NCBI RefSeq assembly: GCF_001677475.2
Contig: NZ_CP012497.1
Strand: one strand, 5' to 3'
Origin: Escherichia coli
GTDB taxonomy: Bacteria; Pseudomonadota; Gammaproteobacteria; Enterobacterales; Enterobacteriaceae
Length of the DNA: 64,000 bases
Shown here: in pieces, positions 1-64,000 of the stretch
How positions within the stretch are numbered: position 1 is the stretch's first letter
Layout of the letters: each line of letters begins with the position of its first letter
Notes under the pieces: model-generated
What the model was told of the DNA's origin: nothing
The model's input: only the letters and a program-made list of their open reading frames with translations
Databases searched by the model: none
Program-made: the position numbers and the translations under genes

Positions 1-1
1 T

Positions 2-1549
<1,548 letters not shown>

Positions 1550-1580
1550 GAAAAGCCCGGCGATCGGGCTTTTCTTTTAT
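1550..1580. terminator. bidirectional intrinsic terminator between convergent genes
   Basis: GC stem AAAAGCCCG/CGGGCTTTT with flanking A/T runs between the + strand gene ending 1549 and the - strand gene ending 1595. Confidence 0.5.
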
Positions 1581-1594
1581 AATGGGTTCAATTT

Positions 1595-2593
1595 TTATCC
1601 GTTACCGCACGACGGTTTCTGCGTGATAAACGTCTCAAGCATCTTTTCCGCAATTGCCGACCAGGTGTGACACTGGACCTTTTCAGCATTTTTCACGCGA
1701 TCAACGCGAGCAATAACCTCATCCCAATCAATCCGCGACTTGATAACCATATGGTTCACCAAAGCCAGGCGATCTGGCGGAAGGCAATCGGGAGGCGTTA
1801 ATACCAACGCCCCGCACATTGCCGCCTCAAGAACAGTTAATCCAAGGCTTTCGGGATGCGTAACGATAAAAACGTCACTCTTACGCAATTCAGCTGCAAA
1901 TTCGGTTGCTGGCACCGGCGTCCGTCTGTATGGAATTACCGAAATATTCCCCGGATCAATGGTAACCAATCCGTCATCAGTCAACGTTCTGGCCTCATAC
2001 GGAACGGTCAGACGCTGAAGGTTCATAAGGATACTTAAGGAGTGATCAAAACCACTAACATCAAATGCAGCGTGGTCTACAAAAATACGCAGAACATCGT
2101 CTGTTTTGGTTTCCAGATGGAACAGATCCTGATTCGCTGCCCATCCAACATGTTTGTTAAAGCGATTATGACGCTCTAACCTGCCGGGATTATCCAGGTA
2201 CCGCCAGGTATCATCGCGGACAGTAAAAGTAATATCGACTGGTGCCGAATCCAGCATAGAACCGTCGTATACCTGGGCTACCCATCCAGTGAATCGACGA
2301 CGCAGTTGCACGCCTATTTCCCTGGGCACCGTAGTAAAATACCGCAATCCTGGCGCTAAAATGGCTTTCGCAGAACACGAGGTCGCAGCGGTCAACACAG
2401 CTTCAACATAATCCTCCGGGCTTTCGACGCTGGGGGAATATGGACGATGGTATTGCAATGTTACCCCTGCCTCACTAAAGGCGCAGGCCAGGTTATAAGC
2501 CCACATTTCCGTATATGTTTTCACATCACTGATAGCTTCAAATTTTCGCCCAATGATCAGGATGTTCATCGGCTTTTCCTCATTCCATTGCAT
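1595..2593 (-). CDS. hypothetical protein downstream of ban (positional equivalent of P1 dbn)
   Basis: 332-aa ORF immediately downstream of and abutting the DnaB-like gene on the same strand. Confidence 0.45.
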   Translation of the reverse strand: MQWNEEKPMNILIIGRKFEAISDVKTYTEMWAYNLACAFSEAGVTLQYHRPYSPSVESPEDYVEAVLTAATSCSAKAILAPGLRYFTTVPREIGVQLRRRFTGWVAQVYDGSMLDSAPVDITFTVRDDTWRYLDNPGRLERHNRFNKHVGWAANQDLFHLETKTDDVLRIFVDHAAFDVSGFDHSLSILMNLQRLTVPYEARTLTDDGLVTIDPGNISVIPYRRTPVPATEFAAELRKSDVFIVTHPESLGLTVLEAAMCGALVLTPPDCLPPDRLALVNHMVIKSRIDWDEVIARVDRVKNAEKVQCHTWSAIAEKMLETFITQKPSCGNG

Positions 2594-3962
2594 TAATAAT
2601 CCTCTTGCCAGTCAGCACCGGCATAGTTATCAAACCGTGAGTATTGGCCGTTAAAAGCCAATCTCACCGTGCCAATTGGGCCATTTCGTTGCTTACCGAT
2701 AATTACCTCGGCAATGCCCTTCATTTCGCTATCCGGGTGATAAACTTCGTCACGATACAGAAACATGATCAGGTCTGCGTCCTGCTCAATTGCTCCTGAT
2801 TCACGTAAATCTGAATTTACCGGTCGTTTGTCCGCACGCTGTTCAAGCGATCGATTAAGTTGTGACAATGCCACCACCGGTACTTGTAATTCCTTCGCCA
2901 AAGCCTTCAGTGAGCGAGAAATCTCGGCAATTTCCAGCGTTCGGTTATCTTGCAGCTCGGGGACGCGCATAAGTTGCAGGTAGTCGATCATAATCATGCT
3001 CAAACCACCATTTTCTTTATAAACACGACGAGCGCGGGAACGAAGCTCTGTAGGTGTCAGGGCGCTTGAGTCATCAATAAAAATATTCTGCTTGTCCAAC
3101 AGAATCCCCATTGCGCCAGAAACCCGCGCCCAATCCTCGTCGTTAAGTTGCCCTGTTCGAATACGAGTCTGATCAACGCGTGCAAGAGAAGCCAGTGAGC
3201 GCATCATCAGCTGGTGGCTCGGCATCTCAAGGCTAAAAACCAATACGGGCTTATCGTTACGGACTGCGGCATTTTCGACGAGATTCATCGCAAACGTAGT
3301 CTTCCCCATCGATGGGCGGGCGGCGACAATAATGAGATCGGACGCCTGAAGTCCTGCCGTCTTCTTATTGAGATCGGTAAATCCGGTATCAAGCCCGTTA
3401 CACCATCATGCGGTCGCTGAAACAACTCTTCTATGCGAGATACCGTTGCATCGAGAATGCTGGCGATATCTTTTGGACCACTACCGCTCTTTTGTCGTTT
3501 TTCAGCTATTTCAAAAACGCGGCGCTCGGCCATATCCAGCAATTCATTGCTGCCCCTGCCATCCTGCGCATATCCAGCTTCAGCTATTTCATTTGCGACG
3601 GAAATCATTTCACGAACAACCGCGCGTTCACGAACGATATCCGCATAAGCACAAATATTTGCCGCGCTGGGCGTGTTCTTTGACATCTCCGCAAGGTACG
3701 CAAAACCACCGGCGCGTTCTAATTTACCGTTCTGTTCAAGTGCTTCAGCAAGTGTTATCAAATCAATCGGTTTGCCATGACTTAATAACCTCTCCATCTC
3801 ACTGAAAATTTCACGATGAGCACTGGTATAAAAATCATCAGCAACTATACGATCTGCAACTTCATCCCAGCGGCAGTTATCAAGCATTAAGCCACCAAGT
3901 ACAGCTTGTTCTGCACTAAGGGAATTTGGCATGGATTCAAGAGGGGATGCAGACATTAGCAC
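2593..3962 (-). CDS. ban: DnaB-family replicative helicase (P1 Ban-like), frame broken by a 1-nt indel
   Basis: N-terminal ORF 3285-3962 matches the DnaB N-domain up to HDGVTG; C-terminal ORF 2593-3309 starts MGKTTFAMNLVENAA (Walker A) with full RecA-like core; an alternate frame reads DTGFTDLNKKTAGLQASDLIIVAARPS bridging them; break at about 3388-3392. Confidence 0.85.
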
Positions 3963-4241
3963 TCCACCCAGGCGTGCTGAATGTCAGATATAATCGGCAT
4001 ACTCAAATCACTCCTAACGATATGAGTCATCACCAGAAAATCAGGATTAATGCGCCGGACTCTTCCCGGCTGTCACACCGAATCGCCAGGATGGTGAGTC
4101 CCTGTATCCGCTATCCCTCCAACGGTGACTTGCACATTTCGGCTACCTGGTTTGTTGCCTGAGCTAGGGGAAAAGGTAACCCCTTTAACGTTACCAGACC
4201 GCTAACGACGCATGTGCCAGACGCCGTGTTACAACCAAATA

Positions 4242-4317
4242 TGGTGGCCCCTACCGGACTTGAACCGGTGACCGTGCGATTATGAGTCGCCAGCTCTAAC
4301 CACTGAGCTAAAGGGCC
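4242..4317 (-). tRNA. trnI: tRNA with CAU anticodon (Ile2/lysidine-type-like, or Met)
   Basis: Reverse complement folds as a cloverleaf GGCCCTT..GCTCAGTGGTTAGAGC..CTCATAA..GGTTCAAGTCCGG..AGGGGCCACCA; close to the E. coli ileX sequence as recalled; CCA encoded. Confidence 0.8.
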
Positions 4318-4320
4318 GGA

Positions 4321-4428
4321 TTACTGTTTCCTAAGTGCTTCAATGGCGCTAACAATACCGCCTACAACTATGGCAACAATGATAATGAGAACAATTGGAT
4401 ACTTATCTGCAAAATCCCAGAAGCTCAT
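4321..4428 (-). CDS. tiny hydrophobic membrane protein (35 aa)
   Basis: Hand-translated MSFWDFADKYPIVLIIIVAIVVGGIVSAIEALRKQ; start ATG overlaps the upstream stop (TGATG); not in the ORF track because under 60 aa. Confidence 0.35.
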   Translation of the reverse strand: MSFWDFADKYPIVLIIIVAIVVGGIVSAIEALRKQ

Positions 4429-4592
4429 CACTGATCCTTCGAGGCTGGTTTAAATATCGGCCATACCAATGTTACAGCTACTGCTACCAACGCCCCGTCG
4501 GATAAAACCGACAGGATTGTGCTGGTGAAATCCACCAGCACAGATAGCACGAGAAAAACCAAAGCCAGAATTAGACGTGCTTTTATAACCAT
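4428..4592 (-). CDS. small membrane protein (54 aa)
   Basis: Hand-translated MVIKARLILALVFLVLSVLVDFTSTILSVLSDGALVAVAVTLVWPIFKPASKDQ; start overlaps the TerB-like stop (TGATG), suggesting translational coupling. Confidence 0.4.
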   Translation of the reverse strand: MVIKARLILALVFLVLSVLVDFTSTILSVLSDGALVAVAVTLVWPIFKPASKDQ

Positions 4593-5017
4593 CAGATATA
4601 CTGTTCCAGTGGCAATTGAAGAGCCTGGGCAATTTTCTTCAATTGCTCCTGCTCTTCTGCCCCAATGCCATCCTGGTCAGCAATATCAATGCATAGGCAC
4701 AGAACATCTACCGCATCATTAGTTCCAGACACGTCAGCCAGTTCACGTAAAGCCTGGGCATTCGCTCGGCGCGGCGAGGCTTCATATTGAGCGCGAATAT
4801 TGGCGCTCATCTGGGCAATTTCACCGGAGAACGGCGCAAAGGCAGGAAGTGCTGCAATGGTTTTTTCCAATACTGCAATTTCTTTCGCATCGCAGGTGCC
4901 GTCAGAGTATGCAATGGAATATGCGCCCCAGACAGTCGCTTCCACCGCATCACGGTTTTCCATCTTCTTGACTCCGCCAGCCGCTTTGCGGAATTTCTTT
5001 TTGAGAATACCGAGCAT
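4592..5017 (-). CDS. TerB-like protein (P1 Tci-type)
   Basis: 141-aa ORF with TerB-domain character (AYSDGTCDAKEIAVLEKTIAALP, acidic C-terminus); position between the tRNAs and ban matches the P1 tci cluster. Confidence 0.55.
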   Translation of the reverse strand: MLGILKKKFRKAAGGVKKMENRDAVEATVWGAYSIAYSDGTCDAKEIAVLEKTIAALPAFAPFSGEIAQMSANIRAQYEASPRRANAQALRELADVSGTNDAVDVLCLCIDIADQDGIGAEEQEQLKKIAQALQLPLEQYI

Positions 5018-5193
5018 TTATTAACCTCATTACTGGTTGGGAAATAAGGTTGCGGTGCCGGGTGCCTCCCGGTGTCCTTTGGCTGGTTATCCACCGTGGA
5101 CGGGGAAATAAGGAGAAATAATGGACAGATATAACCATTTCCCCGCGTGCGCTTAGCCGCATTCACCGCAACGGAAAGAGCATTCCTGGTGGA

Positions 5194-5944
5194 CCTGTAG
5201 ATTGGGATATGAACCCGTTACAGGAGAATGCTCTTACCTGTTACGTGCTCCGTTTCGTGGAGCTAACGGCGGGTGATCGGGCCGCACCAGACTGGACTTA
5301 TTTCAGCGTTATGCTCATGCCAGAGAATCAAACTGTGATGGTCGGTGCTGAACTCCGACACAGGGTTGTAGCAAGCCCCGCAAAGCGCGCACTACTGTAG
5401 TTGCGGCACATCAGCCTGTGCATTCACCACAATGTTGAGAACACTGGTTGTCACGCTGCAACGCAACATTTATTCGTAGATTGGGATATGACCCCGTTAC
5501 GCCAGTGTTCTCAACGTTGTAGTGCCGGTTACGGTTCCGGCCAGGCCTCTTCCTCAACGGGGTGTTCTCCATACGGACTACCGTTTATTGGTCGTTCCTG
5601 CGGTTTATGTTGTGAAGCCAGATGCTTATCTTCTGGTTGCTTCAAAGAGCTGCACTTCATCACAACGGTAAGAGCACTCGATGCATTTAAGCCAAGCCCC
5701 ATAAGGGAGAATGCCCTTACCTGTTGTGTTGTGATGACCGGTGCTGATCTCCGGCTTGCGGTTATTTCAGACTCTCACGGGCGTTTAATTGCCCCGCCGA
5801 ACAGCTCTTTTCCGCAATAGCTGCAATGTCTTTCGCGCATCAGCCTGCGCATTCATCACAACGGTAAGGGTACTTCGTAGGGATTCGAACCCTCTGCCAA
5901 GCTCGGCGATCTCCGACGTCGCAAAATACCCTTACCTGTTGTGC
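5194..5944. repeat. array of short repeats and tRNA-like remnants
   Basis: Two copies of a 25-bp palindrome-flanked core GTAGATTGGGATATGA(A/C)CCCGTTAC (5194-5224, 5475-5501); motif CCTTACCTGTTGTG/CTTACCTGTTACG at 5225-5250, 5706-5738, 5921-5944 and again at 6365-6390; no convincing ORF. Confidence 0.4.
5868..5931 (-). other. tRNA-like fragment (T-arm and acceptor remnant)
   Basis: Contains GGTTCGAATCC T-loop and a D-arm-like GCGA..TCGC, but does not fold into a complete cloverleaf. Confidence 0.3.
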
Positions 5945-6020
5945 TGGTGCCGATTAACGGACTCGAACCGCTGACATCCTGCTTACAAGGCAGGCGCTCT
6001 ACCAACTGAGCTAAACCGGC
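5945..6020 (-). tRNA. trnT: tRNA-Thr (anticodon UGU)
   Basis: Reverse complement GCCGGTTTAGCTCAGTTGGTAGAGCGCCTGCCTTGTAAGCAGGATGTCAGCGGTTCGAGTCCGTTAATCGGCACCA folds as a canonical cloverleaf, CCA encoded. Confidence 0.85.
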
Positions 6021-6025
6021 ATTGG

Positions 6026-6098
6026 CGATGGTGGATGGATTTGAACCATCGACCCGTTGATTAACAGTCAACCGCTCTAACCGCTGAGCTACACCATC
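6026..6098 (-). tRNA. trnA: tRNA-Asn (anticodon GUU)
   Basis: Reverse complement GATGGTGTAGCTCAGCGGTTAGAGCGGTTGACTGTTAATCAACGGGTCGATGGTTCAAATCCATCCACCATCG folds as a cloverleaf; 5 nt from the tRNA-Thr. Confidence 0.85.
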
Positions 6099-6763
6099 AC
6101 TTGCCGGGTACGTCTCCGGCGAGGGCTTCCACCTCCGTATGCTTTTCGGCGCACCGCGCCCTGGCTGCAATTCGGTAACAGGGGATGCACAACCCTGGCT
6201 TCCAGCGTGATTAGCGCCTTCAGCATGACGGGATATACCCGTAAATTCGTGGAACTGTACCCAAAGTGCTGTTAAGCACCGCTGTTACGCTGAAAAGAAA
6301 ACGCAACAGGAAAGGACGCTGACCAACAGATGGCCCCTTCTCGTTCATCTGGTTAATCACACCAGCGCCCTTACCTGTTGTGCCTCCCCGTTCCCTAATA
6401 CACAGACGGGGACACTCTGCGGTCGATTTTTTGACGGGGGACGACTCATACCCCGTGGCATCTGGCTTCTTAGGCCGCTACCATCATCAGATCATCGTTT
6501 GCATTTACTTTAATGGTCAGTTTCTAAACCGCCGCAAAGTCGCTAACTATGACGAAAACCCTGAAAAAAACGCCCACCCGAAGATGGGCAAACTGGAAGC
6601 TCGTAACGCACTTCGGCGTTGCCACTTAGGCGCATGGTCAACCTGGCAACTCGGTGGTTTGTCTGGGAGGACTAGGCCCAGCCATGCTTACCGCCGCGCC
6701 TGTCGCGGCTAACAGCTAAATCGCTCTATAAATCACGATTCATTGAGGCGATATTACACTAAT

Positions 6764-6780
6764 AAATTTATTAGAGCAAT
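6764..6780. promoter_or_regulatory. P1 C1 repressor operator, perfect consensus match, with overlapping promoter for the tRNA-tci-ban operon
   Basis: Reverse complement is ATTGCTCTAATAAATTT (17/17 to the C1 operator consensus); just downstream of the dmt stop and upstream of the tRNAs on the minus strand. Confidence 0.7.
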
Positions 6781-6799
6781 ATACCCAAAACGTCATGAG

Positions 6800-9700
6800 C
6801 TACACCTCGAGTGTCCCCTTACAAGACACAGAACGTCTGGCAAAAAGAGGTTCCACTCTGAAGCCACTGTCATGATAAAGCTCTCTGATGTTTGGCGCGC
6901 CACTGTTAGTAATGAGAACCTTTGCACCTCGACGATGAGCATCCGTCAACAGAGACACCAGGCGTTTTTGCTCTTCAAACTTAAAGTCATGACCGGAATA
7001 GTTCGTGAATCCCTCTGTATTTGGAAGCGGTTCATACGGCGGATCGCAAAAGATGACATCTCCTTCTCCGGCAGCTTCAATCACCGCTGCAAAATCACCG
7101 CATACAAACTCAGACCGCCCTTCCGCACCGAGGAAGGCTTCCATCTCCTGTAATGGGAAATACGGAGTTTTATACTTCCCGTAACCGACATTGAACTCAC
7201 CGGCCTGGTTGTAACGCGTCAATCCGTTAAAACAATGTCGGTTCAGGAACAAAAACGCCGCTGCGCGATGTAAATCATCATAGACTTGTTTGTTAAACGC
7301 ATTCCGTACTGCCAGGTATCCTTCCTGTGTGTTGTAGTCCTGGAAGAAACGATGTGCCAGAGTGATAAGTGAATGCGCCTCGCGTTGCAGAGTCTTGTAA
7401 AAGTTAATCAGGTCAGCATTCACATCATTTAGCAGATTTTCCTGGTATCCGGCATTCATGAAGACAGCTCCGCCACCAACGAAAGGTTCAATCAGGCGCT
7501 TCCCTTCTGGCAAATAGCGAAAGATTTGTTCCAGAACACCAAATTTTCCACCAGCCCATTTGAATATGGACCGTTCGAATTCTGCCGCTGGTTTAACTTT
7601 TCGCTCTTTTGTTTCACTTCCTTCTTTCTGCCGACATACGGCCTTAGTAATCCGATCGCCAATCCAGCGCATTACTGGTATTGCCATACTATTGCCGATC
7701 GCTTTGTAACGCGGTCCGTCAGCTGCAAGCATCGCGGCCTCTTCTTCGCTTAAATCTGGATAGTGATTGCGAAGATATGCCAGTTCATCTGAATTAACTT
7801 TTTTACGCTTTTCCGTCGGGATCAACGTATGCCCATCAGGAAAACCTTGCAGCCTTTCACATTCGACAGGGGTAAGACGGCGGACAGCTACTTCTGCGTT
7901 TCTTACTTCATAGCAAACAGCTGTTGGATTTTTAGCCATTAGAGATGGTGAAGTATTCTTAGTTGCAGCATGTTGTGTACCGCTCATACGCTCAGGAAAA
8001 GCCAATGTAACAAGATGCTCATGGCTTTCTTGCTCACGTGCCCGCAATGTACCATGCCCTTCTGACCAAAAACCTGCTCCTGTGCTGCTAAAAACGGCAA
8101 GGTCAGTGGCATCTTTAAAATCTCTTGCCTTTACTGTCGATGCGGTTTCATCGTCAATATATTCCCCAAATGCCGCCATCCTGAAAGCGTTTACGGCTTT
8201 CGTCGATTTCATACCGGGTGGCATGTCAGCGTGTAGGCATGGATTTAGGCTTTCGCCACTGATTGCAGCGCCATTTGCAATAATGGCGGAAGCGATTTCC
8301 TTCTTTTTTCGGCTCGGCGCAATATTCCGGCGCACGCCTTCGAACTCAAAAAGTACCGTTGCGGGATCGAGGTCTGTTCGAGCACTTGCGACAACAAACA
8401 CGCGTCGGCGTCGTTGTGCCACTCCGAAGTATTGGGCATCAAGGATTCTCCAGGCCACCTTTCGCTGCGGTCCATAAATACAACCACACTGCGGCCACTT
8501 TGGAGCATGGCAACCGGTTTTGCCATCCCACCGCCAGAACGCGTTACTTTTTCCTGATTCAGGTCGATCACCTGGTTCAAATGGCGCATCTTCTCCAGCC
8601 AATCCGGCAAGGAAACATCCGAAGGCGTTATCTGCCGATGACAGGACTCCTGGGACATTTTCCCAGACGATAACTGTCGGTTTGAGGAAGGACTCAGACC
8701 GTTTGTCGTCAATTGCATTTGCAAGCTCCACATACTTCAAAGTTAGCGCGCCGCGTTCATCATCAAGCCCACCACGTAAGCCCGCGATACTGAATGCCTG
8801 ACAGTTATGGACCACCGCACCATTGAGGATATAGGAATGATCACCTTCGACTTCTATGTTGTATACAGTATCTAGGCCTACCGATTTAAACTCTTTGACT
8901 GTTCGTAAAAGCATTCCATGAGCCAATCTTGATTTACGTGACAATTTCTGCGGGCAGATTGTTACCTGATAATAATTCCGTTGATTTACCACGCGATCCT
9001 CGATCACTTTTTTGGGCTCAACTTCAATAAAGCTGACCGAAGAAACATAACCACAAGTCTGTGACAACCCCGCAACGCCCCAAGCAAGCGCAGGACTAAC
9101 ACTATTAATTCTAAATCCCGCTTTACCACTTGGTGTCCCATCAGTATCAAGATAGCCTTGTAAAAACACATGACGCAATGGATGCGACATCACCCATGCA
9201 GGGATACGCTTAGCATGGCTTAACTCGCCAAAATGTTCATTAAGCCAATTGGCATAACACGTATCATTCAAGGTTACTTTGATGCTCCCTCGGATTTCGC
9301 TTGCCACGGAAAATATGTTTTCTGGTATGCGGCAATGAAACTTTCTCAATTTCTGGCAATTTATGCCAAAAACAACCGCCTTCTTAGATTTACCTCTCCA
9401 TCTCCTAATATATCCATCGCCAACATAAGCGCCCGCAAGATACATAGCCTGTTCTTCAGACAAGAACCGAGAACAAATATCTGGAGATGCAATATTGAAA
9501 TTAGTTAGAGCGCACCATTGATATCCCGGCATATCACATGCTGCTCGCCATTCCGGTTCAGACAACAACTCTCTCTTAAAATATGTGCCATTTTTCCGGG
9601 TGTTTTGGGCTTTCCACCGAACAGCCAGGAAGGGATGGTCATTGGTTGTTCTTATACCTAAAGGCTGCCCAACGGCATTAAGTAACCCCGTATTAGCTAT

Positions 9701-10056
9701 TTTTGAACCAACTCTTTTTACTTGTTGTAACCGCCCGAGATGACTGACTACGTAATCGCCAGGGCAAACATCTTCTATTGGTTTATAACCATTTTTACAA
9801 AGAACCATATGCCCCGCGGTAAAACATGGTGTTCCCCGACGAGCACGTCAGGGGATTCGATTTCCCCAGCCAAGACTTTTTTGGCAAGTTTTGTCATGTC
9901 GCCAAGGTTGGCGACATGGGGCCAGCGGAGCGCAAGAACGGCAGATGGAAAAGGCTCGATTTCAGCAAACCACGCCGGACGCATACCCAACGGTTCCCAG
10001 GCAATACTCGCGGCTTCAATTCCACTGCAAACAGATCCATAGCACAGCTCTTTCAC
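6800..10056 (-). CDS. dmt: bifunctional DNA methyltransferase (C5-cytosine domain plus Dam-like N6-adenine domain), intein-containing, frame broken near 9834-9837
   Basis: C5-MTase motifs [40 protein letters not shown]; Dam motifs FVGGGAV and DPPY at the C-terminus; GTG start overlaps the hrdC stop; the N-terminal 77 codons are in a different frame, joined across a C-run. Confidence 0.85.
8804..9826 (-). mobile_element. intein with LAGLIDADG homing-endonuclease domain, inserted at the catalytic Cys of the C5-MTase
   Basis: 341-aa insertion starting CFTAGHMVL and ending ILNGAVVHN followed by Cys+1 of CQAFSIAG; LAGLIDADG-like motifs [13 protein letters not shown] and [11 protein letters not shown]. 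Confidence 0.75.
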
Positions 10057-10961
10057 TGCTTAGCCTCTCCGCCAAGGGCATTTACCAGAGCATCAACCAG
10101 GCACGAAATTTCACTGGTCAACAGGAAGAAATCTGCGTCCAGTCGCTGCGCAACATCTTCACTATCAATATCAGAGTTCTGCTCAAGCAATTCATCCGCA
10201 AATTTGACGCTGGTAAGGCTGAAGTTATGGTCCAGTGTAAATTTAATGCGGTTCTGCCAGTCGAGTGCCAACTTAGTGACGAGCTTGCCAGCTTCCAGGT
10301 GTGTGGAAATTTCATCGCTTCCCAAATCCTGCTTTTTCACTCGGGCAATACCGCCATCCTCAAGCACTGCCTTAAGTTCTGCCGCATCCCCCATTTGAAA
10401 TCCCTGTGGAGCACTACCATCACGTACCCAGTCGGTCAGCGTTAATTCAATGGGATTTTCAACACTTAGGGGAACAACAGGAAGAGAACCCAGAGACTTA
10501 CGCATAAGTGCGAGCATATCCTCTGCCTGCCGCGCGCTGGCATTGATATAGATACGTTTAGTTGAACCATCGTAGATCGCCTGGATAACAGAAAACTTTG
10601 AAAAAGCCCGTGGCAGAAGAGAATGCAGAACTTCGTCTTTCAGGGAATCCTTCTCTGTTTTCTTCAGTTTACGCGCTTGTTCTTGCTCAAGTTTTTCAAT
10701 TTTTTCTTGAATAGCTCGCTGGATAACCGGCGGGGGAAGAATTTTTGTTTCGCGCTTTGCTTCAACAAGGATAAAACCATTTCCATGCATAGCGATAACT
10801 TCGGAATTATCACCAAATGGCGATACAAAACCGAACTTGGCCATATCCTGACTACCGCATGGCGTGAAAAGGATCATTTTCTTTTTATCTTCTAAGTCGG
10901 TCAGATCCGCCTCACGAGAAAGTTTATAAATAGTAATGTTTTTCCAGTGCTTAAACATGTT
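10053..10961 (-). CDS. hrdC: RdgC-like recombination-associated protein (P1 hrdC)
   Basis: Colinear similarity to E. coli RdgC ([59 protein letters not shown]); start taken at internal Met MFKHWKNI. Confidence 0.85.
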
Positions 10962-11306
10962 GTAACCCTTGAATATCAACCACAGAAAGCTCGTCTTTGT
11001 AGAAAAAGGCCAAGTTGTGGCACCCCCTCGTTTGAGCGTATGAGCTGGGACCAATTTCGTTCTTCCAGACAAATGGCTTCAAATCCGTACGGCGAAGCAT
11101 AAAAACGCGATTTGTTCCGCTCTGATTCCCAATGAGGCAAAAGCCTTCTTTCACCTTGATAGCCTGCAAGTTGTCGAGTTCACCGCTGGTTACACGGCTA
11201 TCGAACTCCTTGCGGCTTATTAGCTCCATCTGCATCTGACGACTCCAAACAAATGCCCATTGAAGGGCGATGGCTGAATGGTACCGAAAATACTACATAA
11301 AAAACA

Positions 11307-11323
11307 ATATTCATTAGAGCAAT
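11307..11323. promoter_or_regulatory. C1 operator-like site upstream of hrdC-dmt
   Basis: Reverse complement ATTGCTCTAATGAATAT, partial match to the C1 consensus, in an AT-rich intergenic region. Confidence 0.4.
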
Positions 11324-11403
11324 TATGCAATAGTGAACGCTATGTAGACCACAAGTAACATAGGTTAAAATAACGAAAACCAGAGCAAATAATTGGTGAT
11401 TAC

Positions 11404-11688
11404 GTGGCAAGTATTGCAACAAAAGACAGCATTTGTTCGGGGCACGGAGGATTCCCATCCAGGCCTCCTGTAGAGAGTGAACCACTACTTAAAGTCAACG
11501 GAGTCGAAGTGTTAGTTGATGGTAAGCAATATGCACAGCATACCGATGGAAACAGTACGCACGGTGGGCAAGCTATATCAACCAGGGCATGGTTTACCGT
11601 CAATGGTAAAGGGATCGTATGCGTTGGTGACCCTGTTTCATGCGGCTCTACCGTAGCGTCAGGTGACGGCCTGGTTCAGGTAAGTTAG
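11404..11688 (+). CDS. PAAR-like small protein
   Basis: GTG start; Gly/Cys pattern KVNGVEVLVDGK and TVNGKGIVCVGDPVSCGSTVASGDGLVQV resembles PAAR repeats. Confidence 0.45.
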   Translation: MASIATKDSICSGHGGFPSRPPVESEPLLKVNGVEVLVDGKQYAQHTDGNSTHGGQAISTRAWFTVNGKGIVCVGDPVSCGSTVASGDGLVQVS

Positions 11689-11696
11689 GAGATATC

Positions 11697-12484
11697 ATGC
11701 TGGAAAAAGACTACCAATTATCCGCATATAAAAAATTGGCCGCAGCCGGTGGGATGAAAACACCAGGTGCCATAACATCGGCACGAAGCAGTGCTAACAC
11801 GGCAAAACAGCTTGCAGAAGAATTGACCGGATTAATTTTGGATACAATTGTCTATCCTGACACTATTACCAGCTATGTTTCAACGATCAGAACAACCACA
11901 ACCGGCTTAACGAACATTGGAGAACTGGCAACTAAGCACGCGGACCTGTTGGCTGGTTATGCAGATCTGTCAATGCTGCTTCAACTCGATATTGGTTGGG
12001 ATGTTTACTGCCGTGCTAATGAGCGAGAAGTTTCAGAACTGCCAATCTCTATTGCCATTGGTGATGTGACTATTACTAAATCGCTTGAGGACGCTGTAAA
12101 CGCGCTTAATACATCAAGTTTAGTCGCTGCTATGGGGAGATTAACCAGACCCTTAACACTGGCTCTGAAAGCTCGTCAGGCACTGGTTCAGGCGGCGGCA
12201 CTGCCATTCCCCCACCAGCACTAACAGAAAAGCAAATTGAAGCTCTGAAAGTAGCAACTGAACAGTTTGGGGGAGTTTTCAACCAAACAACAGCGCCCAC
12301 TGTTGCATTGCAACAGCAGTATGAACGGGCGAAGGAAAGCGCCAGCATAGCCATAACTGCTTATGGCCATGCTATTGGTACCGCGCTTGCGGAAGCATCA
12401 GCAAATAAGACCAGCACAGCCAGCGCAGTCGCCGCTTTGGTTCCTGATTCTGTTCTTGATGAATTAAACAAAGCGGCACAGTAA
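11697..12484 (+). CDS. hypothetical protein, frame broken at a G-run
   Basis: 175-aa ORF 11697-12224 continues in another frame to 12484 (GSGGGTAIPPPALTEKQIEALKVATEQ) if the G4 run at 12134-12137 is G5. Confidence 0.4.
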
Positions 12485-12523
12485 CAAAGGACTTCATTGA
12501 TAATTTTTCTTCAGGAGGAAGAC

Positions 12524-12946
12524 ATGTCATTCTTTTCTACGTTAAAAACAGCTTTGTCTTTGAAGGAGAAACTTGCTGCTACTGGTGTTCTTGTTCTGAT
12601 TTGCGCACTTGTTGGTGCTGGGTTTGCATGGGAACGTCATCAGCTAAAGCAAGCCATGGAGAAAATTGGCAGTCTTGATCAGGCTGTTAAGGAACGTGAT
12701 AAGTCAATAATGGATCTTAACCAGACCATTGAGACGATGAACAAAGCAGAGCAACATTTTCACAGCCAGGAAGTGAAAAATGAATCAGAACAAGCCAAAT
12801 ATGCTGACAGGCAAATGGAACGAAAAGCTGAAGTTCAGAAACAACTGGTTGCGGCGGGTAATGTTCGCCAGCGCATTCCTGCTGACACTCAGCGGTTGCT
12901 CCGGGAGTCGATCAGCGAATTTAACGCCGACGCCGACAAAGGTTAA
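12524..12946 (+). CDS. Rz-like inner-membrane spanin candidate
   Basis: Start MSFFSTLK; N-terminal TM segment (ATGVLVLICALVGAGFAW) followed by a charged coiled-coil region. Confidence 0.45.
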   Translation: MSFFSTLKTALSLKEKLAATGVLVLICALVGAGFAWERHQLKQAMEKIGSLDQAVKERDKSIMDLNQTIETMNKAEQHFHSQEVKNESEQAKYADRQMERKAEVQKQLVAAGNVRQRIPADTQRLLRESISEFNADADKG

Positions 12947-13112
12947 CCACCCTGCCCCCAAAAGTGCATTTATGTGCAGAATGCCAGAGTTTAGCAGTGA
13001 ATATTTTGATGATCTGCCAGCGTATATCCTCGATACAGAAACGATGCTGATGGGGATTAACAGGAAGAATCGCAACGTTAATGATTACAACCGCGCTATC
13101 AGCGGTAACTAA
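12861..13112 (+). CDS. Rz1-like outer-membrane lipoprotein candidate
   Basis: Out-of-frame ORF overlapping the 3' part of the Rz-like gene; lipobox MFASAFLLTLSGCSG; could instead be a P1 Mlp-type lipoprotein. Confidence 0.4.
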   Translation: MFASAFLLTLSGCSGSRSANLTPTPTKVNHPAPKSAFMCRMPEFSSEYFDDLPAYILDTETMLMGINRKNRNVNDYNRAISGN

Positions 13113-13123
13113 AAGGGATTTTT

Positions 13124-13516
13124 ATGTCTGATAAAGTAACAGTAAAGCAAACTATCAACAAAGCGACTTCAATCTACAAAATTGAGCACATCACTGTTGG
13201 CAAGCCAGGATCTGAACAATACCGTCATGCTTTCGAGCTTGCCGATCAGCTTGGTTTAAAACACCCGGATTGCATCGAGCATGTATTTCCGACCTATGCT
13301 GATGAGCAATGTACTCATGTTCTTACCGAAGAGGATTTTTTCAGCACTGAAGAACGAGAAGGCGTTGATCGTTGCATTGGTGTGATTTGCTCTTCAGTGA
13401 GTTATGAGTTATTCCCTAATGTCCATGAAAATGGTGGTATTGGATACCAATTCCTGTACGAAGGCGATGAGCTTAAATGTTATGAACATGGTCTTCTTAT
13501 CGAAAGCGTAGAATAA
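13124..13516 (+). CDS. hypothetical protein
   Basis: 130-aa ORF with a strong context, last gene before oriR. Confidence 0.4.
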   Translation: MSDKVTVKQTINKATSIYKIEHITVGKPGSEQYRHAFELADQLGLKHPDCIEHVFPTYADEQCTHVLTEEDFFSTEEREGVDRCIGVICSSVSYELFPNVHENGGIGYQFLYEGDELKCYEHGLLIESVE

Positions 13517-13549
13517 TACCCTTCCTTCCAACCGGCTATGTTGGCCGGT

Positions 13550-13780
13550 TTTTCACTTATCCACATTATCCACTGGGTAGATCCAATAATTAGGTCCATA
13601 CAGATCCCAATTAGATCCATATAGATCCCTGATCGTTGCAGGCCGCGTCACGTCTGGCTTAGAAGTGTATCGCGATGTGTGCTGGAGGGAAAACGATGTG
13701 TGCTGGAGGGATAAAAATGTGTGCTGACGGGTTGCTAATGTGTGCTGGCGGGATATAGGATGTGTGCTGACGGGAAAGCC
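13550..13780. promoter_or_regulatory. plasmid replication origin oriR (DnaA boxes, GATC cluster, incC iterons)
   Basis: Tandem TTATCCACA/TTATCCACT DnaA boxes at 13557-13576, GATC sites at 13611-13634, then 5 direct 19-bp iterons upstream of repA. Confidence 0.75.
13674..13778 (+). repeat. incC iterons (5 direct repeats, RepA binding sites)
   Basis: Five copies of ATGTGTGCTGGAGGGAAA-like 19-mers at about 21-bp spacing. Confidence 0.85.
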
Positions 13781-13833
13781 TGGGTAGTTATCACCACTAA
13801 TAAAAACTATCCACATAATTCGGAAAAAGTAAT

Positions 13834-14694
13834 ATGAATCAATCATTTATCTCCGATATTCTTTACGCAGACATTGAAAGTAAGGCAAAAGAACTAACAG
13901 TTAATTCAAACAACACTGTGCAGCCTGTAGCGTTGATGCGCTTGGGGGTATTCGTGCCGAAGCCATCAAAGAGCAAAGGAGAAAGTAAAGAGATTGATGC
14001 CACCAAAGCGTTTTCCCAGCTGGAGATAGCTAAAGCCGAGGGTTACGATGATATTAAAATCACTGGTCCTCGACTCGATATGGATACTGATTTCAAAACG
14101 TGGATCGGTGTCATCTACGCGTTCAGCAAATACGGCTTGTCCTCAAACACCATCCAGTTATCGTTTCAGGAATTCGCTAAAGCCTGTGGTTTCCCCTCAA
14201 AACGTCTGGATGCGAAACTGCGTTTAACCATTCATGAATCACTTGGTCGCTTGCGTAACAAGGGTATCGCCTTTAAGCGCGGAAAAGATGCTAAAGGCGG
14301 CTATCAGACTGGTCTGCTGAAGGTCGGGCGTTTTGATGCTGACCTTGATCTGATAGAGCTGGAGGCTGATTCGAAGCTGTGGGAGCTGTTCCAGCTTGAT
14401 TATCGCGTTCTGTTGCAACACCACGCCTTGCGTGCCCTTCCGAAGAAAGAAGCTGCACAAGCCATTTACACTTTCATCGAAAGCCTTCCGCAGAACCCGT
14501 TGCCCCTATCGTTCGCGCGAATCCGTGAGCGCTTGGCTTTGCAGTCAGCTGTTGGCGAGCAAAACCGTATCATTAAGAAAGCGATAGAACAGCTTAAAAC
14601 AATCGGCTATCTCGACTGTTCAATTGAGAAGAAAGGCCGGGAAAGTTTTGTAATCGTCCATTCTCGCAATCCAAAGCTGAAACTTCCCGAATAA
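13834..14694 (+). CDS. repA: plasmid replication initiator RepA (P1 type)
   Basis: 286-aa ORF flanked by iteron arrays on both sides, the classic P1 R-replicon layout. Confidence 0.9.
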   Translation: MNQSFISDILYADIESKAKELTVNSNNTVQPVALMRLGVFVPKPSKSKGESKEIDATKAFSQLEIAKAEGYDDIKITGPRLDMDTDFKTWIGVIYAFSKYGLSSNTIQLSFQEFAKACGFPSKRLDAKLRLTIHESLGRLRNKGIAFKRGKDAKGGYQTGLLKVGRFDADLDLIELEADSKLWELFQLDYRVLLQHHALRALPKKEAAQAIYTFIESLPQNPLPLSFARIRERLALQSAVGEQNRIIKKAIEQLKTIGYLDCSIEKKGRESFVIVHSRNPKLKLPE

Positions 14695-14979
14695 GTGTGT
14701 GCTGGAGGGAAGCTGCATTAAAAAAATGTGTGCTGACGGGAAGGCTTGTCCAATTTCCTGTTTTTGATGTGCGCTGGAGGGGGACGCCCCGCAGTTTGCC
14801 CAGACTTTCCCTCCAGCACACATCTGTCCATCCGTTTTTCCCTCCAGTGCACATGTAATTCTCTGCCTTTCCCTCCAGCACACATATTTGATACCAGCGA
14901 TCCCTCCACAGCACATAATTCAATGCGACTTCCCTCTATCGCACATTCTGGTCCTGCATCATCCCTCCAGCACACATCT
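14693..14979. repeat. incA iterons (9 repeats, 3 direct and 6 inverted)
   Basis: TGTGTGCTGGAGGG-type 19-mers at 14693, 14725, 14765 (direct) and CCCTCCAGCACACAT-type at 14809, 14840, 14871, 14902, 14932, 14962 (inverted). Confidence 0.85.
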
Positions 14980-15087
14980 AATAGCCTCATCGCCATTTCT
15001 TTACGTGCAATAATTGACGCACGAATCAAAAAAAGTTGCACGTAGCAGAATCAAACGTACAATTCACTCATACGAAATGATAAGGAG

Positions 15088-16299
15088 ATGATGATGAAAC
15101 GCGATTACGGCGGTGTTGGCACCATAGCTCTTCGTGCAAGCGCATTACTTAAGGCCATGAGTCAGGATATTGAAGATCAGCGCAAAGAGTTCAATCAGAC
15201 CGAGTATTATCAGACGTTCACTCGTAACGCTGTGGCAAAGTTGCCGAAGCTGAGCCGCCGCATTGTGGAGCAGGCCATCAAAGAGATGGAAGATGATGGG
15301 TACCAGTTCAACAAGAAACAGGTCGGTAACGTTGAACAGTACGCGCTGACCATCCAGAACGTCATTGATATCTATGCCCACCGTAAGATCCCCAAATATC
15401 GCGACATTCACAAATCGCCTTACGTTATTTTTGTCGTAAACCTGAAGGGTGGCGTATCCAAAACGGTTTCCACAGTTACGTTGGCGCACGCTCTGCGTGT
15501 GCATCAGGATTTACTGCGTCACGATCTGCGCATTCTGGTAATTGACCTTGACCCTCAGGCATCCAGCACAATGTTCCTCGACCATACTCACAGTATTGGT
15601 TCCATCCTGGAAACCGCCGCGCAGGCGATGCTGAACGACCTGGACGCGGAGACGCTACGCAAAGAGGTGATTCGTCCGACCATCGTTCCTGGCGTAGACG
15701 TGATTCCAGCCTCTATCGACGATGGCTTTGTTGCCAGCCAATGGAAAGAGCTGGTTGAAGAGCATCTTCCCGGACAAAATCAGTACGAAATCCTTCGACG
15801 CAATATCATTGATCGTGTTGCGGATGATTATGACTTTATCTTTATTGATACCGGTCCACACCTGGATCCGTTCCTGCTCAACGGTCTGGCGGCCAGCGAT
15901 TTGCTGCTTACCCCTACCCCACCAGCCCAGGTTGACTTCCACTCAACACTGAAATATCTCACCCGTCTGCCAGAAATGCTGGAGCAACTGGAGGAGGAAG
16001 GCGTAGAACCGCGTTTGAGCGCCAGCATTGGTTTTATGTCGAAGATGACCGGCAAGCGCGATCACGAGACATCACACAGCCTTGCGCGTGAGGTTTACGC
16101 CAGCAACATTCTGGACTCTTCTCTGCCTCGTCTGGATGGCTTTGAGCGATGCGGCGAGTCTTTCGACACCGTAATCAGTGCCAACCCGCAATCGTATCCA
16201 GGCAGTGCAGAGGCGCTGAAGAAGGCACGAACCGAGGCCGAGCGTTTCACTAAGGCTGTGTTTGATCGAATTGAGTTTGTTAGGGGTGAGGCGGCATGA
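15088..16299 (+). CDS. parA: plasmid partition ATPase ParA (P1 type)
   Basis: Deviant Walker A NLKGGVSKTVSTVTLAHA and long N-terminal DNA-binding extension; colinear with P1 ParA as recalled. Confidence 0.9.
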   Translation: MMMKRDYGGVGTIALRASALLKAMSQDIEDQRKEFNQTEYYQTFTRNAVAKLPKLSRRIVEQAIKEMEDDGYQFNKKQVGNVEQYALTIQNVIDIYAHRKIPKYRDIHKSPYVIFVVNLKGGVSKTVSTVTLAHALRVHQDLLRHDLRILVIDLDPQASSTMFLDHTHSIGSILETAAQAMLNDLDAETLRKEVIRPTIVPGVDVIPASIDDGFVASQWKELVEEHLPGQNQYEILRRNIIDRVADDYDFIFIDTGPHLDPFLLNGLAASDLLLTPTPPAQVDFHSTLKYLTRLPEMLEQLEEEGVEPRLSASIGFMSKMTGKRDHETSHSLAREVYASNILDSSLPRLDGFERCGESFDTVISANPQSYPGSAEALKKARTEAERFTKAVFDRIEFVRGEAA

Positions 16300-17261
16300 A
16301 AAAAATAGTTTCCCGTGGACGAGTGCTGGGCAAGAATAGCTCCGAGTTTGCTCGCATGCTTGAAGGCAGTGAAGGCACCAAAACCTTTACCCTAAAATCT
16401 GGCCGCCAGGCTAAATTTTTGCTTACCGTTGTGCTGAGTGGTGAGATTGAGTCGCGCACGTTCGTTGACCCGGCAGTTAACGGCCGCGATCAGTCTCTGC
16501 TCACCCCTGAGTCGGTAAGCGATATTTCCCGCACCATTAAATTGCAACAGTTCTTCCCGGCTATCGGTCGTATGGTTGGGGAGCGCATTGAGGTATTGGA
16601 CGGATCACGTCGCCGCGCTGCGTGTATCTTCAATGAAACGAAATTTGAGATTCTGGTGACGAAAGATGAGATCAGCCTGGCAGATGCCCGCCAGCTGGCC
16701 ATTGATATCCAGACAGCCCGCGAACACACTCTGCGCGAGCTGGGTAAACGCTTCGAGGTTATGTACGGTAAGAATATGACCAAAGAAGAGATCGCCCGAG
16801 CTGAGAACATCTCAAAGGCTAAAGTGACGCGAGCTTTCCAGGCTGCCGCGGTGCCGGATGAGATGATTGCTGTCTTCCCTGTTGCCAGCGATCTCGCCCT
16901 GCCAGATTACCAGTTACTGCTCCAGATCGCCGAGGATGCTAACGCTAAAAGCGTGCCGATTGAAGAGCTGGTTGATACGGTGCGCGAACGAATTGCAGAG
17001 ACTGAGGGCGCGAAAGAGGATAAATCGAAGATACTGGCTATCTTCAAAGCGGAAAGCAAAAGCCTGAAGCCCGCGCCGGTTAAATCTGTGGTGATTGAGA
17101 AGCTGCGAGACTTCTCTGACCGTCGTCAATACGCCAGAAAGAAGTCCGATCCGAAAAAACGGGTAGTCGCCTACGAGTTCTCCAGACTCCCGTCTGAAGT
17201 GCAAACTGAAATTGACGAAGCAATAAAAAAAATCATTGGGAAAATGTCTGCTGGGGAATAA
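16296..17261 (+). CDS. parB: plasmid partition protein ParB (P1 type)
   Basis: Start overlaps the parA stop; ParB/Spo0J-like core (LDGSRRRAA, HTH region); colinear with P1 ParB as recalled. Confidence 0.9.
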   Translation: MKKIVSRGRVLGKNSSEFARMLEGSEGTKTFTLKSGRQAKFLLTVVLSGEIESRTFVDPAVNGRDQSLLTPESVSDISRTIKLQQFFPAIGRMVGERIEVLDGSRRRAACIFNETKFEILVTKDEISLADARQLAIDIQTAREHTLRELGKRFEVMYGKNMTKEEIARAENISKAKVTRAFQAAAVPDEMIAVFPVASDLALPDYQLLLQIAEDANAKSVPIEELVDTVRERIAETEGAKEDKSKILAIFKAESKSLKPAPVKSVVIEKLRDFSDRRQYARKKSDPKKRVVAYEFSRLPSEVQTEIDEAIKKIIGKMSAGE

Positions 17262-17304
17262 TCCCGCTGGTGGGAGGTGGTTTTAGCCTCCTCCCCTGCC
17301 TAAA

Positions 17305-17410
17305 ATGTCCTGCGCCAATTTCATTGATAACATTATGATTTAAATATATTTTTTAGAAAAATTTCAGACTGAAATTCCCACGATTTAACGCCTGCTTTCA
17401 CCGTCCACTT
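17305..17410. promoter_or_regulatory. candidate parS centromere
   Basis: Downstream of parB: boxB-like GCGCCA next to boxA-like ATTTCAT, an AT-rich possible IHF region, then TTTCACC. Confidence 0.4.
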
Positions 17411-17505
17411 CCCCGCATAAAAAATTTAAAAAATTACTTTTCGCGAGAAAGTCAACAAGTGACTTTCAATAAAATCTCTTCCGAAAAGGGATTCACACAA
17501 GTGCC

Positions 17506-19233
17506 TTGTGTTTAAGGAAGAGTAACTTGAGTAACTTACGCGAATACCAGAATCGTATTGCAGATATCGCAAAACGCTCTAAAGCCGTTCTTGGCTGGGC
17601 AAGTGCAGCACAGTTCGGTACTGATAACCAATTCATCAAAGATGATGCCGCGCGTGCCGCATCTATCCTTGAAGCTGCACGCAAAGACCCGATTTTTGCG
17701 GGTATCTCTGATAATGCCACCGCTCAAATCGCTACAGCGTGGGCAAGTGCACTGGCTGACTACGCCGCAGCACATAAATCTATGCCGCGTCCGGAAATTC
17801 TGGCCTCCTGCCACCAGACGCTGGAAAACTGCCTGATTGAGTCCACCCGCAATAGCATGGATGCCACTAATAAAGCGATGCTGGAATCCGTCGCAGCAGA
17901 GATGATGAGCGTTTCTGACGGTGTTATGCGTCTGCCTTTATTCCTCGCGATGATCCTGCCTGTTCAGTTGGGGGCAGCTACCGCTGATGCGTGTACCTTC
18001 ATTCCGGTTACGCGTGACCAGTCCGACATCTATGAAGTCTTTAACGTGGCAGGTTCCTCTTTTGGTTCTTATGCTGCTGGTGATGTTCTGGACATGCAAT
18101 CCGTCGGTGTGTACAGCCAGTTACGCCGCCGCTATGTGCTGGTGGCAAGCTCCGATGGCACCAGCAAAACCGCAACCTTCAAGATGGAAGACTTCGAAGG
18201 CCAGAATGTACCAATCCGAAAAGGTCGCACTAACATCTACGTTAACCGTATTAAGTCTGTTGTTGATAACGGTTCCGGCAGCCTACTTCACTCGTTTACT
18301 AATGCTGCTGGTGAGCAAATCACTGTTACTTGCTCTCTGAACTACAACATTGGTCAGATTGCCCTGTCGTTCTCCAAAGCGCCGGATAAAGGCACTGAGA
18401 TCGCAATTGAGACGGAAATCAATATTGAAGCCGCTCCTGAGCTGATCCCGCTGATCAACCACGAAATGAAGAAATACACCCTGTTCCCAAGCCAGTTCGT
18501 TATCGCGGCTGAGCACACGGTACAGGCGGCGTATGAAGCACAGCGTGAATTTGGTCTGGACCTGGGTTCCCTACAGTTCCGCACCCTGAAGGAATACCTG
18601 TCTCATGAACAGGATATGCTGCGTCTTCGCATCATGATCTGGCGCACTCTTGCGACCGACACCTTTGACATCGCTCTGCCGGTTAACCAGTCCTTTGATG
18701 TATGGGCAACCATCATTCGTGGCAAATTCCAGACTGTATATCGCGACATTATTGAGCGCGTTAAATCTTCTGGTGCGATGGGGATGTTTGCTGGTGCTGA
18801 TGCAGCATCTTTCTTCAAACAGTTGCCGAAGGATTTCTTCCAGCCAGCCGAAGACTATATCCAGACTCCGTATGTTCACTACATCGGTACCCTGTTCGGT
18901 AACGTGAAAGTGTACGAAGTACCTGCTGGTATTTGTAAGAACTTAACGACAGAGAACATTCAGTTCAGCTCGATGGATGTGCTGTGCTACGTCCGTGATG
19001 AAAATCCGGGTAAAGCAGGCTTCGTGACTGGTGATGCTGTCCCGGCCATCCCGTTCCAGCATCCGACCACTCCGGCGCTGGTCAACCGTACCACGCTGTG
19101 GGGTTCGGCTATCAACGATATGCACCCACGCAACGGCGCTGATTACTTCACTCGTGTAACGCTGACAATGGCCAAAAAAGGCGGGCTTAACTTCATAAGC
19201 GGCGACACGATTGATGCCGGTGACTCTGAGTAA
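17506..19233 (+). CDS. major capsid-like virion protein (position of P1 gene 23)
   Basis: 575-aa ORF directly after parS, as in the P1 parS-23-22-21 order; start may be the TTG at 17527 behind an AAGGAAG RBS. Confidence 0.5.
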   Translation: MCLRKSNLSNLREYQNRIADIAKRSKAVLGWASAAQFGTDNQFIKDDAARAASILEAARKDPIFAGISDNATAQIATAWASALADYAAAHKSMPRPEILASCHQTLENCLIESTRNSMDATNKAMLESVAAEMMSVSDGVMRLPLFLAMILPVQLGAATADACTFIPVTRDQSDIYEVFNVAGSSFGSYAAGDVLDMQSVGVYSQLRRRYVLVASSDGTSKTATFKMEDFEGQNVPIRKGRTNIYVNRIKSVVDNGSGSLLHSFTNAAGEQITVTCSLNYNIGQIALSFSKAPDKGTEIAIETEINIEAAPELIPLINHEMKKYTLFPSQFVIAAEHTVQAAYEAQREFGLDLGSLQFRTLKEYLSHEQDMLRLRIMIWRTLATDTFDIALPVNQSFDVWATIIRGKFQTVYRDIIERVKSSGAMGMFAGADAASFFKQLPKDFFQPAEDYIQTPYVHYIGTLFGNVKVYEVPAGICKNLTTENIQFSSMDVLCYVRDENPGKAGFVTGDAVPAIPFQHPTTPALVNRTTLWGSAINDMHPRNGADYFTRVTLTMAKKGGLNFISGDTIDAGDSE

Positions 19234-19293
19234 TCAGGGGAAGTTCTCCGTTTAACATAGCGCCCCCGTGCGGGGCGCATAACAGGGAAAGTT

Positions 19294-20883
19294 ATGTCTC
19301 AATATTCAATTCAACAGTCATTAGGTAATGCATCCGGCGTCGCGGTTAGCCCGATCAATGCAGATGCGACGTTATCTACCGGTGTTGCATTAAATAGCAG
19401 CTTGTGGGCTGGTATTGGCGTATTTGCGCGTGGCAAGCCGTTTACTGTTCTTGCGGTTACTGAGTCCAATTACGAAGATGTTCTCGGCGAACCGCTGAAG
19501 CCGTCTTCCGGCTCACAGTTCGAACCAATTCGCCATGTATACGAAGCTATTCAGCAAACGTCTGGTTATGTTGTCCGTGCTGTTCCGGATGATGCGAAGT
19601 TCCCGGTTATTATGTTCGATGAATCAGGCGAACCGGCTTACAGTGCGTTGCCATACGGTTCTGAAATTGAACTTGATAGCGGCGAAGCCTTTGCTATCTA
19701 CGTTGATGATGGTGATCCGTGTATTTCACCTACCCGTGAGTTAACCATCGAAACGGCAACAGCGGACAGCGCAGGTAATGAACGCTTCCTCCTGAAACTG
19801 ACCCAGACGACTTCGCTCGGCGTGGTAACGACCCTGGAGACACACACTGTGTCTTTGGCGGAAGAAGCGAAAGATGACATGGGCCGCTTGTGTTATCTGC
19901 CTACGGCTCTGGAAGCCCGTTCTAAATATCTGCGCGCGGTTGTTAATGAAGAGCTGATTTCGACGGCGAAAGTAACAAATAAAAAATCGTTGGCGTTCAC
20001 TGGTGGTACCAACGGTGATCAGTCGAAAATCTCAACCGCTGCGTACCTGCGTGCGGTGAAAGTGCTGAACAATGCGCCGTACATGTACACCGCTGTTCTT
20101 GGCCTGGGCTGCTATGACAATGCGGCTATCACCGCATTAGGTAAAATCTGTGCAGATCGCCTGATTGATGGCTTCTTTGATGTCAAACCGACATTAACGT
20201 ACGCAGAAGCACTACCAGCTGTTGAGGATACCGGTTTACTTGGTACCGATTATGTAAGCTGTTCTGTCTATCACTTCCCGTTCTCCTGCAAAGACAAATG
20301 GACCCAATCCCGTGTGGTCTTCGGTCTGTCTGGCGCGGCGTATGCGGCGAAAGCTCGTGGCGTTAAGAAAAACTCCGATGTCGGCGGTTGGCATTACTCA
20401 CCGGCTGGTGAAGAACGTGCCGTCATTGCTCGTGCATCACTTCAGCCGCTGTATCCTGAAGACACCCCGGACGAAGAAGCTATGGTCAAGGGCCGACTCA
20501 ATAAAGTATCTGTAGGTACTTCGGGCCAGATGATCATCGATGATGCTTTAACTTGTTGCACGCAGGACAACTATCTGCATTTCCAGCACGTACCATCCCT
20601 GATGAACGCAATCAGCCGTTTCTTTGTCCAGTTAGCCCGACAGATGAAGCATAACCCGGACGGCATTACTGAGTCTGGACTGACTAAAGGGATGACCAAA
20701 CTTTTAGATCGCTTTGTCGCCTCCGGCGCTCTGGTGGCTCCTCGTGATCCTGATGCTGACGGTACAGAACCGTATGTGCTGAAAGTTACGCAGGCGGAAT
20801 TCGATAAATGGGAAGTAGTCTGGGCCTGCTGCCCGACTGGCGTAGCCCGTCGTATCCAGGGCGTACCGCTGCTTATTAAGTAA
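19294..20883 (+). CDS. tail sheath-like protein (position of P1 gene 22)
   Basis: 529-aa ORF next to the capsid-like gene; size and position match the P1 sheath gene; no motif verification. Confidence 0.5.
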   Translation: MSQYSIQQSLGNASGVAVSPINADATLSTGVALNSSLWAGIGVFARGKPFTVLAVTESNYEDVLGEPLKPSSGSQFEPIRHVYEAIQQTSGYVVRAVPDDAKFPVIMFDESGEPAYSALPYGSEIELDSGEAFAIYVDDGDPCISPTRELTIETATADSAGNERFLLKLTQTTSLGVVTTLETHTVSLAEEAKDDMGRLCYLPTALEARSKYLRAVVNEELISTAKVTNKKSLAFTGGTNGDQSKISTAAYLRAVKVLNNAPYMYTAVLGLGCYDNAAITALGKICADRLIDGFFDVKPTLTYAEALPAVEDTGLLGTDYVSCSVYHFPFSCKDKWTQSRVVFGLSGAAYAAKARGVKKNSDVGGWHYSPAGEERAVIARASLQPLYPEDTPDEEAMVKGRLNKVSVGTSGQMIIDDALTCCTQDNYLHFQHVPSLMNAISRFFVQLARQMKHNPDGITESGLTKGMTKLLDRFVASGALVAPRDPDADGTEPYVLKVTQAEFDKWEVVWACCPTGVARRIQGVPLLIK

Positions 20884-20892
20884 GGGAATACA

Positions 20893-21708
20893 ATGAGCAA
20901 AAACTTTTTTCAATCCGGGGCATTTTTGGGGAATGGACTGTCCCGTTTCGCTTTGAACTCTGATCCTGTGCAGCTGATGGAGTCTGCCCGAGCAAGCGCC
21001 GAACCGCTAACAGATCCTGTTATTAATAATAATCCGGAACCGGCGGCACAGACTAACGATAACGTTCCATCTGACCCGGCTCCTGAGCAAATTCTGGAAG
21101 GGAAAGACGGTAAAGAATGGACCGTCGAACAGGCGCACCAGATGATTCTGGAAGCTGCAAATCGAAGTGCTATGCAGAATGCGTTGAGTGATGCGGCCGA
21201 CGCCGTTTTCGCCTGGGCTGATAGCGGTGATCTGACTTTCGACTCCCTTGATGGTTTCGTTCAAGCTATCGCTGGTATCTCTGACGACGACGACTCCGAA
21301 GTTACAGAAGAACAGGACGATGCCTATAACGAAGCATGGGCAAATGTTGCTGACTTCCTCGCAGCATGCGGTGTAGATGATGACCTGATCGAAGCACTGG
21401 CTGACGATGAGGACGACGACGCAGCTGCTGATGTTGGTGCCTCTATCGCTGGTTTAGATAGCGACGACCGCGACGAACTGGAAGCGGCGTTTGTTGTTGC
21501 TGGCACTTCTGATGAAATGCTGACTGAAGCATTTAAGAAGGTTGTTCGTAACGGTGAGATCAAACTCATCCGTAAACGCCTGCGTAAAAAACGTCTGACT
21601 GCGGCTCAAAAATCGGCGCTGAAAAAAGCTCGTCGAAAAGCCCAGACCGGCGCGGCAAAACTTGCCCGCAAAAAGTCAATGAAACTGCGCCGTAAGCGCC
21701 TTGGCTAA
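20893..21708 (+). CDS. acidic virion-associated protein with basic C-terminal tail
   Basis: 271-aa ORF, Asp/Glu-rich core and Lys/Arg-rich C-terminus (KRLRKKRLTAAQKSALKKARRKAQ). Confidence 0.35.
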   Translation: MSKNFFQSGAFLGNGLSRFALNSDPVQLMESARASAEPLTDPVINNNPEPAAQTNDNVPSDPAPEQILEGKDGKEWTVEQAHQMILEAANRSAMQNALSDAADAVFAWADSGDLTFDSLDGFVQAIAGISDDDDSEVTEEQDDAYNEAWANVADFLAACGVDDDLIEALADDEDDDAAADVGASIAGLDSDDRDELEAAFVVAGTSDEMLTEAFKKVVRNGEIKLIRKRLRKKRLTAAQKSALKKARRKAQTGAAKLARKKSMKLRRKRLG

Positions 21709-21743
21709 AGGAGGAGGCCGGAGAACTCCGGCCTTTAACTTGA

Positions 21744-22325
21744 ATGGCTCCTATAGCTTATGGGGTTTACAGCCAGGCTGACGGTGTATCGCCATATCTG
21801 AAAGTTACTTTAACGAACTCTCAGTACCAGGTTACCGGATATATCAGCCAGGGAGCGGCAATGAACATGGCCCAGAATTGGGAAGCGCCGTTTACCGGTA
21901 TGTCCATGGGATCTGTTTCTGGTGCTCTGGGTGGTTTTGTGCAAGTAGGTACTGAAACAACGTCGGTTGCCCGTTGGAATAGCTTAATGGTTTGGGAAGG
22001 GGGGACTCCGCCGACGTTCACGCTGCCTGTAACTTTCATTGCTTTGAACAATCCATTCATTGAAGTTTCAGGCGCTATCGCCGCGTTGACAGCCATGATT
22101 AGCCCGGAACTAAAAGCGGCCAATGTTGGTGGTCGAATCCCGGAGCGCGTGACGCTAAACATTGGTCGCCGGATCAACATCACCGATGTCGCCATCCAGG
22201 ACTTAAGTTTTGATCTCGATGCGCCAAGGGACAGTAATGGATATTTCCTGAAAAACACCGTCAACCTCCAGTTGACCGGTTCTTCGATATATAACAGCTC
22301 CGATATTGTTCGGGCGTTCCAGTAA
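21744..22325 (+). CDS. hypothetical tail protein
   Basis: 193-aa ORF in the late structural operon, followed closely by the next gene. Confidence 0.35.
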   Translation: MAPIAYGVYSQADGVSPYLKVTLTNSQYQVTGYISQGAAMNMAQNWEAPFTGMSMGSVSGALGGFVQVGTETTSVARWNSLMVWEGGTPPTFTLPVTFIALNNPFIEVSGAIAALTAMISPELKAANVGGRIPERVTLNIGRRINITDVAIQDLSFDLDAPRDSNGYFLKNTVNLQLTGSSIYNSSDIVRAFQ

Positions 22326-22336
22326 AAGGATTTTAT

Positions 22337-22846
22337 ATGGGGCACAATAACACTAAGGGAAACCGTAAATTTATTAAGGGCCGCTATACTGCCAACGCGG
22401 CCAAAGGCGAACGACTGGTATCTTCTGAATTCCAGCTCACTTTTGCAGGCCATGAAGATATCAGCGTACTGGTTCGCACGTCGCAAATCCCTGAAATGAC
22501 CCGCGAGGATGTGGAGGACTATGGCCCGAATGGTGTGAAGTTCAACCAGCACGGTCCAATCCGTAACTCCGGGGAAATCCAGGTCCAGTGCGTGGAGACT
22601 ATCGAAGGCGATATTCTTCAGTTCATTAAAGATCGCATTGCGGCGAAGGACTATGTTGATATCACGATGGCTGCGACCCCTGAATCCAAATCTTCCGGGG
22701 TTAACGCCGTGACAAAAGCTGCTACAACAATTGAAATGTTGGACTGCAAAATCTACAGTGATGCAATCGACTTTAGTACCGAAGATGTGAATGCTGCTGT
22801 GCGCCCGTCACTTCGTATCGTCTACAACTGGATTGAGTGGGATTAA
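22337..22846 (+). CDS. hypothetical tail protein (possibly tube-like)
   Basis: 169-aa ORF, last gene of the structural operon, followed by a terminator. Confidence 0.35.
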   Translation: MGHNNTKGNRKFIKGRYTANAAKGERLVSSEFQLTFAGHEDISVLVRTSQIPEMTREDVEDYGPNGVKFNQHGPIRNSGEIQVQCVETIEGDILQFIKDRIAAKDYVDITMAATPESKSSGVNAVTKAATTIEMLDCKIYSDAIDFSTEDVNAAVRPSLRIVYNWIEWD

Positions 22847-22865
22847 AAGTCATCCCTTGTATTTT

Positions 22866-22890
22866 AAAGCTCCTACGGGAGCTTTTTTGT
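22866..22890 (+). terminator. intrinsic terminator
   Basis: AGCTCC-TACG-GGAGCT hairpin followed by TTTTTT. Confidence 0.6.
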
Positions 22891-22929
22891 GCTTAAATTA
22901 TGCCGGTATAGATAGATTTTGAGCATGTT

Positions 22930-23226
22930 ATGGAAATTGATTTTTCATACTCTCCTGAGACGATAGAAAGAAGATTCGAAATAATTGGATGCATAACTAT
23001 TTCAGATGAGCATTATTGGATTCTCTATGATGCCAATACATGGTTATGTGCCTTAGCAGAATGTCAGGCATCGTTATGTGTAGGGGAGGGGGCTTTTCGA
23101 CATAAGGTGCTGGCTACACTTGAAGTGAACACGTTACGATATTGGTGTGTAGAAATACTTAGTGATAACAAAGAATTGCATTTATTATTGCTGAATAAGT
23201 GTGCTTCTCTGCGCAGAAAAGCATGA
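22930..23226 (+). CDS. hypothetical small protein (accessory island)
   Basis: 98-aa ORF in a low-GC island with no recognisable motif. Confidence 0.3.
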   Translation: MEIDFSYSPETIERRFEIIGCITISDEHYWILYDANTWLCALAECQASLCVGEGAFRHKVLATLEVNTLRYWCVEILSDNKELHLLLLNKCASLRRKA

Positions 23227-23391
23227 GAAAACCCAACCGCTCTCCCGTAATTATCAGAAGAATATGTGCGGAAAGTTATAGCTAGCTATTGAAAAGCTAA
23301 AGTAGATCGGTTAGATTTGCCTTACTCATCTACCATGTGTAGAAAGAGCGATCGAACCCGATACATAGTAATATGTGTCGGGTTCAGCTTT

Positions 23392-23856
23392 TTATGTCCC
23401 AAGTGCTCTTTTTCTGCTTTGTTTGAGTGTTCTGATTTTACTGTCATAGGTTACAACATAGGCTGTTTTGAGAAGCCAATAGTCTCTACGTGCGGATAGC
23501 ACAACAACGTAGTTTTCATACTCATTCCAGATTACCCACTCTTCAGTTGGTCCTCGTCTTTCAGACCAACATGATATATCGCAATGGTTATAATTCCTTA
23601 TCATATGCGCGATCCAGCGAATTCGTTTGCACCGTTCAAGATCGGGTATACGTTCTTCTTCTATTTTTCCCTCTGATACTAAATGCCAAAATCCGAACTC
23701 TTTCCCATCATATTCCGGTGAATAACGTAATCGAACAGGGAGACCCTTAAACGTTATATTAGAGATTAAAATATCTTCTCTGACAACATCATATACATCG
23801 TCTATATACTCTTGCCAACTTCCATTGAAGTACAATAAATCTGGCATTTGAAGCAT
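23392..23856 (-). CDS. hypothetical protein, downstream partner of the DUF3800-like gene (possible Rx5H HEPN-like motif)
   Basis: About 154 aa starting MLQMPDLLYF; ATG overlaps the upstream stop (TGATG); contains RIRWIAHMIRNYNH; low GC. Confidence 0.4.
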   Translation of the reverse strand: MLQMPDLLYFNGSWQEYIDDVYDVVREDILISNITFKGLPVRLRYSPEYDGKEFGFWHLVSEGKIEEERIPDLERCKRIRWIAHMIRNYNHCDISCWSERRGPTEEWVIWNEYENYVVVLSARRDYWLLKTAYVVTYDSKIRTLKQSRKRALGT

Positions 23857-24560
23857 CAGCGAGCCTCCCACACGAAAATATTAAATTTACTTTCTGTTGG
23901 AAGAGTGCTTTTTAGTAACTCCCTGTTTGTATGTGATTTTATCCTGTTTATGACTTGGATTTTTCCCGCGTTGCTATTCATTCCTCGATGAACGTAGCCT
24001 AACGCACCAATGAAAAGATCCGTTAGCTGCAATTGTTGCACTTCATGAGATCGTATATGTTGAATTCTGTTTATCGACTCATGATTGTAATCATAGCGAT
24101 CATTGTGAAGAACCCCTCTTAATTTCTCAATTTTTTCAATACCTAAAGTATCTTTTATATCTAGGTAGATATTGTATGTGTTGTTACTTTCTATTATGTT
24201 TTTTAAGACATAAAAAAACATCTTATAATAGAAAGTATTATGATCTTGATGGAATCGAGCATGGTCCAGTTGCTCTTTATCAGGAACAACAACACCTCTA
24301 AAGCGCAATGCTGGGTTGCTGAAGAAGTAATCTACGACATCTAAGTAAAATTCAACTTTGGACGCAGATACTTTAGTCCACTTGATTTCGAAATCAGGTT
24401 TTAGATTGTGTTTTAATTTTAATTCCTTGATGTCTCTAGCAATTTTTTTTGTGATAGTGCCTGGACACCAAAGCGCACCCAATACCATGACTTTATTATG
24501 ATCATTTAGTAGGTGACAGGATTCATCGCAGAATACATTAAATGTTCTTCGGTTCAACAT
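23856..24560 (-). CDS. DUF3800-like protein (candidate defence/accessory effector)
   Basis: 234-aa ORF with N-terminus NVFCDESCHL, similar to the xIDESG start recalled for DUF3800 proteins; low GC; sits where P1 rlfA/rlfB would be, downstream of repL. Confidence 0.45.
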   Translation of the reverse strand: MLNRRTFNVFCDESCHLLNDHNKVMVLGALWCPGTITKKIARDIKELKLKHNLKPDFEIKWTKVSASKVEFYLDVVDYFFSNPALRFRGVVVPDKEQLDHARFHQDHNTFYYKMFFYVLKNIIESNNTYNIYLDIKDTLGIEKIEKLRGVLHNDRYDYNHESINRIQHIRSHEVQQLQLTDLFIGALGYVHRGMNSNAGKIQVINRIKSHTNRELLKSTLPTESKFNIFVWEAR

Positions 24561-24710
24561 GTTAACTCCACTTATTGTTAGGTAGAATTGTCCGTTAGTT
24601 GTTTATTAATTGCAATAATGGGACGTCCAGTTTTGGCAACTGTGTCCTCTTACCAAGACGCCTATGAGTTTGCCTCATGGCAAACTAGAAGTGTTGAAAG
24701 TATGTATAGT

Positions 24711-24725
24711 TCTAATTAGAGCAAT
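24711..24725. promoter_or_regulatory. C1 operator-like site between repL and the DUF3800-like operon
   Basis: Reverse complement ATTGCTCTAATTAGA, partial match to the C1 consensus. Confidence 0.35.
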
Positions 24726-24728
24726 TCA

Positions 24729-25574
24729 TTAACCTCTGAATCCTGCCGGTATACCCCATTGTTCGTTATCTTTATTTTTGGCTAAAACCTCATTAAGAGC
24801 TTCGTTTACCGTCATGCAATGCGGCAGATTATCGAAGTTTGATATCCCGCCAATATCAGGAGAACGCTTGTTCTTCAGGTAAGCATATTTCCGCGCTGCC
24901 GCCTCTACTTTCTGCTTGAACTCATGTTTTTGAGCGCGTTTTTTGGATAACCGCAGATTGTCAGCCTTTGCTTTTGCCTCAGCGATCCATGAAGTCAGTT
25001 TTTTGAGGCTGGTCGTTCCGGTACCGCCGGAAACTGATCTTTTTGTTTTTTTAATTTGTGACTTCTTATTCTTTATTGCCACGTCATCCTGACAGGGGGA
25101 GGGGGTATCATTTTGACATGGGGGTGTGGATAAAAAATCAAATAAAGCCAATGTGTTAGCGAGAACAGCTTTAACCTTGGTTGCGGCTGAAGAGATCTTT
25201 AATTTGCTTTCAATTAGCGCATTTTTGGCTTGTTGAGCAAAGGCTAAAAAGGATGGTGTAAACCGGTACAGGTTAGCGCGGCGTTCACGGTGATCGCCGA
25301 TAACAATCTCTACCGACAGGATTCCTTTGTTTACAGCTTCACGGAATGCACGAACGACGGTTGATTGGCTATAACCAGTTTCTGCCGCGATCAGGCGGTG
25401 AGGCTTGTGAATGAAGTATTCACTGGTTGTTGCCGCGAGATTTGCACATTGCGACAGGATATGCCCGGCGCTACGGGATAGACCGGAGTGTGTTACAAAG
25501 CAGGCCAATTCATAGCCAGAAAAAGTAAAATCGCTCATCGTTATACAGCTCAGGAAAGTGACTTTAGCCAGCAT
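24729..25574 (-). CDS. repL: lytic replication protein RepL-like
   Basis: 281-aa ORF immediately downstream of kilA as in P1; HTH-like segment GYSQSTVVRAFREAVNKG. Confidence 0.55.
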   Translation of the reverse strand: MLAKVTFLSCITMSDFTFSGYELACFVTHSGLSRSAGHILSQCANLAATTSEYFIHKPHRLIAAETGYSQSTVVRAFREAVNKGILSVEIVIGDHRERRANLYRFTPSFLAFAQQAKNALIESKLKISSAATKVKAVLANTLALFDFLSTPPCQNDTPSPCQDDVAIKNKKSQIKKTKRSVSGGTGTTSLKKLTSWIAEAKAKADNLRLSKKRAQKHEFKQKVEAAARKYAYLKNKRSPDIGGISNFDNLPHCMTVNEALNEVLAKNKDNEQWGIPAGFRG

Positions 25575-25603
25575 TACAATGCTGGTGGTTCTTACTACGT
25601 CTG

Positions 25604-26404
25604 TTAGCGCGTTGCCGCGACAGGTACCAGCACACCAGCATCAAGCAATCGCTTCATCAGCCACTGCTGACCTTTGCCGGTTATACGAGTCGTGAAAGAA
25701 ATCCTGCTTCCATTGCTTGTATCGATCACGGTTTCTTTAAGGGTGAAATACCCATGGGATATGTATTCTTGTTTGGGGACGTTCCTGCGTTCACCGGTTG
25801 CGATCAGAATTCCGTTATCACGCAACCAGGTGAAGAGATAGTTTTGGCCCAGGCCGAGCACTTTGGCATAGTTGCCGATTAGAACCCCGCTGGCGGTAGC
25901 AACGCGTTCGGCGAATTCGACTTTAGGTGCATCCATAAGCATTTTTTGCTCCAGCCGTTGCTTTTGCTCTGCCAGGTCGGCAGCCAAACGGAGAGCTTCA
26001 GGGAGACTCTGCGGAATAGCAGGTTGTAATCTTCCGGCTCGATAGTCGATAAATGTCTGGTTTACCTTCAGCCGAAACGCGGGAGAAATCCAGCCTGCGT
26101 ACTCCACAGCGAGCAATTCATGGGCAAACGTGCCGCCGCCACGGCCTTCGAACGAAACTATGCAATTCTGCATAGTTTCTTTTTCAAGCTCTTCGATGAG
26201 CTGTTTGGCTGACAGCGTTCTTAGCCATTGAGCTGGCGCTTTATGGGCACCGAGTCCGCTCGCTCTGTGTAGAGCATTAAGGTTGTAACGGCCAGCGCGG
26301 TCGGTCGTAATTTCAACACCACAAATAACGGGCAGAGTGGTTGAAGGATCGACATTTTGATGAAGGTTTGATATATTCATATCCGCATTGAATGTTTGTT
26401 GCAT
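25604..26404 (-). CDS. kilA: KilA (KilA-N domain plus antirepressor-type C-terminal domain)
   Basis: 266-aa ORF; KilA-N-like N-terminus (VICGVEITTDRAGRYNLNALHRASG); C-terminal domain paralogous to the Ant C-terminus. Confidence 0.8.
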   Translation of the reverse strand: MQQTFNADMNISNLHQNVDPSTTLPVICGVEITTDRAGRYNLNALHRASGLGAHKAPAQWLRTLSAKQLIEELEKETMQNCIVSFEGRGGGTFAHELLAVEYAGWISPAFRLKVNQTFIDYRAGRLQPAIPQSLPEALRLAADLAEQKQRLEQKMLMDAPKVEFAERVATASGVLIGNYAKVLGLGQNYLFTWLRDNGILIATGERRNVPKQEYISHGYFTLKETVIDTSNGSRISFTTRITGKGQQWLMKRLLDAGVLVPVAATR

Positions 26405-26473
26405 TTTTTCTCCAAATTTGCATCAACCTTCAATCACCAGCTCGAAATGGTGATTATTTGCACTTATAAAACG

Positions 26474-26490
26474 AAATTTATTAGAGCAAA
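26474..26490. promoter_or_regulatory. C1 operator (P1 Op53-like) upstream of kilA-repL
   Basis: Reverse complement TTTGCTCTAATAAATTT (16/17 to consensus), about 70 nt upstream of the kilA start. Confidence 0.65.
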
Positions 26491-26568
26491 TTTTTCTAAC
26501 TCGATCCAGATCGGGTTGGACGATCTGCTCAGAAACCTGCCAGTTTGCTGGCAGGTTTTTTTCTTTTA

Positions 26569-27612
26569 TTAACCTATTGCTACTGGTTTTAACAAACCAG
26601 CATCAAGTAGCTTGCGAGTTAACCACTGCTGGCCTTTACCCGTTAATTGGGGCGTCAGCCGTATCTGGTAGCCATTTTCATCATCCAGCACCACTTCTTT
26701 CACCGTGAAATACCCGGCATTAATGTATTGCTGGCGCGGTACGTTTTTGCGCTCACCAAAAGCCATGAGAATGCCGCTCTGGCGCAACCATGAGAAAAGG
26801 GCGTTTTGCTTAAGTCCAACGACCTTTGCAAAGTTCCCGATCAGGATTCCATTGGCCACTGATACCCGGTCGGCAAAATCGACTTTAGGGGCTGCGGCCA
26901 CCAGCTGTTGTTCCAACTGCATTTTCTGTTCTGCCAACTCGGCAGCCAGGCGTAGAGCTTCTGGTAATGTTTGGGGGATCGATGGGGCAGGGGAGTTTGC
27001 CTGCTGCAATTCTTCCAGTTTGTCGATCAGCGAACGGCGGACCGCTTTTGACTCGCGCGCGGCAACTCGCAGGGCTTGTTTGTAGGTCATGGTTATGACA
27101 ACCATAGGCGTACCGCCACCTGGCGGCACGGTTGCACTTTTTGTGTAACCGTCCTCACCTTCTAATTCGTCGAGTATTTTTTCGATGAATTTATTGTTTC
27201 TAACCAATGGTTCTCCACATAACTTGCGTGCCTCATTGACCATCTTCAACAATGTTTGGCTGTCGATTGTGTCTCCGGTGTTGGGGATGACATTCACGGC
27301 TGGTGCTGGCGTAGCTGAAGCAACAGGTGCTGGTTTTTCAACATTCAAATTATTACCGGTCATTCTATGTGCCTCCTTTCTCATTTCTGCTGCCACTGTT
27401 GCGTAACGTAGACGTCCTTGTTCAATCAAATAATCCCTGATCTCGGCTATCAGTAGCCTGTTGATCACAGCCTTATCTATCCGGGTATAAAAACGCTTGG
27501 TTATCATGAAATAGTTGGCAATTGCGCCGGGGATCTCCCGTGTCGGCATACAGGCAGTATGCAGGGCGATCGCTTCGGCTATTTCATTCCGGGTGACGAG
27601 AGGTTTTTTCAT
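26569..27612 (-). CDS. ant: antirepressor Ant-like protein
   Basis: 347-aa ORF whose C-terminal domain (LPEALRLAAELAEQK..GILIGNFAKVVGL..) is paralogous to the KilA C-terminus; start overlaps the icd stop. Confidence 0.7.
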   Translation of the reverse strand: MKKPLVTRNEIAEAIALHTACMPTREIPGAIANYFMITKRFYTRIDKAVINRLLIAEIRDYLIEQGRLRYATVAAEMRKEAHRMTGNNLNVEKPAPVASATPAPAVNVIPNTGDTIDSQTLLKMVNEARKLCGEPLVRNNKFIEKILDELEGEDGYTKSATVPPGGGTPMVVITMTYKQALRVAARESKAVRRSLIDKLEELQQANSPAPSIPQTLPEALRLAAELAEQKMQLEQQLVAAAPKVDFADRVSVANGILIGNFAKVVGLKQNALFSWLRQSGILMAFGERKNVPRQQYINAGYFTVKEVVLDDENGYQIRLTPQLTGKGQQWLTRKLLDAGLLKPVAIG

Positions 27613-27830
27613 AAACCCCCCTGAACGTCGGCAGAGAAGGGGAGGTTCCAGTAACTAAGTGAATTGCGCGAGTTAGTTGAAAAACGGGCAGTAAAAATGC
27701 AGGGGCCATCAGGCAATTGAGAGCGTGCTTCGTCTTCTGTTGCTGCGATAACGAAGTGATAGTGGTGTTTTTGGCAGGAGTAAAAGCGCCAGATAAATTC
27801 AGGATGAGTAGGGGTAGGGATAGTAGCCAC
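27609..27830 (-). CDS. icd: Icd-like small protein
   Basis: 73-aa ORF overlapping the ant start (ATGA), same size and position as P1 icd. Confidence 0.5.
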   Translation of the reverse strand: MATIPTPTHPEFIWRFYSCQKHHYHFVIAATEDEARSQLPDGPCIFTARFSTNSRNSLSYWNLPFSADVQGGL

Positions 27831-28163
27831 AATGGCAGCCTCCTTTTGCTAATTTAAGGAGCTACCGCGTGAGGTTCCAATCTCAATGGCGGTAGCACTG
27901 ACTGGGTTGGAACTACCGGCGCAAAAGGGAACCGGCCTGCCTTTCGGCAGCCCAGCCAGCACTACCATTGATCTCGGAGCTATGTGCTACGTATGGCTGT
28001 GCGATGGCATGACACAAAAAAAGACGCTTTTGGCGTCTGTGTCGCCTTTTGCATTATCCGGGGTTCCAATCCCGGCATCCATTTTACTAAGATGCCTGTT
28101 TAGGATAAACCGAAAATGCATTAGCACGCAAGCAAGTTAATGTAGCATATGAAGCTAAAAAAA

Positions 28164-28180
28164 TAAAATAATTAGAGCAA
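28164..28180. promoter_or_regulatory. C1 operator-like site (P1 Op51-like) upstream of the icd-ant leader
   Basis: Reverse complement contains TTGCTCTAATTATT, partial consensus match in an AT-rich region. Confidence 0.4.
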
Positions 28181-28327
28181 CTTGTAACCATGTAAATTAT
28201 TTCCCTGGTAACTAAAATGTATGAGTTTAATTGATATGGGTCAAAGATTTTGACCATTGCATGGTGAAACTTTATGCTACAAAATGTTATTTTAAGGCGT
28301 TTTATCTGTGGCAGGAGATAGTTAATC

Positions 28328-28678
28328 ATGTCATCTGAACATGTTCGTAAAGGTGTAACAAATGCGAAATTCAATGAAGAGCAATCTAATATTCTCTTTA
28401 TTGAAATAGGAATTCTGTCAATACTGATAGGTTTAATGTCTAAATCATGGTGGGCCTTTGGCGGTTCTTTTCTTGGACTGATTTTTAGTTTAAGAATAAA
28501 ATTTCTGGCAATACCATTGATGATTGTATTTAGCTTAGTATGGGGAGCTATTGGCTATAGTATTGGTACTTTGTTTGAATCAACAGCAGCAAGTATTGTT
28601 TTGGGGGTAATTGCTTTCCTGAGTGGTTTGGGTACTCATTTTGCTGCCGTGCAATGGGCAAATGATATTGCAGAATAA
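28328..28678 (+). CDS. small polytopic membrane protein (about 4 TM helices)
   Basis: 116-aa ORF with four hydrophobic segments; low GC; first gene of a 3-gene + strand island. Confidence 0.5.
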   Translation: MSSEHVRKGVTNAKFNEEQSNILFIEIGILSILIGLMSKSWWAFGGSFLGLIFSLRIKFLAIPLMIVFSLVWGAIGYSIGTLFESTAASIVLGVIAFLSGLGTHFAAVQWANDIAE

Positions 28679-28700
28679 TTACAGATAAGAAGCGAAAAGA

Positions 28701-29177
28701 ATGAATATGAGATGGTTTTTATTATTTGTATCGTTAGTTTCAGCAGGAACATTTGCAAAAATTGATCCTCTACAATGGAATGTAATTGAAGAGAGAGGGG
28801 GGAGAGAATATACAATCCATAATCATAATGGTGATAAGATAAGTTTTTTATGTGATATGGGATTCATGTATGGTTCACCAGATAGTGCAGGTAGTTTAGG
28901 CTTGTTGCTAAGTTCGTCGAATAATAAAAAAGAGTATAATGCTGACAAGAATAAAATAGTATTAACTATAGATGGTGAGCAATATCCTTTTAGCAATCTT
29001 GGATCAATGGTTGGAGATTCTTGGTGGTATGCCTTTTGGCAAGATGCAGCAGATTCAAATGCTAATATGATTGATGCTTATGTTGATAATGAAAAAATTG
29101 CTACATTCCCTCTTTCTGGGCTAAGTAAGTTGTATCAACAAGCCAAAATGGATGGATGTATTAAACGAGGCAAATGA
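28701..29177 (+). CDS. secreted periplasmic protein
   Basis: 158-aa ORF with signal peptide MNMRWFLLFVSLVSAGTFA; Trp/Tyr-rich; low GC. Confidence 0.5.
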   Translation: MNMRWFLLFVSLVSAGTFAKIDPLQWNVIEERGGREYTIHNHNGDKISFLCDMGFMYGSPDSAGSLGLLLSSSNNKKEYNADKNKIVLTIDGEQYPFSNLGSMVGDSWWYAFWQDAADSNANMIDAYVDNEKIATFPLSGLSKLYQQAKMDGCIKRGK

Positions 29178-29218
29178 TCTTTCTGTGTTAAAGATTAACG
29201 CAATCAATAAAACATTGG

Positions 29219-30286
29219 TTGCGTAATATTCTATTATATAAATGGAATAATATGACAAAAATTACTAATTCTAATGAGTTGAAGTTACTGTATAAACAGT
29301 CAGTGCTCATTCCATCATACAAAGATCACGTAGCGATCTTGCAAAAACAATTAGGAATAGAAAAACATTCTTTTCAAAATATGACAAGATTGAATAGACA
29401 AGCTGTAATTAGTAACTCTCTTCGAAAACAATTGGCTAGTATGCCGAACTTGGCTGGAATAGGCAGCAAGTATCGTGAACATATCGCGATTTTACAGAAA
29501 CAGACTCAGGCTCTTTTCCCTCATGACGCAAATAGATATATTCAAATGCTAAGGAAACAGGCCGAAATAGCTATGCCATTACGAAAACAGCTTGAGGTGC
29601 TTAATAAGCAAGCTGGTTTAAATAACATGCAAGCGATACTTAAAGAATTACAACAAAGTGCAAGTTATAAAACAGATGTAAGCCAAGACATAAAGAAAGT
29701 ACTAGATCACTATGCTAGAACAAGAAATGCTTCATTACATCAAATAATAGAGCAGGGGATTTCATCTATTGCGCAGGCTTATGCTGAAGGTGCTACTGAA
29801 ACATCACACACCAAAAGTAATGTTCAAAATAAAGGATTAAATAAACCTAGCTCAAAGTTTGTTGATTCATTTAAAGAGCTTCCTTATCCACTGCAATGGT
29901 TACTAATGGTTATATTTTCTCAAGTTGTGTTTGGTGCTTTTATTGATTACGGAAAAGAGAAAACCTTGCTGGGAATACACAAGGCAGAATCATATTTTAT
30001 ATCTCTGTTTGAGGATAAACCAATATCAAAACAACAATTAATTAAAGAAAACAAAGAAATTAGTTGGGAAGATCTCAATGGTTTTCGTTTTATAACTGGT
30101 GAGAACGTAAGATTACACGTCAGTCCTTCTATAAATAGTGAGGTGATTGAATGCATTGGCAAAAATACTATAGTGGCTGTTTTAGATAAAAAAGATCGCC
30201 AATGGCTTTTCGTGCAGGTTAAATCAGGGGACGAGTTTATTACTGGATGGATTACACGAACATACACAAAGCCTCTTAAGGCTTGA
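29219..30286 (+). CDS. membrane-anchored coiled-coil protein with C-terminal SH3b-like domain
   Basis: 355-aa ORF with tandem helical repeats (HVAILQKQ, HIAILQKQ, LRKQ), one TM helix (LQWLLMVIFSQVVFGAFIDYG) and an SH3b-like C-terminus (GENVRLHVSPS..IVAVLDKKDRQWLFVQVKSGDEFITGWI); low GC. Confidence 0.5.
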   Translation: MRNILLYKWNNMTKITNSNELKLLYKQSVLIPSYKDHVAILQKQLGIEKHSFQNMTRLNRQAVISNSLRKQLASMPNLAGIGSKYREHIAILQKQTQALFPHDANRYIQMLRKQAEIAMPLRKQLEVLNKQAGLNNMQAILKELQQSASYKTDVSQDIKKVLDHYARTRNASLHQIIEQGISSIAQAYAEGATETSHTKSNVQNKGLNKPSSKFVDSFKELPYPLQWLLMVIFSQVVFGAFIDYGKEKTLLGIHKAESYFISLFEDKPISKQQLIKENKEISWEDLNGFRFITGENVRLHVSPSINSEVIECIGKNTIVAVLDKKDRQWLFVQVKSGDEFITGWITRTYTKPLKA

Positions 30287-30415
30287 ATTTTATCACCGTA
30301 TCTTGGGGCTGGGTGTTGATGACGATGTGCTACTTGAAGTACTTGGGTTTTTTAACGCAGCATCTGAAATGTGTAGACTGACCGGTAACAAATGACAACT
30401 CGTAGAATCGGGTAA

Positions 30416-30772
<357 letters not shown>

Positions 30773-30807
30773 GTTAGAAGCGCGCATATGGAAGTTATTC
30801 AAGATAA

Positions 30808-30837
30808 AACAGCGGCATTGGCCGCTGCTTTTTTATT
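30808..30837. terminator. bidirectional intrinsic terminator
   Basis: CAGCGGC-ATTG-GCCGCTG hairpin with A-run upstream and T-run downstream, between the + ORF end 30772 and the mom stop 30850. Confidence 0.6.
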
Positions 30838-30849
30838 CATTACGTGGGA

Positions 30850-31587
30850 TCACTTCGGGTATGGCTGAATCCTGAATAGCTTAGTATTTAGTCGCTTTTT
30901 TGCGCGCTTGTTCAGGAATCTGATGTAGCGATACTGATTAAATTTGTGTACCACCGCCCGCTCCTTATTAGCCCGCAAATACTCGCCTCGTTGTCCTCCA
31001 CGCTTAATCGCGTTCATCGTTATCTCGTGATACCACTCGCCGTCCAGCTCGTAGAACGTGCTTTCATGGCTACCAATAAAATCAAAATTAGATGCCTGAT
31101 ACACAACACCTGCACGTCCGCAGCGTTCGTCTGCAAAGGACTGAACCCACTCCACTGATGGATACAGTAACCTGATGGTTTTCAGTGCGTAGCTGATAGC
31201 CCGTGATTCAGAGTTGCGGGGCATGTCGTCGTGTAACCACATGCGGTTCAGTTCCATATAGCCCCGGTTATCCGTTTCCAGCACGACCCGACGCCCTGAG
31301 TTGGGATTAAGGGCGTATCCCCACTGGAGAACGCCAACCAGATCACGTCCGCTGAATACCCCCAGATGCAACCAGGAGTTATTCACAAAACGGCGGGAAT
31401 AGTGCTTTGTCTGAATGATTGTGCGGGCCAGCCAGCAGGATATGGTTTCAACGCGCAGTTCCCTTGAACCATAGCCGACAATACGGCCTTCATACTCAAT
31501 AACGCAGGGTTTTGTAAGGATGCGTGATTTCTTCTCTTTTCCCACAATACAGCTCCGTGGGATGCTCCCGGGCACTCGACATGACAA
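30850..31587 (-). CDS. mom: Mom-like DNA modification protein
   Basis: ORF directly downstream of and overlapping a Com homologue, the Mu com-mom arrangement; true start probably downstream of 31587. Confidence 0.7.
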
Positions 31588-31681
31588 TGTAACGTTTACA
31601 ACGAGGGCATTTGATTTCTATATGCTTAAAACTTCCTTTAAACAGCAATTTATTGCAGTTTTTACAACGAACAGCATCCAT
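31496..31681 (-). CDS. com: Com translational regulator (zinc finger)
   Basis: 61 aa [43 protein letters not shown], colinear with Mu Com as recalled (CxxC..CxxC). Confidence 0.85.
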
Positions 31682-31803
31682 GATCCCACCTGTGTATTAA
31701 CCAGATACGATAGCCCTGAGGGCCAGGGTATTTAATCACAGATGATGCAAACTGACGATCGATACGATTGTATCGATCGTTATAAACTATACAAAATGAT
31801 GAC

Positions 31804-32393
31804 TTAATAACCGGGCGTTAACGCTCTTATATCGCTCAGTGTGGACAGCAGGGAAAGTTGCTCTTTCATCTCGCGCTGGCGTTCGTGGATTTTAAAGCCC
31901 TCCGCCACCATGGCCACCATCATGGCATCGTTCAGCGCAATAAGTTTCTCCCTGGTCAGTACGACGTTGTTATTATCCGCATCAGTCCAGAAAAATCCCT
32001 CCGGAAGCAGTCCGGCCTGCGCTGCTGCAACCACGGGGCAAGGCGTGACTGCGAGGTTTTTCCGCCATCAAAACGACGGCCATCAAACGTGAAAATAAAC
32101 TCAACGTTTTCCTGACTGTCGCGCCATGCCTCAATTTCCCGCCTTTTGGCATCCTTTGCCGCTGCAATAAGTTCCGGCGTGACGGTGAACGGGGCGATTT
32201 CGCCCCATTTCCCGCTTTGCAGCTCCTGCCAGATGTGCTGGCCTGTCGGGGCCATATCATCCTGTATGGCAGTATACAGGGCGAACTCCGTTTCACCTTC
32301 AAATAACACCTCGCAGTCAACCGCACCATTTTCAAGATAATGTGCGTTTCTGATACCTTTCACCGCTCTGATTTTCATGCCTGATTTCCTCAT
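31804..32393 (-). CDS. tail fibre assembly protein, frame broken at a T/A run near 32057-32061
   Basis: ORFs 31956-32393 and 31804-32034 are N- and C-terminal parts of one Tfa-like protein; an alternate frame reads KNLAVTPCPVVAAAQAGLLPEGFFW across the junction. Confidence 0.6.
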
Positions 32394-34684
32394 TACTCAA
32401 TGCGTACAAAAAGACCGATAAAGCCACGCTGAGTACCATAATTGTTACCCAGGCCCGAAAGCGCCGTGTAACGACCGGGGAAGTTGTATTCACCGGCACC
32501 GCCAATCACAACCTGCGGTGAGGATGCGTATGTCCCTGTATCACTAACCTGTGCACTCATGGCCAGAGGACCAAGACGGGAACCCGGCACAGTATCACCG
32601 AGTCCCAGAGAAGCATTTTCACCAAAACTTTCTCCCTGATATACCGCCATAATCGGCACACCGACGGCCGGGTATTGGTAATATGAGAACGGACCATTAC
32701 CGGCGGTTGAGGACATCAGATATGCCAGGGAGTTGCCGTCATACACAATAAGGCTTGATGTTGCATTCCAGCTGTTACCACTGTAGCGATAACGCATACA
32801 ATGTATGCTGTGCTCATCCTCGTAATACTGGTTGTAGTACAGCAGCGTTTTGAATTTACGCGCTGAGTCTGAACCATCGTTATCAGAGGGTGACCACATC
32901 ACATCAATGATACCGTTAAATTTCGTGGTGCCCACCAGCAGCGTGGAGGAGTCCGCAATACTGACCGCATAACGCCCCGGGGTGACTGTCTGCAGCCATA
33001 TAACGAAATCAGCCTGTCCGTTAAATGACAGAGCTTCGGCGCTGGTGAATGCCTGTCCAAACCCATACATCCCGGACAGGGCCAGCCTGCCCGGTGTGCG
33101 GTCACGGATATCACTCTGGGGTTCCATCGTCGCAGCCGTGCTCAGCTCAAGCTCCGTGCGCATGGCTTCAGCCGTGTCATGCGCCAGCAATGCGCGGCCC
33201 TTCTCTGACAGCAGAGACAGTGAGGCATTCCCGTCTGTATTGAAGTACAGAAGATTATCTGCCCGTTGCGTCAGTGCGCTGATTGCCGTTAAGACGTCAT
33301 TAAGCGGTTGTTTGCCTGCCAGCGCGTTTGTGATTGTCGTCGCAAAGTTCGGGTCATTGCCCAGCGCCGCTGCCAGCTCGTTCAGGGTGTCCAGAACTTC
33401 CGGCGATGAGCCAACCAGCGCAGCAAGCAGTTTGCGCACAAACGCTGCGTTCGCTGCTTCCAGACCGGCGGCATCATCCGGTGGGGTTGGGGTGGTTGGG
33501 GTGCCGGTGAAGGCCGGGCTGTCCAGTGGCGCTTTTGTTTTCGTCTCGTCCATGACGGTTTTGACAGCCTTTGGCGTGGCAGCCAGTTCCTCGCTGTCGT
33601 TGTCCGTATCACTACACAGTTGCACCAGACCTTTTTCTGTCGTGGAGGCATTTGTTGCATTCAGGTCATCAACTATCTGCTGCGCCTCATCCCTGTACTG
33701 TTTCGCTTCCTGCGCATTGTCTGCACCTGCATCCTGGCTGGCTTTAGCCTGTCGGGCGTATTCGGCGGCGCTGTTTTCATGCCCGAGTGCAGCATTTGCT
33801 GCATTTTCCGCGCTGGTTGCAGCTGATGATGCGGCATTATGATAAAGGCGGGCGCGTTCGGCGGCATCGACTGATTCGTCCCGCGCTGTGCCTGATGACT
33901 GTGCGCTGTTTTCTGCCTCACCCGCAAAACGTTCCGCATCACTGCGGGCTGTTACCGTTGCCTGCACATCCTGTGCGGTCTGCTGTGCGCTTTGTGCTGC
34001 ATTATCAGCGTGATTTTCCGCATTCTGTTCGCTTTGTGCGGCAGCTTTGGCACTGGCTTTTGCCTCGCCGGTCAGCGTTGCAGCATCAGCAAGTTTATCG
34101 ACCGCTTTCCGGACTATCGTGTCGGCATCCTTAACGGCCTGCTCTGCGCGGGCTGCATTCTGACTGGTTTCAGAGGCAAGCTCTTCAGCTTTCTGCACAT
34201 TGCCTGCAATTTCTTCTGCATCCTGCCGTATTTCCCCGGCGAGGGTTTCTGTATCCTGGCGGGCCTGTTCAGCCGCGTCCGCGTGCTCTCCGGCTTCTTC
34301 CGCGCTTTGCTGCGCCTGTTGCGCCAGTTCTTCGAATTTCTTCAGGGCTTCCGGGCGCAGGTCAATATCGGTTGCACCCAGAAAATCATTCAGTGAACCG
34401 TCCTGTGAATCTTCATAAACACGAATGACACCGATTTCTGAAAGGCGCTGTTCGCTTTGTGTCAGGCGAACGCTGTACACACCCGGCTGAACGGAAAAGT
34501 CGTACTCCCCGCTCTGTGTGGTTACGTGGCTGAAAACACCTTTCAGGATCCCTGCACGGTTGTGCAGGGAGGTCAGAGTAATGGTTGCGCCGCCCAGCGC
34601 TTCTCCCGTGGGCGTTTTAATCACACCTTTAAGCTGCGGCATCGGGACGCTCCGGCCAGTTGATGGCATTAAAGGAGGCTTCAT
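32393..34684 (-). CDS. side tail fibre protein (lambda Stf-like architecture)
   Basis: 763 aa; N-terminus like the Stf N-domain (GVIRVYEDSQDGSLNDFL), Ala/Ser/Glu-rich repeats, conserved blocks LAATPKAVKTVMDETKTKAPLDSPAFTGTPT and LNELAAALGNDPNFATTITNALAGKQP. Confidence 0.8.
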   Translation of the reverse strand: MKPPLMPSTGRSVPMPQLKGVIKTPTGEALGGATITLTSLHNRAGILKGVFSHVTTQSGEYDFSVQPGVYSVRLTQSEQRLSEIGVIRVYEDSQDGSLNDFLGATDIDLRPEALKKFEELAQQAQQSAEEAGEHADAAEQARQDTETLAGEIRQDAEEIAGNVQKAEELASETSQNAARAEQAVKDADTIVRKAVDKLADAATLTGEAKASAKAAAQSEQNAENHADNAAQSAQQTAQDVQATVTARSDAERFAGEAENSAQSSGTARDESVDAAERARLYHNAASSAATSAENAANAALGHENSAAEYARQAKASQDAGADNAQEAKQYRDEAQQIVDDLNATNASTTEKGLVQLCSDTDNDSEELAATPKAVKTVMDETKTKAPLDSPAFTGTPTTPTPPDDAAGLEAANAAFVRKLLAALVGSSPEVLDTLNELAAALGNDPNFATTITNALAGKQPLNDVLTAISALTQRADNLLYFNTDGNASLSLLSEKGRALLAHDTAEAMRTELELSTAATMEPQSDIRDRTPGRLALSGMYGFGQAFTSAEALSFNGQADFVIWLQTVTPGRYAVSIADSSTLLVGTTKFNGIIDVMWSPSDNDGSDSARKFKTLLYYNQYYEDEHSIHCMRYRYSGNSWNATSSLIVYDGNSLAYLMSSTAGNGPFSYYQYPAVGVPIMAVYQGESFGENASLGLGDTVPGSRLGPLAMSAQVSDTGTYASSPQVVIGGAGEYNFPGRYTALSGLGNNYGTQRGFIGLFVRIE

Positions 34685-35159
34685 CAGTAACGGTGCTTAA
34701 ATCCAGCGCCTTCACCGCTTTGATATATGCCATCCACTGCGTAAGACGGGCTTTGTCATCGTCGCTGATGGTGCCCAGATCCAGCTCGGTTCGCCAGTCG
34801 GAGGTGATGTCCCTGGCTTCAGCCAGAAGACGCTGGCGTTGCTTTTCTGCCAGTTGCGAATAATCAACCGGAACCGGCAGCACTTCGCCATCCAGGTAAT
34901 ACCAGCAGGCTTCAATGCCAAAACCCTCCGGCAGTTCGTCCACTTCCACAATAGTGAAACCAGCCGGATAAAGACGGGACACATCTTCCGCCATCGAAAA
35001 AATCACGCCTGTGTCAGGGTGAATACACAATTTGTATTTCTTCGTGAATTTATCCAGTGATTCATAAAAATCCTGTCCGTCTTCACTGCGGAAATACTGA
35101 ATGTTTTCACCATAAGGCATTTCTTCCGGGTAATAACGCGTGACGTTTCTGAGTTCCAT
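34629..35159 (-). CDS. tail fibre assembly protein
   Basis: Tfa-like ORF directly downstream of the first tail-fibre gene; start taken at internal Met MELRNV to avoid an overlap artefact. Confidence 0.65.
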   Translation of the reverse strand: MELRNVTRYYPEEMPYGENIQYFRSEDGQDFYESLDKFTKKYKLCIHPDTGVIFSMAEDVSRLYPAGFTIVEVDELPEGFGIEACWYYLDGEVLPVPVDYSQLAEKQRQRLLAEARDITSDWRTELDLGTISDDDKARLTQWMAYIKAVKALDLSTVTDEASFNAINWPERPDAAA

Positions 35160-35173
35160 TATTTTCTCCTTAA

Positions 35174-36169
35174 TTAACCGGATACGGTGCGCCATGAGCC
35201 ATTGATATAAACCTGAGTTTGTTTGTAATACACGCCGCCGATGTTATCCGAAGAACTTCTTCCCGTTTCCTGAACGTAAATACCTGACAAAACGCAACCT
35301 GAGGGCGCGCGAAACGTCCAGGTGATTTCGTTACCTCCGGGATTGTGAAACACTTCGCTGGTGTATCTGAAATCACGCACAGCACCAGAATCGGTACTGC
35401 TGATGGTGATATCGCTGGTGCCATCAAATGCCACATTATTAATCTTGCGGGCTGTCTGGAGTTTTGTAGCAGTTGCTGCGTTGAAACTGTCTTTTGAGGT
35501 AAAAACCTGTGCCCATTCAGACCATTCCGCCTCGTCATTGTCTCGTCTTGAGCGGATGTAAACCGGGGCATGTGCACCACTTGTGCCACTCCAGCCAATC
35601 AGTAATTCGCCTTCACCTGACGCTGTCCCCCCCTTCAGATGCAGCACATTGCCGTATGGAATGGGATAGCCGTTGTTATACGCTTCGTACATCTGAAGTC
35701 CGGTTGCTCCCTGTGAGCCACCGCTTAATGCTGTTATTCGCCCTGATGATAAAAGGGTGTCCGGTGACAGGCCAATTGCTTTAATAAACTCACTGCCGCT
35801 GTTTTTTCCAAGAATACTGCGCACAAACGCACTGAGCGGCGTTAATGCCATTGTGTCTTCGCCGGTAAAATACGGGAACGTATTATTCTCACCGGTTAAT
35901 CCGGCAATAGCTCCGGCTGAACCACTGTTCGTAATAAACTGTTTTTTCAGGGCTGCCATTATCTGACCGGTATCTGCTTTATCCGGCGTTATTCCGGCTT
36001 CTTCGAGAATTTTCAGTAATTCAGACTGAATAATATTAAACCAGTCTGGTCCTGGATAAGTGGGTGGAATACCGTTCCCGCCTTCGGTGAAATAAAGCGT
36101 TGTTTTGCTTAATTCAGCCGCAACAGGCGGCATAACAGGCACACCCGTATTATTGTCCACGTGAAACAT
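35174..36169 (-). CDS. tail fibre protein (Mu S position)
   Basis: 331-aa ORF after the gp48-like baseplate gene and before a Tfa gene. Confidence 0.65.
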   Translation of the reverse strand: MFHVDNNTGVPVMPPVAAELSKTTLYFTEGGNGIPPTYPGPDWFNIIQSELLKILEEAGITPDKADTGQIMAALKKQFITNSGSAGAIAGLTGENNTFPYFTGEDTMALTPLSAFVRSILGKNSGSEFIKAIGLSPDTLLSSGRITALSGGSQGATGLQMYEAYNNGYPIPYGNVLHLKGGTASGEGELLIGWSGTSGAHAPVYIRSRRDNDEAEWSEWAQVFTSKDSFNAATATKLQTARKINNVAFDGTSDITISSTDSGAVRDFRYTSEVFHNPGGNEITWTFRAPSGCVLSGIYVQETGRSSSDNIGGVYYKQTQVYINGSWRTVSG

Positions 36170-36172
36170 AAA

Positions 36173-36757
36173 TTATTCTCCGGTGTAATAATATTCATAT
36201 TCCGTACCCGCCAGCCGGTAATGCTTCAGCAGGCATTCCAGCTCGCGGGTACGTTCGCTGATTAATGGCGTCATGACGTCATCAATACAGGTAAACCGCC
36301 CGGCATCGTTGTCCGGGACTTCCACTTTCAGCAGCCAGCGATACCGTGCCGGATGCAGCGGGTACATGCAGTCACGCAGGCAGTGGTGCGGCAGAACGGC
36401 CGTCACCTTAATGGTGAAGCCCAGCGCCGCCGCAGCGGCTTCAATCTGCCAGGTTGCCAGCCCGCCTTTGCGGCGGTATTTCTCCACAACGGCCCGGCGG
36501 CGGGCTTCCGTTGTGGTGGCGGCAATTCCGCATTCCGGCAGCGCCAGATATTGCTCCCACTCCGGCAGCAGCTGGAGCGTGGTTTCCGGTCGCATCTCCA
36601 CATGCAGGCGCGAGGCATCGTATTCAACGCGGGTTAAACGCTCTGCCAGTGCCCTTAAAAAGCGGTTTAAATCCGCGTCGTTATCACGAGGCCATGCCTT
36701 ACCCCGTGGCATGACCTGTTGCAGTGCGGTCAGCCATTCCGTCACGCTGTGAGCCAT
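36173..36757 (-). CDS. baseplate protein, Mu gp48-like
   Basis: 194-aa ORF in the Mu-order baseplate cluster. Confidence 0.55.
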   Translation of the reverse strand: MAHSVTEWLTALQQVMPRGKAWPRDNDADLNRFLRALAERLTRVEYDASRLHVEMRPETTLQLLPEWEQYLALPECGIAATTTEARRRAVVEKYRRKGGLATWQIEAAAAALGFTIKVTAVLPHHCLRDCMYPLHPARYRWLLKVEVPDNDAGRFTCIDDVMTPLISERTRELECLLKHYRLAGTEYEYYYTGE

Positions 36758-37851
36758 GTCACCTCCCCGATGGTGATAAGCTCATCCACATCACTGGTGG
36801 TGTCTTCCCCGATGTTAAGAAAGTAATCCGTGATACCGGACGTCATACCGATGGCCGTGCGCAGCGAGGACACCGGCAGCATCTGACCGGGGGCCAGCGT
36901 TTTCTGTAATGCGGTCAGGTTTGCCCGGACGGCGTTCCTGTTCGCCTGGCTGTCCGGTGTCAGACGGATGGACAGGTCGATTTTCTTCAGCCTGACCTGT
37001 ACCGGCCAGACCTCGATGCCGCCCGGTTTGCCCACCATCACGCCGGTGGCCGGGTGTTTGTGGCAGAACAGATACTGCTCCATGGTCTTCAGGTCGTCCC
37101 GTGTGGGGATAATGTCTTCACGGTCATCATAAAGCCATGCCAGCCCGACCGTGCCGGGGCCGTGCCACGCATCCCACGCCCACGCACGGCTGACGCCCGG
37201 CACTTCACGCGCCCATATCACGTAGTCATGCAGCGCACCACCTACCGGGGGATTACGGCGCACATACAGCAGACGGTCCAGCAGCTCTGCGATGGATTCG
37301 ATATCTGCGCCACCGGTGATGCCACTTTCAGTCACCGCGCCTGTGCTGCCCGTTCCGGGCAACGGGGACAGCAGGGTCAGCACGGCACCGGCAGCAAGAT
37401 TGCCCGCAACACCGGCTTCTTCAGCCTGCACGATGACAGTGACCTCGCCGTTCTGTACCTCGCCGGATGTGAGTACCTGATACACCTGATTCGTGTCGTA
37501 CTGCATCCGGGTTTCTGCCGGAATGGGGGACTGACTGGTGAAGGTCACCGGCCCGCTGGCAAAGGTGGCCTGCTTGCGGATAACCCCTTCATACGTTGCT
37601 GTTTTGATAATGGTTTCATCATCAGACGCGGTGGACGGAATTATCTGGTCCTTAATCCAGCTCTGATGGTCGTATAAATCCCGGACCTGACTGCTGAATG
37701 ACACGTTCAGTGCCTGCTCAACACTGACAGGCGGCAGCTTTTGCAGGCCGAGTTCATACGCAATATCTTTTTCGCCGTCGGCAATCAGTTTGCCCAGCGT
37801 GGGGATTTCATACGGCATTAATGGTGGCCTCCCATCGGCGGGTGATTTCAA
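36742..37851 (-). CDS. baseplate J-like protein, Mu gp47-like
   Basis: 369-aa ORF, position and size consistent with the gpJ/gp47 family. Confidence 0.65.
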   Translation of the reverse strand: MKSPADGRPPLMPYEIPTLGKLIADGEKDIAYELGLQKLPPVSVEQALNVSFSSQVRDLYDHQSWIKDQIIPSTASDDETIIKTATYEGVIRKQATFASGPVTFTSQSPIPAETRMQYDTNQVYQVLTSGEVQNGEVTVIVQAEEAGVAGNLAAGAVLTLLSPLPGTGSTGAVTESGITGGADIESIAELLDRLLYVRRNPPVGGALHDYVIWAREVPGVSRAWAWDAWHGPGTVGLAWLYDDREDIIPTRDDLKTMEQYLFCHKHPATGVMVGKPGGIEVWPVQVRLKKIDLSIRLTPDSQANRNAVRANLTALQKTLAPGQMLPVSSLRTAIGMTSGITDYFLNIGEDTTSDVDELITIGEVTWLTA

Positions 37852-38260
37852 TTGTGAGCGTGGTTTTGTCCGGGCGGGTTAACACCACCTGAAAGGCAAT
37901 ACGGTCAGGGACGATGATTCTGGCCGTGACGGTGGCGTTACGGGCGTAACCGGCCCGCAGCAGCGGTTGCATGGACAACCGCGCGTAGTCTTCCACGCGC
38001 AGGCGGACATCTTCCGTCAGTTTTTCGCGCTCAAGCAGCCACAGGCGGGAACCCCACGAAAAATCGCTGTACGTGTCGCCCGGCCATCCGCGCGGGTCGC
38101 CGGAACCATCAGGAATGACATCATCGTCATCAGCACGGGCATCGGTGAAAAGGCAGATAAGAACCTGAGTGACCAGCCCCTCATCCAGTGAGAGGCCGTT
38201 ATGGGTGACGGTGATGTCACCCCGTGAGAGCATGTTATTCCAGCGGATTCCTGTCGTCAT
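37808..38260 (-). CDS. baseplate wedge protein, Mu gp46-like
   Basis: 150-aa ORF between the gp45-like and gp47-like genes. Confidence 0.55.
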   Translation of the reverse strand: MTTGIRWNNMLSRGDITVTHNGLSLDEGLVTQVLICLFTDARADDDDVIPDGSGDPRGWPGDTYSDFSWGSRLWLLEREKLTEDVRLRVEDYARLSMQPLLRAGYARNATVTARIIVPDRIAFQVVLTRPDKTTLTIEITRRWEATINAV

Positions 38261-38793
38261 ACGGGCGGTGATGTATTCTCATTGTCGCCGTCCTTATGAA
38301 TGTGTTCGCTGAAAGATTTGCCGTTGATTCTGACATCTTCAGTAAACTCACAGGGACCGACGAATTTCATATTTCCTGCATTTATAGCCAGTAATTCGTC
38401 GGCGGTGAGATTTACCGTTTTCCCTGAAACGTTTAATTGTTCCCCTGTGATTTCAATAATTCCGCCTTTCCTTAACGTGATATGTGATTTGCCGTCCTGG
38501 TGATACAGCCGGACGTCGCCGGGGGACAGCCCTTTCGGGCGACATCGCTTGTCCTCCACCGCGATGGCAACCAGCCCGTCACGCCGCCCGCTAACGGCCA
38601 GCACTATGGCTTCAGAACCTTCCGGCGGCACGGATGTAAAACCGTAGTTCTGGAAGCGTTCCACGTCGTCGTCGGTGGCATCTGCCAGCGTCTGGATTTG
38701 CAGGTTCTGCCGCTCCAGACTGTCAGACACCATGCGGACAATGGCACGGTCAACCATCAGTCGCAGACGGCGGGCAATGGCGTTTAATCCCAT
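38257..38793 (-). CDS. baseplate spike protein, Mu gp45-like
   Basis: 178-aa ORF with gpV-like features, in the Mu baseplate cluster. Confidence 0.6.
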   Translation of the reverse strand: MGLNAIARRLRLMVDRAIVRMVSDSLERQNLQIQTLADATDDDVERFQNYGFTSVPPEGSEAIVLAVSGRRDGLVAIAVEDKRCRPKGLSPGDVRLYHQDGKSHITLRKGGIIEITGEQLNVSGKTVNLTADELLAINAGNMKFVGPCEFTEDVRINGKSFSEHIHKDGDNENTSPPV

Positions 38794-39854
38794 GTGGCCA
38801 CCGCCTTTGTTTTCTTCGTCTTCGCTTTCATTTCCGGCATATCCAGTGATTCAGGCGGAACCAGCGCCAGAACCGTCATCCGCCCCTGTGCACCATCCGT
38901 CCAGGTCACCCCGGATATCAGCCAGGTGGTTTTCAGGTTCTGAATGCTGTCGTCGATATCGACAAGGCGGTTGGTCTGCCACAGCGGACCGCTGTCGCCC
39001 TGTTCGCGCCAGCCTGCCACCGTGATTTCCGTCGTGCGGGCCTCTCCCAGCATCCGGGCTTTGTACCATTCCCCGCGAATGCTGGCACCGCCCACGGTCA
39101 GACTGTCTTCATTGACCAGAATGCGCGGGCGGTAACGGTTAATTTCCGGGTCTTCGGTGATGTACTGGCGACCGCCCACCATCGGGGCAGGCTGGCTGTC
39201 CCACAGTTTGCCACCGGCACTGGTGGTGCCCTTGATGATGTACTGACTGTTACGCTCCCGCCAGCTGAAGCGCCCACGGGCGGCGAGGATATTTTTTCCC
39301 AGCACCAGTGACACGCCCGCGCGAACGGAAGAAGCGCGGGTGATAATCAGGTTACCCGCTCCGTCAGACGTCAGCAGAACACCGCGCTGTTTTGCCAGCC
39401 GGTCGAGCAGTTCAAAACCCGTTTCACCCTGTTCCAGAACAACGGACGCAAACGCCTCCCCGGTCGGGGTTTCCGTGATGACGGTTATTCCGAACGGGCG
39501 GCAGACATCCGCCGCCACCTGTTCAAGCCGCACGCCTTTCCATTTCCCGGACGAATGCACCACAGAGCAGTCCACCAGGTCGCCGGTTTTGTCGCGCCCC
39601 ATGACACGAATTTCCACATTGTCCGCGTCATAGCTGGGAATAAAATCATCGATATACCCCGTCAGCACGGTATCCGCACCCAGCCTGACCGTACAGGGTT
39701 GCCCCTCACGAATCACGCGCGGTGCCGCCGCTGACCAGCGTGTTGTCACACTGAGATCAAACTCACCGGCAATCGCCTTCAGGGAACGGCTGACGGACAT
39801 TTCCGTCCAGCCTTCCCACAGTTTACCGTCAACGGTAAGAATCACGGATCCCAT
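38784..39854 (-). CDS. tail/baseplate hub protein, Mu P (gp44)-like
   Basis: 356-aa ORF between the N-like and gp45-like genes. Confidence 0.6.
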   Translation of the reverse strand: MGSVILTVDGKLWEGWTEMSVSRSLKAIAGEFDLSVTTRWSAAAPRVIREGQPCTVRLGADTVLTGYIDDFIPSYDADNVEIRVMGRDKTGDLVDCSVVHSSGKWKGVRLEQVAADVCRPFGITVITETPTGEAFASVVLEQGETGFELLDRLAKQRGVLLTSDGAGNLIITRASSVRAGVSLVLGKNILAARGRFSWRERNSQYIIKGTTSAGGKLWDSQPAPMVGGRQYITEDPEINRYRPRILVNEDSLTVGGASIRGEWYKARMLGEARTTEITVAGWREQGDSGPLWQTNRLVDIDDSIQNLKTTWLISGVTWTDGAQGRMTVLALVPPESLDMPEMKAKTKKTKAVATWD

Positions 39855-41128
39855 CAGTCGGTGATCTCCACAGGTTGCGTCGGCAGAATGAATGATGGAT
39901 GGCGCAGGCGGTTACGCTGCACGATTTCATCCCGTCGGCTTGTATCCCCATGCTCGCGCCATGCCAGCAATGCGGCAGATGTGGTTGTGGTCAGCGTCAC
40001 CTGCCGGGTTTCCGGCAGACGGGCGGCACGCTCGCGGGCATCCGTAATCACGGCCTGCCGTAAATCGCGCAGCGTTCGCCACAATGCCCGCTGGTTATTT
40101 TCCACTGCTGCCACCGCCTGCTCATGCAGTTCAGCCGCCAGCACGTCACCGGCAGATAATGCCGCATCACTGGTATCGAACGTCATCGAGGCCACGGCAT
40201 TTGCCTGTCCCAGCAGAGTTTCCAGCACAACCACCAGGCGGAAGTCGTCAATGTTCTTTTGCAGGCTGTCAGATACAGGCTGATAATCCGGTGACAGCCC
40301 GATAGCAAAGCCAGGTTCGCCGTCTGCCACGCTGCCTGGCTTCACTGTGATATCTTCCGGCAGTGCGCCGGTGGCAACCTGTCGGGAGCGTTCTCCGGCC
40401 CACTGGTTGCGTAATGTCGTGTAAACCGCCAGTGCTTCGGGTGCTTCCGTCACCAGATCAACCACGCCGTTAATGAACGAGGACAGCTCACTGACCAGAC
40501 GCCCCGGCGTGGCAATGATGGTTCCGGCCATCTCCTTAAAATGGTTCAGCCTGTCCATCCACTGATTCAGTGCTGCCGGTAACGTGGGCAGGTTAGCCAC
40601 AAGGTTTTCCATATCGGCCAGAAAGCTGTCGGCCATGTCACCCAGCCCGTCAGGTACACCGAACCAGTCGCCAGCATCAATAGCCGCTTTTACCGCATCA
40701 ATACCCGTCAGCACCTCCTGCTGCGTGTTATCCGCCGCAGACGGGAACAGGCGCTCGCCTGCCTCAAACACTTCAAAGGTGACATATGCAATGCCATCTT
40801 CCTCCGTGCTGAGGCGATGGGTGACCTTGCCAACCTGTACGGTCTGTATTCCGAACCACGGGTGGATAAGCTCACCGGGGCCGGGGGTATTGAGTGCATC
40901 TAAAAGGGCGTTTAAATCATCCTGGAAGTTTTTACCCAACAGCTTTGCGTTAATCTGCTGTTGCCCCGGAACGGCCCCGTTATCATCCGTCCAGGCGGTT
41001 TCACGCCGGGGATACGCACGGGGAATGGCACGACGGCCACCGGTGCCTTCCGTATCCACCAGAAAGAAGGGGACGCCACGAAACGAAGCGTCGCGCAGCC
41101 CGTCCCATTTGCCGTTGCTTGTTGTCAT
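39854..41128 (-). CDS. DNA circularisation protein N (gp43)-like
   Basis: 424-aa ORF directly downstream of the tape measure gene, Mu order. Confidence 0.6.
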   Translation of the reverse strand: MTTSNGKWDGLRDASFRGVPFFLVDTEGTGGRRAIPRAYPRRETAWTDDNGAVPGQQQINAKLLGKNFQDDLNALLDALNTPGPGELIHPWFGIQTVQVGKVTHRLSTEEDGIAYVTFEVFEAGERLFPSAADNTQQEVLTGIDAVKAAIDAGDWFGVPDGLGDMADSFLADMENLVANLPTLPAALNQWMDRLNHFKEMAGTIIATPGRLVSELSSFINGVVDLVTEAPEALAVYTTLRNQWAGERSRQVATGALPEDITVKPGSVADGEPGFAIGLSPDYQPVSDSLQKNIDDFRLVVVLETLLGQANAVASMTFDTSDAALSAGDVLAAELHEQAVAAVENNQRALWRTLRDLRQAVITDARERAARLPETRQVTLTTTTSAALLAWREHGDTSRRDEIVQRNRLRHPSFILPTQPVEITD

Positions 41129-42975
41129 TACCCTTGCTCCACGCTGGTGACGCCAGCCTGCGCACTGAGTCTGACGCCGGGTTGATCCACTCTGACACTT
41201 TTCACGCGGGCGTCACCTTCCACCACCACACGGATTTCCCCCTGCAACTGCTGCGGAAGGAAAGGATAATTCTGTGTGCCCTGCATACCTGCCCACGGTC
41301 GCGGGTCAGCAATGTTCTTGTCACCCAGCGAACTGAACCAGTCCGTTACCTTACGCCAGACGGACTCGAGCGCTTTCTGGTTGTCCTGACTTTGTTGCGC
41401 GAACTCGCGCTCCCACGGGCTGGCGCTGGGGTCAGCAGCCACAGATTTCGTGAGTGAGTCTGTTTCATCCGGCAGGGCGTATAGTGTTTCCAGACGCTCT
41501 TTTACAGCCATTGCCCCCAGCACAGGACCGAGGATTTTCCCTATAAAACGTCCCCGACCGTTACCTGAACCGCCGGAGTTTTCCGGTAACTCCGGGAGGT
41601 CAGGGAGATCCGGCAGACCACCGTCCTTACCCGGACCAAAGCTGCCCATATTGACCACATAAACAGGTATCACGCCGGAACCAAAAACGTCAGTAATGGC
41701 ACCGGGTATTCCTTTGCCTTTCCCTTTGGGATTCATGATGTCGTGGAGGGTTTTACCTAACTGGTACGTTTTTCTGATGGCGATAATGCCGCCCACAGCA
41801 ATCGCCATATATTTACCGACCTGCAACCAGTTCTGGACGGTATGCTGGTCCACGCTGTTGAGCGCATCCGCCAGCTCCTGAACGGGTTTTGCCAGTTGTC
41901 CTTCAGCAAAACGTTGCCATTCGTTATTCAGTGACTGTATTGCGGCATTAAAGCCTTCGGCATTGGTCTGTGCGGCCTTTTGCGTGGAACCCAGCTCAAT
42001 CGTGCCGTAAATCATTTGTTCCATCAGTTGCCGGTTTTCAGGGTTAAGCAGCGCCTTAATCCCCTGCATTCCGGTCAGATCAAACACATCCTGAAGTTTC
42101 AGCGGATCGTATTTGGCCCGTTTAAGGATTTCCATCATCAGCTCATAGGGCTTTTTGATGTCTTTTGTGCCTTTGACAAAAACGTCAATGCCGTTTTTTT
42201 TCAGGAACTCGATGTTCTTTTTGTCCGACAGGGAAGCATACATGGCCTGAATACTGGTTACCGTCTCATCAATGCTGCCTTTGTTTTTGGCGAACACCTG
42301 AGCAAATGCCCCCATCTGGGCAATGGCTTCCGGTCCCTGATCCTGAATGATGGAAAACAGTTTCGGGGCAGCGCGGGCAACATCGGCAACGCTAACAGAC
42401 CCCACTGCGAACTGCGAATACAGCCTGTCCATCATGTTATTGACCGCCTCAGCACCCCGGACGTTTTTTTCCCAGAACTGGGCCATCAGCCCGGCTGCAA
42501 CCTGTCCGTCAACACCGAACGCCTGCATCATCAACCCCATGTTGCGGAGGTTGTCCACCACATACTGATAATCACCGGTTTTCCCCAGAAGTTCGCTGGC
42601 CCCCTGACCAAGCGCAGAAGCATCAATACGAATATCTTTCTGGTTCGATACATCCCTGATTTTGTCGTGAAGCGTCTTTACCTGTTCAGTGGTTAACTGG
42701 GCATCCGTACCCATCCGGCGCATCTGCGCATCAAAATCGGCAACCTGTTTGATGGTAAGACTACTGCCAAGCCCGGCTATCATTGCCGTGTAGCGGTTAC
42801 CAAGCGTATCAAGGCCGCGTCCTGCGGCCTCCGTTGTGGCTTTGACAAGGCTCATAGCCTTCTGATGGTTCCGGGCGAACTGCGACATATTTGCGCCGTA
42901 CTGCCGGGCTTTGGCGGTCAGGTTCCCGGCAAGGTTGATCATGATTTCCGTGCTGAGACGGTTACCTGTTGCCAT
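41128..42975 (-). CDS. tail tape measure protein
   Basis: 615 aa; helical N-half, Gly-rich segment, downstream of the chaperone frameshift pair. Confidence 0.75.
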   Translation of the reverse strand: MATGNRLSTEIMINLAGNLTAKARQYGANMSQFARNHQKAMSLVKATTEAAGRGLDTLGNRYTAMIAGLGSSLTIKQVADFDAQMRRMGTDAQLTTEQVKTLHDKIRDVSNQKDIRIDASALGQGASELLGKTGDYQYVVDNLRNMGLMMQAFGVDGQVAAGLMAQFWEKNVRGAEAVNNMMDRLYSQFAVGSVSVADVARAAPKLFSIIQDQGPEAIAQMGAFAQVFAKNKGSIDETVTSIQAMYASLSDKKNIEFLKKNGIDVFVKGTKDIKKPYELMMEILKRAKYDPLKLQDVFDLTGMQGIKALLNPENRQLMEQMIYGTIELGSTQKAAQTNAEGFNAAIQSLNNEWQRFAEGQLAKPVQELADALNSVDQHTVQNWLQVGKYMAIAVGGIIAIRKTYQLGKTLHDIMNPKGKGKGIPGAITDVFGSGVIPVYVVNMGSFGPGKDGGLPDLPDLPELPENSGGSGNGRGRFIGKILGPVLGAMAVKERLETLYALPDETDSLTKSVAADPSASPWEREFAQQSQDNQKALESVWRKVTDWFSSLGDKNIADPRPWAGMQGTQNYPFLPQQLQGEIRVVVEGDARVKSVRVDQPGVRLSAQAGVTSVEQG

Positions 42976-43457
42976 GCTGTTTCTCCAGTTGCTTTATCAG
43001 GCGGAACAGCTGCCGCAGGGGCAGCTGTTCCAGGTACTGAATGCTGAATCTCGAAGACAGGTTAACCAGCAGGTTCATCAGTGCCGCCGCCAGCGGCATC
43101 AGTTCGCCCCCGCGTTGCCACCTCCTCAAGCATGTCATCCAGCGCAGCAGCTTTCGTGCTGATAAGCTCAAGGTCTGCGGGGTGGAGCATTCGCAACTGT
43201 TTCATGTCCAGCGGGCCGGGAATACTGCCGATGGCCGCAACCTGACGGCGCATCATCTCCAGCCCCATCAGCACTTCAGAGCAGTAGGCCACCGCCTTTC
43301 CGTTCCCGCCCATGACGACGCGTTCTGCGGCCAGTTGCGCATCAATCACATCACTGGCAGTCAGTTCGCGCAGCTTCACGGTTTTATGCAGGGTTTCATC
43401 TGCCGTGCCTTTGCCGGTCAGAAGCCCGTGTTTCAGTTCAAATTCCATCGCGGCCAT
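42962..43457 (-). CDS. tail assembly chaperone with overlapping frameshift extension
   Basis: 131-aa ORF 43062-43457 plus overlapping out-of-frame ORF 42962-43171, located between tail tube and tape measure genes. Confidence 0.5.
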
Positions 43458-43458
43458 G

Positions 43459-43815
43459 TCACACCTTCACGCATTTTTCACCGATAAAGTTTGCACTGAT
43501 GGTGCCGGAATCCTCGTCCAGCTCCGCCGGGTTATCCGTGGCGGACCCCGTCATCATGTAGTTCAGGCCGTTGTCGCCGTAGAACATCACCGTGACGTCT
43601 TCCCAGCTGCTGATTTCAATCACGTCCATATCCGCAGCCGCCGCAATGGTCACTTTGATGGACGGCGAGGCCATCTTGCTGGAGATGCCCCAGACCTTGC
43701 CGCCGCCCATATGCTGGGTGCGACTGAAGCCGCCTGGATTCAGCGTGGATTTCCCCTCGGTTTTAATTTCGCGGCCATTCACGCGAATGGTCGCCATGCC
43801 AAGAATTTTTGCCAT
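43459..43815 (-). CDS. tail tube protein (Mu M-like)
   Basis: 118-aa ORF directly downstream of the sheath gene. Confidence 0.6.
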   Translation of the reverse strand: MAKILGMATIRVNGREIKTEGKSTLNPGGFSRTQHMGGGKVWGISSKMASPSIKVTIAAAADMDVIEISSWEDVTVMFYGDNGLNYMMTGSATDNPAELDEDSGTISANFIGEKCVKV

Positions 43816-43823
43816 GCGGCCCC

Positions 43824-45368
43824 TTAAACTCTGAACTGAATCAGGCCTGCCAGCACACGCAGCTGGTTCACCAGATTCGGGTGGCAGATAAAGTTCAGGC
43901 GGTTTTTATCGCTGCTGTCGCGTGTCACCTGAAGCGTGTCCCTGTAATCGCTGAAGTTCTCCACAAGGCCTGCCGGGATAAGTTCGGTCTGGCAGATATC
44001 CAGCAGCTCTGCGGTGCACAGCTTCGGCGTCATCACCGGCTGCCCCGCATCCAGCGAGTCCAGCACGTCATCATCCGCCAGCTTGTGGCGCGGATAACGG
44101 TTCGAGAAACGGTTTTTGATGATGTAACGGATACGGCCCAGCGTGGCGGGCGACTGCACATCCAGGTACGACACATCCGCATCACCGTACTGATTAACCC
44201 GGTACATGGTGATTTCACGCTCTATGCAGACGTTATCCCCGGCGTCCACCATGTGCGTGGCAATGCCGTCATGCAGCAGCAGGTTACGTTCCGGCATATC
44301 CCAGCGAACATTACGCGCAGGCGGCAGAATGCCGGTCAGGACCAGCGTCTGAAGCGGACGCGCCGGGTCAATGGCAAGGTGATACGCTGCCGTTGCGCCG
44401 TATGACGCGGCCCACATCCACGCCGGATGCGGTGACAGGTTGGTGCCGATACAGCTAATCAGCCAGTCATTGCGGGTTTCACCAAACGTGCCTGTCTCGC
44501 CGTGCGTGCCACGAAACGCCGTCCATAGCTGCGCTTCCATCATCCTGAGCGGCCCCCAGCGGTTCAGCAGTTCATCACGCAGGGTGTTCAGGCTTTGCGT
44601 GTCGGTGAACGGGGCGATGATATCGGTAAACCACTCCGGGCCGATGGCCGCAACGGCGTCTGCCATTTCCGGTGTCCCGGTGCCGCCGGTAAACGCGGTT
44701 GCGGTCACCTTCACACCTGCCGGGAAGGCTTCACCGGTGTAGTAGTTCAGGCGAACGTCGGCACCGTTGCCGGTGACGCCGTGCCAGTTCACGGTCAGCT
44801 CCACGGTATCCGTGGCATCATCCTTCACCGCAGCGGCCACCTGCGTGGCAGGCTTTTTCGTCACCGCATCAGCAATGGCTTTTGCAATGTTTTCTTTGGT
44901 ATCCCCGGCGCTCACGCCCACCTGAACGGAGACACCGTTAATCAGTAGTGCCACCGTTCCGGCCTCTGTTGCTGTCCCCAGCACGGTCAGCGTGGCTTTT
45001 GCGGCAGCGCCAACAGGTGCGGCAACCGGCATTGCCCAGGTTTCCGTGTACGTGTTGGCACGACGCAGTATTTTGAGCATTTCAGCCAGCATAGACCCTT
45101 TGCCATAAAGCTGCTCTGCCTGGCTGTCACTGGTGATGCGGGTCAGTGACAGGGCGTCTGCGCTGCCGGACGATACCGCATGGCCCATGACCAGAATTTT
45201 TCGGCTTTGCGCGGATGCACTGTCCAGCGCCTGTGAATTGTCAATATCGATCACGACGAGCGGGACGCGGATATCATCAGGAATTGAACCCAGCGACATA
45301 GATTTACTTCCTCTTTCGTTTCTGATTTTTGGTTTCAGGGAGGGATGTTTCTGCCGGAACATCAGCAA
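43824..45368 (-). CDS. tail sheath protein (Mu L-like)
   Basis: About 490-514 aa; true start probably MSLGSIPDD near 45299. Confidence 0.75.
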   Translation of the reverse strand: MLMFRQKHPSLKPKIRNERGSKSMSLGSIPDDIRVPLVVIDIDNSQALDSASAQSRKILVMGHAVSSGSADALSLTRITSDSQAEQLYGKGSMLAEMLKILRRANTYTETWAMPVAAPVGAAAKATLTVLGTATEAGTVALLINGVSVQVGVSAGDTKENIAKAIADAVTKKPATQVAAAVKDDATDTVELTVNWHGVTGNGADVRLNYYTGEAFPAGVKVTATAFTGGTGTPEMADAVAAIGPEWFTDIIAPFTDTQSLNTLRDELLNRWGPLRMMEAQLWTAFRGTHGETGTFGETRNDWLISCIGTNLSPHPAWMWAASYGATAAYHLAIDPARPLQTLVLTGILPPARNVRWDMPERNLLLHDGIATHMVDAGDNVCIEREITMYRVNQYGDADVSYLDVQSPATLGRIRYIIKNRFSNRYPRHKLADDDVLDSLDAGQPVMTPKLCTAELLDICQTELIPAGLVENFSDYRDTLQVTRDSSDKNRLNFICHPNLVNQLRVLAGLIQFRV

Positions 45369-45487
45369 TCACCACATCCCCCTCGGCTTCACGACGTCGC
45401 CAGTACGCCCCGACGTCGAGACGTTCCCCTTCCGGGGATAAATGCGCGCCATCCGGTTTACGGACACGGACGTTTTCCCGCGCTGGC

Positions 45488-46099
45488 TTAATCAGTTTCT
45501 GTTCCATCGTCACCCCGTACATGGATCACGTCGTTAATCTCAGTATGTTCACCGCTGCGCAGCGTCGCTCCGAGGCGCAGGAAGTCCGGGAGCGCGGCGA
45601 GATCAATCTCTTCATCCAGCTGAAATTCCTGCTCCCACGTCACCGCCCACATGGTGACACCCAGCCCGTCGAGGCTGGCGGAGTAAATGTTGTCTGCCCG
45701 CACATCAGCGGCCATGCGTTCAGCCCCCATGCCCGCTGTGGCATCCGACGACAGCAGGCGTTTGATCACCTTTTCGGCCAGCACTTCACAGCGCACGTCG
45801 CGGGAATACCCCCACGAATCCGTTGCCATGATGTAAGCCACCCAGGTGACCAGACCGGACAGCCCGCCGCGCGGGTTGATATCCCGGACACGCAGGGCAG
45901 CTACCCGGATACAGCCGGTACGACCGGACAGATAGCGCTTCACTTCTTCCGGGCTGTTGAACTGGCCGATGTGACGCTCCACCACGTCGGCCCGGTCAGG
46001 GGTTTTCCCCTGAAGTGCTGTTTTCAGCCAGGCCACAATGCGCTCTGCGGCCGCAACGGTGCTCCCCGGTGTGCGCAGTTCAGGGCGTTGTTCTGTCAT
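45488..46099 (-). CDS. Mu gp37-like protein
   Basis: 203-aa ORF between G-like and sheath genes. Confidence 0.5.
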   Translation of the reverse strand: MTEQRPELRTPGSTVAAAERIVAWLKTALQGKTPDRADVVERHIGQFNSPEEVKRYLSGRTGCIRVAALRVRDINPRGGLSGLVTWVAYIMATDSWGYSRDVRCEVLAEKVIKRLLSSDATAGMGAERMAADVRADNIYSASLDGLGVTMWAVTWEQEFQLDEEIDLAALPDFLRLGATLRSGEHTEINDVIHVRGDDGTETD

Positions 46100-46641
46100 G
46101 GCAGAACCTCCTTCCAGAAATGACTGATAACCTGTTGCAGCTCCTGCTGGTTGGCAGAAGACAGCCCCAGAAATTCACGTTGTGGAATGTTCATCATGCG
46201 GTTATGTGCGCCGACGGTCTGCCAGACCGGATATTTCAGCGCCCGCCCGAAACACTGCGAGATAAGCCGTTTGTGGGCGCTGACCGGCACACTGCCGGAA
46301 AAGCCGTCATTCATGATGCGGGCATAATCCAGCGGTGAACCGATACGCACCACACGGTTTTCCACGATGTACTGGATACTCTCCAGCAGATGGCCTTCAC
46401 CGCGCAGCAGACTCTGGTTGCCGTGGCGGGTCTTTTTGTACCCGTCAGACCAGTCCGGCCAGCGTTCGCCACCCGGACTGGTTTTCTCATCGATGATGCG
46501 GCGGCGGGTCTGTGATTCCACCACCGCACCGATGCTTTCCAGCAGCTCTGCCTGCAATGAACCATCTGCCAGCTTTTCAACGGCGCGGCGGATATCCTCC
46601 AGACGCTGGTCACCGCTGACCTGTACAGAAATCCCCATCAC
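46096..46641 (-). CDS. virion morphogenesis protein (Mu G-like)
   Basis: 181-aa ORF, translationally coupled to neighbours, Mu order. Confidence 0.6.
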   Translation of the reverse strand: MMGISVQVSGDQRLEDIRRAVEKLADGSLQAELLESIGAVVESQTRRRIIDEKTSPGGERWPDWSDGYKKTRHGNQSLLRGEGHLLESIQYIVENRVVRIGSPLDYARIMNDGFSGSVPVSAHKRLISQCFGRALKYPVWQTVGAHNRMMNIPQREFLGLSSANQQELQQVISHFWKEVLP

Positions 46642-47075
46642 AGCACCCCTTTCAGGTTGTTACGGGTGAACAGCCGGGCATTGGCACCCACTACAATGAT
46701 CTTCCCGTGGTCGGTTTCTGCCGGGGTGGCATACGTCGGCAGACCCAGGTCACGGGTGCCGTTCGCCATCTCACGCAGGGTTTTAATGGCGTCGTCGTAG
46801 CGTTTCTGGATCAGCTCAGTGATTTGATTGTCACGCTCTGACAACCAGTAAAACGCCAGCGATACTGCCACGCGTTGCAGCGGGCGCGGGATTTCCGTCA
46901 CTCCCAGCGGCAGCTGGTAGCGGCGGGACAGAAACGAATCAATTTCCGCTTCGGCATCACTGATGGCCTGACGGATTTTGTCCTCGTCCAGCCCGTTGGT
47001 TTCCCGGTTAATCGCCATGTTCCAGACAAGATTGCCGTCCGCGCGTAACAGGTCTTCCTGCGTGATGTACCCCAT
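46638..47075 (-). CDS. Mu gp36-like protein
   Basis: 145-aa ORF downstream of the major head region. Confidence 0.5.
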   Translation of the reverse strand: MGYITQEDLLRADGNLVWNMAINRETNGLDEDKIRQAISDAEAEIDSFLSRRYQLPLGVTEIPRPLQRVAVSLAFYWLSERDNQITELIQKRYDDAIKTLREMANGTRDLGLPTYATPAETDHGKIIVVGANARLFTRNNLKGVL

Positions 47076-47386
47076 CAGCCTTTCTCCGCTTCCCGGACAA
47101 TCAGATTCGGCTCTGCCATCAGGCGGGTGGCAACCGCAGCGATCACCGCCACATTCTCACCGGCATGTGACCAGAAACGGCCACAGCGCCAGAACCCGTT
47201 TTCAGACACGGCCCGGACGTTCAGCCGGACAGGGGCGTCACCCTGTACAGCAACCGGGTCTTCAGCCGGACGTGGTTCATTCGCCTGACCGTCAGCCACA
47301 ATAACGTCTGCCAGCGGTGCCGGGTTTTCCTGTGCAGCGCTGTTCTTTGCGGCTTTCGCGCCTTTGGTTCCTGCTTTTTCACTCAT
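47075..47386 (-). CDS. Mu gp35-like small protein
   Basis: 103-aa ORF directly downstream of the major head gene. Confidence 0.4.
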   Translation of the reverse strand: MSEKAGTKGAKAAKNSAAQENPAPLADVIVADGQANEPRPAEDPVAVQGDAPVRLNVRAVSENGFWRCGRFWSHAGENVAVIAAVATRLMAEPNLIVREAEKG

Positions 47387-47464
47387 GACTCTGCCTTTTA
47401 AAAGGCAGTTAAAAGGGCATTCGCAGCGCCTTTTAACTGCGGGTTACAGATTACGGATGACGGG

Positions 47465-48370
47465 TTATGCCGGGGTGGTGATGTACGGGCTGTCCACGAT
47501 CTCCACATCCTTGTACCAGATGTTGGAATCGCCGCCGTTAACCAGCATGGCGTCAATAATGAGCTTCGCGTCCGCACGGTTTTTCGGCCCCACCACAAGG
47601 GTGGTCGGGCGGATGCCCAGCGGCTCACCGTTGGTGCCCTTCATGCCCCGCAGCAACTCATTGGCTTTTTTGTAGTTCTCCACCGTCAGTGCTGCACGGG
47701 AACCGACGGCGGTCTGCCAGAAGCCGAAGCCCGCATTACAGCGACCGTCCACGCCGTACAGGAACTCGTGGTTCTTGAAGGTGTGCTCGCTGTTCAGATC
47801 GTCCAGGGCTTCAAATTTAAAGGCGCGTCGCGTCTGCCAGATGATGGGTTTCAGCACCTGCGACTCATCAATCAGAAACCACGGTTCGCCCTGGTCCGTT
47901 CCTGGTGTACCGACAACGTTGCTGTAGGTGCCGTCGCCCAGCGGGTGGTCTTCATCAAAGAAGTTCTGGCCGTCAAAGCACAGGGTGTTAAACCCGGCAC
48001 ACAACAGGGCGTAACACAGCTTGTCCGGGAACACAGCAGTCATACGGCCATAGCGTTCGGCGGTAATGCTGTACTGACCTATCTGGTCATCTTCAATGTG
48101 TTCGCGCTTAACGCGAATGGAACTTTCCCAGAGTTTGTTGGTGATGGTGTAACCATAACCGTCCAGCGTTGCCAGCTGACGCTCACCGACCCATTCTTTG
48201 ATGTCCGGTAAATCTTTCATCCAGCCGTAGGTGTTGGAGGCGGACGAACTCGGCACCTCAGAAGCAATACGATTCCACTGCGGTTCGACACCACTCAGTC
48301 CACGGGTAAAGGCGGCGCTCAGGCAGGTGGTCAGTGCATGAAGGATTTCAGAACTGATAGTCTGTGACAT
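47465..48370 (-). CDS. major head subunit (Mu T-like)
   Basis: 301-aa ORF following the protease/scaffold gene. Confidence 0.75.
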   Translation of the reverse strand: MSQTISSEILHALTTCLSAAFTRGLSGVEPQWNRIASEVPSSSASNTYGWMKDLPDIKEWVGERQLATLDGYGYTITNKLWESSIRVKREHIEDDQIGQYSITAERYGRMTAVFPDKLCYALLCAGFNTLCFDGQNFFDEDHPLGDGTYSNVVGTPGTDQGEPWFLIDESQVLKPIIWQTRRAFKFEALDDLNSEHTFKNHEFLYGVDGRCNAGFGFWQTAVGSRAALTVENYKKANELLRGMKGTNGEPLGIRPTTLVVGPKNRADAKLIIDAMLVNGGDSNIWYKDVEIVDSPYITTPA

Positions 48371-48377
48371 GTGTTAC

Positions 48378-49334
48378 TTACTCCTGTTTCGGTTTAGCGG
48401 CGAGGAACTCTTCCCCGGTAATACCCATGCTGCGGCACATCGCCAGTTCGGTGTCGGTCAGTGTCTGCGCGGGTTTATCCTTGCCCTGGCTGGGCTTGTC
48501 GTTGTTCACCAGCGGCTGTGCGCCTCTGGTGTACTCCGCAAACTGTTTGCGGCCTTCTTCCGTGCGGCAGGTGGCAAGGAACATGTCACGGTTTGCCGGG
48601 GCCACTTTTCCGGCTTCGATGGCCGCATCCACAAGCGCTTCTGCTTCCTTCTCTTCAAGTTGCTGAAGGCGTTGTTCTGCGGTTTCGGCACGGTTCAGGG
48701 CCAGATTGTGGGTTTCCACCGGCACAAACTTCGTCAGATCAGGTGTCTGTGCGCGGTTCAGCGCCACCTGTTCGTTCTCCTGAAGTTGTTTAATGGCGGC
48801 CACGGTATCGTCCACCGTGGCAGATTCAGCCAGCCCAAGCAGGCCGGTGATTTGCACAGGTACTGTCATCAGGTTTTTCTCCGTATTCAGTGCAGGAAAA
48901 TCCAGGTTAGGTTTGTTGGTCAGCCCGACGCTGGACAGGCGCGTCACTACGCCTTCCGCGTCAAAGAAAAACGCCGGGCTGTAATAGCGGTAGCGGCGCT
49001 CGCTCAGCATCCAGCGGGCGGACTCGCTCCAGACAACACGCCCTTCAATGGTGCTGCTGTCCGTCACCCGCAGTTCTTCCACCCAGCCATACGCCGGAGC
49101 ATCTTCACCACGCGGGCCTTTAATTTCGGTGGCGTGTTCAATATCCACCGGAATTTTGATGCCGGACGAACGGGCAACCACCTCATGCGGATTGCGGTTA
49201 ATCCACGTCCGGCCATCGCGCCCGGTGAACTCACCCGCAGGGACAAGTTCGAGCCATTCCGGCAGTTGAGCAGGTGTCAGCTCAGGGATGGGTTCTGGCA
49301 GGGAAAAACACAGCGCCAGCAGTTCCGGTTGCAT
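48378..49334 (-). CDS. head protease/scaffold protein (Mu I-like)
   Basis: 318-aa ORF; N-terminal protease-like region, C-terminal coiled coil (LQQLEEKEAEALVDAAIEAG). Confidence 0.65.
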   Translation of the reverse strand: MQPELLALCFSLPEPIPELTPAQLPEWLELVPAGEFTGRDGRTWINRNPHEVVARSSGIKIPVDIEHATEIKGPRGEDAPAYGWVEELRVTDSSTIEGRVVWSESARWMLSERRYRYYSPAFFFDAEGVVTRLSSVGLTNKPNLDFPALNTEKNLMTVPVQITGLLGLAESATVDDTVAAIKQLQENEQVALNRAQTPDLTKFVPVETHNLALNRAETAEQRLQQLEEKEAEALVDAAIEAGKVAPANRDMFLATCRTEEGRKQFAEYTRGAQPLVNNDKPSQGKDKPAQTLTDTELAMCRSMGITGEEFLAAKPKQE

Positions 49335-49380
49335 GTCAGTCTCCGTCGTCTGGGGTTACCGACGGTCAGTATGCGGAAGG

Positions 49381-49410
49381 CAGAAAAAAAGCCGGATTTA
49401 CCGGCTTCAC
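49381..49410 (-). terminator. intrinsic terminator between F and I
   Basis: On the minus strand TGAAGCCGGTAAATCCGGC followed by T7; identical copy at 57113-57140. Confidence 0.55.
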
Positions 49411-49547
49411 TGAAAACGGGGAAATACCCCCTTCAAAACCCCTTCAAAAACGCCACAGCATCTTCAAAAACGTCAGAATGCACATTCACGCCATCAGAAT
49501 AAAAAACGCGTTTCTGATGCGTTTCAGGGGGATTTACGGCGGGAGGG

Positions 49548-50276
49548 TTACTCACTGTCAAAACGGGCCTGTTTTGTCGCCAGCTGGCGCGCCAGCTCCT
49601 GCTCACGGTTTATACCGGGATTGTAGTTCCAGCCCGGATCAATCCCTTCCGGCACCTCTTCCTCTTCGCCCGTACGTTTGTTCACCCAGCGGACAGTCCT
49701 GATTTCCGGCGCTTCGGTGTGAATGGTGCCCTGTGCCGCCAGTTGCGCATACTCACCACGGCTGACCTGACGGATGGTGCATTTGCAGCCCCAGCCGTTA
49801 GGGGCGAAATGCGTCTGCCAGAACGGGTGGTCTACAGGCAGACACAGACGCGCCCATTTCACATGCTCCGCCCGGTGCTCGCGGGATGGCCCCAGCTCAT
49901 AAATCAGATACGGCATGGCCCGCTTTGTCCGCTGAATGCGTTCCCACTGGCCCGCCGCGCGGGCGGTGCGCATGTTGGTGTCAAAAATCGTGCGGAGGCG
50001 GCGGTCGCTGCCCAGTTGCACGGTGCGCCTTTCGCCCGTCAGCGGATCATCCATCTCCTGTACGCCCCACCATCCGCGTTTTATCAGCAGCGGTTGCAGC
50101 ATCTCCCGGAACTCGCTGAACGTCTGCCCGCTTTGCAGGGCGTCTTCCACAAGGGATTTCACATCCGACAACAAATCCAGTTGCAGCATTTTTGCCACGG
50201 TGAAGCTGTTCCGGTGTTCTTCCCGCCACACATCCCGGTAATCAAAACCGGGCGCAGCTTCTTCGCCTTCAGCCAC
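49548..50276 (-). CDS. head morphogenesis protein (Mu F-like)
   Basis: 242-aa ORF directly downstream of the portal gene. Confidence 0.65.
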   Translation of the reverse strand: MAEGEEAAPGFDYRDVWREEHRNSFTVAKMLQLDLLSDVKSLVEDALQSGQTFSEFREMLQPLLIKRGWWGVQEMDDPLTGERRTVQLGSDRRLRTIFDTNMRTARAAGQWERIQRTKRAMPYLIYELGPSREHRAEHVKWARLCLPVDHPFWQTHFAPNGWGCKCTIRQVSRGEYAQLAAQGTIHTEAPEIRTVRWVNKRTGEEEEVPEGIDPGWNYNPGINREQELARQLATKQARFDSE

Positions 50277-50303
50277 GCCAGCGCCTCTTTCGGGATGAGG
50301 GTT

Positions 50304-51875
50304 TCACGCATGACCAGTGTCTCCCAGCGCACGGGCCTTAAAGCACACCTCCGCCAGTTGCAGGGCAAAGTCGTCCGCGTTCAGCGTTTCCTGAAGCTCA
50401 GGCAGGCGTTTCAGAAAGTCATCAAAACTGTCGCATTCCTGCGCCAGTGTCAGCACCGGGTTTGTGAACGCCTCGCCGGTTTTCTGCCAGTCACGCAGGG
50501 CATCATCCACCATCTGTGCCAGTTCGTCGGGGTGTTCCCGGTTCAGGGCGACGCGCTCGTGGTTCATCGCCATATCACCTGACATTCCGGCAGACACCGG
50601 ATGCAGAACATCAGCCCCTTCGTCCGGTTCCGCCAGGCCGAACCGATCCCGCAGCTCCGATTCCTGAACCCGCATCCCCCGGTCAATCAGTGGCACCAGA
50701 GCATCAGTCAGCGCCTTCAGATCTTCGGCTTCACTGATACGCAGAACAACACGGGGATAGTGCGCCTGTGGCCCGTAGTTGGCCTCGATGTAGGGACGCA
50801 CCAGATATTCATTCAGCGTGTTAGCCAGCTGTCGCGCGTCCCAGCGCACAATGTCCATGCGCACCTGATTGTGCACGTCCGCCTGTGAACGCGAACTGCC
50901 ATTATCTGTGGTCATGGTCTGCCCCAGTACGGCTTTACTGATTTGCGCATCGCACCATTCAGCCATTTCACGGAACAGCGCGCCGCCGTTATTCCGGCTG
51001 GCGGTTTCCTGCATCTCCAGTTGCATGGACTGCGGAATGGCACACCCGGCATCTGAGGCAATGGAGGCAATCGCATCAATCAGCACGCGGATTTGCTCCT
51101 CCGTGGCGTTGGGACCGTATTTCCCCACCGTAACCGGAATGCCGAATTTTTCCGCAAATGCCCACCAGTCACGCACGGTAAAGGATTTCAGCATATACAT
51201 CACAGCCACCAGACGGGCCAGACCGTTACGCAGCGGCAGACCGGATTTCAGACGCGGCTGGTGAACAATGAATTTTCCCGGTGTCAGCGGTACGCCATCC
51301 ACCGGTTCATCGTCAGTCAGCAGGCGGAACCGGCGCAGAGTGGGCTTTTCGGCTTTCAGAAAACGGGGATCAACCCACTCATAATCACGGGGCACCCAGT
51401 GGTTGTTGCGGGTGTTCCACAAAATTTCACAGACCGCCACGCCTTTTCCCAGCCCGTCGAGCAAATCAAACATCAGCTCGGGGATTTGCGGGGCTTCCAT
51501 CAGCGCACGTATGGCATCCGCCAGCTGTACGTCGGCATCGTCATCACTGGCAGCCACCACCACCGGTTCAATACCCGCCACCGTCAGCTTGCGGGTGCGC
51601 AGCACCGAGGCGTAATGCAAATCGCGTTCTTCCATCTCTTCGGCAAGGATAAAAAAATCACGCGTGATACCGTTGGCGGCATTGCGCAGAATGCCTGCCA
51701 GCCTGCCGGGATTCAGCCCGGAGGCGATGCTGATGCCCGGCGAGGCCGGACGCACGCCAGCCTGACGCGGACGGGCCTGTGCTTCGTTGAGCGCCTCTTT
51801 TTTCAGCGTGTCTTCCTCACCGGTTGCCGGGTTCAGCAGACGGCGTGCGGCCCCGGCCTGTTGTTTCTGGTTCAC
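50304..51875 (-). CDS. portal protein (Mu gp29/H-like)
   Basis: 523-aa ORF; GTG start overlaps the terminase stop (GTGA). Confidence 0.8.
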   Translation of the reverse strand: MNQKQQAGAARRLLNPATGEEDTLKKEALNEAQARPRQAGVRPASPGISIASGLNPGRLAGILRNAANGITRDFFILAEEMEERDLHYASVLRTRKLTVAGIEPVVVAASDDDADVQLADAIRALMEAPQIPELMFDLLDGLGKGVAVCEILWNTRNNHWVPRDYEWVDPRFLKAEKPTLRRFRLLTDDEPVDGVPLTPGKFIVHQPRLKSGLPLRNGLARLVAVMYMLKSFTVRDWWAFAEKFGIPVTVGKYGPNATEEQIRVLIDAIASIASDAGCAIPQSMQLEMQETASRNNGGALFREMAEWCDAQISKAVLGQTMTTDNGSSRSQADVHNQVRMDIVRWDARQLANTLNEYLVRPYIEANYGPQAHYPRVVLRISEAEDLKALTDALVPLIDRGMRVQESELRDRFGLAEPDEGADVLHPVSAGMSGDMAMNHERVALNREHPDELAQMVDDALRDWQKTGEAFTNPVLTLAQECDSFDDFLKRLPELQETLNADDFALQLAEVCFKARALGDTGHA

Positions 51876-53406
51876 AGTAAACCTCCCTCATTTTTCAGGC
51901 CGCGCGTCAGCTTCAGCTGGCGGCGCGCGTTGCGTTCTTCCGGTTTCGCCGGGCGGTTCAGACGGTGCAGTTCGTAACGGTGGCAGTCATCTTTACTGGC
52001 AAGGAAGCCCAGGAAAATGGCCACAGCGGCGTCGCCGTGACGTTTGTGACCGTCGCTGCCTCTGGTTCGTGAATCATCAATGCCGGGAACGCCACGCAGT
52101 AACTGAATGGCCCGAGGTCATTGATCACGTCTTCATGCTTCGGAAGGATCAGCTCATCATCTTCAAACGCCGCACGGAAACGGGGCATGTTTTCACGGTA
52201 AAACGCCACGGACAGCATCACCTGTTCCACCTCGTCGCCGTACCGCTCCGCCGCCTGTTCTGCCAGATACTGACCATTCCCCCGCGCATCCATTTTGATG
52301 CCGTCACGACGGGGCAGACGATCGCAAAGCCAGAACAGTACCTGCTCCTGCTGTTTAAACGGCACATTGGCAAGCTCAACCAGGAACGGCACCTCGCGGG
52401 TGGTGTCGTCGTTCACCGTCACCGGGGCCAGCACAGTCAGGTCACCCGAACGCGCAAAGTCTTCCCCCAGACAGTGGCGCAGGTTCTGTGGGAGTTTTTC
52501 CAGTTCAGGGCGCACCACCGTTTCCAGCCATTCCCGGATATCTGCCCGGCGCTGGCTTTCCGTCAGTGCGTTAAATTCCGGTGTGCCGGTAAAGCGCAAC
52601 ACTTTTCCGGTGCCACGGGCTGCACGTTCACGCATTGAGCGGGGGATATACGTGCCGCCGCCGTTTTTCGGGACGCAGTAATATTCCTCCAGGGCGTCTT
52701 CGCGGGTGGCGGTATTTCGCAGCAGGCCTTCTTTCCATTCCGCCTCGGCCTCCGGTGACCACTCCATGCCGCGTACCTGACAGATACGCCGGTACAGCCC
52801 GTCACTGCAGGCGTCATCCAGCGTGATGGTGTGAATACGGTAATCTTTTTTGCCTGCGCGGCTCTCCTGAATCAGCTGGTTAAACGGGTTGTCCACGCCG
52901 TCATGGGTGGAGATAAGGCGAACCTTACCGCCCCACGTGGTCAGTGGTGTGACCGCCTTGAGTACCTCATCCAGTTTTTCATGAAACGCCGCTTCGTCGA
53001 TGGTGACATTCCCCTGCATCCCGCGAATGTTGCCCGGATTGCTGGACAGCGCCTTGACCTTAAAACCGCTGGCGAAGTACACGACGAACGTCAGAATGTC
53101 CATGTCTTCGTCGGTGATCACTTCCTCGCGGATTTCTTCCGCTGCCGCATTAAACGCTTTCGCCCACATCGCTACGGCGTCGATAAATTCGCGGGCCATC
53201 TCCTTATTCGAACCGATATAAAAGTGATCGCGCCCGCCGTTTTCCTTCTTCAGTGATGCGGTCAGTGCTGCATCTGCCGCTTCCGCCCAGGTTAACCCGG
53301 TACGGCGTGATTTCTCGGCGATTTTCAGTTTTGAATCATCCGCCACCCAGCGTTTCTGATACGGCAGCAGAACATCGGATTCACTGAACGTGTTCATCTG
53401 TGTCAT
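51872..53406 (-). CDS. terminase large subunit (Mu gp28-like), frame broken near 52111-52113
   Basis: ATPase N-domain; the ORF-track C-terminus is out of frame, and the corrected frame gives ..GVPGIDDSRTRGSDGHKRHGDAAVAIF.. ending at a stop that overlaps the portal start. Confidence 0.8.
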
Positions 53407-54005
53407 GCGCTAATCCCCAGAATGTCTCGTTTGATGGTGTCAGCCGCACCGCCTGACAGACCACCCGTTCTGACCAGCTCTTCGGTTTTCTCAGCCATCT
53501 CCTGTGCAAACGCATCGCGGATCGCTTTCTCGCGTTTATGGCTGGTCATGGCTGCCGCTTCCAGACGCTGGGCAACCAGCGCCAGTTGCCCCAGCGCCTT
53601 TGGTGCTACAGGTTTGTCGTCTTCTGCCATCGACATGGACGTTTCAAAGGCCAGCGTTTTTACAAACTCCATCAGCAGCCTGCCGACGTCTGATGTTGGC
53701 GCGGAACCCAGCTTTGCCGCCCAGACTTCGGCCATTTCGCGGGAGGCGCGGATTTTGGCCCCGACTTTTTCCATGCGGCTGGCATAACGGTTTAAACCCG
53801 TCCGGCTTAACTGCATCTCTTCCGGCAGGTTGTGTTCGTCAATCAGGGCGTTGATGGCTTCGCGGATTTCTTCCTGCGTGTGCCGCTTTTCCCGCAGCAT
53901 CTGATGCAACTGCTCCCGGATGCTGTCCGGGAGTAAATCCACTTTGGAAAGACGGCCACGGGTGGGGCGTTGTTCATTTTCCATGTTTGCCCTCCTGTTG
54001 CTCAC
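53403..54005 (-). CDS. terminase small subunit (Mu gp27-like)
   Basis: 200-aa ORF immediately upstream of and overlapping the large-subunit start. Confidence 0.6.
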   Translation of the reverse strand: MSNRRANMENEQRPTRGRLSKVDLLPDSIREQLHQMLREKRHTQEEIREAINALIDEHNLPEEMQLSRTGLNRYASRMEKVGAKIRASREMAEVWAAKLGSAPTSDVGRLLMEFVKTLAFETSMSMAEDDKPVAPKALGQLALVAQRLEAAAMTSHKREKAIRDAFAQEMAEKTEELVRTGGLSGGAADTIKRDILGISA

Positions 54006-54121
54006 TACGCTGTAAACTTTCGTATGCAGATTTCAGCGCGCCGCTCTGGATTTCCCGCCATGTCAGGTTGTGCGCCAGACGGCGGAGTTCATCACGGGAC
54101 GCTTTACTTATCGGATTCTTT

Positions 54122-54421
54122 TTACGGTTCACGACGGCCCCCGTCTTCAGTTCCCGGTGTTTTCAGACCGGCGTATATTTCTTCGCGAACGGACCGGATA
54201 TCCTTACCCAGCAGCTTCCACAGCCGCGCACATGCCGGTGATGACCGCAGAAAGCGTTTCATGGGGCTGTCCGGTGCATCCGGGCTCCAGGGCTTTCCGG
54301 TCTGTTGTTCGTATGCACGGACAATGGCGTTTTGCTCAATATCTGCCAGCACAAGGCAGTACGCCAGTTGCCGCACGACGGCCCGTTCTCCGCGACTTAA
54401 CGGCTTCAGTTTTCGGGCCAT
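54122..54421 (-). CDS. hypothetical protein
   Basis: 99-aa ORF between the lysis region and terminase genes. Confidence 0.35.
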   Translation of the reverse strand: MARKLKPLSRGERAVVRQLAYCLVLADIEQNAIVRAYEQQTGKPWSPDAPDSPMKRFLRSSPACARLWKLLGKDIRSVREEIYAGLKTPGTEDGGRREP

Positions 54422-54423
54422 GC

Positions 54424-54717
54424 TCAGCCCCTCGCACGGGGTTTTTTAACGCCCGGAACGCTGGACAGGCCGTTTGCCACATCCTCGCCGCTGCCGGTGA
54501 TTTCAGCCACGTAACAGCCGCCCACATCAGACAGACGAACCAACCCCTGCTCGCGAAGCCATGCAAGCTGGGTGCGCACCACATCACGGGATACCTTATG
54601 ACCATAAGCCTGAAGGCAGGTCTGCAACACGGATTCATTCGCGCTGTCGCCACAGTCCAGCAGGGAACGCAGCAACACCAGACGACGGTCTTCAGTGAGG
54701 ATCTCTTTCATCGCCAT
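54424..54717 (-). CDS. hypothetical protein
   Basis: 97-aa ORF, tightly packed. Confidence 0.35.
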   Translation of the reverse strand: MAMKEILTEDRRLVLLRSLLDCGDSANESVLQTCLQAYGHKVSRDVVRTQLAWLREQGLVRLSDVGGCYVAEITGSGEDVANGLSSVPGVKKPRARG

Positions 54718-55022
54718 TAATTTTTTACCTTTAACTCGTTCTCTAATAACAAATCACTGATGCGGGAAACCTGGCGTATGGATGGCCCCAGTTCCCGGAT
54801 TTCGCCCCGCAGGTTGCTGATATCCAGTTGCAGGCGGTGAAATTCATTGCGGTCGGGGAGCTGATTCACCAGACCTTCCATCACCGACACACGGGAACGC
54901 AGCGAATCAAACTCTTCGCGTTTGACGTAAGTCTTTGCCAGAATCAGCTGAAGCAAATTTATCGCTGTCATCAACAGCGCCCATAAAATGGGCCAGTTGG
55001 CCCGGATCACTTCCCAGGACAT
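54717..55022 (-). CDS. membrane protein, lysis-associated candidate
   Basis: 101 aa; N-terminal TM (NWPILWALLMTAINLLQLILA) followed by a coiled coil. Confidence 0.4.
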   Translation of the reverse strand: MSWEVIRANWPILWALLMTAINLLQLILAKTYVKREEFDSLRSRVSVMEGLVNQLPDRNEFHRLQLDISNLRGEIRELGPSIRQVSRISDLLLENELKVKN

Positions 55023-55234
55023 GTCTTCCTCCTGCGCTCACGCATCTGCTGGCAGTCAATACAGGTCACCACATCCGGCAGCGCCGCAAGGCGCTGTGCC
55101 GGAATAACGTTCCCGCAGTCATTGCAGAAGCCCCGACTGTGGGGCGCTTCTTTTGTCCGCGTCTGCCAGGCTTTAACGACGCACTGACGCTCGTTCAGAA
55201 CCACTTCACTGATGCGGTCGATTTCATCGGTCAT
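55007..55234 (-). CDS. TraR/DksA-family C4 zinc-finger protein
   Basis: 75 aa with CNDCGNVIPAQRLAALPDVVTCIDCQ. Confidence 0.6.
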   Translation of the reverse strand: MTDEIDRISEVVLNERQCVVKAWQTRTKEAPHSRGFCNDCGNVIPAQRLAALPDVVTCIDCQQMRERRRKTCPGK

Positions 55235-56237
55235 TTCAGCCCCGCAGACATTTTGTGACGGCTTGATTTGCTGTAACGGGCAAAGCCGTCAAGGGTTCGC
55301 ACGCCGAGATAGCCCAGCGCAGGGGTAAGCAACATCAGCGTGATATCCCAGTCCGGTGTTGGCATATGCAGCGTGATACCTCTGGCACCGGCAACGGCTC
55401 CGGCAATCTGGCCGCAGGAGAGCAACAGCACATAGGCCAGACCGCTGTAACAGGAAAGGCGGGCCAGCAGCGGGCGCGTCTGGCGCACATAGCTGTCCGT
55501 GGCGTTGTCACCATTGCGGATGGTTTCCTGCTGTTCGTGGTGTGCGGCCTGCTGGTCAGCCAGCACCAGCTTCTGCCGCTCCACCTCCAGTTGTTGCAGC
55601 TGAATTTTCAGGGTTTCCAGTTGTATCTGTTGTTCCGGTGGTAACATCGCCATCTTCTGTTCCAGAACGCGCTGCTGTTCAGCCACCGGCAGGCTTTCCC
55701 GGACGCTTTCCACCATACCGGCCACCGAGTCAGCGGCGGCAGATGTACCGCCACCAAACCAGCGCCCGACGGAACGAATCAGCCCCGGCCCGGCTTTCAG
55801 CAGAACGGAGGCGATGCCTGAAAGGGTTAACGGATCCACGGGAAACCTCCATACAGATAACGCTGAAGACAGAGCAGAGCGCCGCAACCGCCACCACACA
55901 GCCAGAACACCGGGTGTGCCGGTGACATCATCATCAGCGTGCTGAAGACGCAGCAGAAATATCCCAGCGCCCAGACCACCCATGACCACACGATGATGTG
56001 GCGACCAAAAGCCCGGTAACGGACCTCAGGCAGCAGGCGAAATGGCACATTCCCGAGGCTTGCGCTGTATGAAAACAACACCACCCCGGCAAAGGACAAC
56101 AACATCAACACGAACGATCGCCAGCCACATAACATGCTGATGATGAACATACAGAGCGTCAGTCCGGCCAGCGGCCATGGGGTTCTCATCAGTCGGGAAC
56201 AAATCAGCCAGTCACACAGTTTTAAAATTTTGTTCAT
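55231..56237 (-). CDS. polytopic membrane protein (lysis cassette), probably one gene split by an indel near 55840-55845
   Basis: ATG at 56237; multi-TM N-part in ORF 55827-56462; the frame of ORF 55231-55989 continues with coiled coil and C-terminal TM segments. Confidence 0.35.
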
Positions 56238-56462
56238 AACCTTTTTCCACATTGAATTTTTCCCTGTACTTCTGGCACTGCCAGAAAATGTCCCGTGTAT
56301 CCACGGAGTTCCAGCCACGCATGTAGTAGCTGGCGTGTGTGCCGTCATGGCCGGTATAGTCCAGCGGTTTCGGGGCGGACCTCCGGCCATGCGGTGCAGA
56401 ACCTCCTGACGCAGGCGGTCGCGCCGCCCGGCTTTCAGAGAGGCATCCCAGCCTTTGCCCAT
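56212..56462 (-). CDS. small protein downstream of the endolysin, frame broken at a G-run (56372-56375)
   Basis: MGKGWDASLKAGRRDRLRQEVLHRMAGGPP continues in another frame as KPLDYTGHDGTHASYYMRGWNSVDTRDIFWQCQKYREKFNVEKGYEQNFKTV. Confidence 0.3.
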
Positions 56463-56463
56463 A

Positions 56464-57060
56464 TCACCCCCGCGTGGCGGACATGATGCCTGGAGGGGTA
56501 TCGATGATTTCCAGACAGGCGTCGGTCAGCTTTTCCATGCGGTTAAACCAGCCGTTCAGGTATTTGCCCTGGGCGGGTTTGGACTTGATGATGTCGGCAT
56601 AAAAGCGGGAACGACGGACAATGCAGCGGGCCAGCAGCCAGTCCGGGGTGGACAGGCTCACGGCCTTACGGGTACGGGGGCCGATGATGCCGTCAGCATC
56701 CACATCCGCGGCTTCCTGCAAAATCCTGATAGCTTTTTTAACGCCATGCTGAACCGCCGCATCGAACACAAACATCGCCACGCCATCAGGCCACTGGTCA
56801 CATCCGGCAGGCAGCCAGTAATCGCGCCAGTAAATCTGAGCAACCTGTTCGCGGGTTAAATCCCTGATGCGGGTATCCGGTTTGCCGTCGCCGTTGACAT
56901 CGGTTTTGCCGTCAGTCACACCGTCGCGGCGGTCAGAAATGCCGTATTTGGTTTCACCGCCACGGTCAGTGGGGTCATTGGCATAGACGCCTTCGATATC
57001 GGGACGCAGAATGAAATTCAGCGCATGTTCAAAGGCCGGGGAGAATTTTTGATTTTCCAT
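56464..57060 (-). CDS. lys: endolysin (GH108-like catalytic domain with peptidoglycan-binding C-terminus)
   Basis: 198 aa with GVYANDPTDRGGETKYGIS and ADGIIGPRTRKAV motifs. Confidence 0.8.
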   Translation of the reverse strand: MENQKFSPAFEHALNFILRPDIEGVYANDPTDRGGETKYGISDRRDGVTDGKTDVNGDGKPDTRIRDLTREQVAQIYWRDYWLPAGCDQWPDGVAMFVFDAAVQHGVKKAIRILQEAADVDADGIIGPRTRKAVSLSTPDWLLARCIVRRSRFYADIIKSKPAQGKYLNGWFNRMEKLTDACLEIIDTPPGIMSATRG

Positions 57061-57112
57061 AAAAGCACCTGTGAAGCAGATTTAAACGTGGTCTGCTTCA
57101 TGGTGCCGGAGG

Positions 57113-57140
57113 CATAAAAAAAGCCGGATTTACCGGCTTC
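57113..57140 (-). terminator. intrinsic terminator between mor and lys
   Basis: Same 25-nt sequence as at 49381-49410: hairpin GCCGGATTTACCGGC with a T-run on the minus strand. Confidence 0.55.
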
Positions 57141-57145
57141 ATTGA

Positions 57146-57595
57146 TTAAGGGCGTCGTGGTGGACGACGAACGGGGTGAGGCAGGTTCGGGGAGGGGTAA
57201 AACAAATCCGGCTGGTATTTATTGCGCTCCAGACGTCGCATCCGTTTGATGGCCTTGTAGACGGTTTTATACGTCACCCCGTAACGCTGAACCAGTTCAG
57301 GAATATTATGACCGTTAAAATCACGCCAGATACGCATATCCCGGACAAGATTCTCCAGAATATTCCCCCTCGGAACATAAACCTGCATCCCGCCGATATG
57401 GCGACAAATCGCCACAACCAGCTCAAGGGAATGAGCAGGGTCTGCGCCAATCCGGGCCAGCTCTTTACGCAGCAGTGCGTTCAGTTCAGAAAGTAACGCC
57501 GGATAAGCGGTGTTTTCCTGGTAATCATGAAGATATTCCAGAACGCTGTCGTCCCGAAGGTCTTCGAATAAATCCTGCTCTTTCATCTGTTTCAT
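57146..57595 (-). CDS. mor: middle operon regulator Mor (Mor/C family transcription activator)
   Basis: 149 aa, colinear with Mu Mor as recalled (DPAHSLELVVAICRHIGGMQVYVPRG, VTYKTVYKAIKRMRRL). Confidence 0.8.
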   Translation of the reverse strand: MKQMKEQDLFEDLRDDSVLEYLHDYQENTAYPALLSELNALLRKELARIGADPAHSLELVVAICRHIGGMQVYVPRGNILENLVRDMRIWRDFNGHNIPELVQRYGVTYKTVYKAIKRMRRLERNKYQPDLFYPSPNLPHPVRRPPRRP

Positions 57596-58143
57596 ACAGC
57601 AATTCTCCCGCTGTTTCGTGCGCGGGCATATGCACTGGTCAGTGCATCATATCCGCGTAGTTCCCGCCCGGATGGGCTTGCAGGTAACGGCACACCATGT
57701 CGGGCAAAGGCTTCCCGGATGCAGCGCATGTGCCACTGCTTGAGCGTTTCGAGCACAACCTGCAACGATTCCCCGTGACACCAGACCAGCGTGGAAACAC
57801 CCTGACCGCCATTACGTCTGGCCGTCAGGCGTTCAACGTATTTGTCCAGCGCGGCGTCGCTGATATCGGAGACGAAACCATCAAGAAACATCTGCTGCCA
57901 GATTTTGTAAATCTTCTCGCGTGGTGTGACATGCCCCTTAAAGCGACGGCGGGGATGTTTTTTCTGCTTCTTAAAACCGCGCTCTTTCATGGCATCGAGC
58001 ACCAGTTCCAGTTGTGCGAAGGTCAGCTCGCGGCAACTGGTCTTGCCTGTGCACTGCACCAGAAAGGCGCGGTAAGTGTCATCGTCGAGTTGCAACTCCC
58101 GACGGGCAACATGAATTAATTTAATCAGGGATGTGCGGCTCAT
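57592..58143 (-). CDS. gemA: GemA-like protein (Mu gp16 family)
   Basis: 183-aa ORF immediately upstream of mor, translationally coupled. Confidence 0.65.
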   Translation of the reverse strand: MSRTSLIKLIHVARRELQLDDDTYRAFLVQCTGKTSCRELTFAQLELVLDAMKERGFKKQKKHPRRRFKGHVTPREKIYKIWQQMFLDGFVSDISDAALDKYVERLTARRNGGQGVSTLVWCHGESLQVVLETLKQWHMRCIREAFARHGVPLPASPSGRELRGYDALTSAYARARNSGRIAV

Positions 58144-58456
58144 TATGTCCCCCGGATTTAAAAATTAATTCAGTGTTGAATAGCTCTTTACTCATTCGCT
58201 GTAGCACATCGAGGGCGGCAACTGCCGCCACTTTATCATGGCTGGCAATGATTCCCCGCAACTCTTCGATAATCCATGCAGGGCTTAATGATTCAGCAAT
58301 CATCGTGAGCTTTTCCGAAATTAAATTTTCTCTGGCCTGCTCATAGTGTTGGTATACGACATTATCCAGAAAATCATTTACCTTTTGTTCTGACATGCCA
58401 CTGGAAACTAAGGTTGCAGCCATTAAATCAGCATCAGTAATCATCTGTATTTTCAT
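58121..58456 (-). CDS. hypothetical early protein
   Basis: 111-aa ORF in the Mu semi-essential early region. Confidence 0.35.
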   Translation of the reverse strand: MKIQMITDADLMAATLVSSGMSEQKVNDFLDNVVYQHYEQARENLISEKLTMIAESLSPAWIIEELRGIIASHDKVAAVAALDVLQRMSKELFNTELIFKSGGHNEPHIPD

Positions 58457-58829
58457 CTCTTAATACCTTTTCAGGATTCAGGAAAACTGCGCCGGTAACC
58501 TCCAGCAGATTCACCAGAGCATGGGTCGCAATTGCTGCGGCCAGACAATCACCGCTATAACAAGCATTGTCGACAACGCTTTTTATTATTCTGATCAGCG
58601 ATGGAAGTGTGGTATTTTCCATAATTTCCAGCTTGTACCGCTTCAGCCAGTATTCATATTCAGCTTCATCAAATGGAAGCTGTCCCATCAGTTCTGTCAT
58701 AGTTGTATCGGCCTGCTCCGGTGTATATCCACTGACAACCAGTTGCGCCCGCATTTCAGCCCGATATTTAGGGTCGTCATAAATATGCTTACTCATTTCG
58801 TAATACCTCTTCGCAATAAAAAACTTCAC
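58434..58829 (-). CDS. hypothetical early protein
   Basis: 131-aa ORF. Confidence 0.35.
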   Translation of the reverse strand: MKFFIAKRYYEMSKHIYDDPKYRAEMRAQLVVSGYTPEQADTTMTELMGQLPFDEAEYEYWLKRYKLEIMENTTLPSLIRIIKSVVDNACYSGDCLAAAIATHALVNLLEVTGAVFLNPEKVLRDENTDDY

Positions 58830-59067
58830 CGGGATAGCGTTTTTGTAAGCGTTCCTGCACCTGCATACATGTCTGCTCTGTGGGCCAGATTTTTTCCGTT
58901 ACCGGAATGGCATCACAGGCATCATTCCCGCAGGTGCCAACCAGCAGGACAAAGCCAGTTGACTTAACCATGCTCGCTGATTTCCTGTGTTTCTGCCGGA
59001 ACCGGTGAATAATCAAGAATGAGATAGCGCAGGATGTGGTCGGTGATATTCCAGCCACTGGAGCCAC
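58789..59067 (-). CDS. hypothetical early protein (Cys-rich)
   Basis: 92-aa ORF. Confidence 0.3.
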   Translation of the reverse strand: MAPVAGISPTTSCAISFLIIHRFRQKHRKSASMVKSTGFVLLVGTCGNDACDAIPVTEKIWPTEQTCMQVQERLQKRYPGEVFYCEEVLRNE

Positions 59068-59506
59068 AAATAAAACGACCCAGCCGGATATCGATATAAG
59101 CCATCACAAAACGGGGCATTCCCTGTTTGCACATCTCGTCATCCACTTCAGCAACGATGTAAACCGACTCGCAGGTCAGTACGCCTGTCGCGAATTCTTT
59201 TGCCAGTGCCGGAATGGCATTGCCTTCCAGCCAGGGCAAAGAGCGGCGGAACGCGCACCATTGAGCATCATCAACATCGGGGTGTTCAGTTGTTGCGTTT
59301 CGTCTTACTGGCGGCGTTGGACGAGGGCGCGGAACGTCATAAAATCCGTTGCATTCAGTGAGAACTCCGGCATCAACCGCATCACGCAGGAAATACACCA
59401 TTGAGGAAGGTGGCATCTTCATTTTTTCAGCCAGAACGCCGCAGGTCAGACGCCCGTAAACCTGTAATAATGTGCTGACGCCGCTCAGAACTTTTGTATT
59501 AATCAT
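58964..59506 (-). CDS. hypothetical early protein
   Basis: 180-aa ORF. Confidence 0.35.
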   Translation of the reverse strand: MINTKVLSGVSTLLQVYGRLTCGVLAEKMKMPPSSMVYFLRDAVDAGVLTECNGFYDVPRPRPTPPVRRNATTEHPDVDDAQWCAFRRSLPWLEGNAIPALAKEFATGVLTCESVYIVAEVDDEMCKQGMPRFVMAYIDIRLGRFICGSSGWNITDHILRYLILDYSPVPAETQEISEHG

Positions 59507-59604
59507 TTTTTATATCCCGTATATCAGATTCAGGCGCGAGCAATCCCCTGACGCATCGCGCCATAATTAAAAGAAAGTGAACTAATTAAATATTTGTGGT
59601 GGTA

Positions 59605-60129
59605 TTAAATACCGGCTTCCTGTTCAAACGGAATAATAGAAAAATCTTCAATGCCCGATTTAACTGTAATTCCGGCAACACCTGCGACCGCTTTCGGTTC
59701 CAGTAAAATCGCTTCCTTGTTGATTTCCTGTTTCGTGCGAATAAAGCGTTGCAGGCCAAGACGCTCCAGCGTTTCCATCACCGCATCCACACCGCGAATA
59801 CTTACCGATGGTGGGCGCTGACGCCATGACACATCGCCGGTTACCAGGTTGGCCGTCTTCACCTTGCCGCCGTTCGTCAGTTCGTCACGGTTCGCTTCAC
59901 ACCACCCCTGAACGCCTTTTGAAAGGGTTTCAATACGGGTTTTAAGCGGCGCAATCCGTGAGGCGTATTTCTCCGTAATTTCAGCAATAGCGTCATTCAT
60001 TTCCGTTTCAAGTCGTACCGCTTCGCGTTGCAGGTCACCAATCCAGCGAATATCACACACCACGGCATCCCGGGATTGAGGAACATAAGCTGCTGCGGCA
60101 TTCCTGATTCGTTTTGCTGGTTTAGCCAT
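59605..60129 (-). CDS. gam: host-nuclease inhibitor Gam (Mu Gam, Ku-like)
   Basis: 174 aa, near-identical to Mu Gam as recalled (MAKPAKRI..DLQREA.RLETEMNDAIAEITEK..GITVKSGIEDFSIIPFEQEAGI). Confidence 0.9.
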   Translation of the reverse strand: MAKPAKRIRNAAAAYVPQSRDAVVCDIRWIGDLQREAVRLETEMNDAIAEITEKYASRIAPLKTRIETLSKGVQGWCEANRDELTNGGKVKTANLVTGDVSWRQRPPSVSIRGVDAVMETLERLGLQRFIRTKQEINKEAILLEPKAVAGVAGITVKSGIEDFSIIPFEQEAGI

Positions 60130-60149
60130 ATAAATAAAGCTCCTGTTAA

Positions 60150-60437
60150 TTAATATTCTCTGTATACAATGCTGGATACAGCCCGATTGCTTAATTCCAT
60201 CTTTTGGGCAATGACATGAATAGCCACCCCTTCTTTATAAAGTTCACGACACAAATATTTGTCGTGCTCACTGATTTTGTATACACACAACGATATTCCG
60301 TACCTTCTGGCATGTGCCCGCAGGGCGCTTGTGGCAACGTTCAGTTTTTTCGCCATTTCTTCAACAGTCATTTTCCCGACACTGGCTTCGATAAATTCCC
60401 GGTCTTCACGTGACCATCTTTTGCGAGGGATTATCAT
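60150..60437 (-). CDS. small HTH-like early protein
   Basis: 95-aa ORF with HTH-like segment MTVEEMAKKLNVATSALRAHARRYG. Confidence 0.4.
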   Translation of the reverse strand: MIIPRKRWSREDREFIEASVGKMTVEEMAKKLNVATSALRAHARRYGISLCVYKISEHDKYLCRELYKEGVAIHVIAQKMELSNRAVSSIVYREY

Positions 60438-60453
60438 GATGATGCCCTCCTTA

Positions 60454-60873
60454 TCAGTGCACCGGGAGTTCGAATCGTGCCGACAGCATATGCCGCACAG
60501 ATAGCTGAACCGCTTTCAGGGCAAGGGAAGAATACGTCCCCTGCGTCCAGCCTTTCGCCATTTGCCGGTAATCGCGCCAGATGTTCTTCCACTGCTCCCG
60601 TGCGTCCGGGTCTGACGCGCTGATGTATTCGCGGTCCATGACGTATTCCCATAAATCCACATTGAAGGCATTGCCAAACGTAATGGCGCGGAATACCGCC
60701 TCCCCGCAATAACGCGCACAAATGCTGTAATGGTCAAATGCAATCAGGTAAGTCTTTTCGCCATACCCCTCAACTTCGCGCGCGCAAATAAACTCGCGTA
60801 AGTCTCTGCCATTGTTATTACGCATTTTAATTCGAATTAATGCCTGAATTTCGTTTCTGATTTTGGCTTTCAT
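60454..60873 (-). CDS. hypothetical early protein
   Basis: 139-aa ORF. Confidence 0.4.
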   Translation of the reverse strand: MKAKIRNEIQALIRIKMRNNNGRDLREFICAREVEGYGEKTYLIAFDHYSICARYCGEAVFRAITFGNAFNVDLWEYVMDREYISASDPDAREQWKNIWRDYRQMAKGWTQGTYSSLALKAVQLSVRHMLSARFELPVH

Positions 60874-60893
60874 TGTCAGAGTTCCTTTATGAA

Positions 60894-61163
60894 TTAATGT
60901 TTGGCTGCATCCGGTTTATACCGGAATAACTCGCCTTCGGCTTCCAGTCCAAGTTGTCTGGCTGACTTCAACAACTCCTGGGTTGCTTTTTCAATAATTT
61001 CAGGAGCCATGCTCTTGATAATGCCTGCCATTACGTCATGTGGTCCGATTTGCTCCTTAGGAGACCGTTCTTCCAGTTGCACACTCATTCCTACAAAGAA
61101 ACCTCCTTTTTTCTGAAACTCAACATCTTCCATGCGGTTAAATTCAAAGATTACTTTTGCCAT
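60894..61163 (-). CDS. hypothetical early protein
   Basis: 89-aa ORF. Confidence 0.35.
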   Translation of the reverse strand: MAKVIFEFNRMEDVEFQKKGGFFVGMSVQLEERSPKEQIGPHDVMAGIIKSMAPEIIEKATQELLKSARQLGLEAEGELFRYKPDAAKH

Positions 61164-61174
61164 TTTGTTTCTCC

Positions 61175-61429
61175 TTATTGATTCTGAATAACTGCGCTGA
61201 CCTTTATTTTCGCGCCTTCTACCTGTTTAAAGAAAACACCACTACACCACGGACAACATGTGAAGGAGTCCCATACTTCATTTTCGGGGGAACTTTGCGT
61301 CATAAGTTGTTTGCCACATCCTGGGCATTTATATGTCGTCAAAGGCACTCCGTGGCGCTGACAATGTTTAACCCACTCAATATATTTTCCAGACCTGATA
61401 CTCATCGTTATCTCCAGATAATCTGACAA
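61175..61429 (-). CDS. zinc-finger small protein (Mu kil-region)
   Basis: 84 aa with CPGCG and CCPWC motifs. Confidence 0.4.
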
Positions 61430-61635
61430 CCATTAAGACGGGCCGTCCATACTGAACGGGCAACCCCGGATTTATGCTCCATAATCCTGACAGCGTTTCT
61501 GACCAGCTCTGGTGGCGGGCAGGTGATTTCAAGCACCGGGCGGGCCACGCCCAGCCAGGATTCGTTGACGTGGCTGCCGCGCTCCTGTAACCAGGTCTTT
61601 ACTTCCGTTGCCATTTTGATATTCCGTGACATCAT
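61408..61635 (-). CDS. hypothetical small protein downstream of B
   Basis: 75-aa ORF. Confidence 0.3.
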
Positions 61636-61647
61636 GGTTTATGCCCC

Positions 61648-62601
61648 TTACTGCCAGTTCAGCAACTTAGGGTTGCTGTAAGCCTCCTTAAAAGCCGCTT
61701 TTATGTGACTTTTATTCAGGGATGAACCAGCACCTTTCGCCGCCAGCCACGCATGATTCAGTGTGTGAGTTAATACACGCAATCCCCCGGGCTTTTCGGC
61801 AACCCTCATCAGCAGATCCAGCTCATCTTCCTGTGTTACTCCCCATGCTTTGGCTACAGCCATCACATCAGTCTTTTTCACTTTGCGCAGTTGTTTTGTC
61901 ATGGCAAAACGGCTGAACAAACGAGCCAGTTCATCAGTCCCACGACGGGTGGCATCCGCCATCTGTTTCGGGTTGCCAATTAAAACCATCCCCACGCCAG
62001 TAGCATCCTGAATGGCGCGTAATTGCTCCAGACCATCCACACTTAAGTGATCAGCTTCATCAATAATCAGCAGGGGGTTAACACGGCCACTGGTTTCTTT
62101 ACCACCGCCCAGTTTTCTGCGAATGGCGCGGGTTATATTCCCCTTATTTCTTCCCGGATTATTAATTTCCAGCGCATATGCTATTTCAAGGAGGCATTCC
62201 GTTACGCTCGAATGTGCCGGTGCAAGCGTCACCATCCAGGCATTAGCTGTCTTGCGGCAATATTCCCGTGCAGCAAAAGTTTTGCCGACACCCGGTACGC
62301 CAACAACAACACTGATAATCCCGAGTGAGCGCACTGTTTTAAACAGCTCATGCAAATCACAAAATGTCTGGGTCTTCACAACGCCGGGGGCACCTGACAA
62401 ATTCTGCCCTTTTTGCCAGACCCGATACCATTCCTGTAATTTGTCATGCATACCTTCGACATTGCCTTTGTATTCTCCTTTACGCAGAGCCGAGAGTGTT
62501 GCCGGAGACATTCCGGCCTCATCAGCAATATCTTCCTGGGGCTTGTCGCCCTCGTTGATCAACGTATTAATAGTGTTGAAAACATCATCAATATCAGTCA
62601 T
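61648..62601 (-). CDS. B: transposition ATPase B (Mu B-like)
   Basis: 317 aa, colinear with Mu B as recalled (Walker A GVPGVGKT, IIDEADHL, ARLFSR). Confidence 0.85.
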   Translation of the reverse strand: MTDIDDVFNTINTLINEGDKPQEDIADEAGMSPATLSALRKGEYKGNVEGMHDKLQEWYRVWQKGQNLSGAPGVVKTQTFCDLHELFKTVRSLGIISVVVGVPGVGKTFAAREYCRKTANAWMVTLAPAHSSVTECLLEIAYALEINNPGRNKGNITRAIRRKLGGGKETSGRVNPLLIIDEADHLSVDGLEQLRAIQDATGVGMVLIGNPKQMADATRRGTDELARLFSRFAMTKQLRKVKKTDVMAVAKAWGVTQEDELDLLMRVAEKPGGLRVLTHTLNHAWLAAKGAGSSLNKSHIKAAFKEAYSNPKLLNWQ

Positions 62602-62676
62602 AGTATTTCCTCCATCATTACAGATTCACTTTGTTTTCCTTGTTTAACAGTCCGTTCCCGCGGACTGTTTTTTTAT

Positions 62677-64000
62677 TCAGGCCAGCGGATCATCTTCTTC
62701 CTGCATGGCAAAAAGTTTTTGCATCCCCAGTCTGAAATCGCGTTCAAATTCTTCGTCATGCTCTTCTTCATATTCCGGTTGCTGAACGGCCACCACATTA
62801 CCAACCGGGCGATAAACATTATCCAGCCAGGGTTCAGCCTGTTTGTGTTCCAGAATCTGAATACCTTCATCTTCAGCATCGCGAATTTTTTCCTCAGCGC
62901 GTTTGCGCATCCCTTTAATACGCTGCTGTTGTTTGTGATATTCCGCACTGACAGGGAAGGCTGCGCGTTTATTGCCGTTCCATATCGCCTCACAGATAAA
63001 GCTGCCGTCCTTGCGACGTACCGTAATTCGCTCGGCGTCATGAATGTCATAACTGATAAGCACTTTGCGACCGTGTTCGTCACGCAGCTCCGGCGCGTAA
63101 TAAATATTGCCAAGCCATTTGATTTCACAGCGTTTTACCGGACGCTCCACCATCGGGCGGAACATGTCGCGCAGCTCAAGATCACTCAGCCACTCAATTT
63201 CGGTGTCTTCTTCTGCCAGGCGTTTTTTTCTGAACTCTGCCGGGCTGTAATGCCGCCCGTTCGGTTTCATAGGCAGCTCAGAATGCGGGCGGTTGTTGTA
63301 CCATTCCACGCCTTCACGAATAGCCTCAATAAGCTCCGCCCACGATGGTAGCTCGCGCATTGCAGCTTTCTGGCGGTCGTTCAGAGGCTTGTCCTGTTGC
63401 AGGGCGTTAAACGCTGAACGCAGATCACGGTTAAGTACACGCAACGATTCCCGGTCAGCACCCTTGCCAAAATAGGTGCGATACCTCCTGGCTATACGCA
63501 TCGGCAGTGTCCGGTTCAGGCGTTCAATAATGCCGCGCCCCTGTGGATTACCGGCAATACCTGTTGGGTGTTTAATCCCCAGGCGGGCAGAATACCCACG
63601 ACCTCTTTGTCAAGCATGTCAGCCGTTTCACCAGAACCGTTATCCGAGTAATACAGGAACGGTTTTCCGTGGTTGCGAATGCCGTGCTGTATCGCTCCGG
63701 CAACGGCGAAAACGTTCTCGGCAAGATCAAGACTCCAGCCAACAACAAACCGGGTTCCACCGTCGATCACAAACGTGACTTCTGGTGAGAATGGACGCCC
63801 GTGGATCGGATGCGCACATTTCAGCTTCATACCGTGACCGTCACCAATCCAGACATAATTCACCGGCATAGCTGTCCAGTCGCGGCGGGTGAATCCTTCA
63901 AGCTGACGGTATTCACTGCCGGTAACACGGCCTTTTTGTTTCACCACTTCCGGCAATTTCTTCATGGCATAACGAACCACATCGTAAGAGGGCATCACCT
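62677..64000 (-). CDS. A: transposase A (Mu A-like), 5' end beyond the window, frame broken at a C-run (63577-63580)
   Basis: ORF 63516-63998 carries the DDE catalytic core (YYSDNGSGETAD) and ORF 62677-63501 the C-terminal domain; an alternate frame reads GIKHPTGIAGNPQGRGIIERLNRTLPMRIARRY across the junction. Confidence 0.85.

Follow-up and report, generated by a model that had tools for sequence, protein, structure and literature searches.

Within the window, the 64-kb stretch of Escherichia coli DNA that we analysed, the locus flanked by the tail tube and tape measure genes very probably belongs to a Mu-like transposable prophage and is its tail assembly chaperone cassette of the G/GT type, in which a −2 slip would give rise to a fusion protein. 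As the original prediction held, the phenomenon is expected biology, and the Mu-type shift is already known. It is nevertheless missed by genome annotation, since RefSeq/PGAP records of the E. coli prophage do not annotate the frameshift product.

Layout of the chaperone cassette

The genes of the cassette are arranged as follows:

43459..43815, minus strand: tail tube gene, 118 aa (Pfam PF10618 Tail_tube, 4e-38)
43062..43457, minus strand: G, gp41-like tail assembly chaperone with an ATG start and a zero-frame product of 131 aa
42962..43171, minus strand: second-frame ORF of 69 aa, with a TTG start as listed
41128..42975, minus strand: tape measure gene, 615 aa (phrog_973 tail length tape measure protein, 3e-126)

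The tube gene is immediately upstream of G, with its stop 1 nt from the chaperone ATG, and the 131- and 69-aa ORFs share 110 nt (43062..43171), the stop codon of G being at 43064..43062. The second ORF fills the space between G and the start of the tape measure gene, whose ATG (42975) lies 11 nt before the stop codon of the second, or T, frame and whose ribosome binding site is likely the GGAG at 42986..42983. PGAP labels the upstream gene of relatives as 'phage tail tube protein' and, in 98%-identical E. coli prophages, names the downstream gene 'phage tail tape measure protein'. The G protein exceeds the 27-bit cutoff of the Pfam family Gp41_Mu (PF23746, 4.4e-37) over residues 8-118, a match that stops precisely at the slip site (residue 118), and it also matches Phage_TAC_7 (Pfam) and the tail assembly chaperone family phrog_508 (7e-37). 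The ORF list and the Pfam and phrog matches thus bear out the predicted overlap, between tube and tape measure genes, of a 131-aa chaperone ORF with a 69-aa ORF in another frame.

In relatives, the cassette is found within a complete Mu-like prophage, including genes for a transposase, a MuB-like ATPase, Gam, Mor, the gpT head protein, Com and Mom. This prophage is present in 48 out of 5426 complete E. coli genomes, in 45 cases at 95–99% identity. Relatives were collected by tblastn, by scans of IMG/VR and from E. coli genomes; when tblastn with Mu gp41 was run a second time, it retrieved the same 31 phage records, and a megablast of the tail region against a phage collection gave no match. 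A scan for promoters and terminators gave none on the gene strand, and the single match to Rfam, Erse sRNA, scored 12.3 bits vs a gathering score of 138.

The slip motif and the second reading frame

The offset between the two ORFs (43457 − 43171 = 286, or 1 mod 3) places the second one in the +1, or equivalently −2, frame. A −1 shift of the lambda G/GT type was rejected: we sought a canonical in-frame X XXY YYZ heptamer in G and found none, and the −1 frame is closed by stops at nt 357, 378, 381, 459 and 462, counted from the start of G. Instead of the slippery heptamer anticipated for the overlap, this contains the Mu-type sequence C GGG GGC GA. The G/GT-type frameshift cassette originally proposed is thus supported, on the evidence of the Mu slip sequence, the conservation of the frame and the switch in selection, and the original grounds for refuting it fall away. 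One correction applies: the shift is into the +1/−2 frame, so that the cassette is the Mu variant of the lambda G/GT arrangement. The elements involved are:

43104..43112, minus strand: slip site C GGG GGC GA, with zero-frame codons R116 CGG, G117 GGG and R118 CGA
42962..43108, minus strand: T segment, +1/−2-frame GGC GAA CTG ... AGG TAA, 48 aa plus stop
43457..43107 joined to 43108..42962, minus strand: GT fusion, predicted 165 aa (117 of G plus 48 of T)

The suggested comparison with Mu gp41 revealed that the slip site is identical there, occupies the homologous position and is read in the same frame (L003 2849-2857). The octamer GGGGGCGA has a single occurrence in the window and, among about 200 related loci with protein identities as low as 41%, nearly all have it once and in frame (once per locus in the first 44 loci, and in frame in 79 + 71 further loci); a literature search for this octamer matched only unrelated papers. 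All relatives examined have the more general motif xGG GGG CGA close to the 3' end of G, either unchanged or differing by one base. The Arg codon preceding GGG is always xGG (CGG or AGG), even though CGG and AGG represent only 13 of the 64 Arg codons in the tail genes of the window, and thus the run of five G is itself conserved. CGA makes up 4 of these 64 codons. Eight relatives contain GAG GGG CGA TAG, with only four G, so that −2 re-pairing would be imperfect in them and a +1 slip equally plausible.

In every relative examined, no stop interrupts the +1/−2 frame between the slip motif and the start of the tape measure gene, whereas the −1 frame is closed. Arrangement, motif and T peptide are kept in about 30 diverged lineages, from Escherichia to Vibrio, Shewanella, Pasteurella and Alteromonadaceae, in agreement with the conservation originally attributed to the second ORF. 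The T part is 47–55 aa long in all lineages and has a conserved LPLR-x-L motif; here it matches phrog_38797 (3e-34) and stops 11 nt into the tape measure gene. Conservation of the T peptide starts at a G-G-D/E junction, upstream of the ATG at 43100..43098, and in BLASTP the alignment with the Mu fusion runs through the junction (38% identity, E 4e-25). As for the TTG 'start' of the 69-aa ORF, it is just a by-product of ORF listing. Ahead of the motif, the +1 frame is not conserved and, in some relatives (L005, Mu, Shewanella), is closed 3–6 codons before it. In Shewanella MuM16-2, this frame becomes open only 17 nt short of the G stop, confining the shift to the slip motif.

Purifying selection moves from frame 0 to frame +1 exactly at the motif. 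Upstream of it, pN/pS in frame 0 is 0.32–0.37; downstream, it is 0.41–0.62 in the T frame vs 1.9–3.4 in frame 0.

RNA elements around the slip site

Three elements flank or follow the slip site:

43120..43127, minus strand: Shine-Dalgarno-like GAGGAGGT, candidate upstream stimulator of backward slippage
43082..43098, minus strand: proximal hairpin UGCCGCU-GGC-GGCGGCA, part of the MFE structure and starting 6 nt after the CGA codon
43003..43031, minus strand: distal perfect 12-bp hairpin GGAACAGCTGCC-cctgc-GGCAGCTGTTCC, in the T-only segment, 27 nt upstream of the tape measure ATG

The AGGAGG core of the Shine-Dalgarno (SD)-like element is 11 nt from the P-site GGG codon, and the anti-SD duplex energy of the element is −12.3 kcal/mol vs −2.5 for the gene background. 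Across 32 lineage representatives, the mean anti-SD energy is −7.0 vs −2.6, with a median rank of 0.04, and a GGAG/GAGG core is situated 11–15 nt upstream in 20 of 31 lineages.

The proximal hairpin is a candidate downstream stimulator in this lineage. Its 5-bp core is invariant in 65/65 distinct sequences, fourfold degenerate sites included, with an observed pairing of 5.0/5 vs 3.22 after synonymous resampling. Variation affects one pair only (U-A/U-G/C-G), outright double substitution is absent and z is only −1.75; besides, the hairpin lies in the doubly coded overlap, and its invariant synonymous sites could be due in part to frame-0 coding. When the 45 nt following the motif were folded singly in 10 lineages, nothing comparable to the proximal hairpin was detected in the other lineages, and no common hairpin that could act as a family-wide downstream stimulator was found (z from −1.75 to +0.9).

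The distal hairpin, also predicted independently by RNAalifold, is paired in 98.1% of cells, and 5 of its 12 pairs show compensatory double changes among the 65 distinct sequences; observed pairing is 11.77/12 vs 9.31 after synonymous resampling. Outside the enteric subfamily, this hairpin is absent at the same position in Mu, Vibrio, Shewanella, Pasteurella and the Alteromonad phage. A long-range pairing between the G-stop region and the tape measure ribosome binding site, present in the MFE fold of the window, was dropped because it is missing from the consensus fold.

Compared with Mu, three features are particular to this lineage: a strong SD-like element (GAGGAGG, 11 nt upstream), the GC hairpin in the proximal position and the covarying distal hairpin. 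Mu is without the SD-like element and shows no comparable proximal hairpin in single-sequence folds, so these two elements are dispensable for the shift; it folds into a different long-range structure. The three features suggest a lineage-specific tuning. It is conceivable, if somewhat doubtful, that the enterobacterial Mu-like lineage acquired them as conserved cis-acting RNA elements missing in Mu, and that together they might fix the ratio of G to GT, or link mRNA stability or the translation of the tape measure gene to the frameshift. In that case, a bacterial −2 frameshift, which is a rare type of shift, would have a stimulatory architecture that can be dissected.

In E. coli dnaX, the −1 signal consists of an upstream Shine-Dalgarno-like element, a slippery site and a downstream hairpin. 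A similar three-part layout exists here, in which the SD-like element precedes the P-site codon by about 11 nt and is followed by the slip site and, 5–6 nt downstream, by the start of a hairpin, although dnaX differs in its slip sequence, in the size of the shift (−1 vs −2 here) and in the gene concerned, and the stimulatory role of the elements described here is that of candidates.

Proposed mechanism, alternatives and known systems

Most ribosomes would stay in frame and stop at 43064..43062, producing the 131-aa chaperone. A minority would slip 2 nt backwards with the glycyl-tRNA on GGG (43109..43107) of C GGG GGC GA, which would re-pair with the GGG two bases upstream. GGC GAA CTG ... would then be decoded in the +1/−2 frame up to 42964..42962, just inside the tape measure gene, and the product would be a 165-aa fusion with the junction ...VATRG-GELMPL... 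and the predicted tryptic junction peptide GGELMPLAAALMNLLVNLSSR. Both the occurrence of this slippage in the prophage and its efficiency are inferred. The rare zero-frame CGA would slow A-site decoding, and the upstream SD-like GAGGAGG and the proximal hairpin would stimulate the shift. By analogy with lambda, the G part of both products would bind the tape measure protein and the T part would recruit the tube protein, a fixed G:GT ratio being required for correct tail assembly.

The same frame would be reached by a +1 slip, since +1 and −2 are one frame, with the glycyl-tRNA moving forward from GGG to GGC as the rare A-site codon CGA awaits decoding; the protein would then have 164 aa, one Gly fewer (...ATRG-ELMPL...), and a predicted tryptic junction peptide GELMPLAAALMNLLVNLSSR. 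CGA is rare, a slow A-site codon is a classic trigger of +1 shifts, and the eight relatives with four G suit a +1 slip better than a −2 slip. Nonetheless, we consider the +1 slip unlikely and a −2 slip on the five-G run most likely, because the fifth G is kept through the xGG Arg codons, although superfluous for a +1 slip, and because the SD-like element is found at a spacing of 11–15 nt in most lineages. From work on dnaX and prfB, such long spacing favours backward over forward slippage. Additionally, the homologous site of Mu is annotated in GenBank as a verified −2 shift. A slip of RNA polymerase on the five-G run, adding two G or losing one, would also place G and T in one frame, in a minority of the mRNA, and would yield the same proteins as a −2 or +1 ribosomal slip, the protein sequence being identical for a −2 ribosomal slip and the insertion of two G. 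Productive transcriptional slippage, however, usually requires longer A or T runs, next to which five G are short, and it would leave unexplained the conserved CGA and the SD-like element at ribosomal spacing. Transcriptional slippage is known in bacteria (PMC5009743), yet we regard it as highly improbable at this site.

It is also very unlikely that the T ORF is translated alone from the ATG at 43100..43098, with the G run as ribosome binding site, into a separate 45-aa protein. PGAP calls precisely such a 'hypothetical protein' (WP_001127483.1) in some E. coli genomes, GGGGG is 7 nt upstream of this ATG, and phrog_38797 corresponds to the T ORF called separately by others. Against this, the start is not conserved, being ACG in three enteric relatives (L100, L103 and L104), and neither Mu nor the Stx-phage insert has a start among the seven T-frame codons that directly follow the motif, whereas the motif and the frame relationship are conserved regardless of start loss. 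Moreover, conservation of the T peptide begins 5' of the ATG, and the verified product of Mu is a fusion according to its GenBank annotation; we thus consider the 45-aa protein of some PGAP records as spurious. As for an open frame due to chance, or a fixed frameshift mutation in a functionless pseudogene, 13% of the 50-codon windows are stop-free in the +1 frame of the long ORFs of the window, and an open second frame would by itself be weak evidence; it is its conservation that exceeds chance. The probability of this explanation is negligible, given the conservation over about 30 diverged lineages and the purifying selection on the T frame.

Xu, Hendrix and Duda reportedly described in 2004 a −2 programmed frameshift in the gp41/Mu_56 tail assembly chaperone pair of Mu. 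This pair shares with our locus the Gp41_Mu family, the position between tube and tape measure genes, CGG GGG CGA in frame and the target frame. The G part shows 48% identity with Mu in the best tblastn segment (1e-15), and identity is 38% across the aligned fusions; the T part has 51 aa in Mu vs 48 aa here, with an LPL-x-R motif common to both, and the zero-frame tail past the motif has 13 aa here vs 6 aa in Mu. In GenBank AF083977, the Mu site is annotated as 'verified -2 translational frameshift in PMID 15469818' (Mu_56). The status of the Mu shift as verified is taken from this GenBank note and from secondary citations, and reviews concur.

Likewise, gpG/gpGT of lambda is an established tail chaperone pair, and the logic of its frameshift product serves here as an analogue (PMC5009743). 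The locus has in common with this pair, and with E/E+E' of P2, the gene position, the logic of a short product made at a fixed ratio to one extended at its C terminus, and the presumed function (PMC5009743). Two overlapping products are encoded between tube and tape measure in both cases, but lambda uses a −1 shift on an X XXY YYZ heptamer, whereas the heptamer is absent here and the −1 frame is blocked by stops; lambda G/GT is a functional analogue, and our locus is not a member of its class by type of shift.

The current understanding of tail assembly is unchanged by these results. For Mu-like phages, a simple rule of annotation could be to look for xGG GGG CGA close to where a Gp41_Mu gene ends (3'), and the comparative set provides specific, testable candidates for tuning of the shift, namely the conserved run of five G, the rare CGA, the SD-like element that is frequent upstream, and the hairpins specific to this lineage.

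Gene organization and reading frames of the chaperone locus

The original prediction placed a 131-aa chaperone ORF, overlapped by a 69-aa ORF in another frame, between the tail tube and tape measure genes, and this arrangement was confirmed as written by the ORF listing and by matches to Pfam and PHROG families. All the relevant genes, from the sheath to the tape measure, are on the minus strand:

45368..43824, minus: sheath ORF, 514 aa (ORF listing; Pfam PF04984/PF17482)
43815..43459, minus: tail tube ORF, 118 aa (ORF listing; Pfam PF10618, 4e-38)
43457..43062, minus: G, chaperone ORF, 131 aa (Pfam Gp41_Mu PF23746, 4.4e-37, residues 8-118)
43171..42962, minus: second ORF, 69 aa (ORF listing)
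42975..41128, minus: tape measure ORF, 615 aa (PHROG phrog_973, 3e-126)

The sheath ORF as listed starts with TTG at 45368; because 491 aa are annotated in 98%-identical relatives, the ATG at 45299 (MSLGSIP...) is probably where translation begins. Prophages with 95-99% identity to a 1-kb query spanning the tube and chaperone genes (42900..43900) were found in 45 complete E. coli genomes. In strain KFu019, the 35 kb around the locus correspond to a Mu-like transposable prophage that is complete and encodes a transposase, a MuB-like ATPase, Gam, Mor, the gpT head protein, baseplate proteins, Com and Mom.

The start of the second ORF lies 286 nt from the chaperone ATG, and it is thus in the +1 (equivalently, -2) frame. 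The -1 frame contains stops at nt 357, 378, 381, 459 and 462 from the start of G and there is no in-frame X XXY YYZ heptamer within G, which excludes a lambda-style -1 shift. Hence, the slippery heptamer anticipated in the overlap was not found; zero-frame codons 116-118 are instead CGG GGG CGA (43112..43104, minus), the slip site of phage Mu. The octamer GGGGGCGA occurs only once in both strands of the 64-kb window, at the slip site, although this is not significant by itself, with 2.25 occurrences expected by chance and at least one in 89/100 shuffles.

The proposed comparison with the Mu gp41 region was borne out, as the same nine bases appear there in the same frame (L003 2849-2857). GenBank AF083977 contains a joined CDS, Mu_56, with the note 'verified -2 translational frameshift in PMID 15469818; tail assembly chaperone frameshift product', and adding 2 to its span of 565 nt makes 189 codons, which fits -2. 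The Mu -2 shift is also cited in passages of a recoding review and of a phage genome paper. In BLASTP comparisons, the alignment of the fusion products from the window and from Mu crosses the junction and reaches residue 157. Together, these results support that the locus is an unannotated case of the known Mu-type (-2) chaperone frameshift; the predicted programmed shift yielding G and GT (the fusion of G with T, the segment read after the shift) is therefore supported, although as the Mu variant and not as the lambda (-1) one, and it is, as anticipated, an expected and already understood kind of feature.

Conservation of the slip site and of the shifted frame

The relatives compared were found in E. 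coli genomes, among GenBank phages and by means of three IMG/VR scans. The first 44 loci represent ten lineages, with protein identity as low as 41%: the window group, Klebsiella Kp4866-3, an IMG/VR group (~66% identity), Mu/SfMu, the Mu-like insert in Stx phages, Vibrio martha, Shewanella MuM16-2, Vibrio 1.028.O, Pasteurella Pmp9 and Alteromonadaceae B23. In all 44, the octamer containing the G run appears exactly once and the +1/-2 frame is open from this motif, ending 100-142 nt beyond the G stop and no more than ~20 nt from the tape measure start codon, while the -1 frame reaches the tape measure start in none. Several relatives have a +1-frame stop directly ahead of the motif and, in Shewanella, the open stretch of the +1 frame begins only 17 nt ahead of the G stop, indicating that the shift must occur at the motif.

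The second scan gave the in-frame octamer in 79/79 usable loci, and the third in 71/80. Eight of the exceptions (L172, L174, L175, L178, L183, L186, L197 and L199, at approximately nt 1228-1252) have GAG GGG CGA TAG, in which the run has just four G and a stop immediately follows CGA, and the remaining one has CGG GGG CGC (L140 nt 1228). All nine are informative variants rather than losses: their +1/-2 frame is still open, their T peptide can still be recognised, and the shift in them may be +1, or else -2 with imperfect re-pairing.

The second frame was also conserved in its pattern of substitution, as deduced from comparisons of the window with relatives whose proteins are 66-69% identical. 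Upstream of the motif, pN/pS was 0.32-0.37 in frame 0 and ~1 in frame +1; downstream, it was 1.9-3.4 in frame 0 and 0.41-0.62 in frame +1 (0.33-0.50 in the T-only part). The constrained reading frame thus switches exactly at the motif, and conservation rules out an origin by chance or as a pseudogene. In the modelled fusions, the T part measures 48-52 aa in the ten reference lineages, or 47-55 aa when all loci are included; the R-G-G-(D/E) junction is invariant and an LPLR-x-L motif is shared. Because the T peptide has a match among PHROG families (phrog_38797, of unknown function), it must already have been annotated by others as a stand-alone ORF.

Ribosomal slippage is not annotated by PGAP in E. 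coli RefSeq records of the prophage (L001 3445-3927; L002 3303-3440); depending on the genome, there is an apparent 86-nt gap or a 45-aa 'hypothetical protein', WP_001127483.1, which is really the T segment.

Direction and nature of the shift

Independent initiation of this 45-aa protein at ATG 43100, the start occasionally annotated by PGAP, is very improbable, because conservation extends to the motif and the junction but not to this ATG. Transcriptional slippage on the five G would yield identical protein products, but it is unlikely and would leave the ribosome-related features unexplained.

A +1 slip would reach the same frame as a -2 slip and sequence alone cannot decide between them, although there are three arguments for -2. 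GenBank records a -2 shift at the homologous site of Mu. Besides, the Arg codon before GGG is always CGG or AGG, keeping the five-G run though the first base varies; these two codons make up only 13/64 Arg codons in the tail genes of the window, and a +1 slip would not need their two extra G. Finally, there is a Shine-Dalgarno (SD)-like sequence upstream, at a spacing that favours backward slippage, as known for dnaX and prfB. In the A site, the zero-frame codon CGA is rare (4/64 Arg codons), whereas the shifted one, GGC, is the commonest Gly codon (56/124), which would fit kinetic competition.

Conserved elements flanking the slip site

The conserved flanking elements were not part of the original prediction and are the only part of the locus that might repay experiments. 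The SD-like sequence, GAGGAGGT, is at 43127..43120 (minus), with 11 nt from its AGGAGG core to the P-site codon (GGG), a spacing that resembles that of the dnaX frameshift stimulator. We surveyed the region 4-14 nt upstream of the G run in 32 lineage representatives (<75% nucleotide identity), one of them probably a spurious match; the best anti-SD duplex averaged -7.0 kcal/mol, versus -2.6 in equivalent windows of the same genes (median rank 0.04). A GGAG/GAGG core was present 11-15 nt before the P-site codon in 20/31 diverged lineages; Mu, unlike the window, does not have an SD-like sequence there.

Downstream, a GC-rich proximal hairpin is predicted at 43098..43082 (minus), starting 6 nt past CGA. 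Across the enteric subfamily (65 distinct sequences), its 5-bp core does not vary even at 4-fold degenerate sites, and clear double substitutions were absent. Pairing was 5.0/5, versus 3.22 (maximum 3.55) under synonymous resampling, for a site within the doubly coded overlap. Single-sequence folding did not detect a comparable hairpin in other lineages.

A distal hairpin with a perfect 12-bp stem is predicted at 43031..43003 (minus), inside the T-coding segment and 27 nt upstream of the tape measure start codon. This hairpin is restricted to the enteric subfamily. Among 65 distinct relatives, 98.1% of cells are paired, versus 20-75% in controls with the register slid by 1-3 columns, and five of the 12 pairs show compensatory double changes; one example is synonymous (CAG to CAA together with CTG to TTG) and another is the codon pair GAA/TTC to CAG/CTG. 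RNAalifold recovers it independently, and observed pairing (11.77/12, versus 9.31 under synonymous resampling) exceeds the level that coding for the peptide would demand. The sense strand carries G·U intermediates, which suggests that the structure forms in the RNA. At ~72 nt from the slip site it is too distant for a classical stimulator; it might act in mRNA stability or processing, or in controlling translation of the tape measure gene. Neither terminators nor promoters were found on the gene strand, and the single Rfam hit was far below threshold and not credible. In Mu, the T region (L003 2866-2970) has a different predicted long-range fold, with the G-stop region paired with that coding for LPLSRFFRH (z-score -3.4 to -3.7).

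Follow-up and report, generated by a model that had tools for sequence, protein, structure and literature searches.

Gene context and the repeated block

The window (the whole 64-kb stretch of Escherichia coli DNA analyzed here) contains a Mu-like prophage with an early operon and two late units encoded on the minus strand (Table 1). A sequence-only reading of the same DNA had placed a repeated hairpin in the gap between mor and lys and in the 213-nt gap between F and I, and this placement agrees with the gene calls. Of 5,426 complete E. coli genomes, 61 carry a prophage of this group; outside E. coli, the element is found in genera that include Serratia, Klebsiella, Raoultella, Brenneria, and Kluyvera.

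Table 1. Genes and sequence features at the two copies of the repeat; positions are those of the 64-kb window.
Feature	Position	Strand	Description
mor	57146..57595	-	PF08765, E 3.6e-30; only activator gene of the Mor/C family; closes the early operon
lys	56464..57060	-	PF05838 and PF09374; GH108 endolysin; opens first late unit (lys to F)
F-like head morphogenesis gene	49548..50276	-	PF04233; PGAP annotation in relative L001; closes first late unit
I	48378..49334	-	PF10123, E 4e-44; protease/scaffold; opens second late unit (head and tail genes)
Hairpin and U-tract, lys-proximal	57116..57140	-	-12.6 kcal/mol, z -3.1; terminator scan; predicted terminator of early (mor) transcript
Hairpin and U7, I-proximal	49384..49408	-	-12.8 kcal/mol, z -3.3; terminator scan; predicted terminator of lys-F unit, embedded in the putative I promoter
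Predicted Mor-binding element, lys-proximal	57128..57143	-	AATGA-AGCCGG-TAAAT (AATGAAGCCGGTAAAT); 13/16 vs Mu AGTAAAGCCGGTTAAT; -51 to -36 by alignment to Pm
Predicted Mor-binding element, I-proximal	49396..49411	-	AGTGA-AGCCGG-TAAAT (AGTGAAGCCGGTAAAT); 14/16 vs Mu AGTAAAGCCGGTTAAT
Putative -10 CACCAT, lys promoter	57100..57105	-	same 10 nt from T7 as Mu TATCCT; predicted start about 57092
Putative -10 CATACT, I promoter	49368..49373	-	aligns with Mu PI CAAACT (by eye) and with CATACT/CACACT/GACACT of relatives
lys leader inverted repeat	57072..57100	-	UGAAGCAGA...UCUGCUUCA; spans predicted start; -16 kcal/mol, z -4.0
I leader inverted repeat	49343..49365	-	CCGUCG...CGACGG; 5' arm -5 to +1; 3' arm overlaps SD GGAG; -9.7 kcal/mol
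Three phased repeats, T4-5GAAG	49425..49475	-	CTTCAAAA on the plus strand at 49431, 49442, and 49462; spacing 11 and 20 nt; probable gyrase-site right arm

The repeat AAAAAAAGCCGGATTTACCGGCTTCA has exactly two copies in the window (49384-49409 and 57116-57141). It had been described as 25 nt long; both copies are real, but the exact repeat is 26 nt and lies 2 to 3 nt further right than had been reported. No match to it was obtained in 100 dinucleotide shuffles of the sequence with up to 3 mismatches allowed. Similarity between the copies continues beyond the exact repeat over 49 nt with 86% identity (49372-49420 and 57104-57152). Exact searches, searches allowing 9 mismatches, searches for GCCGGN5CCGGC, and a profile HMM detected no further copies in the window. 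When the profile HMM was built from other loci, with the window excluded, precisely two sites were found with E values of about 1e-16 (57093-57144, E 3e-16; 49362-49412, E 8e-16), and the next minus-strand match had an E value of 0.15. An Rfam search across the prophage gave no match at E <= 1, megablast of a 10-kb region against sequenced phages gave two weak partial matches only, and short-query blastn of the element against phages returned nothing useful. A mobile element or recombination scar was rejected as the origin of the repeat, given that there are only two copies, that their orientation and gene context are constant, and that the chromosomal flank contains no copy.

A single activator of the Mor/C family

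The activator encoded in the window shares 63% identity with Mu Mor and 32% with Mu C and, by sequence, is a Mor orthologue. The recognition helix of its HTH (VTYKTVYKAIKRMR) shows no variation among orthologues. In tblastn searches of the 64-kb window with Mu Mor or C, mor was the only match, and Mu C found the Mor orthologue alone in the window, in L001 (a complete relative), and in 58 related IMG/VR loci. Each of these genomes has one Mor/C-family gene; Mu has two. As had been noted from the sequence, the interval between mor and lys is free of a C gene, the mor stop codon being 4 nt from the hairpin. A search for a C homologue outside the window had been proposed; such a homologue is unlikely to exist, since L001 and the 58 loci each carry one Mor/C gene. 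In strain RM9088 a gene located between mor and the hairpin was considered as a C homologue and rejected, as its product is a signal-peptide protein. The earlier suggestion that late activation may differ from that in Mu is supported by the lack of a C gene; late activation is therefore expected to be unlike that of Mu.

Both copies have the layout of the Mu promoter Pm

On the minus strand, the core of the repeat is identical to the core of Mu Pm at 27 of 29 positions. The layout runs from a 16-bp putative Mor site to CCGGC-T7 and, after a further 10 nt, to a -10 hexamer (CACCAT or CATACT). Mu Pm reads CAGTAAAGCCGGTTAATCCGGCTTTTTTT-N10-TATCCT, and the window reads CAGTGAAGCCGGTAAATCCGGCTTTTTTT-N10-CATACT before I and CAATGAAGCC...-N10-CACCAT before lys. 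The Mor dyad of Mu Pm lies at -51 to -36 and comprises 16 bp, with 5-bp repeats and a G/C-rich 6-bp spacer (PMC4390567, PMC4287176); it was mapped onto AGTAAAGCCGGTTAAT with +1 fixed by -57G and -54A (PMC4390567). In the window, the left half-site (AGTGA or AATGA) shows weak symmetry with TAAAT. With start sites transferred from Mu by alignment, and element positions relative to +1 taken from the -10 spacing alone, the predicted leaders are 32 nt for lys (from about 57092 to the ATG at 57060) and 26 nt for I (from about 49360 to the ATG at 49334).

The -35 region, CCGGCT, matches TTGACA at 2 of 6 positions, and a consensus scan predicted no sigma-70-type promoter in either gap. Among relatives, A2 and T6 of the -10 hexamer are nearly invariant. 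The lys-proximal Mor element is identical across 49 unique sequences from relatives, in which the block GAAGCCGGT[A/T]AATCCGGCTTTTTT after mor has an information content of 2 bits per position and the flanks have about 0. Each gap contains the parts of a Pm-type promoter, a dyad and a -10 without a -35, in a phage that encodes a cognate Mor with a conserved HTH.

Neither com-mom nor a separate tail unit had a Pm-type site in the profile HMM search, and Mor may therefore not be the sole late control. The com-mom upstream region contains a Mu-like GATC cluster and no obvious C-type site.

Separately, a weak third Mor-type site was observed inside the baseplate gene V (38408-38427) and is kept in V genes down to 60% identity. 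This site encodes GK(T/S)VN, and the placement of a -10 is inconsistent among V genes.

The triplet upstream of I resembles the right arm of the Mu gyrase site

Three direct repeats had been reported in the F-I gap and are present there (49431-49469). The motif CTTCAAAA occurs three times in 64 kb, all within this segment; three copies equal the chance expectation for the window, and the clustering in 39 nt is the non-random part. The late promoter had been expected in this region, but the 49-nt block is the better candidate, placing the triplet at about -71 to -109. The triplet aligns with Mu TTTTAAAAC, TTTTTAAAC, and TATTTAAC, which lie immediately to the right of the gyrase cut site annotated between G and I in Mu. 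Identity to Mu across the triplet region is 62%, a hand count over 50 nt that is bridged by intermediate sequences. The motif is present 5' of I in most related loci that reach this region. The prophage is estimated at roughly 35 kb (the size of L001 minus its IS insertion), and the distance from its mom end to the F-I gap is about 18.6 kb. In the Mu gyrase site, the right arm with its bend-inducing repeats is the essential part (review, PMC10052514). The window likewise has a central site in the gap 5' of I and, as a right arm, phased repeats homologous to those of Mu. The triplet is thus probably the right arm of a central strong gyrase site that is separate from the promoter.

Alternatively, the triplet could serve the I promoter from upstream (as a UP-like element, a further Mor site, or the site of an IHF bend) or could have no function. 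It is rich in A/T tracts and helically phased, the counterpart promoter in Mu uses the alpha C-terminal domain, and the adjacent GAAGGGGGTATTTCC weakly resembles a Mor site. However, -71 to -109 is beyond the alpha-CTD footprint in Mu (-61 to -59), and the GGGGGTATTTCCCC dyad is variable within the lineage. Moreover, E. coli SE11 has a Mu-type prophage whose G-I gap keeps a 46-nt block containing the triplet at 95.7% identity, although the I promoter there is C-type and itself differs. Together with the alignment beside the Mu cut site, these observations make a promoter role or a lack of function rather unlikely. The resemblance of the probable gyrase site to that of Mu extends to its central position just 5' of I, three phased T-tract repeats on the right side, and sequence continuity via intermediate Mu-like prophages. 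It differs in the repeats (TTTTGAAG vs TTTTAAAC in Mu) and in lying between F and I, G being elsewhere.

The hairpin as a predicted terminator

As RNA, each copy reads GAAGCCGG-UAAAU-CCGGCUUU followed by U4, with a U7 tract in all. The 8-bp stem and 5-nt loop have an MFE of -12.6 to -12.8 kcal/mol (z about -3), and the G+C-rich stem-loop lies directly before the U-tract in the same orientation as the upstream gene, as in an intrinsic terminator. The GC hairpin and T-run had been recognized on the coding (minus) strand, and both the folding energies and U7 are consistent with a terminator. All 56 informative loci retain the complete hairpin after mor, with 7 or more T. The Mu record AF083977 has a TransTermHP terminator (9179-9200) inside the Pm feature (9163-9233).

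The hairpin had been interpreted solely as a terminator before each unit, an interpretation not supported in view of the match of the 49-nt block itself to the Mor-dependent Pm of Mu. If the copies were plain identical intrinsic terminators, with late promoters elsewhere (e.g., within the 3' end of mor or around the triplet), the canonical hairpin and U7 at the ends of mor and F would be explained. The stem of such a terminator would be free to covary, yet after mor neither variation nor covariation was seen in 49 unique sequences, across Mor proteins that diverge from 100% to 61% identity. Upstream of I, the terminator traits are eroded, but the 5' half and the spacing to the -10 are retained. 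The 3' arm or the T-run is disrupted in roughly half of some 50 I-proximal sites (dG -1.6 to -9); these keep the left part with GGT[A/T]AAT, as well as GAAAGCGGTTAATCC and its spacing to GACACT/CACACT. Stem variation at I includes two compensatory variants (AAACCGG/CCGGTTT and GAAGGCGG/CCGCCTT) alongside many broken stems. In addition, a promoter further upstream would run directly into the terminator, none of the sigma-70 type was predicted nearby, and the block matches the mapped Mor site of Mu. Plain terminators are thus very improbable as a full account.

An attenuator, with a constitutive or early promoter upstream of each hairpin and a phage factor that permits read-through to lys and I, would fit the 50 to 56 nt between T-run and start codon and the second hairpin that follows each copy, but it is the least credible reading, as neither an antiterminator-like gene nor an upstream promoter was found, Mu Pm accounts for the layout base by base with activation there by recruitment, and the conserved downstream -10 (A2, T6) would have no role.

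Bases immediately 3' of the dyad are important in Mu Pm (PMC2582627), and the 3' arm and T7 after mor could be invariant because the promoter, and not termination, requires them. It is also not obvious why a terminator would be needed between two units if both are Mor dependent.

Inverted repeats in the leaders

Both leaders contain an inverted repeat. That of lys, extended by CACC/GGUG, reaches the lys Shine-Dalgarno sequence (57066-57070). When leaders were folded one sequence at a time, the 5' arm began at -9 to -5 in 27 of 27 lys leaders, with differing sequences. The computed accessibility of the lys Shine-Dalgarno sequence was 0.28 in read-through RNA vs 0.56 in promoter-initiated RNA. 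Across 14 Mu-like I leaders, compensatory changes were found in three pairs of the I repeat.

We tentatively suggest a three-layer insulator-promoter, comprising a terminator, an activator site made from the 5' arm of the terminator, and a leader repeat with its 5' arm 5' of the start. RNA leaking past the terminator would adopt a fold in which the ribosome-binding region of lys or I is masked, while Mor-initiated RNA, without the leader 5' arm, would be translated, an IS10-like "fold-back inhibition" acting on late genes. Davis, Simons, and Kleckner reportedly described such fold-back inhibition in 1985, for transposase translation from read-through transcripts of IS10/Tn10. The leaders are like IS10 in that the 5' arm of the inverted repeat lies upstream of its own start, so that only externally initiated RNA would hide the ribosome-binding region. 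They differ in that the case here is computational and concerns a phage late operon behind a terminator, and in many cases the 3' arm lies next to the Shine-Dalgarno sequence instead of covering it. If true, the three-layer design would be conserved in enterobacterial Mu-like prophages that dispensed with C.

A model for late gene activation

The sequence features, the conservation pattern, and the absence of C described above were observed directly. On this basis, it is likely that both copies are Mor-dependent Pm-type promoters that double as terminators of the preceding unit, with no C tier and with the triplet as a separate gyrase-site right arm. At the RNA level, polymerase arriving from upstream would meet an intrinsic terminator, such that the early transcript would end after mor and the lys-to-F transcript before I. 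The Mu early transcript presumably ends at its Pm-overlapping hairpin. At the DNA level, the Mor site of 16 bp (A[A/G]TGA-AGCCGG-TAAAT), centered near -43.5, would be made up of the 5' arm and loop of the hairpin; the 3' arm and T7 would occupy the missing -35 and spacer, with the -10 hexamer 10 nt further. The early transcript would supply Mor, and Mor at both sites would recruit sigma-70 RNA polymerase to start at about 57092 (lys through F) and about 49360 (I and the head and tail genes). The predicted cascade has two steps, from early transcription through Mor to late transcription, vs that of Mu, in which C is interposed between Mor and the late genes. We infer Mor binding, the start sites, termination, and gyrase action from sequence comparison.

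DISCUSSION

The module and the predicted two-tier cascade without C are a variation on the known design of Mu Pm, a Mor-dependent sigma-70 promoter lacking a -35. With Mu Pm the module shares the 16-bp Mor element, CCGGC-T7, the 10-nt gap to the -10, the position after mor, and an orthologous activator. However, Pm in Mu drives a short middle operon that ends in C, whereas in the window the copy after mor is predicted to act directly on lys and the head genes, and the other copy stands before I, where Mu has a C-type promoter. The loop is TAAAT here vs TTAAT in Mu, and the -10 hexamers are unlike.

The two copies also occupy the same genomic places as Mu Plys and PI (before lys and before I), each after a terminator-like hairpin, and the -10 region of the putative I promoter, CCTTCCGCATACTGAC, is homologous to that of Mu PI, CCTCCCGCAAACTGAC. 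Plys and PI are C dependent in Mu, whereas the window has no C gene. The consensus of the C site is TTAT-N5-6-ATAA (PMC12867686). By our own reading, the four Mu late promoters share a ATAACCCC-type block; in the window a Mor-type site replaces it, and a C-type late promoter as in Mu is thus not seen.

The I-proximal sites, some of which retain the 3' arm and T-run and some of which do not, represent a natural mutational series for Mor binding vs termination. For the annotation of transposable prophages, the module also offers a precise signature of late-operon starts and, with the triplet, of the central gyrase site. For this widespread group of Mu-like prophages, the late genes would be wired through one activator and two copies of a 50-nt module that terminates one transcript and starts the next. 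The extra tier of Mu, C, then looks like an elaboration and not the rule.

RESULTS

The repeat that had been read from sequence alone between mor and lys and between F and I was confirmed as a 26-nt string with exactly two occurrences in the window (49384-49409 and 57116-57141) and zero matches in shuffled sequences; similarity between the copies reaches 49 nt (86% identity). Both lie in the Mu-like prophage on the minus strand, which runs from ∼30.8 kb to past the window end. The lys-proximal copy is located 4 nt past the mor stop and 56 nt ahead of the lys ATG, and the I-proximal copy is within the 213-nt F-I gap, 50 nt ahead of the I ATG. As RNA, each copy folded (−12.6 to −12.8 kcal/mol, z about −3) into an 8-bp stem enclosing a 5-nt loop, with U's after it, and the hairpin block has the sequence-level features of an intrinsic terminator. 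The 10-kb region was found in 61 of 5,426 complete E. coli genomes. Species-representative genomes of Pluralibacter, Serratia, Brenneria, Raoultella, Klebsiella, Trabulsiella, and Kluyvera also carry the exact 23-nt core, some of them with two copies on a single contig. Two Bacteroidota genomes outside the expected host range, L066 (Adhaeribacter) and L071 (a Flavobacteriia MAG), each have a single copy of this core (GAAGCCGGTWAATCCGGCTTTTT), perhaps by chance or perhaps in a related element.

The block was then compared with Pm, the middle promoter of Mu that is activated by Mor. In the Mu record AF083977, Pm is annotated at 9163-9233, with a predicted terminator (9179-9200) within it. Mu Pm (CAGTAAAGCCGGTTAATCCGGCTTTTTTT-ACGTCCTCAA-TATCCT) aligned without gaps to both window copies, which read CAGTGAAGCCGGTAAATCCGGCTTTTTTT-CTGCCTTCCG-CATACT and CAATGAAGCCGGTAAATCCGGCTTTTTTT-ATGCCTCCGG-CACCAT. 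The Mor site is a 16-bp dyad at −51 to −36, with 5-bp inverted repeats flanking a G/C-rich hexamer; the promoter itself includes a −10 element but lacks a −35 element (PMC4390567, PMC4287176). With the Mu +1 set at position 1225 of the Mu sequence (L002) from the published −57G and −54A, the Mu dyad is AGTAA-AGCCGG-TTAAT, which corresponds to the 5′ arm plus loop of the hairpin. No sigma-70 consensus promoter was predicted in the mor-lys or F-I gap. At the sequence level, the hairpin block has every feature of a Pm-type promoter and does not qualify as a promoter dependent on C, the late activator of Mu.

Prophage genes and predicted promoter elements in window coordinates
Feature	Position	Strand	Basis
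Prophage genes, including mor, GH108 lys, gp27-like gene, terminase, portal, F, I, T		minus	
Predicted Mor site, lys-proximal copy	57143-57128	minus	alignment to Mu
Predicted Mor site, I-proximal copy	49411-49396	minus	alignment to Mu
−10 hexamer, lys-proximal copy	57105-57100	minus	alignment to Mu
−10 hexamer, I-proximal copy	49373-49368	minus	alignment to Mu
Predicted start, lys-proximal copy	about 57092	minus	alignment to Mu
Predicted start, I-proximal copy	about 49360	minus	alignment to Mu
Leader inverted repeats	57072-57100 and 49343-49365	minus	

Terminator and binding-site functions were weighed by comparing related loci. After mor, the hairpin plus T-run was present in all 56 loci with downstream sequence (Mor identity, 61 to 100%), either directly 3′ of mor or past one inserted gene. 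In 49 unique post-mor sequences, GAAGCCGGT[A/T]AATCCGGCTTTTTT was invariant, the flanks carried nearly no information, and the hexamer 10 nt past T7 kept A at position 2 and T at position 6. A stem selected for pairing alone should covary, but the post-mor stem showed no covariation. Upstream of I, a perfect copy was kept at about 22 of ∼50 sites; the remaining sites kept the left part plus GGT[A/T]AAT at an unchanged distance to GACACT, CACACT, or CATACT, whereas the 3′ arm was broken and the T-run was absent. Thus, what both places conserve is the Mor site together with the −10 hexamer. Only at the early/late boundary is the full terminator kept universally, an argument from conservation for selected termination there. 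A profile hidden Markov model built without the window matched exactly the two window sites (each with an E value of about 1e-16).

The F-I gap also contains three direct repeats of CTTCAAAA (at 49431, 49442, and 49462), found nowhere else in the window. On the coding strand, T4-5GAAG is repeated three times in this triplet at spacings of 20 and 11 nt, close to helical phasing. The sequence-only reading had expected a late promoter in this gap. The triplet aligned with Mu TTTTAAAAC, TTTTTAAAC, and TATTTAAC, which are found just to the right of the gyrase cut site annotated in the Mu G-I gap. In a Mu-type prophage of E. coli SE11 that has a C-type I promoter, the G-I gap contains a 46-nt block with 95.7% identity. 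An intermediate form, AAACGCGCCACGGCGTTTTTGAACGGGGTTTGAAC, was at the equivalent place in most related loci reaching this region. In the Mu strong gyrase site, the right arm is essential and holds bend-inducing repeats, and the sole substitute for that site is the site of the related Sakai prophage (reviewed in PMC10052514). Taken together, these comparisons lead us to read the triplet, which spans about −71 to −109 relative to the I promoter, as a putative part of a central gyrase site rather than as the promoter. Just upstream of it on the coding strand, at the start of the gap (49478-49505, minus strand), is an 8-bp inverted repeat without a U-tract (CATCAGAA...TTCTGATG). Its conservation is confined to the E. 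coli lineage, and its place is approximately that expected, by analogy with Mu, for the gyrase cleavage core.

Mor, encoded upstream, is a 149-residue protein that shares 63% identity with Mu Mor and 32% with Mu C; its recognition helix is invariant across orthologues and differs from that of C. The sequence-only reading had noted no C gene between mor and lys and had proposed a search for one beyond the window. The first point stood, and the search was negative: with the Mor and C proteins of Mu as queries, tblastn gave one family member in the whole window, one in the complete prophage of strain RM9088, and one in each of 58 IMG/VR loci (10 kb on each side of mor). In RM9088, the product of an extra gene between mor and the hairpin is a signal-peptide protein rather than a regulator. 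Many relatives (RM9088 prophage L001, 27654-28151; L017 to L061) carry one small secreted- or membrane-protein gene there, with homology breaking off right where the Mor site begins on its 5′ side; this junction is a hotspot for accessory-gene insertion inside the early transcript. The window Mor (C terminus at 57146-57165) ends in ...KYQPDLFYPSPNLPHPVRRPPRRP, and its proline/arginine tail is specific to this sub-lineage; the RM9088 protein ends in QMQLFKDES. A C-terminal beta-clamp-binding consensus has been reported for MuC and its family (PMC12867686). The QPDLF of the window protein matches it, while Mu Mor has QPSLL and does not.

An inverted repeat follows each of the two promoters, its 5′ arm starting at −9 to −5 in 27 of 27 leaders examined. 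Such a start-straddling repeat was seen at every Pm-type and I promoter, including those of related loci L005 to L062 and Mu (L002, 1218-1251). The 5′ arm runs to about +1, whereas the 3′ arm either adjoins or overlaps the Shine-Dalgarno sequence or start codon; arm sequences differ among lineages and covary. RNA started at the promoter would lack the 5′ arm, so the hairpin could form in read-through RNA only. In folding of 45 unique leaders, whose relatedness to one another makes p-values only indicative, accessibility of the Shine-Dalgarno window was 0.28 in read-through RNA versus 0.56 in promoter-initiated RNA and 0.44 with positions −13 to −1 shuffled. We hypothesize that leaky read-through transcripts of the first late gene would be masked by fold-back in an IS10-like manner.

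Three other sites in the prophage were recorded. Inside baseplate gene V (38408-38427, minus strand), CAGGGAAAACGGTAAATCT resembles the degenerate Mor sites that relatives have upstream of I, and TATAAA follows 23 nt downstream. Conservation extends to V genes of 60% protein identity, synonymous positions included; the site encodes GK(T/S)VN, however, and −10 placement is inconsistent. By analogy, it may be an internal tail promoter like PP of Mu. Upstream of com-mom (31700-31810, minus strand), a GATC-rich block (ACGATCGATACAATCGTATCGATCGT), followed by hairpin CCCTGGCCCTCAGGG, resembles the Dam/OxyR control region of Mu mom. Neither a Pm-type nor a clear C-type activator site was found in this region. 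In the 78-nt gap that separates T, the major head (capsid) gene, from the next gene, a stem-loop (AGTTAAAAGGGC...GCCCTTTTAACT) and then a palindrome (GCCTTTTAAAAGGC) are present (47395-47445, minus strand) and may be an attenuator or RNA-stability element.

DISCUSSION

In the cascade suggested by these comparisons, the early transcript would stop at the hairpin past mor, and Mor (bound as a dimer according to older work and as a tetramer according to a 2025 preprint) would occupy both modules and recruit RNA polymerase. The lys-to-F transcript would stop at the second hairpin, and the I promoter would restart transcription into the head and tail genes. Single Mor-family regulators have already been annotated in other transposable phages, and in KS10 the mor gene is directly ahead of the protease gene. 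The new features here are the cis-wiring, the duplication of the module, and the way in which the post-mor and I-proximal positions contrast. We propose that in this prophage the Pm logic of Mu is used directly for the late operons, without C.
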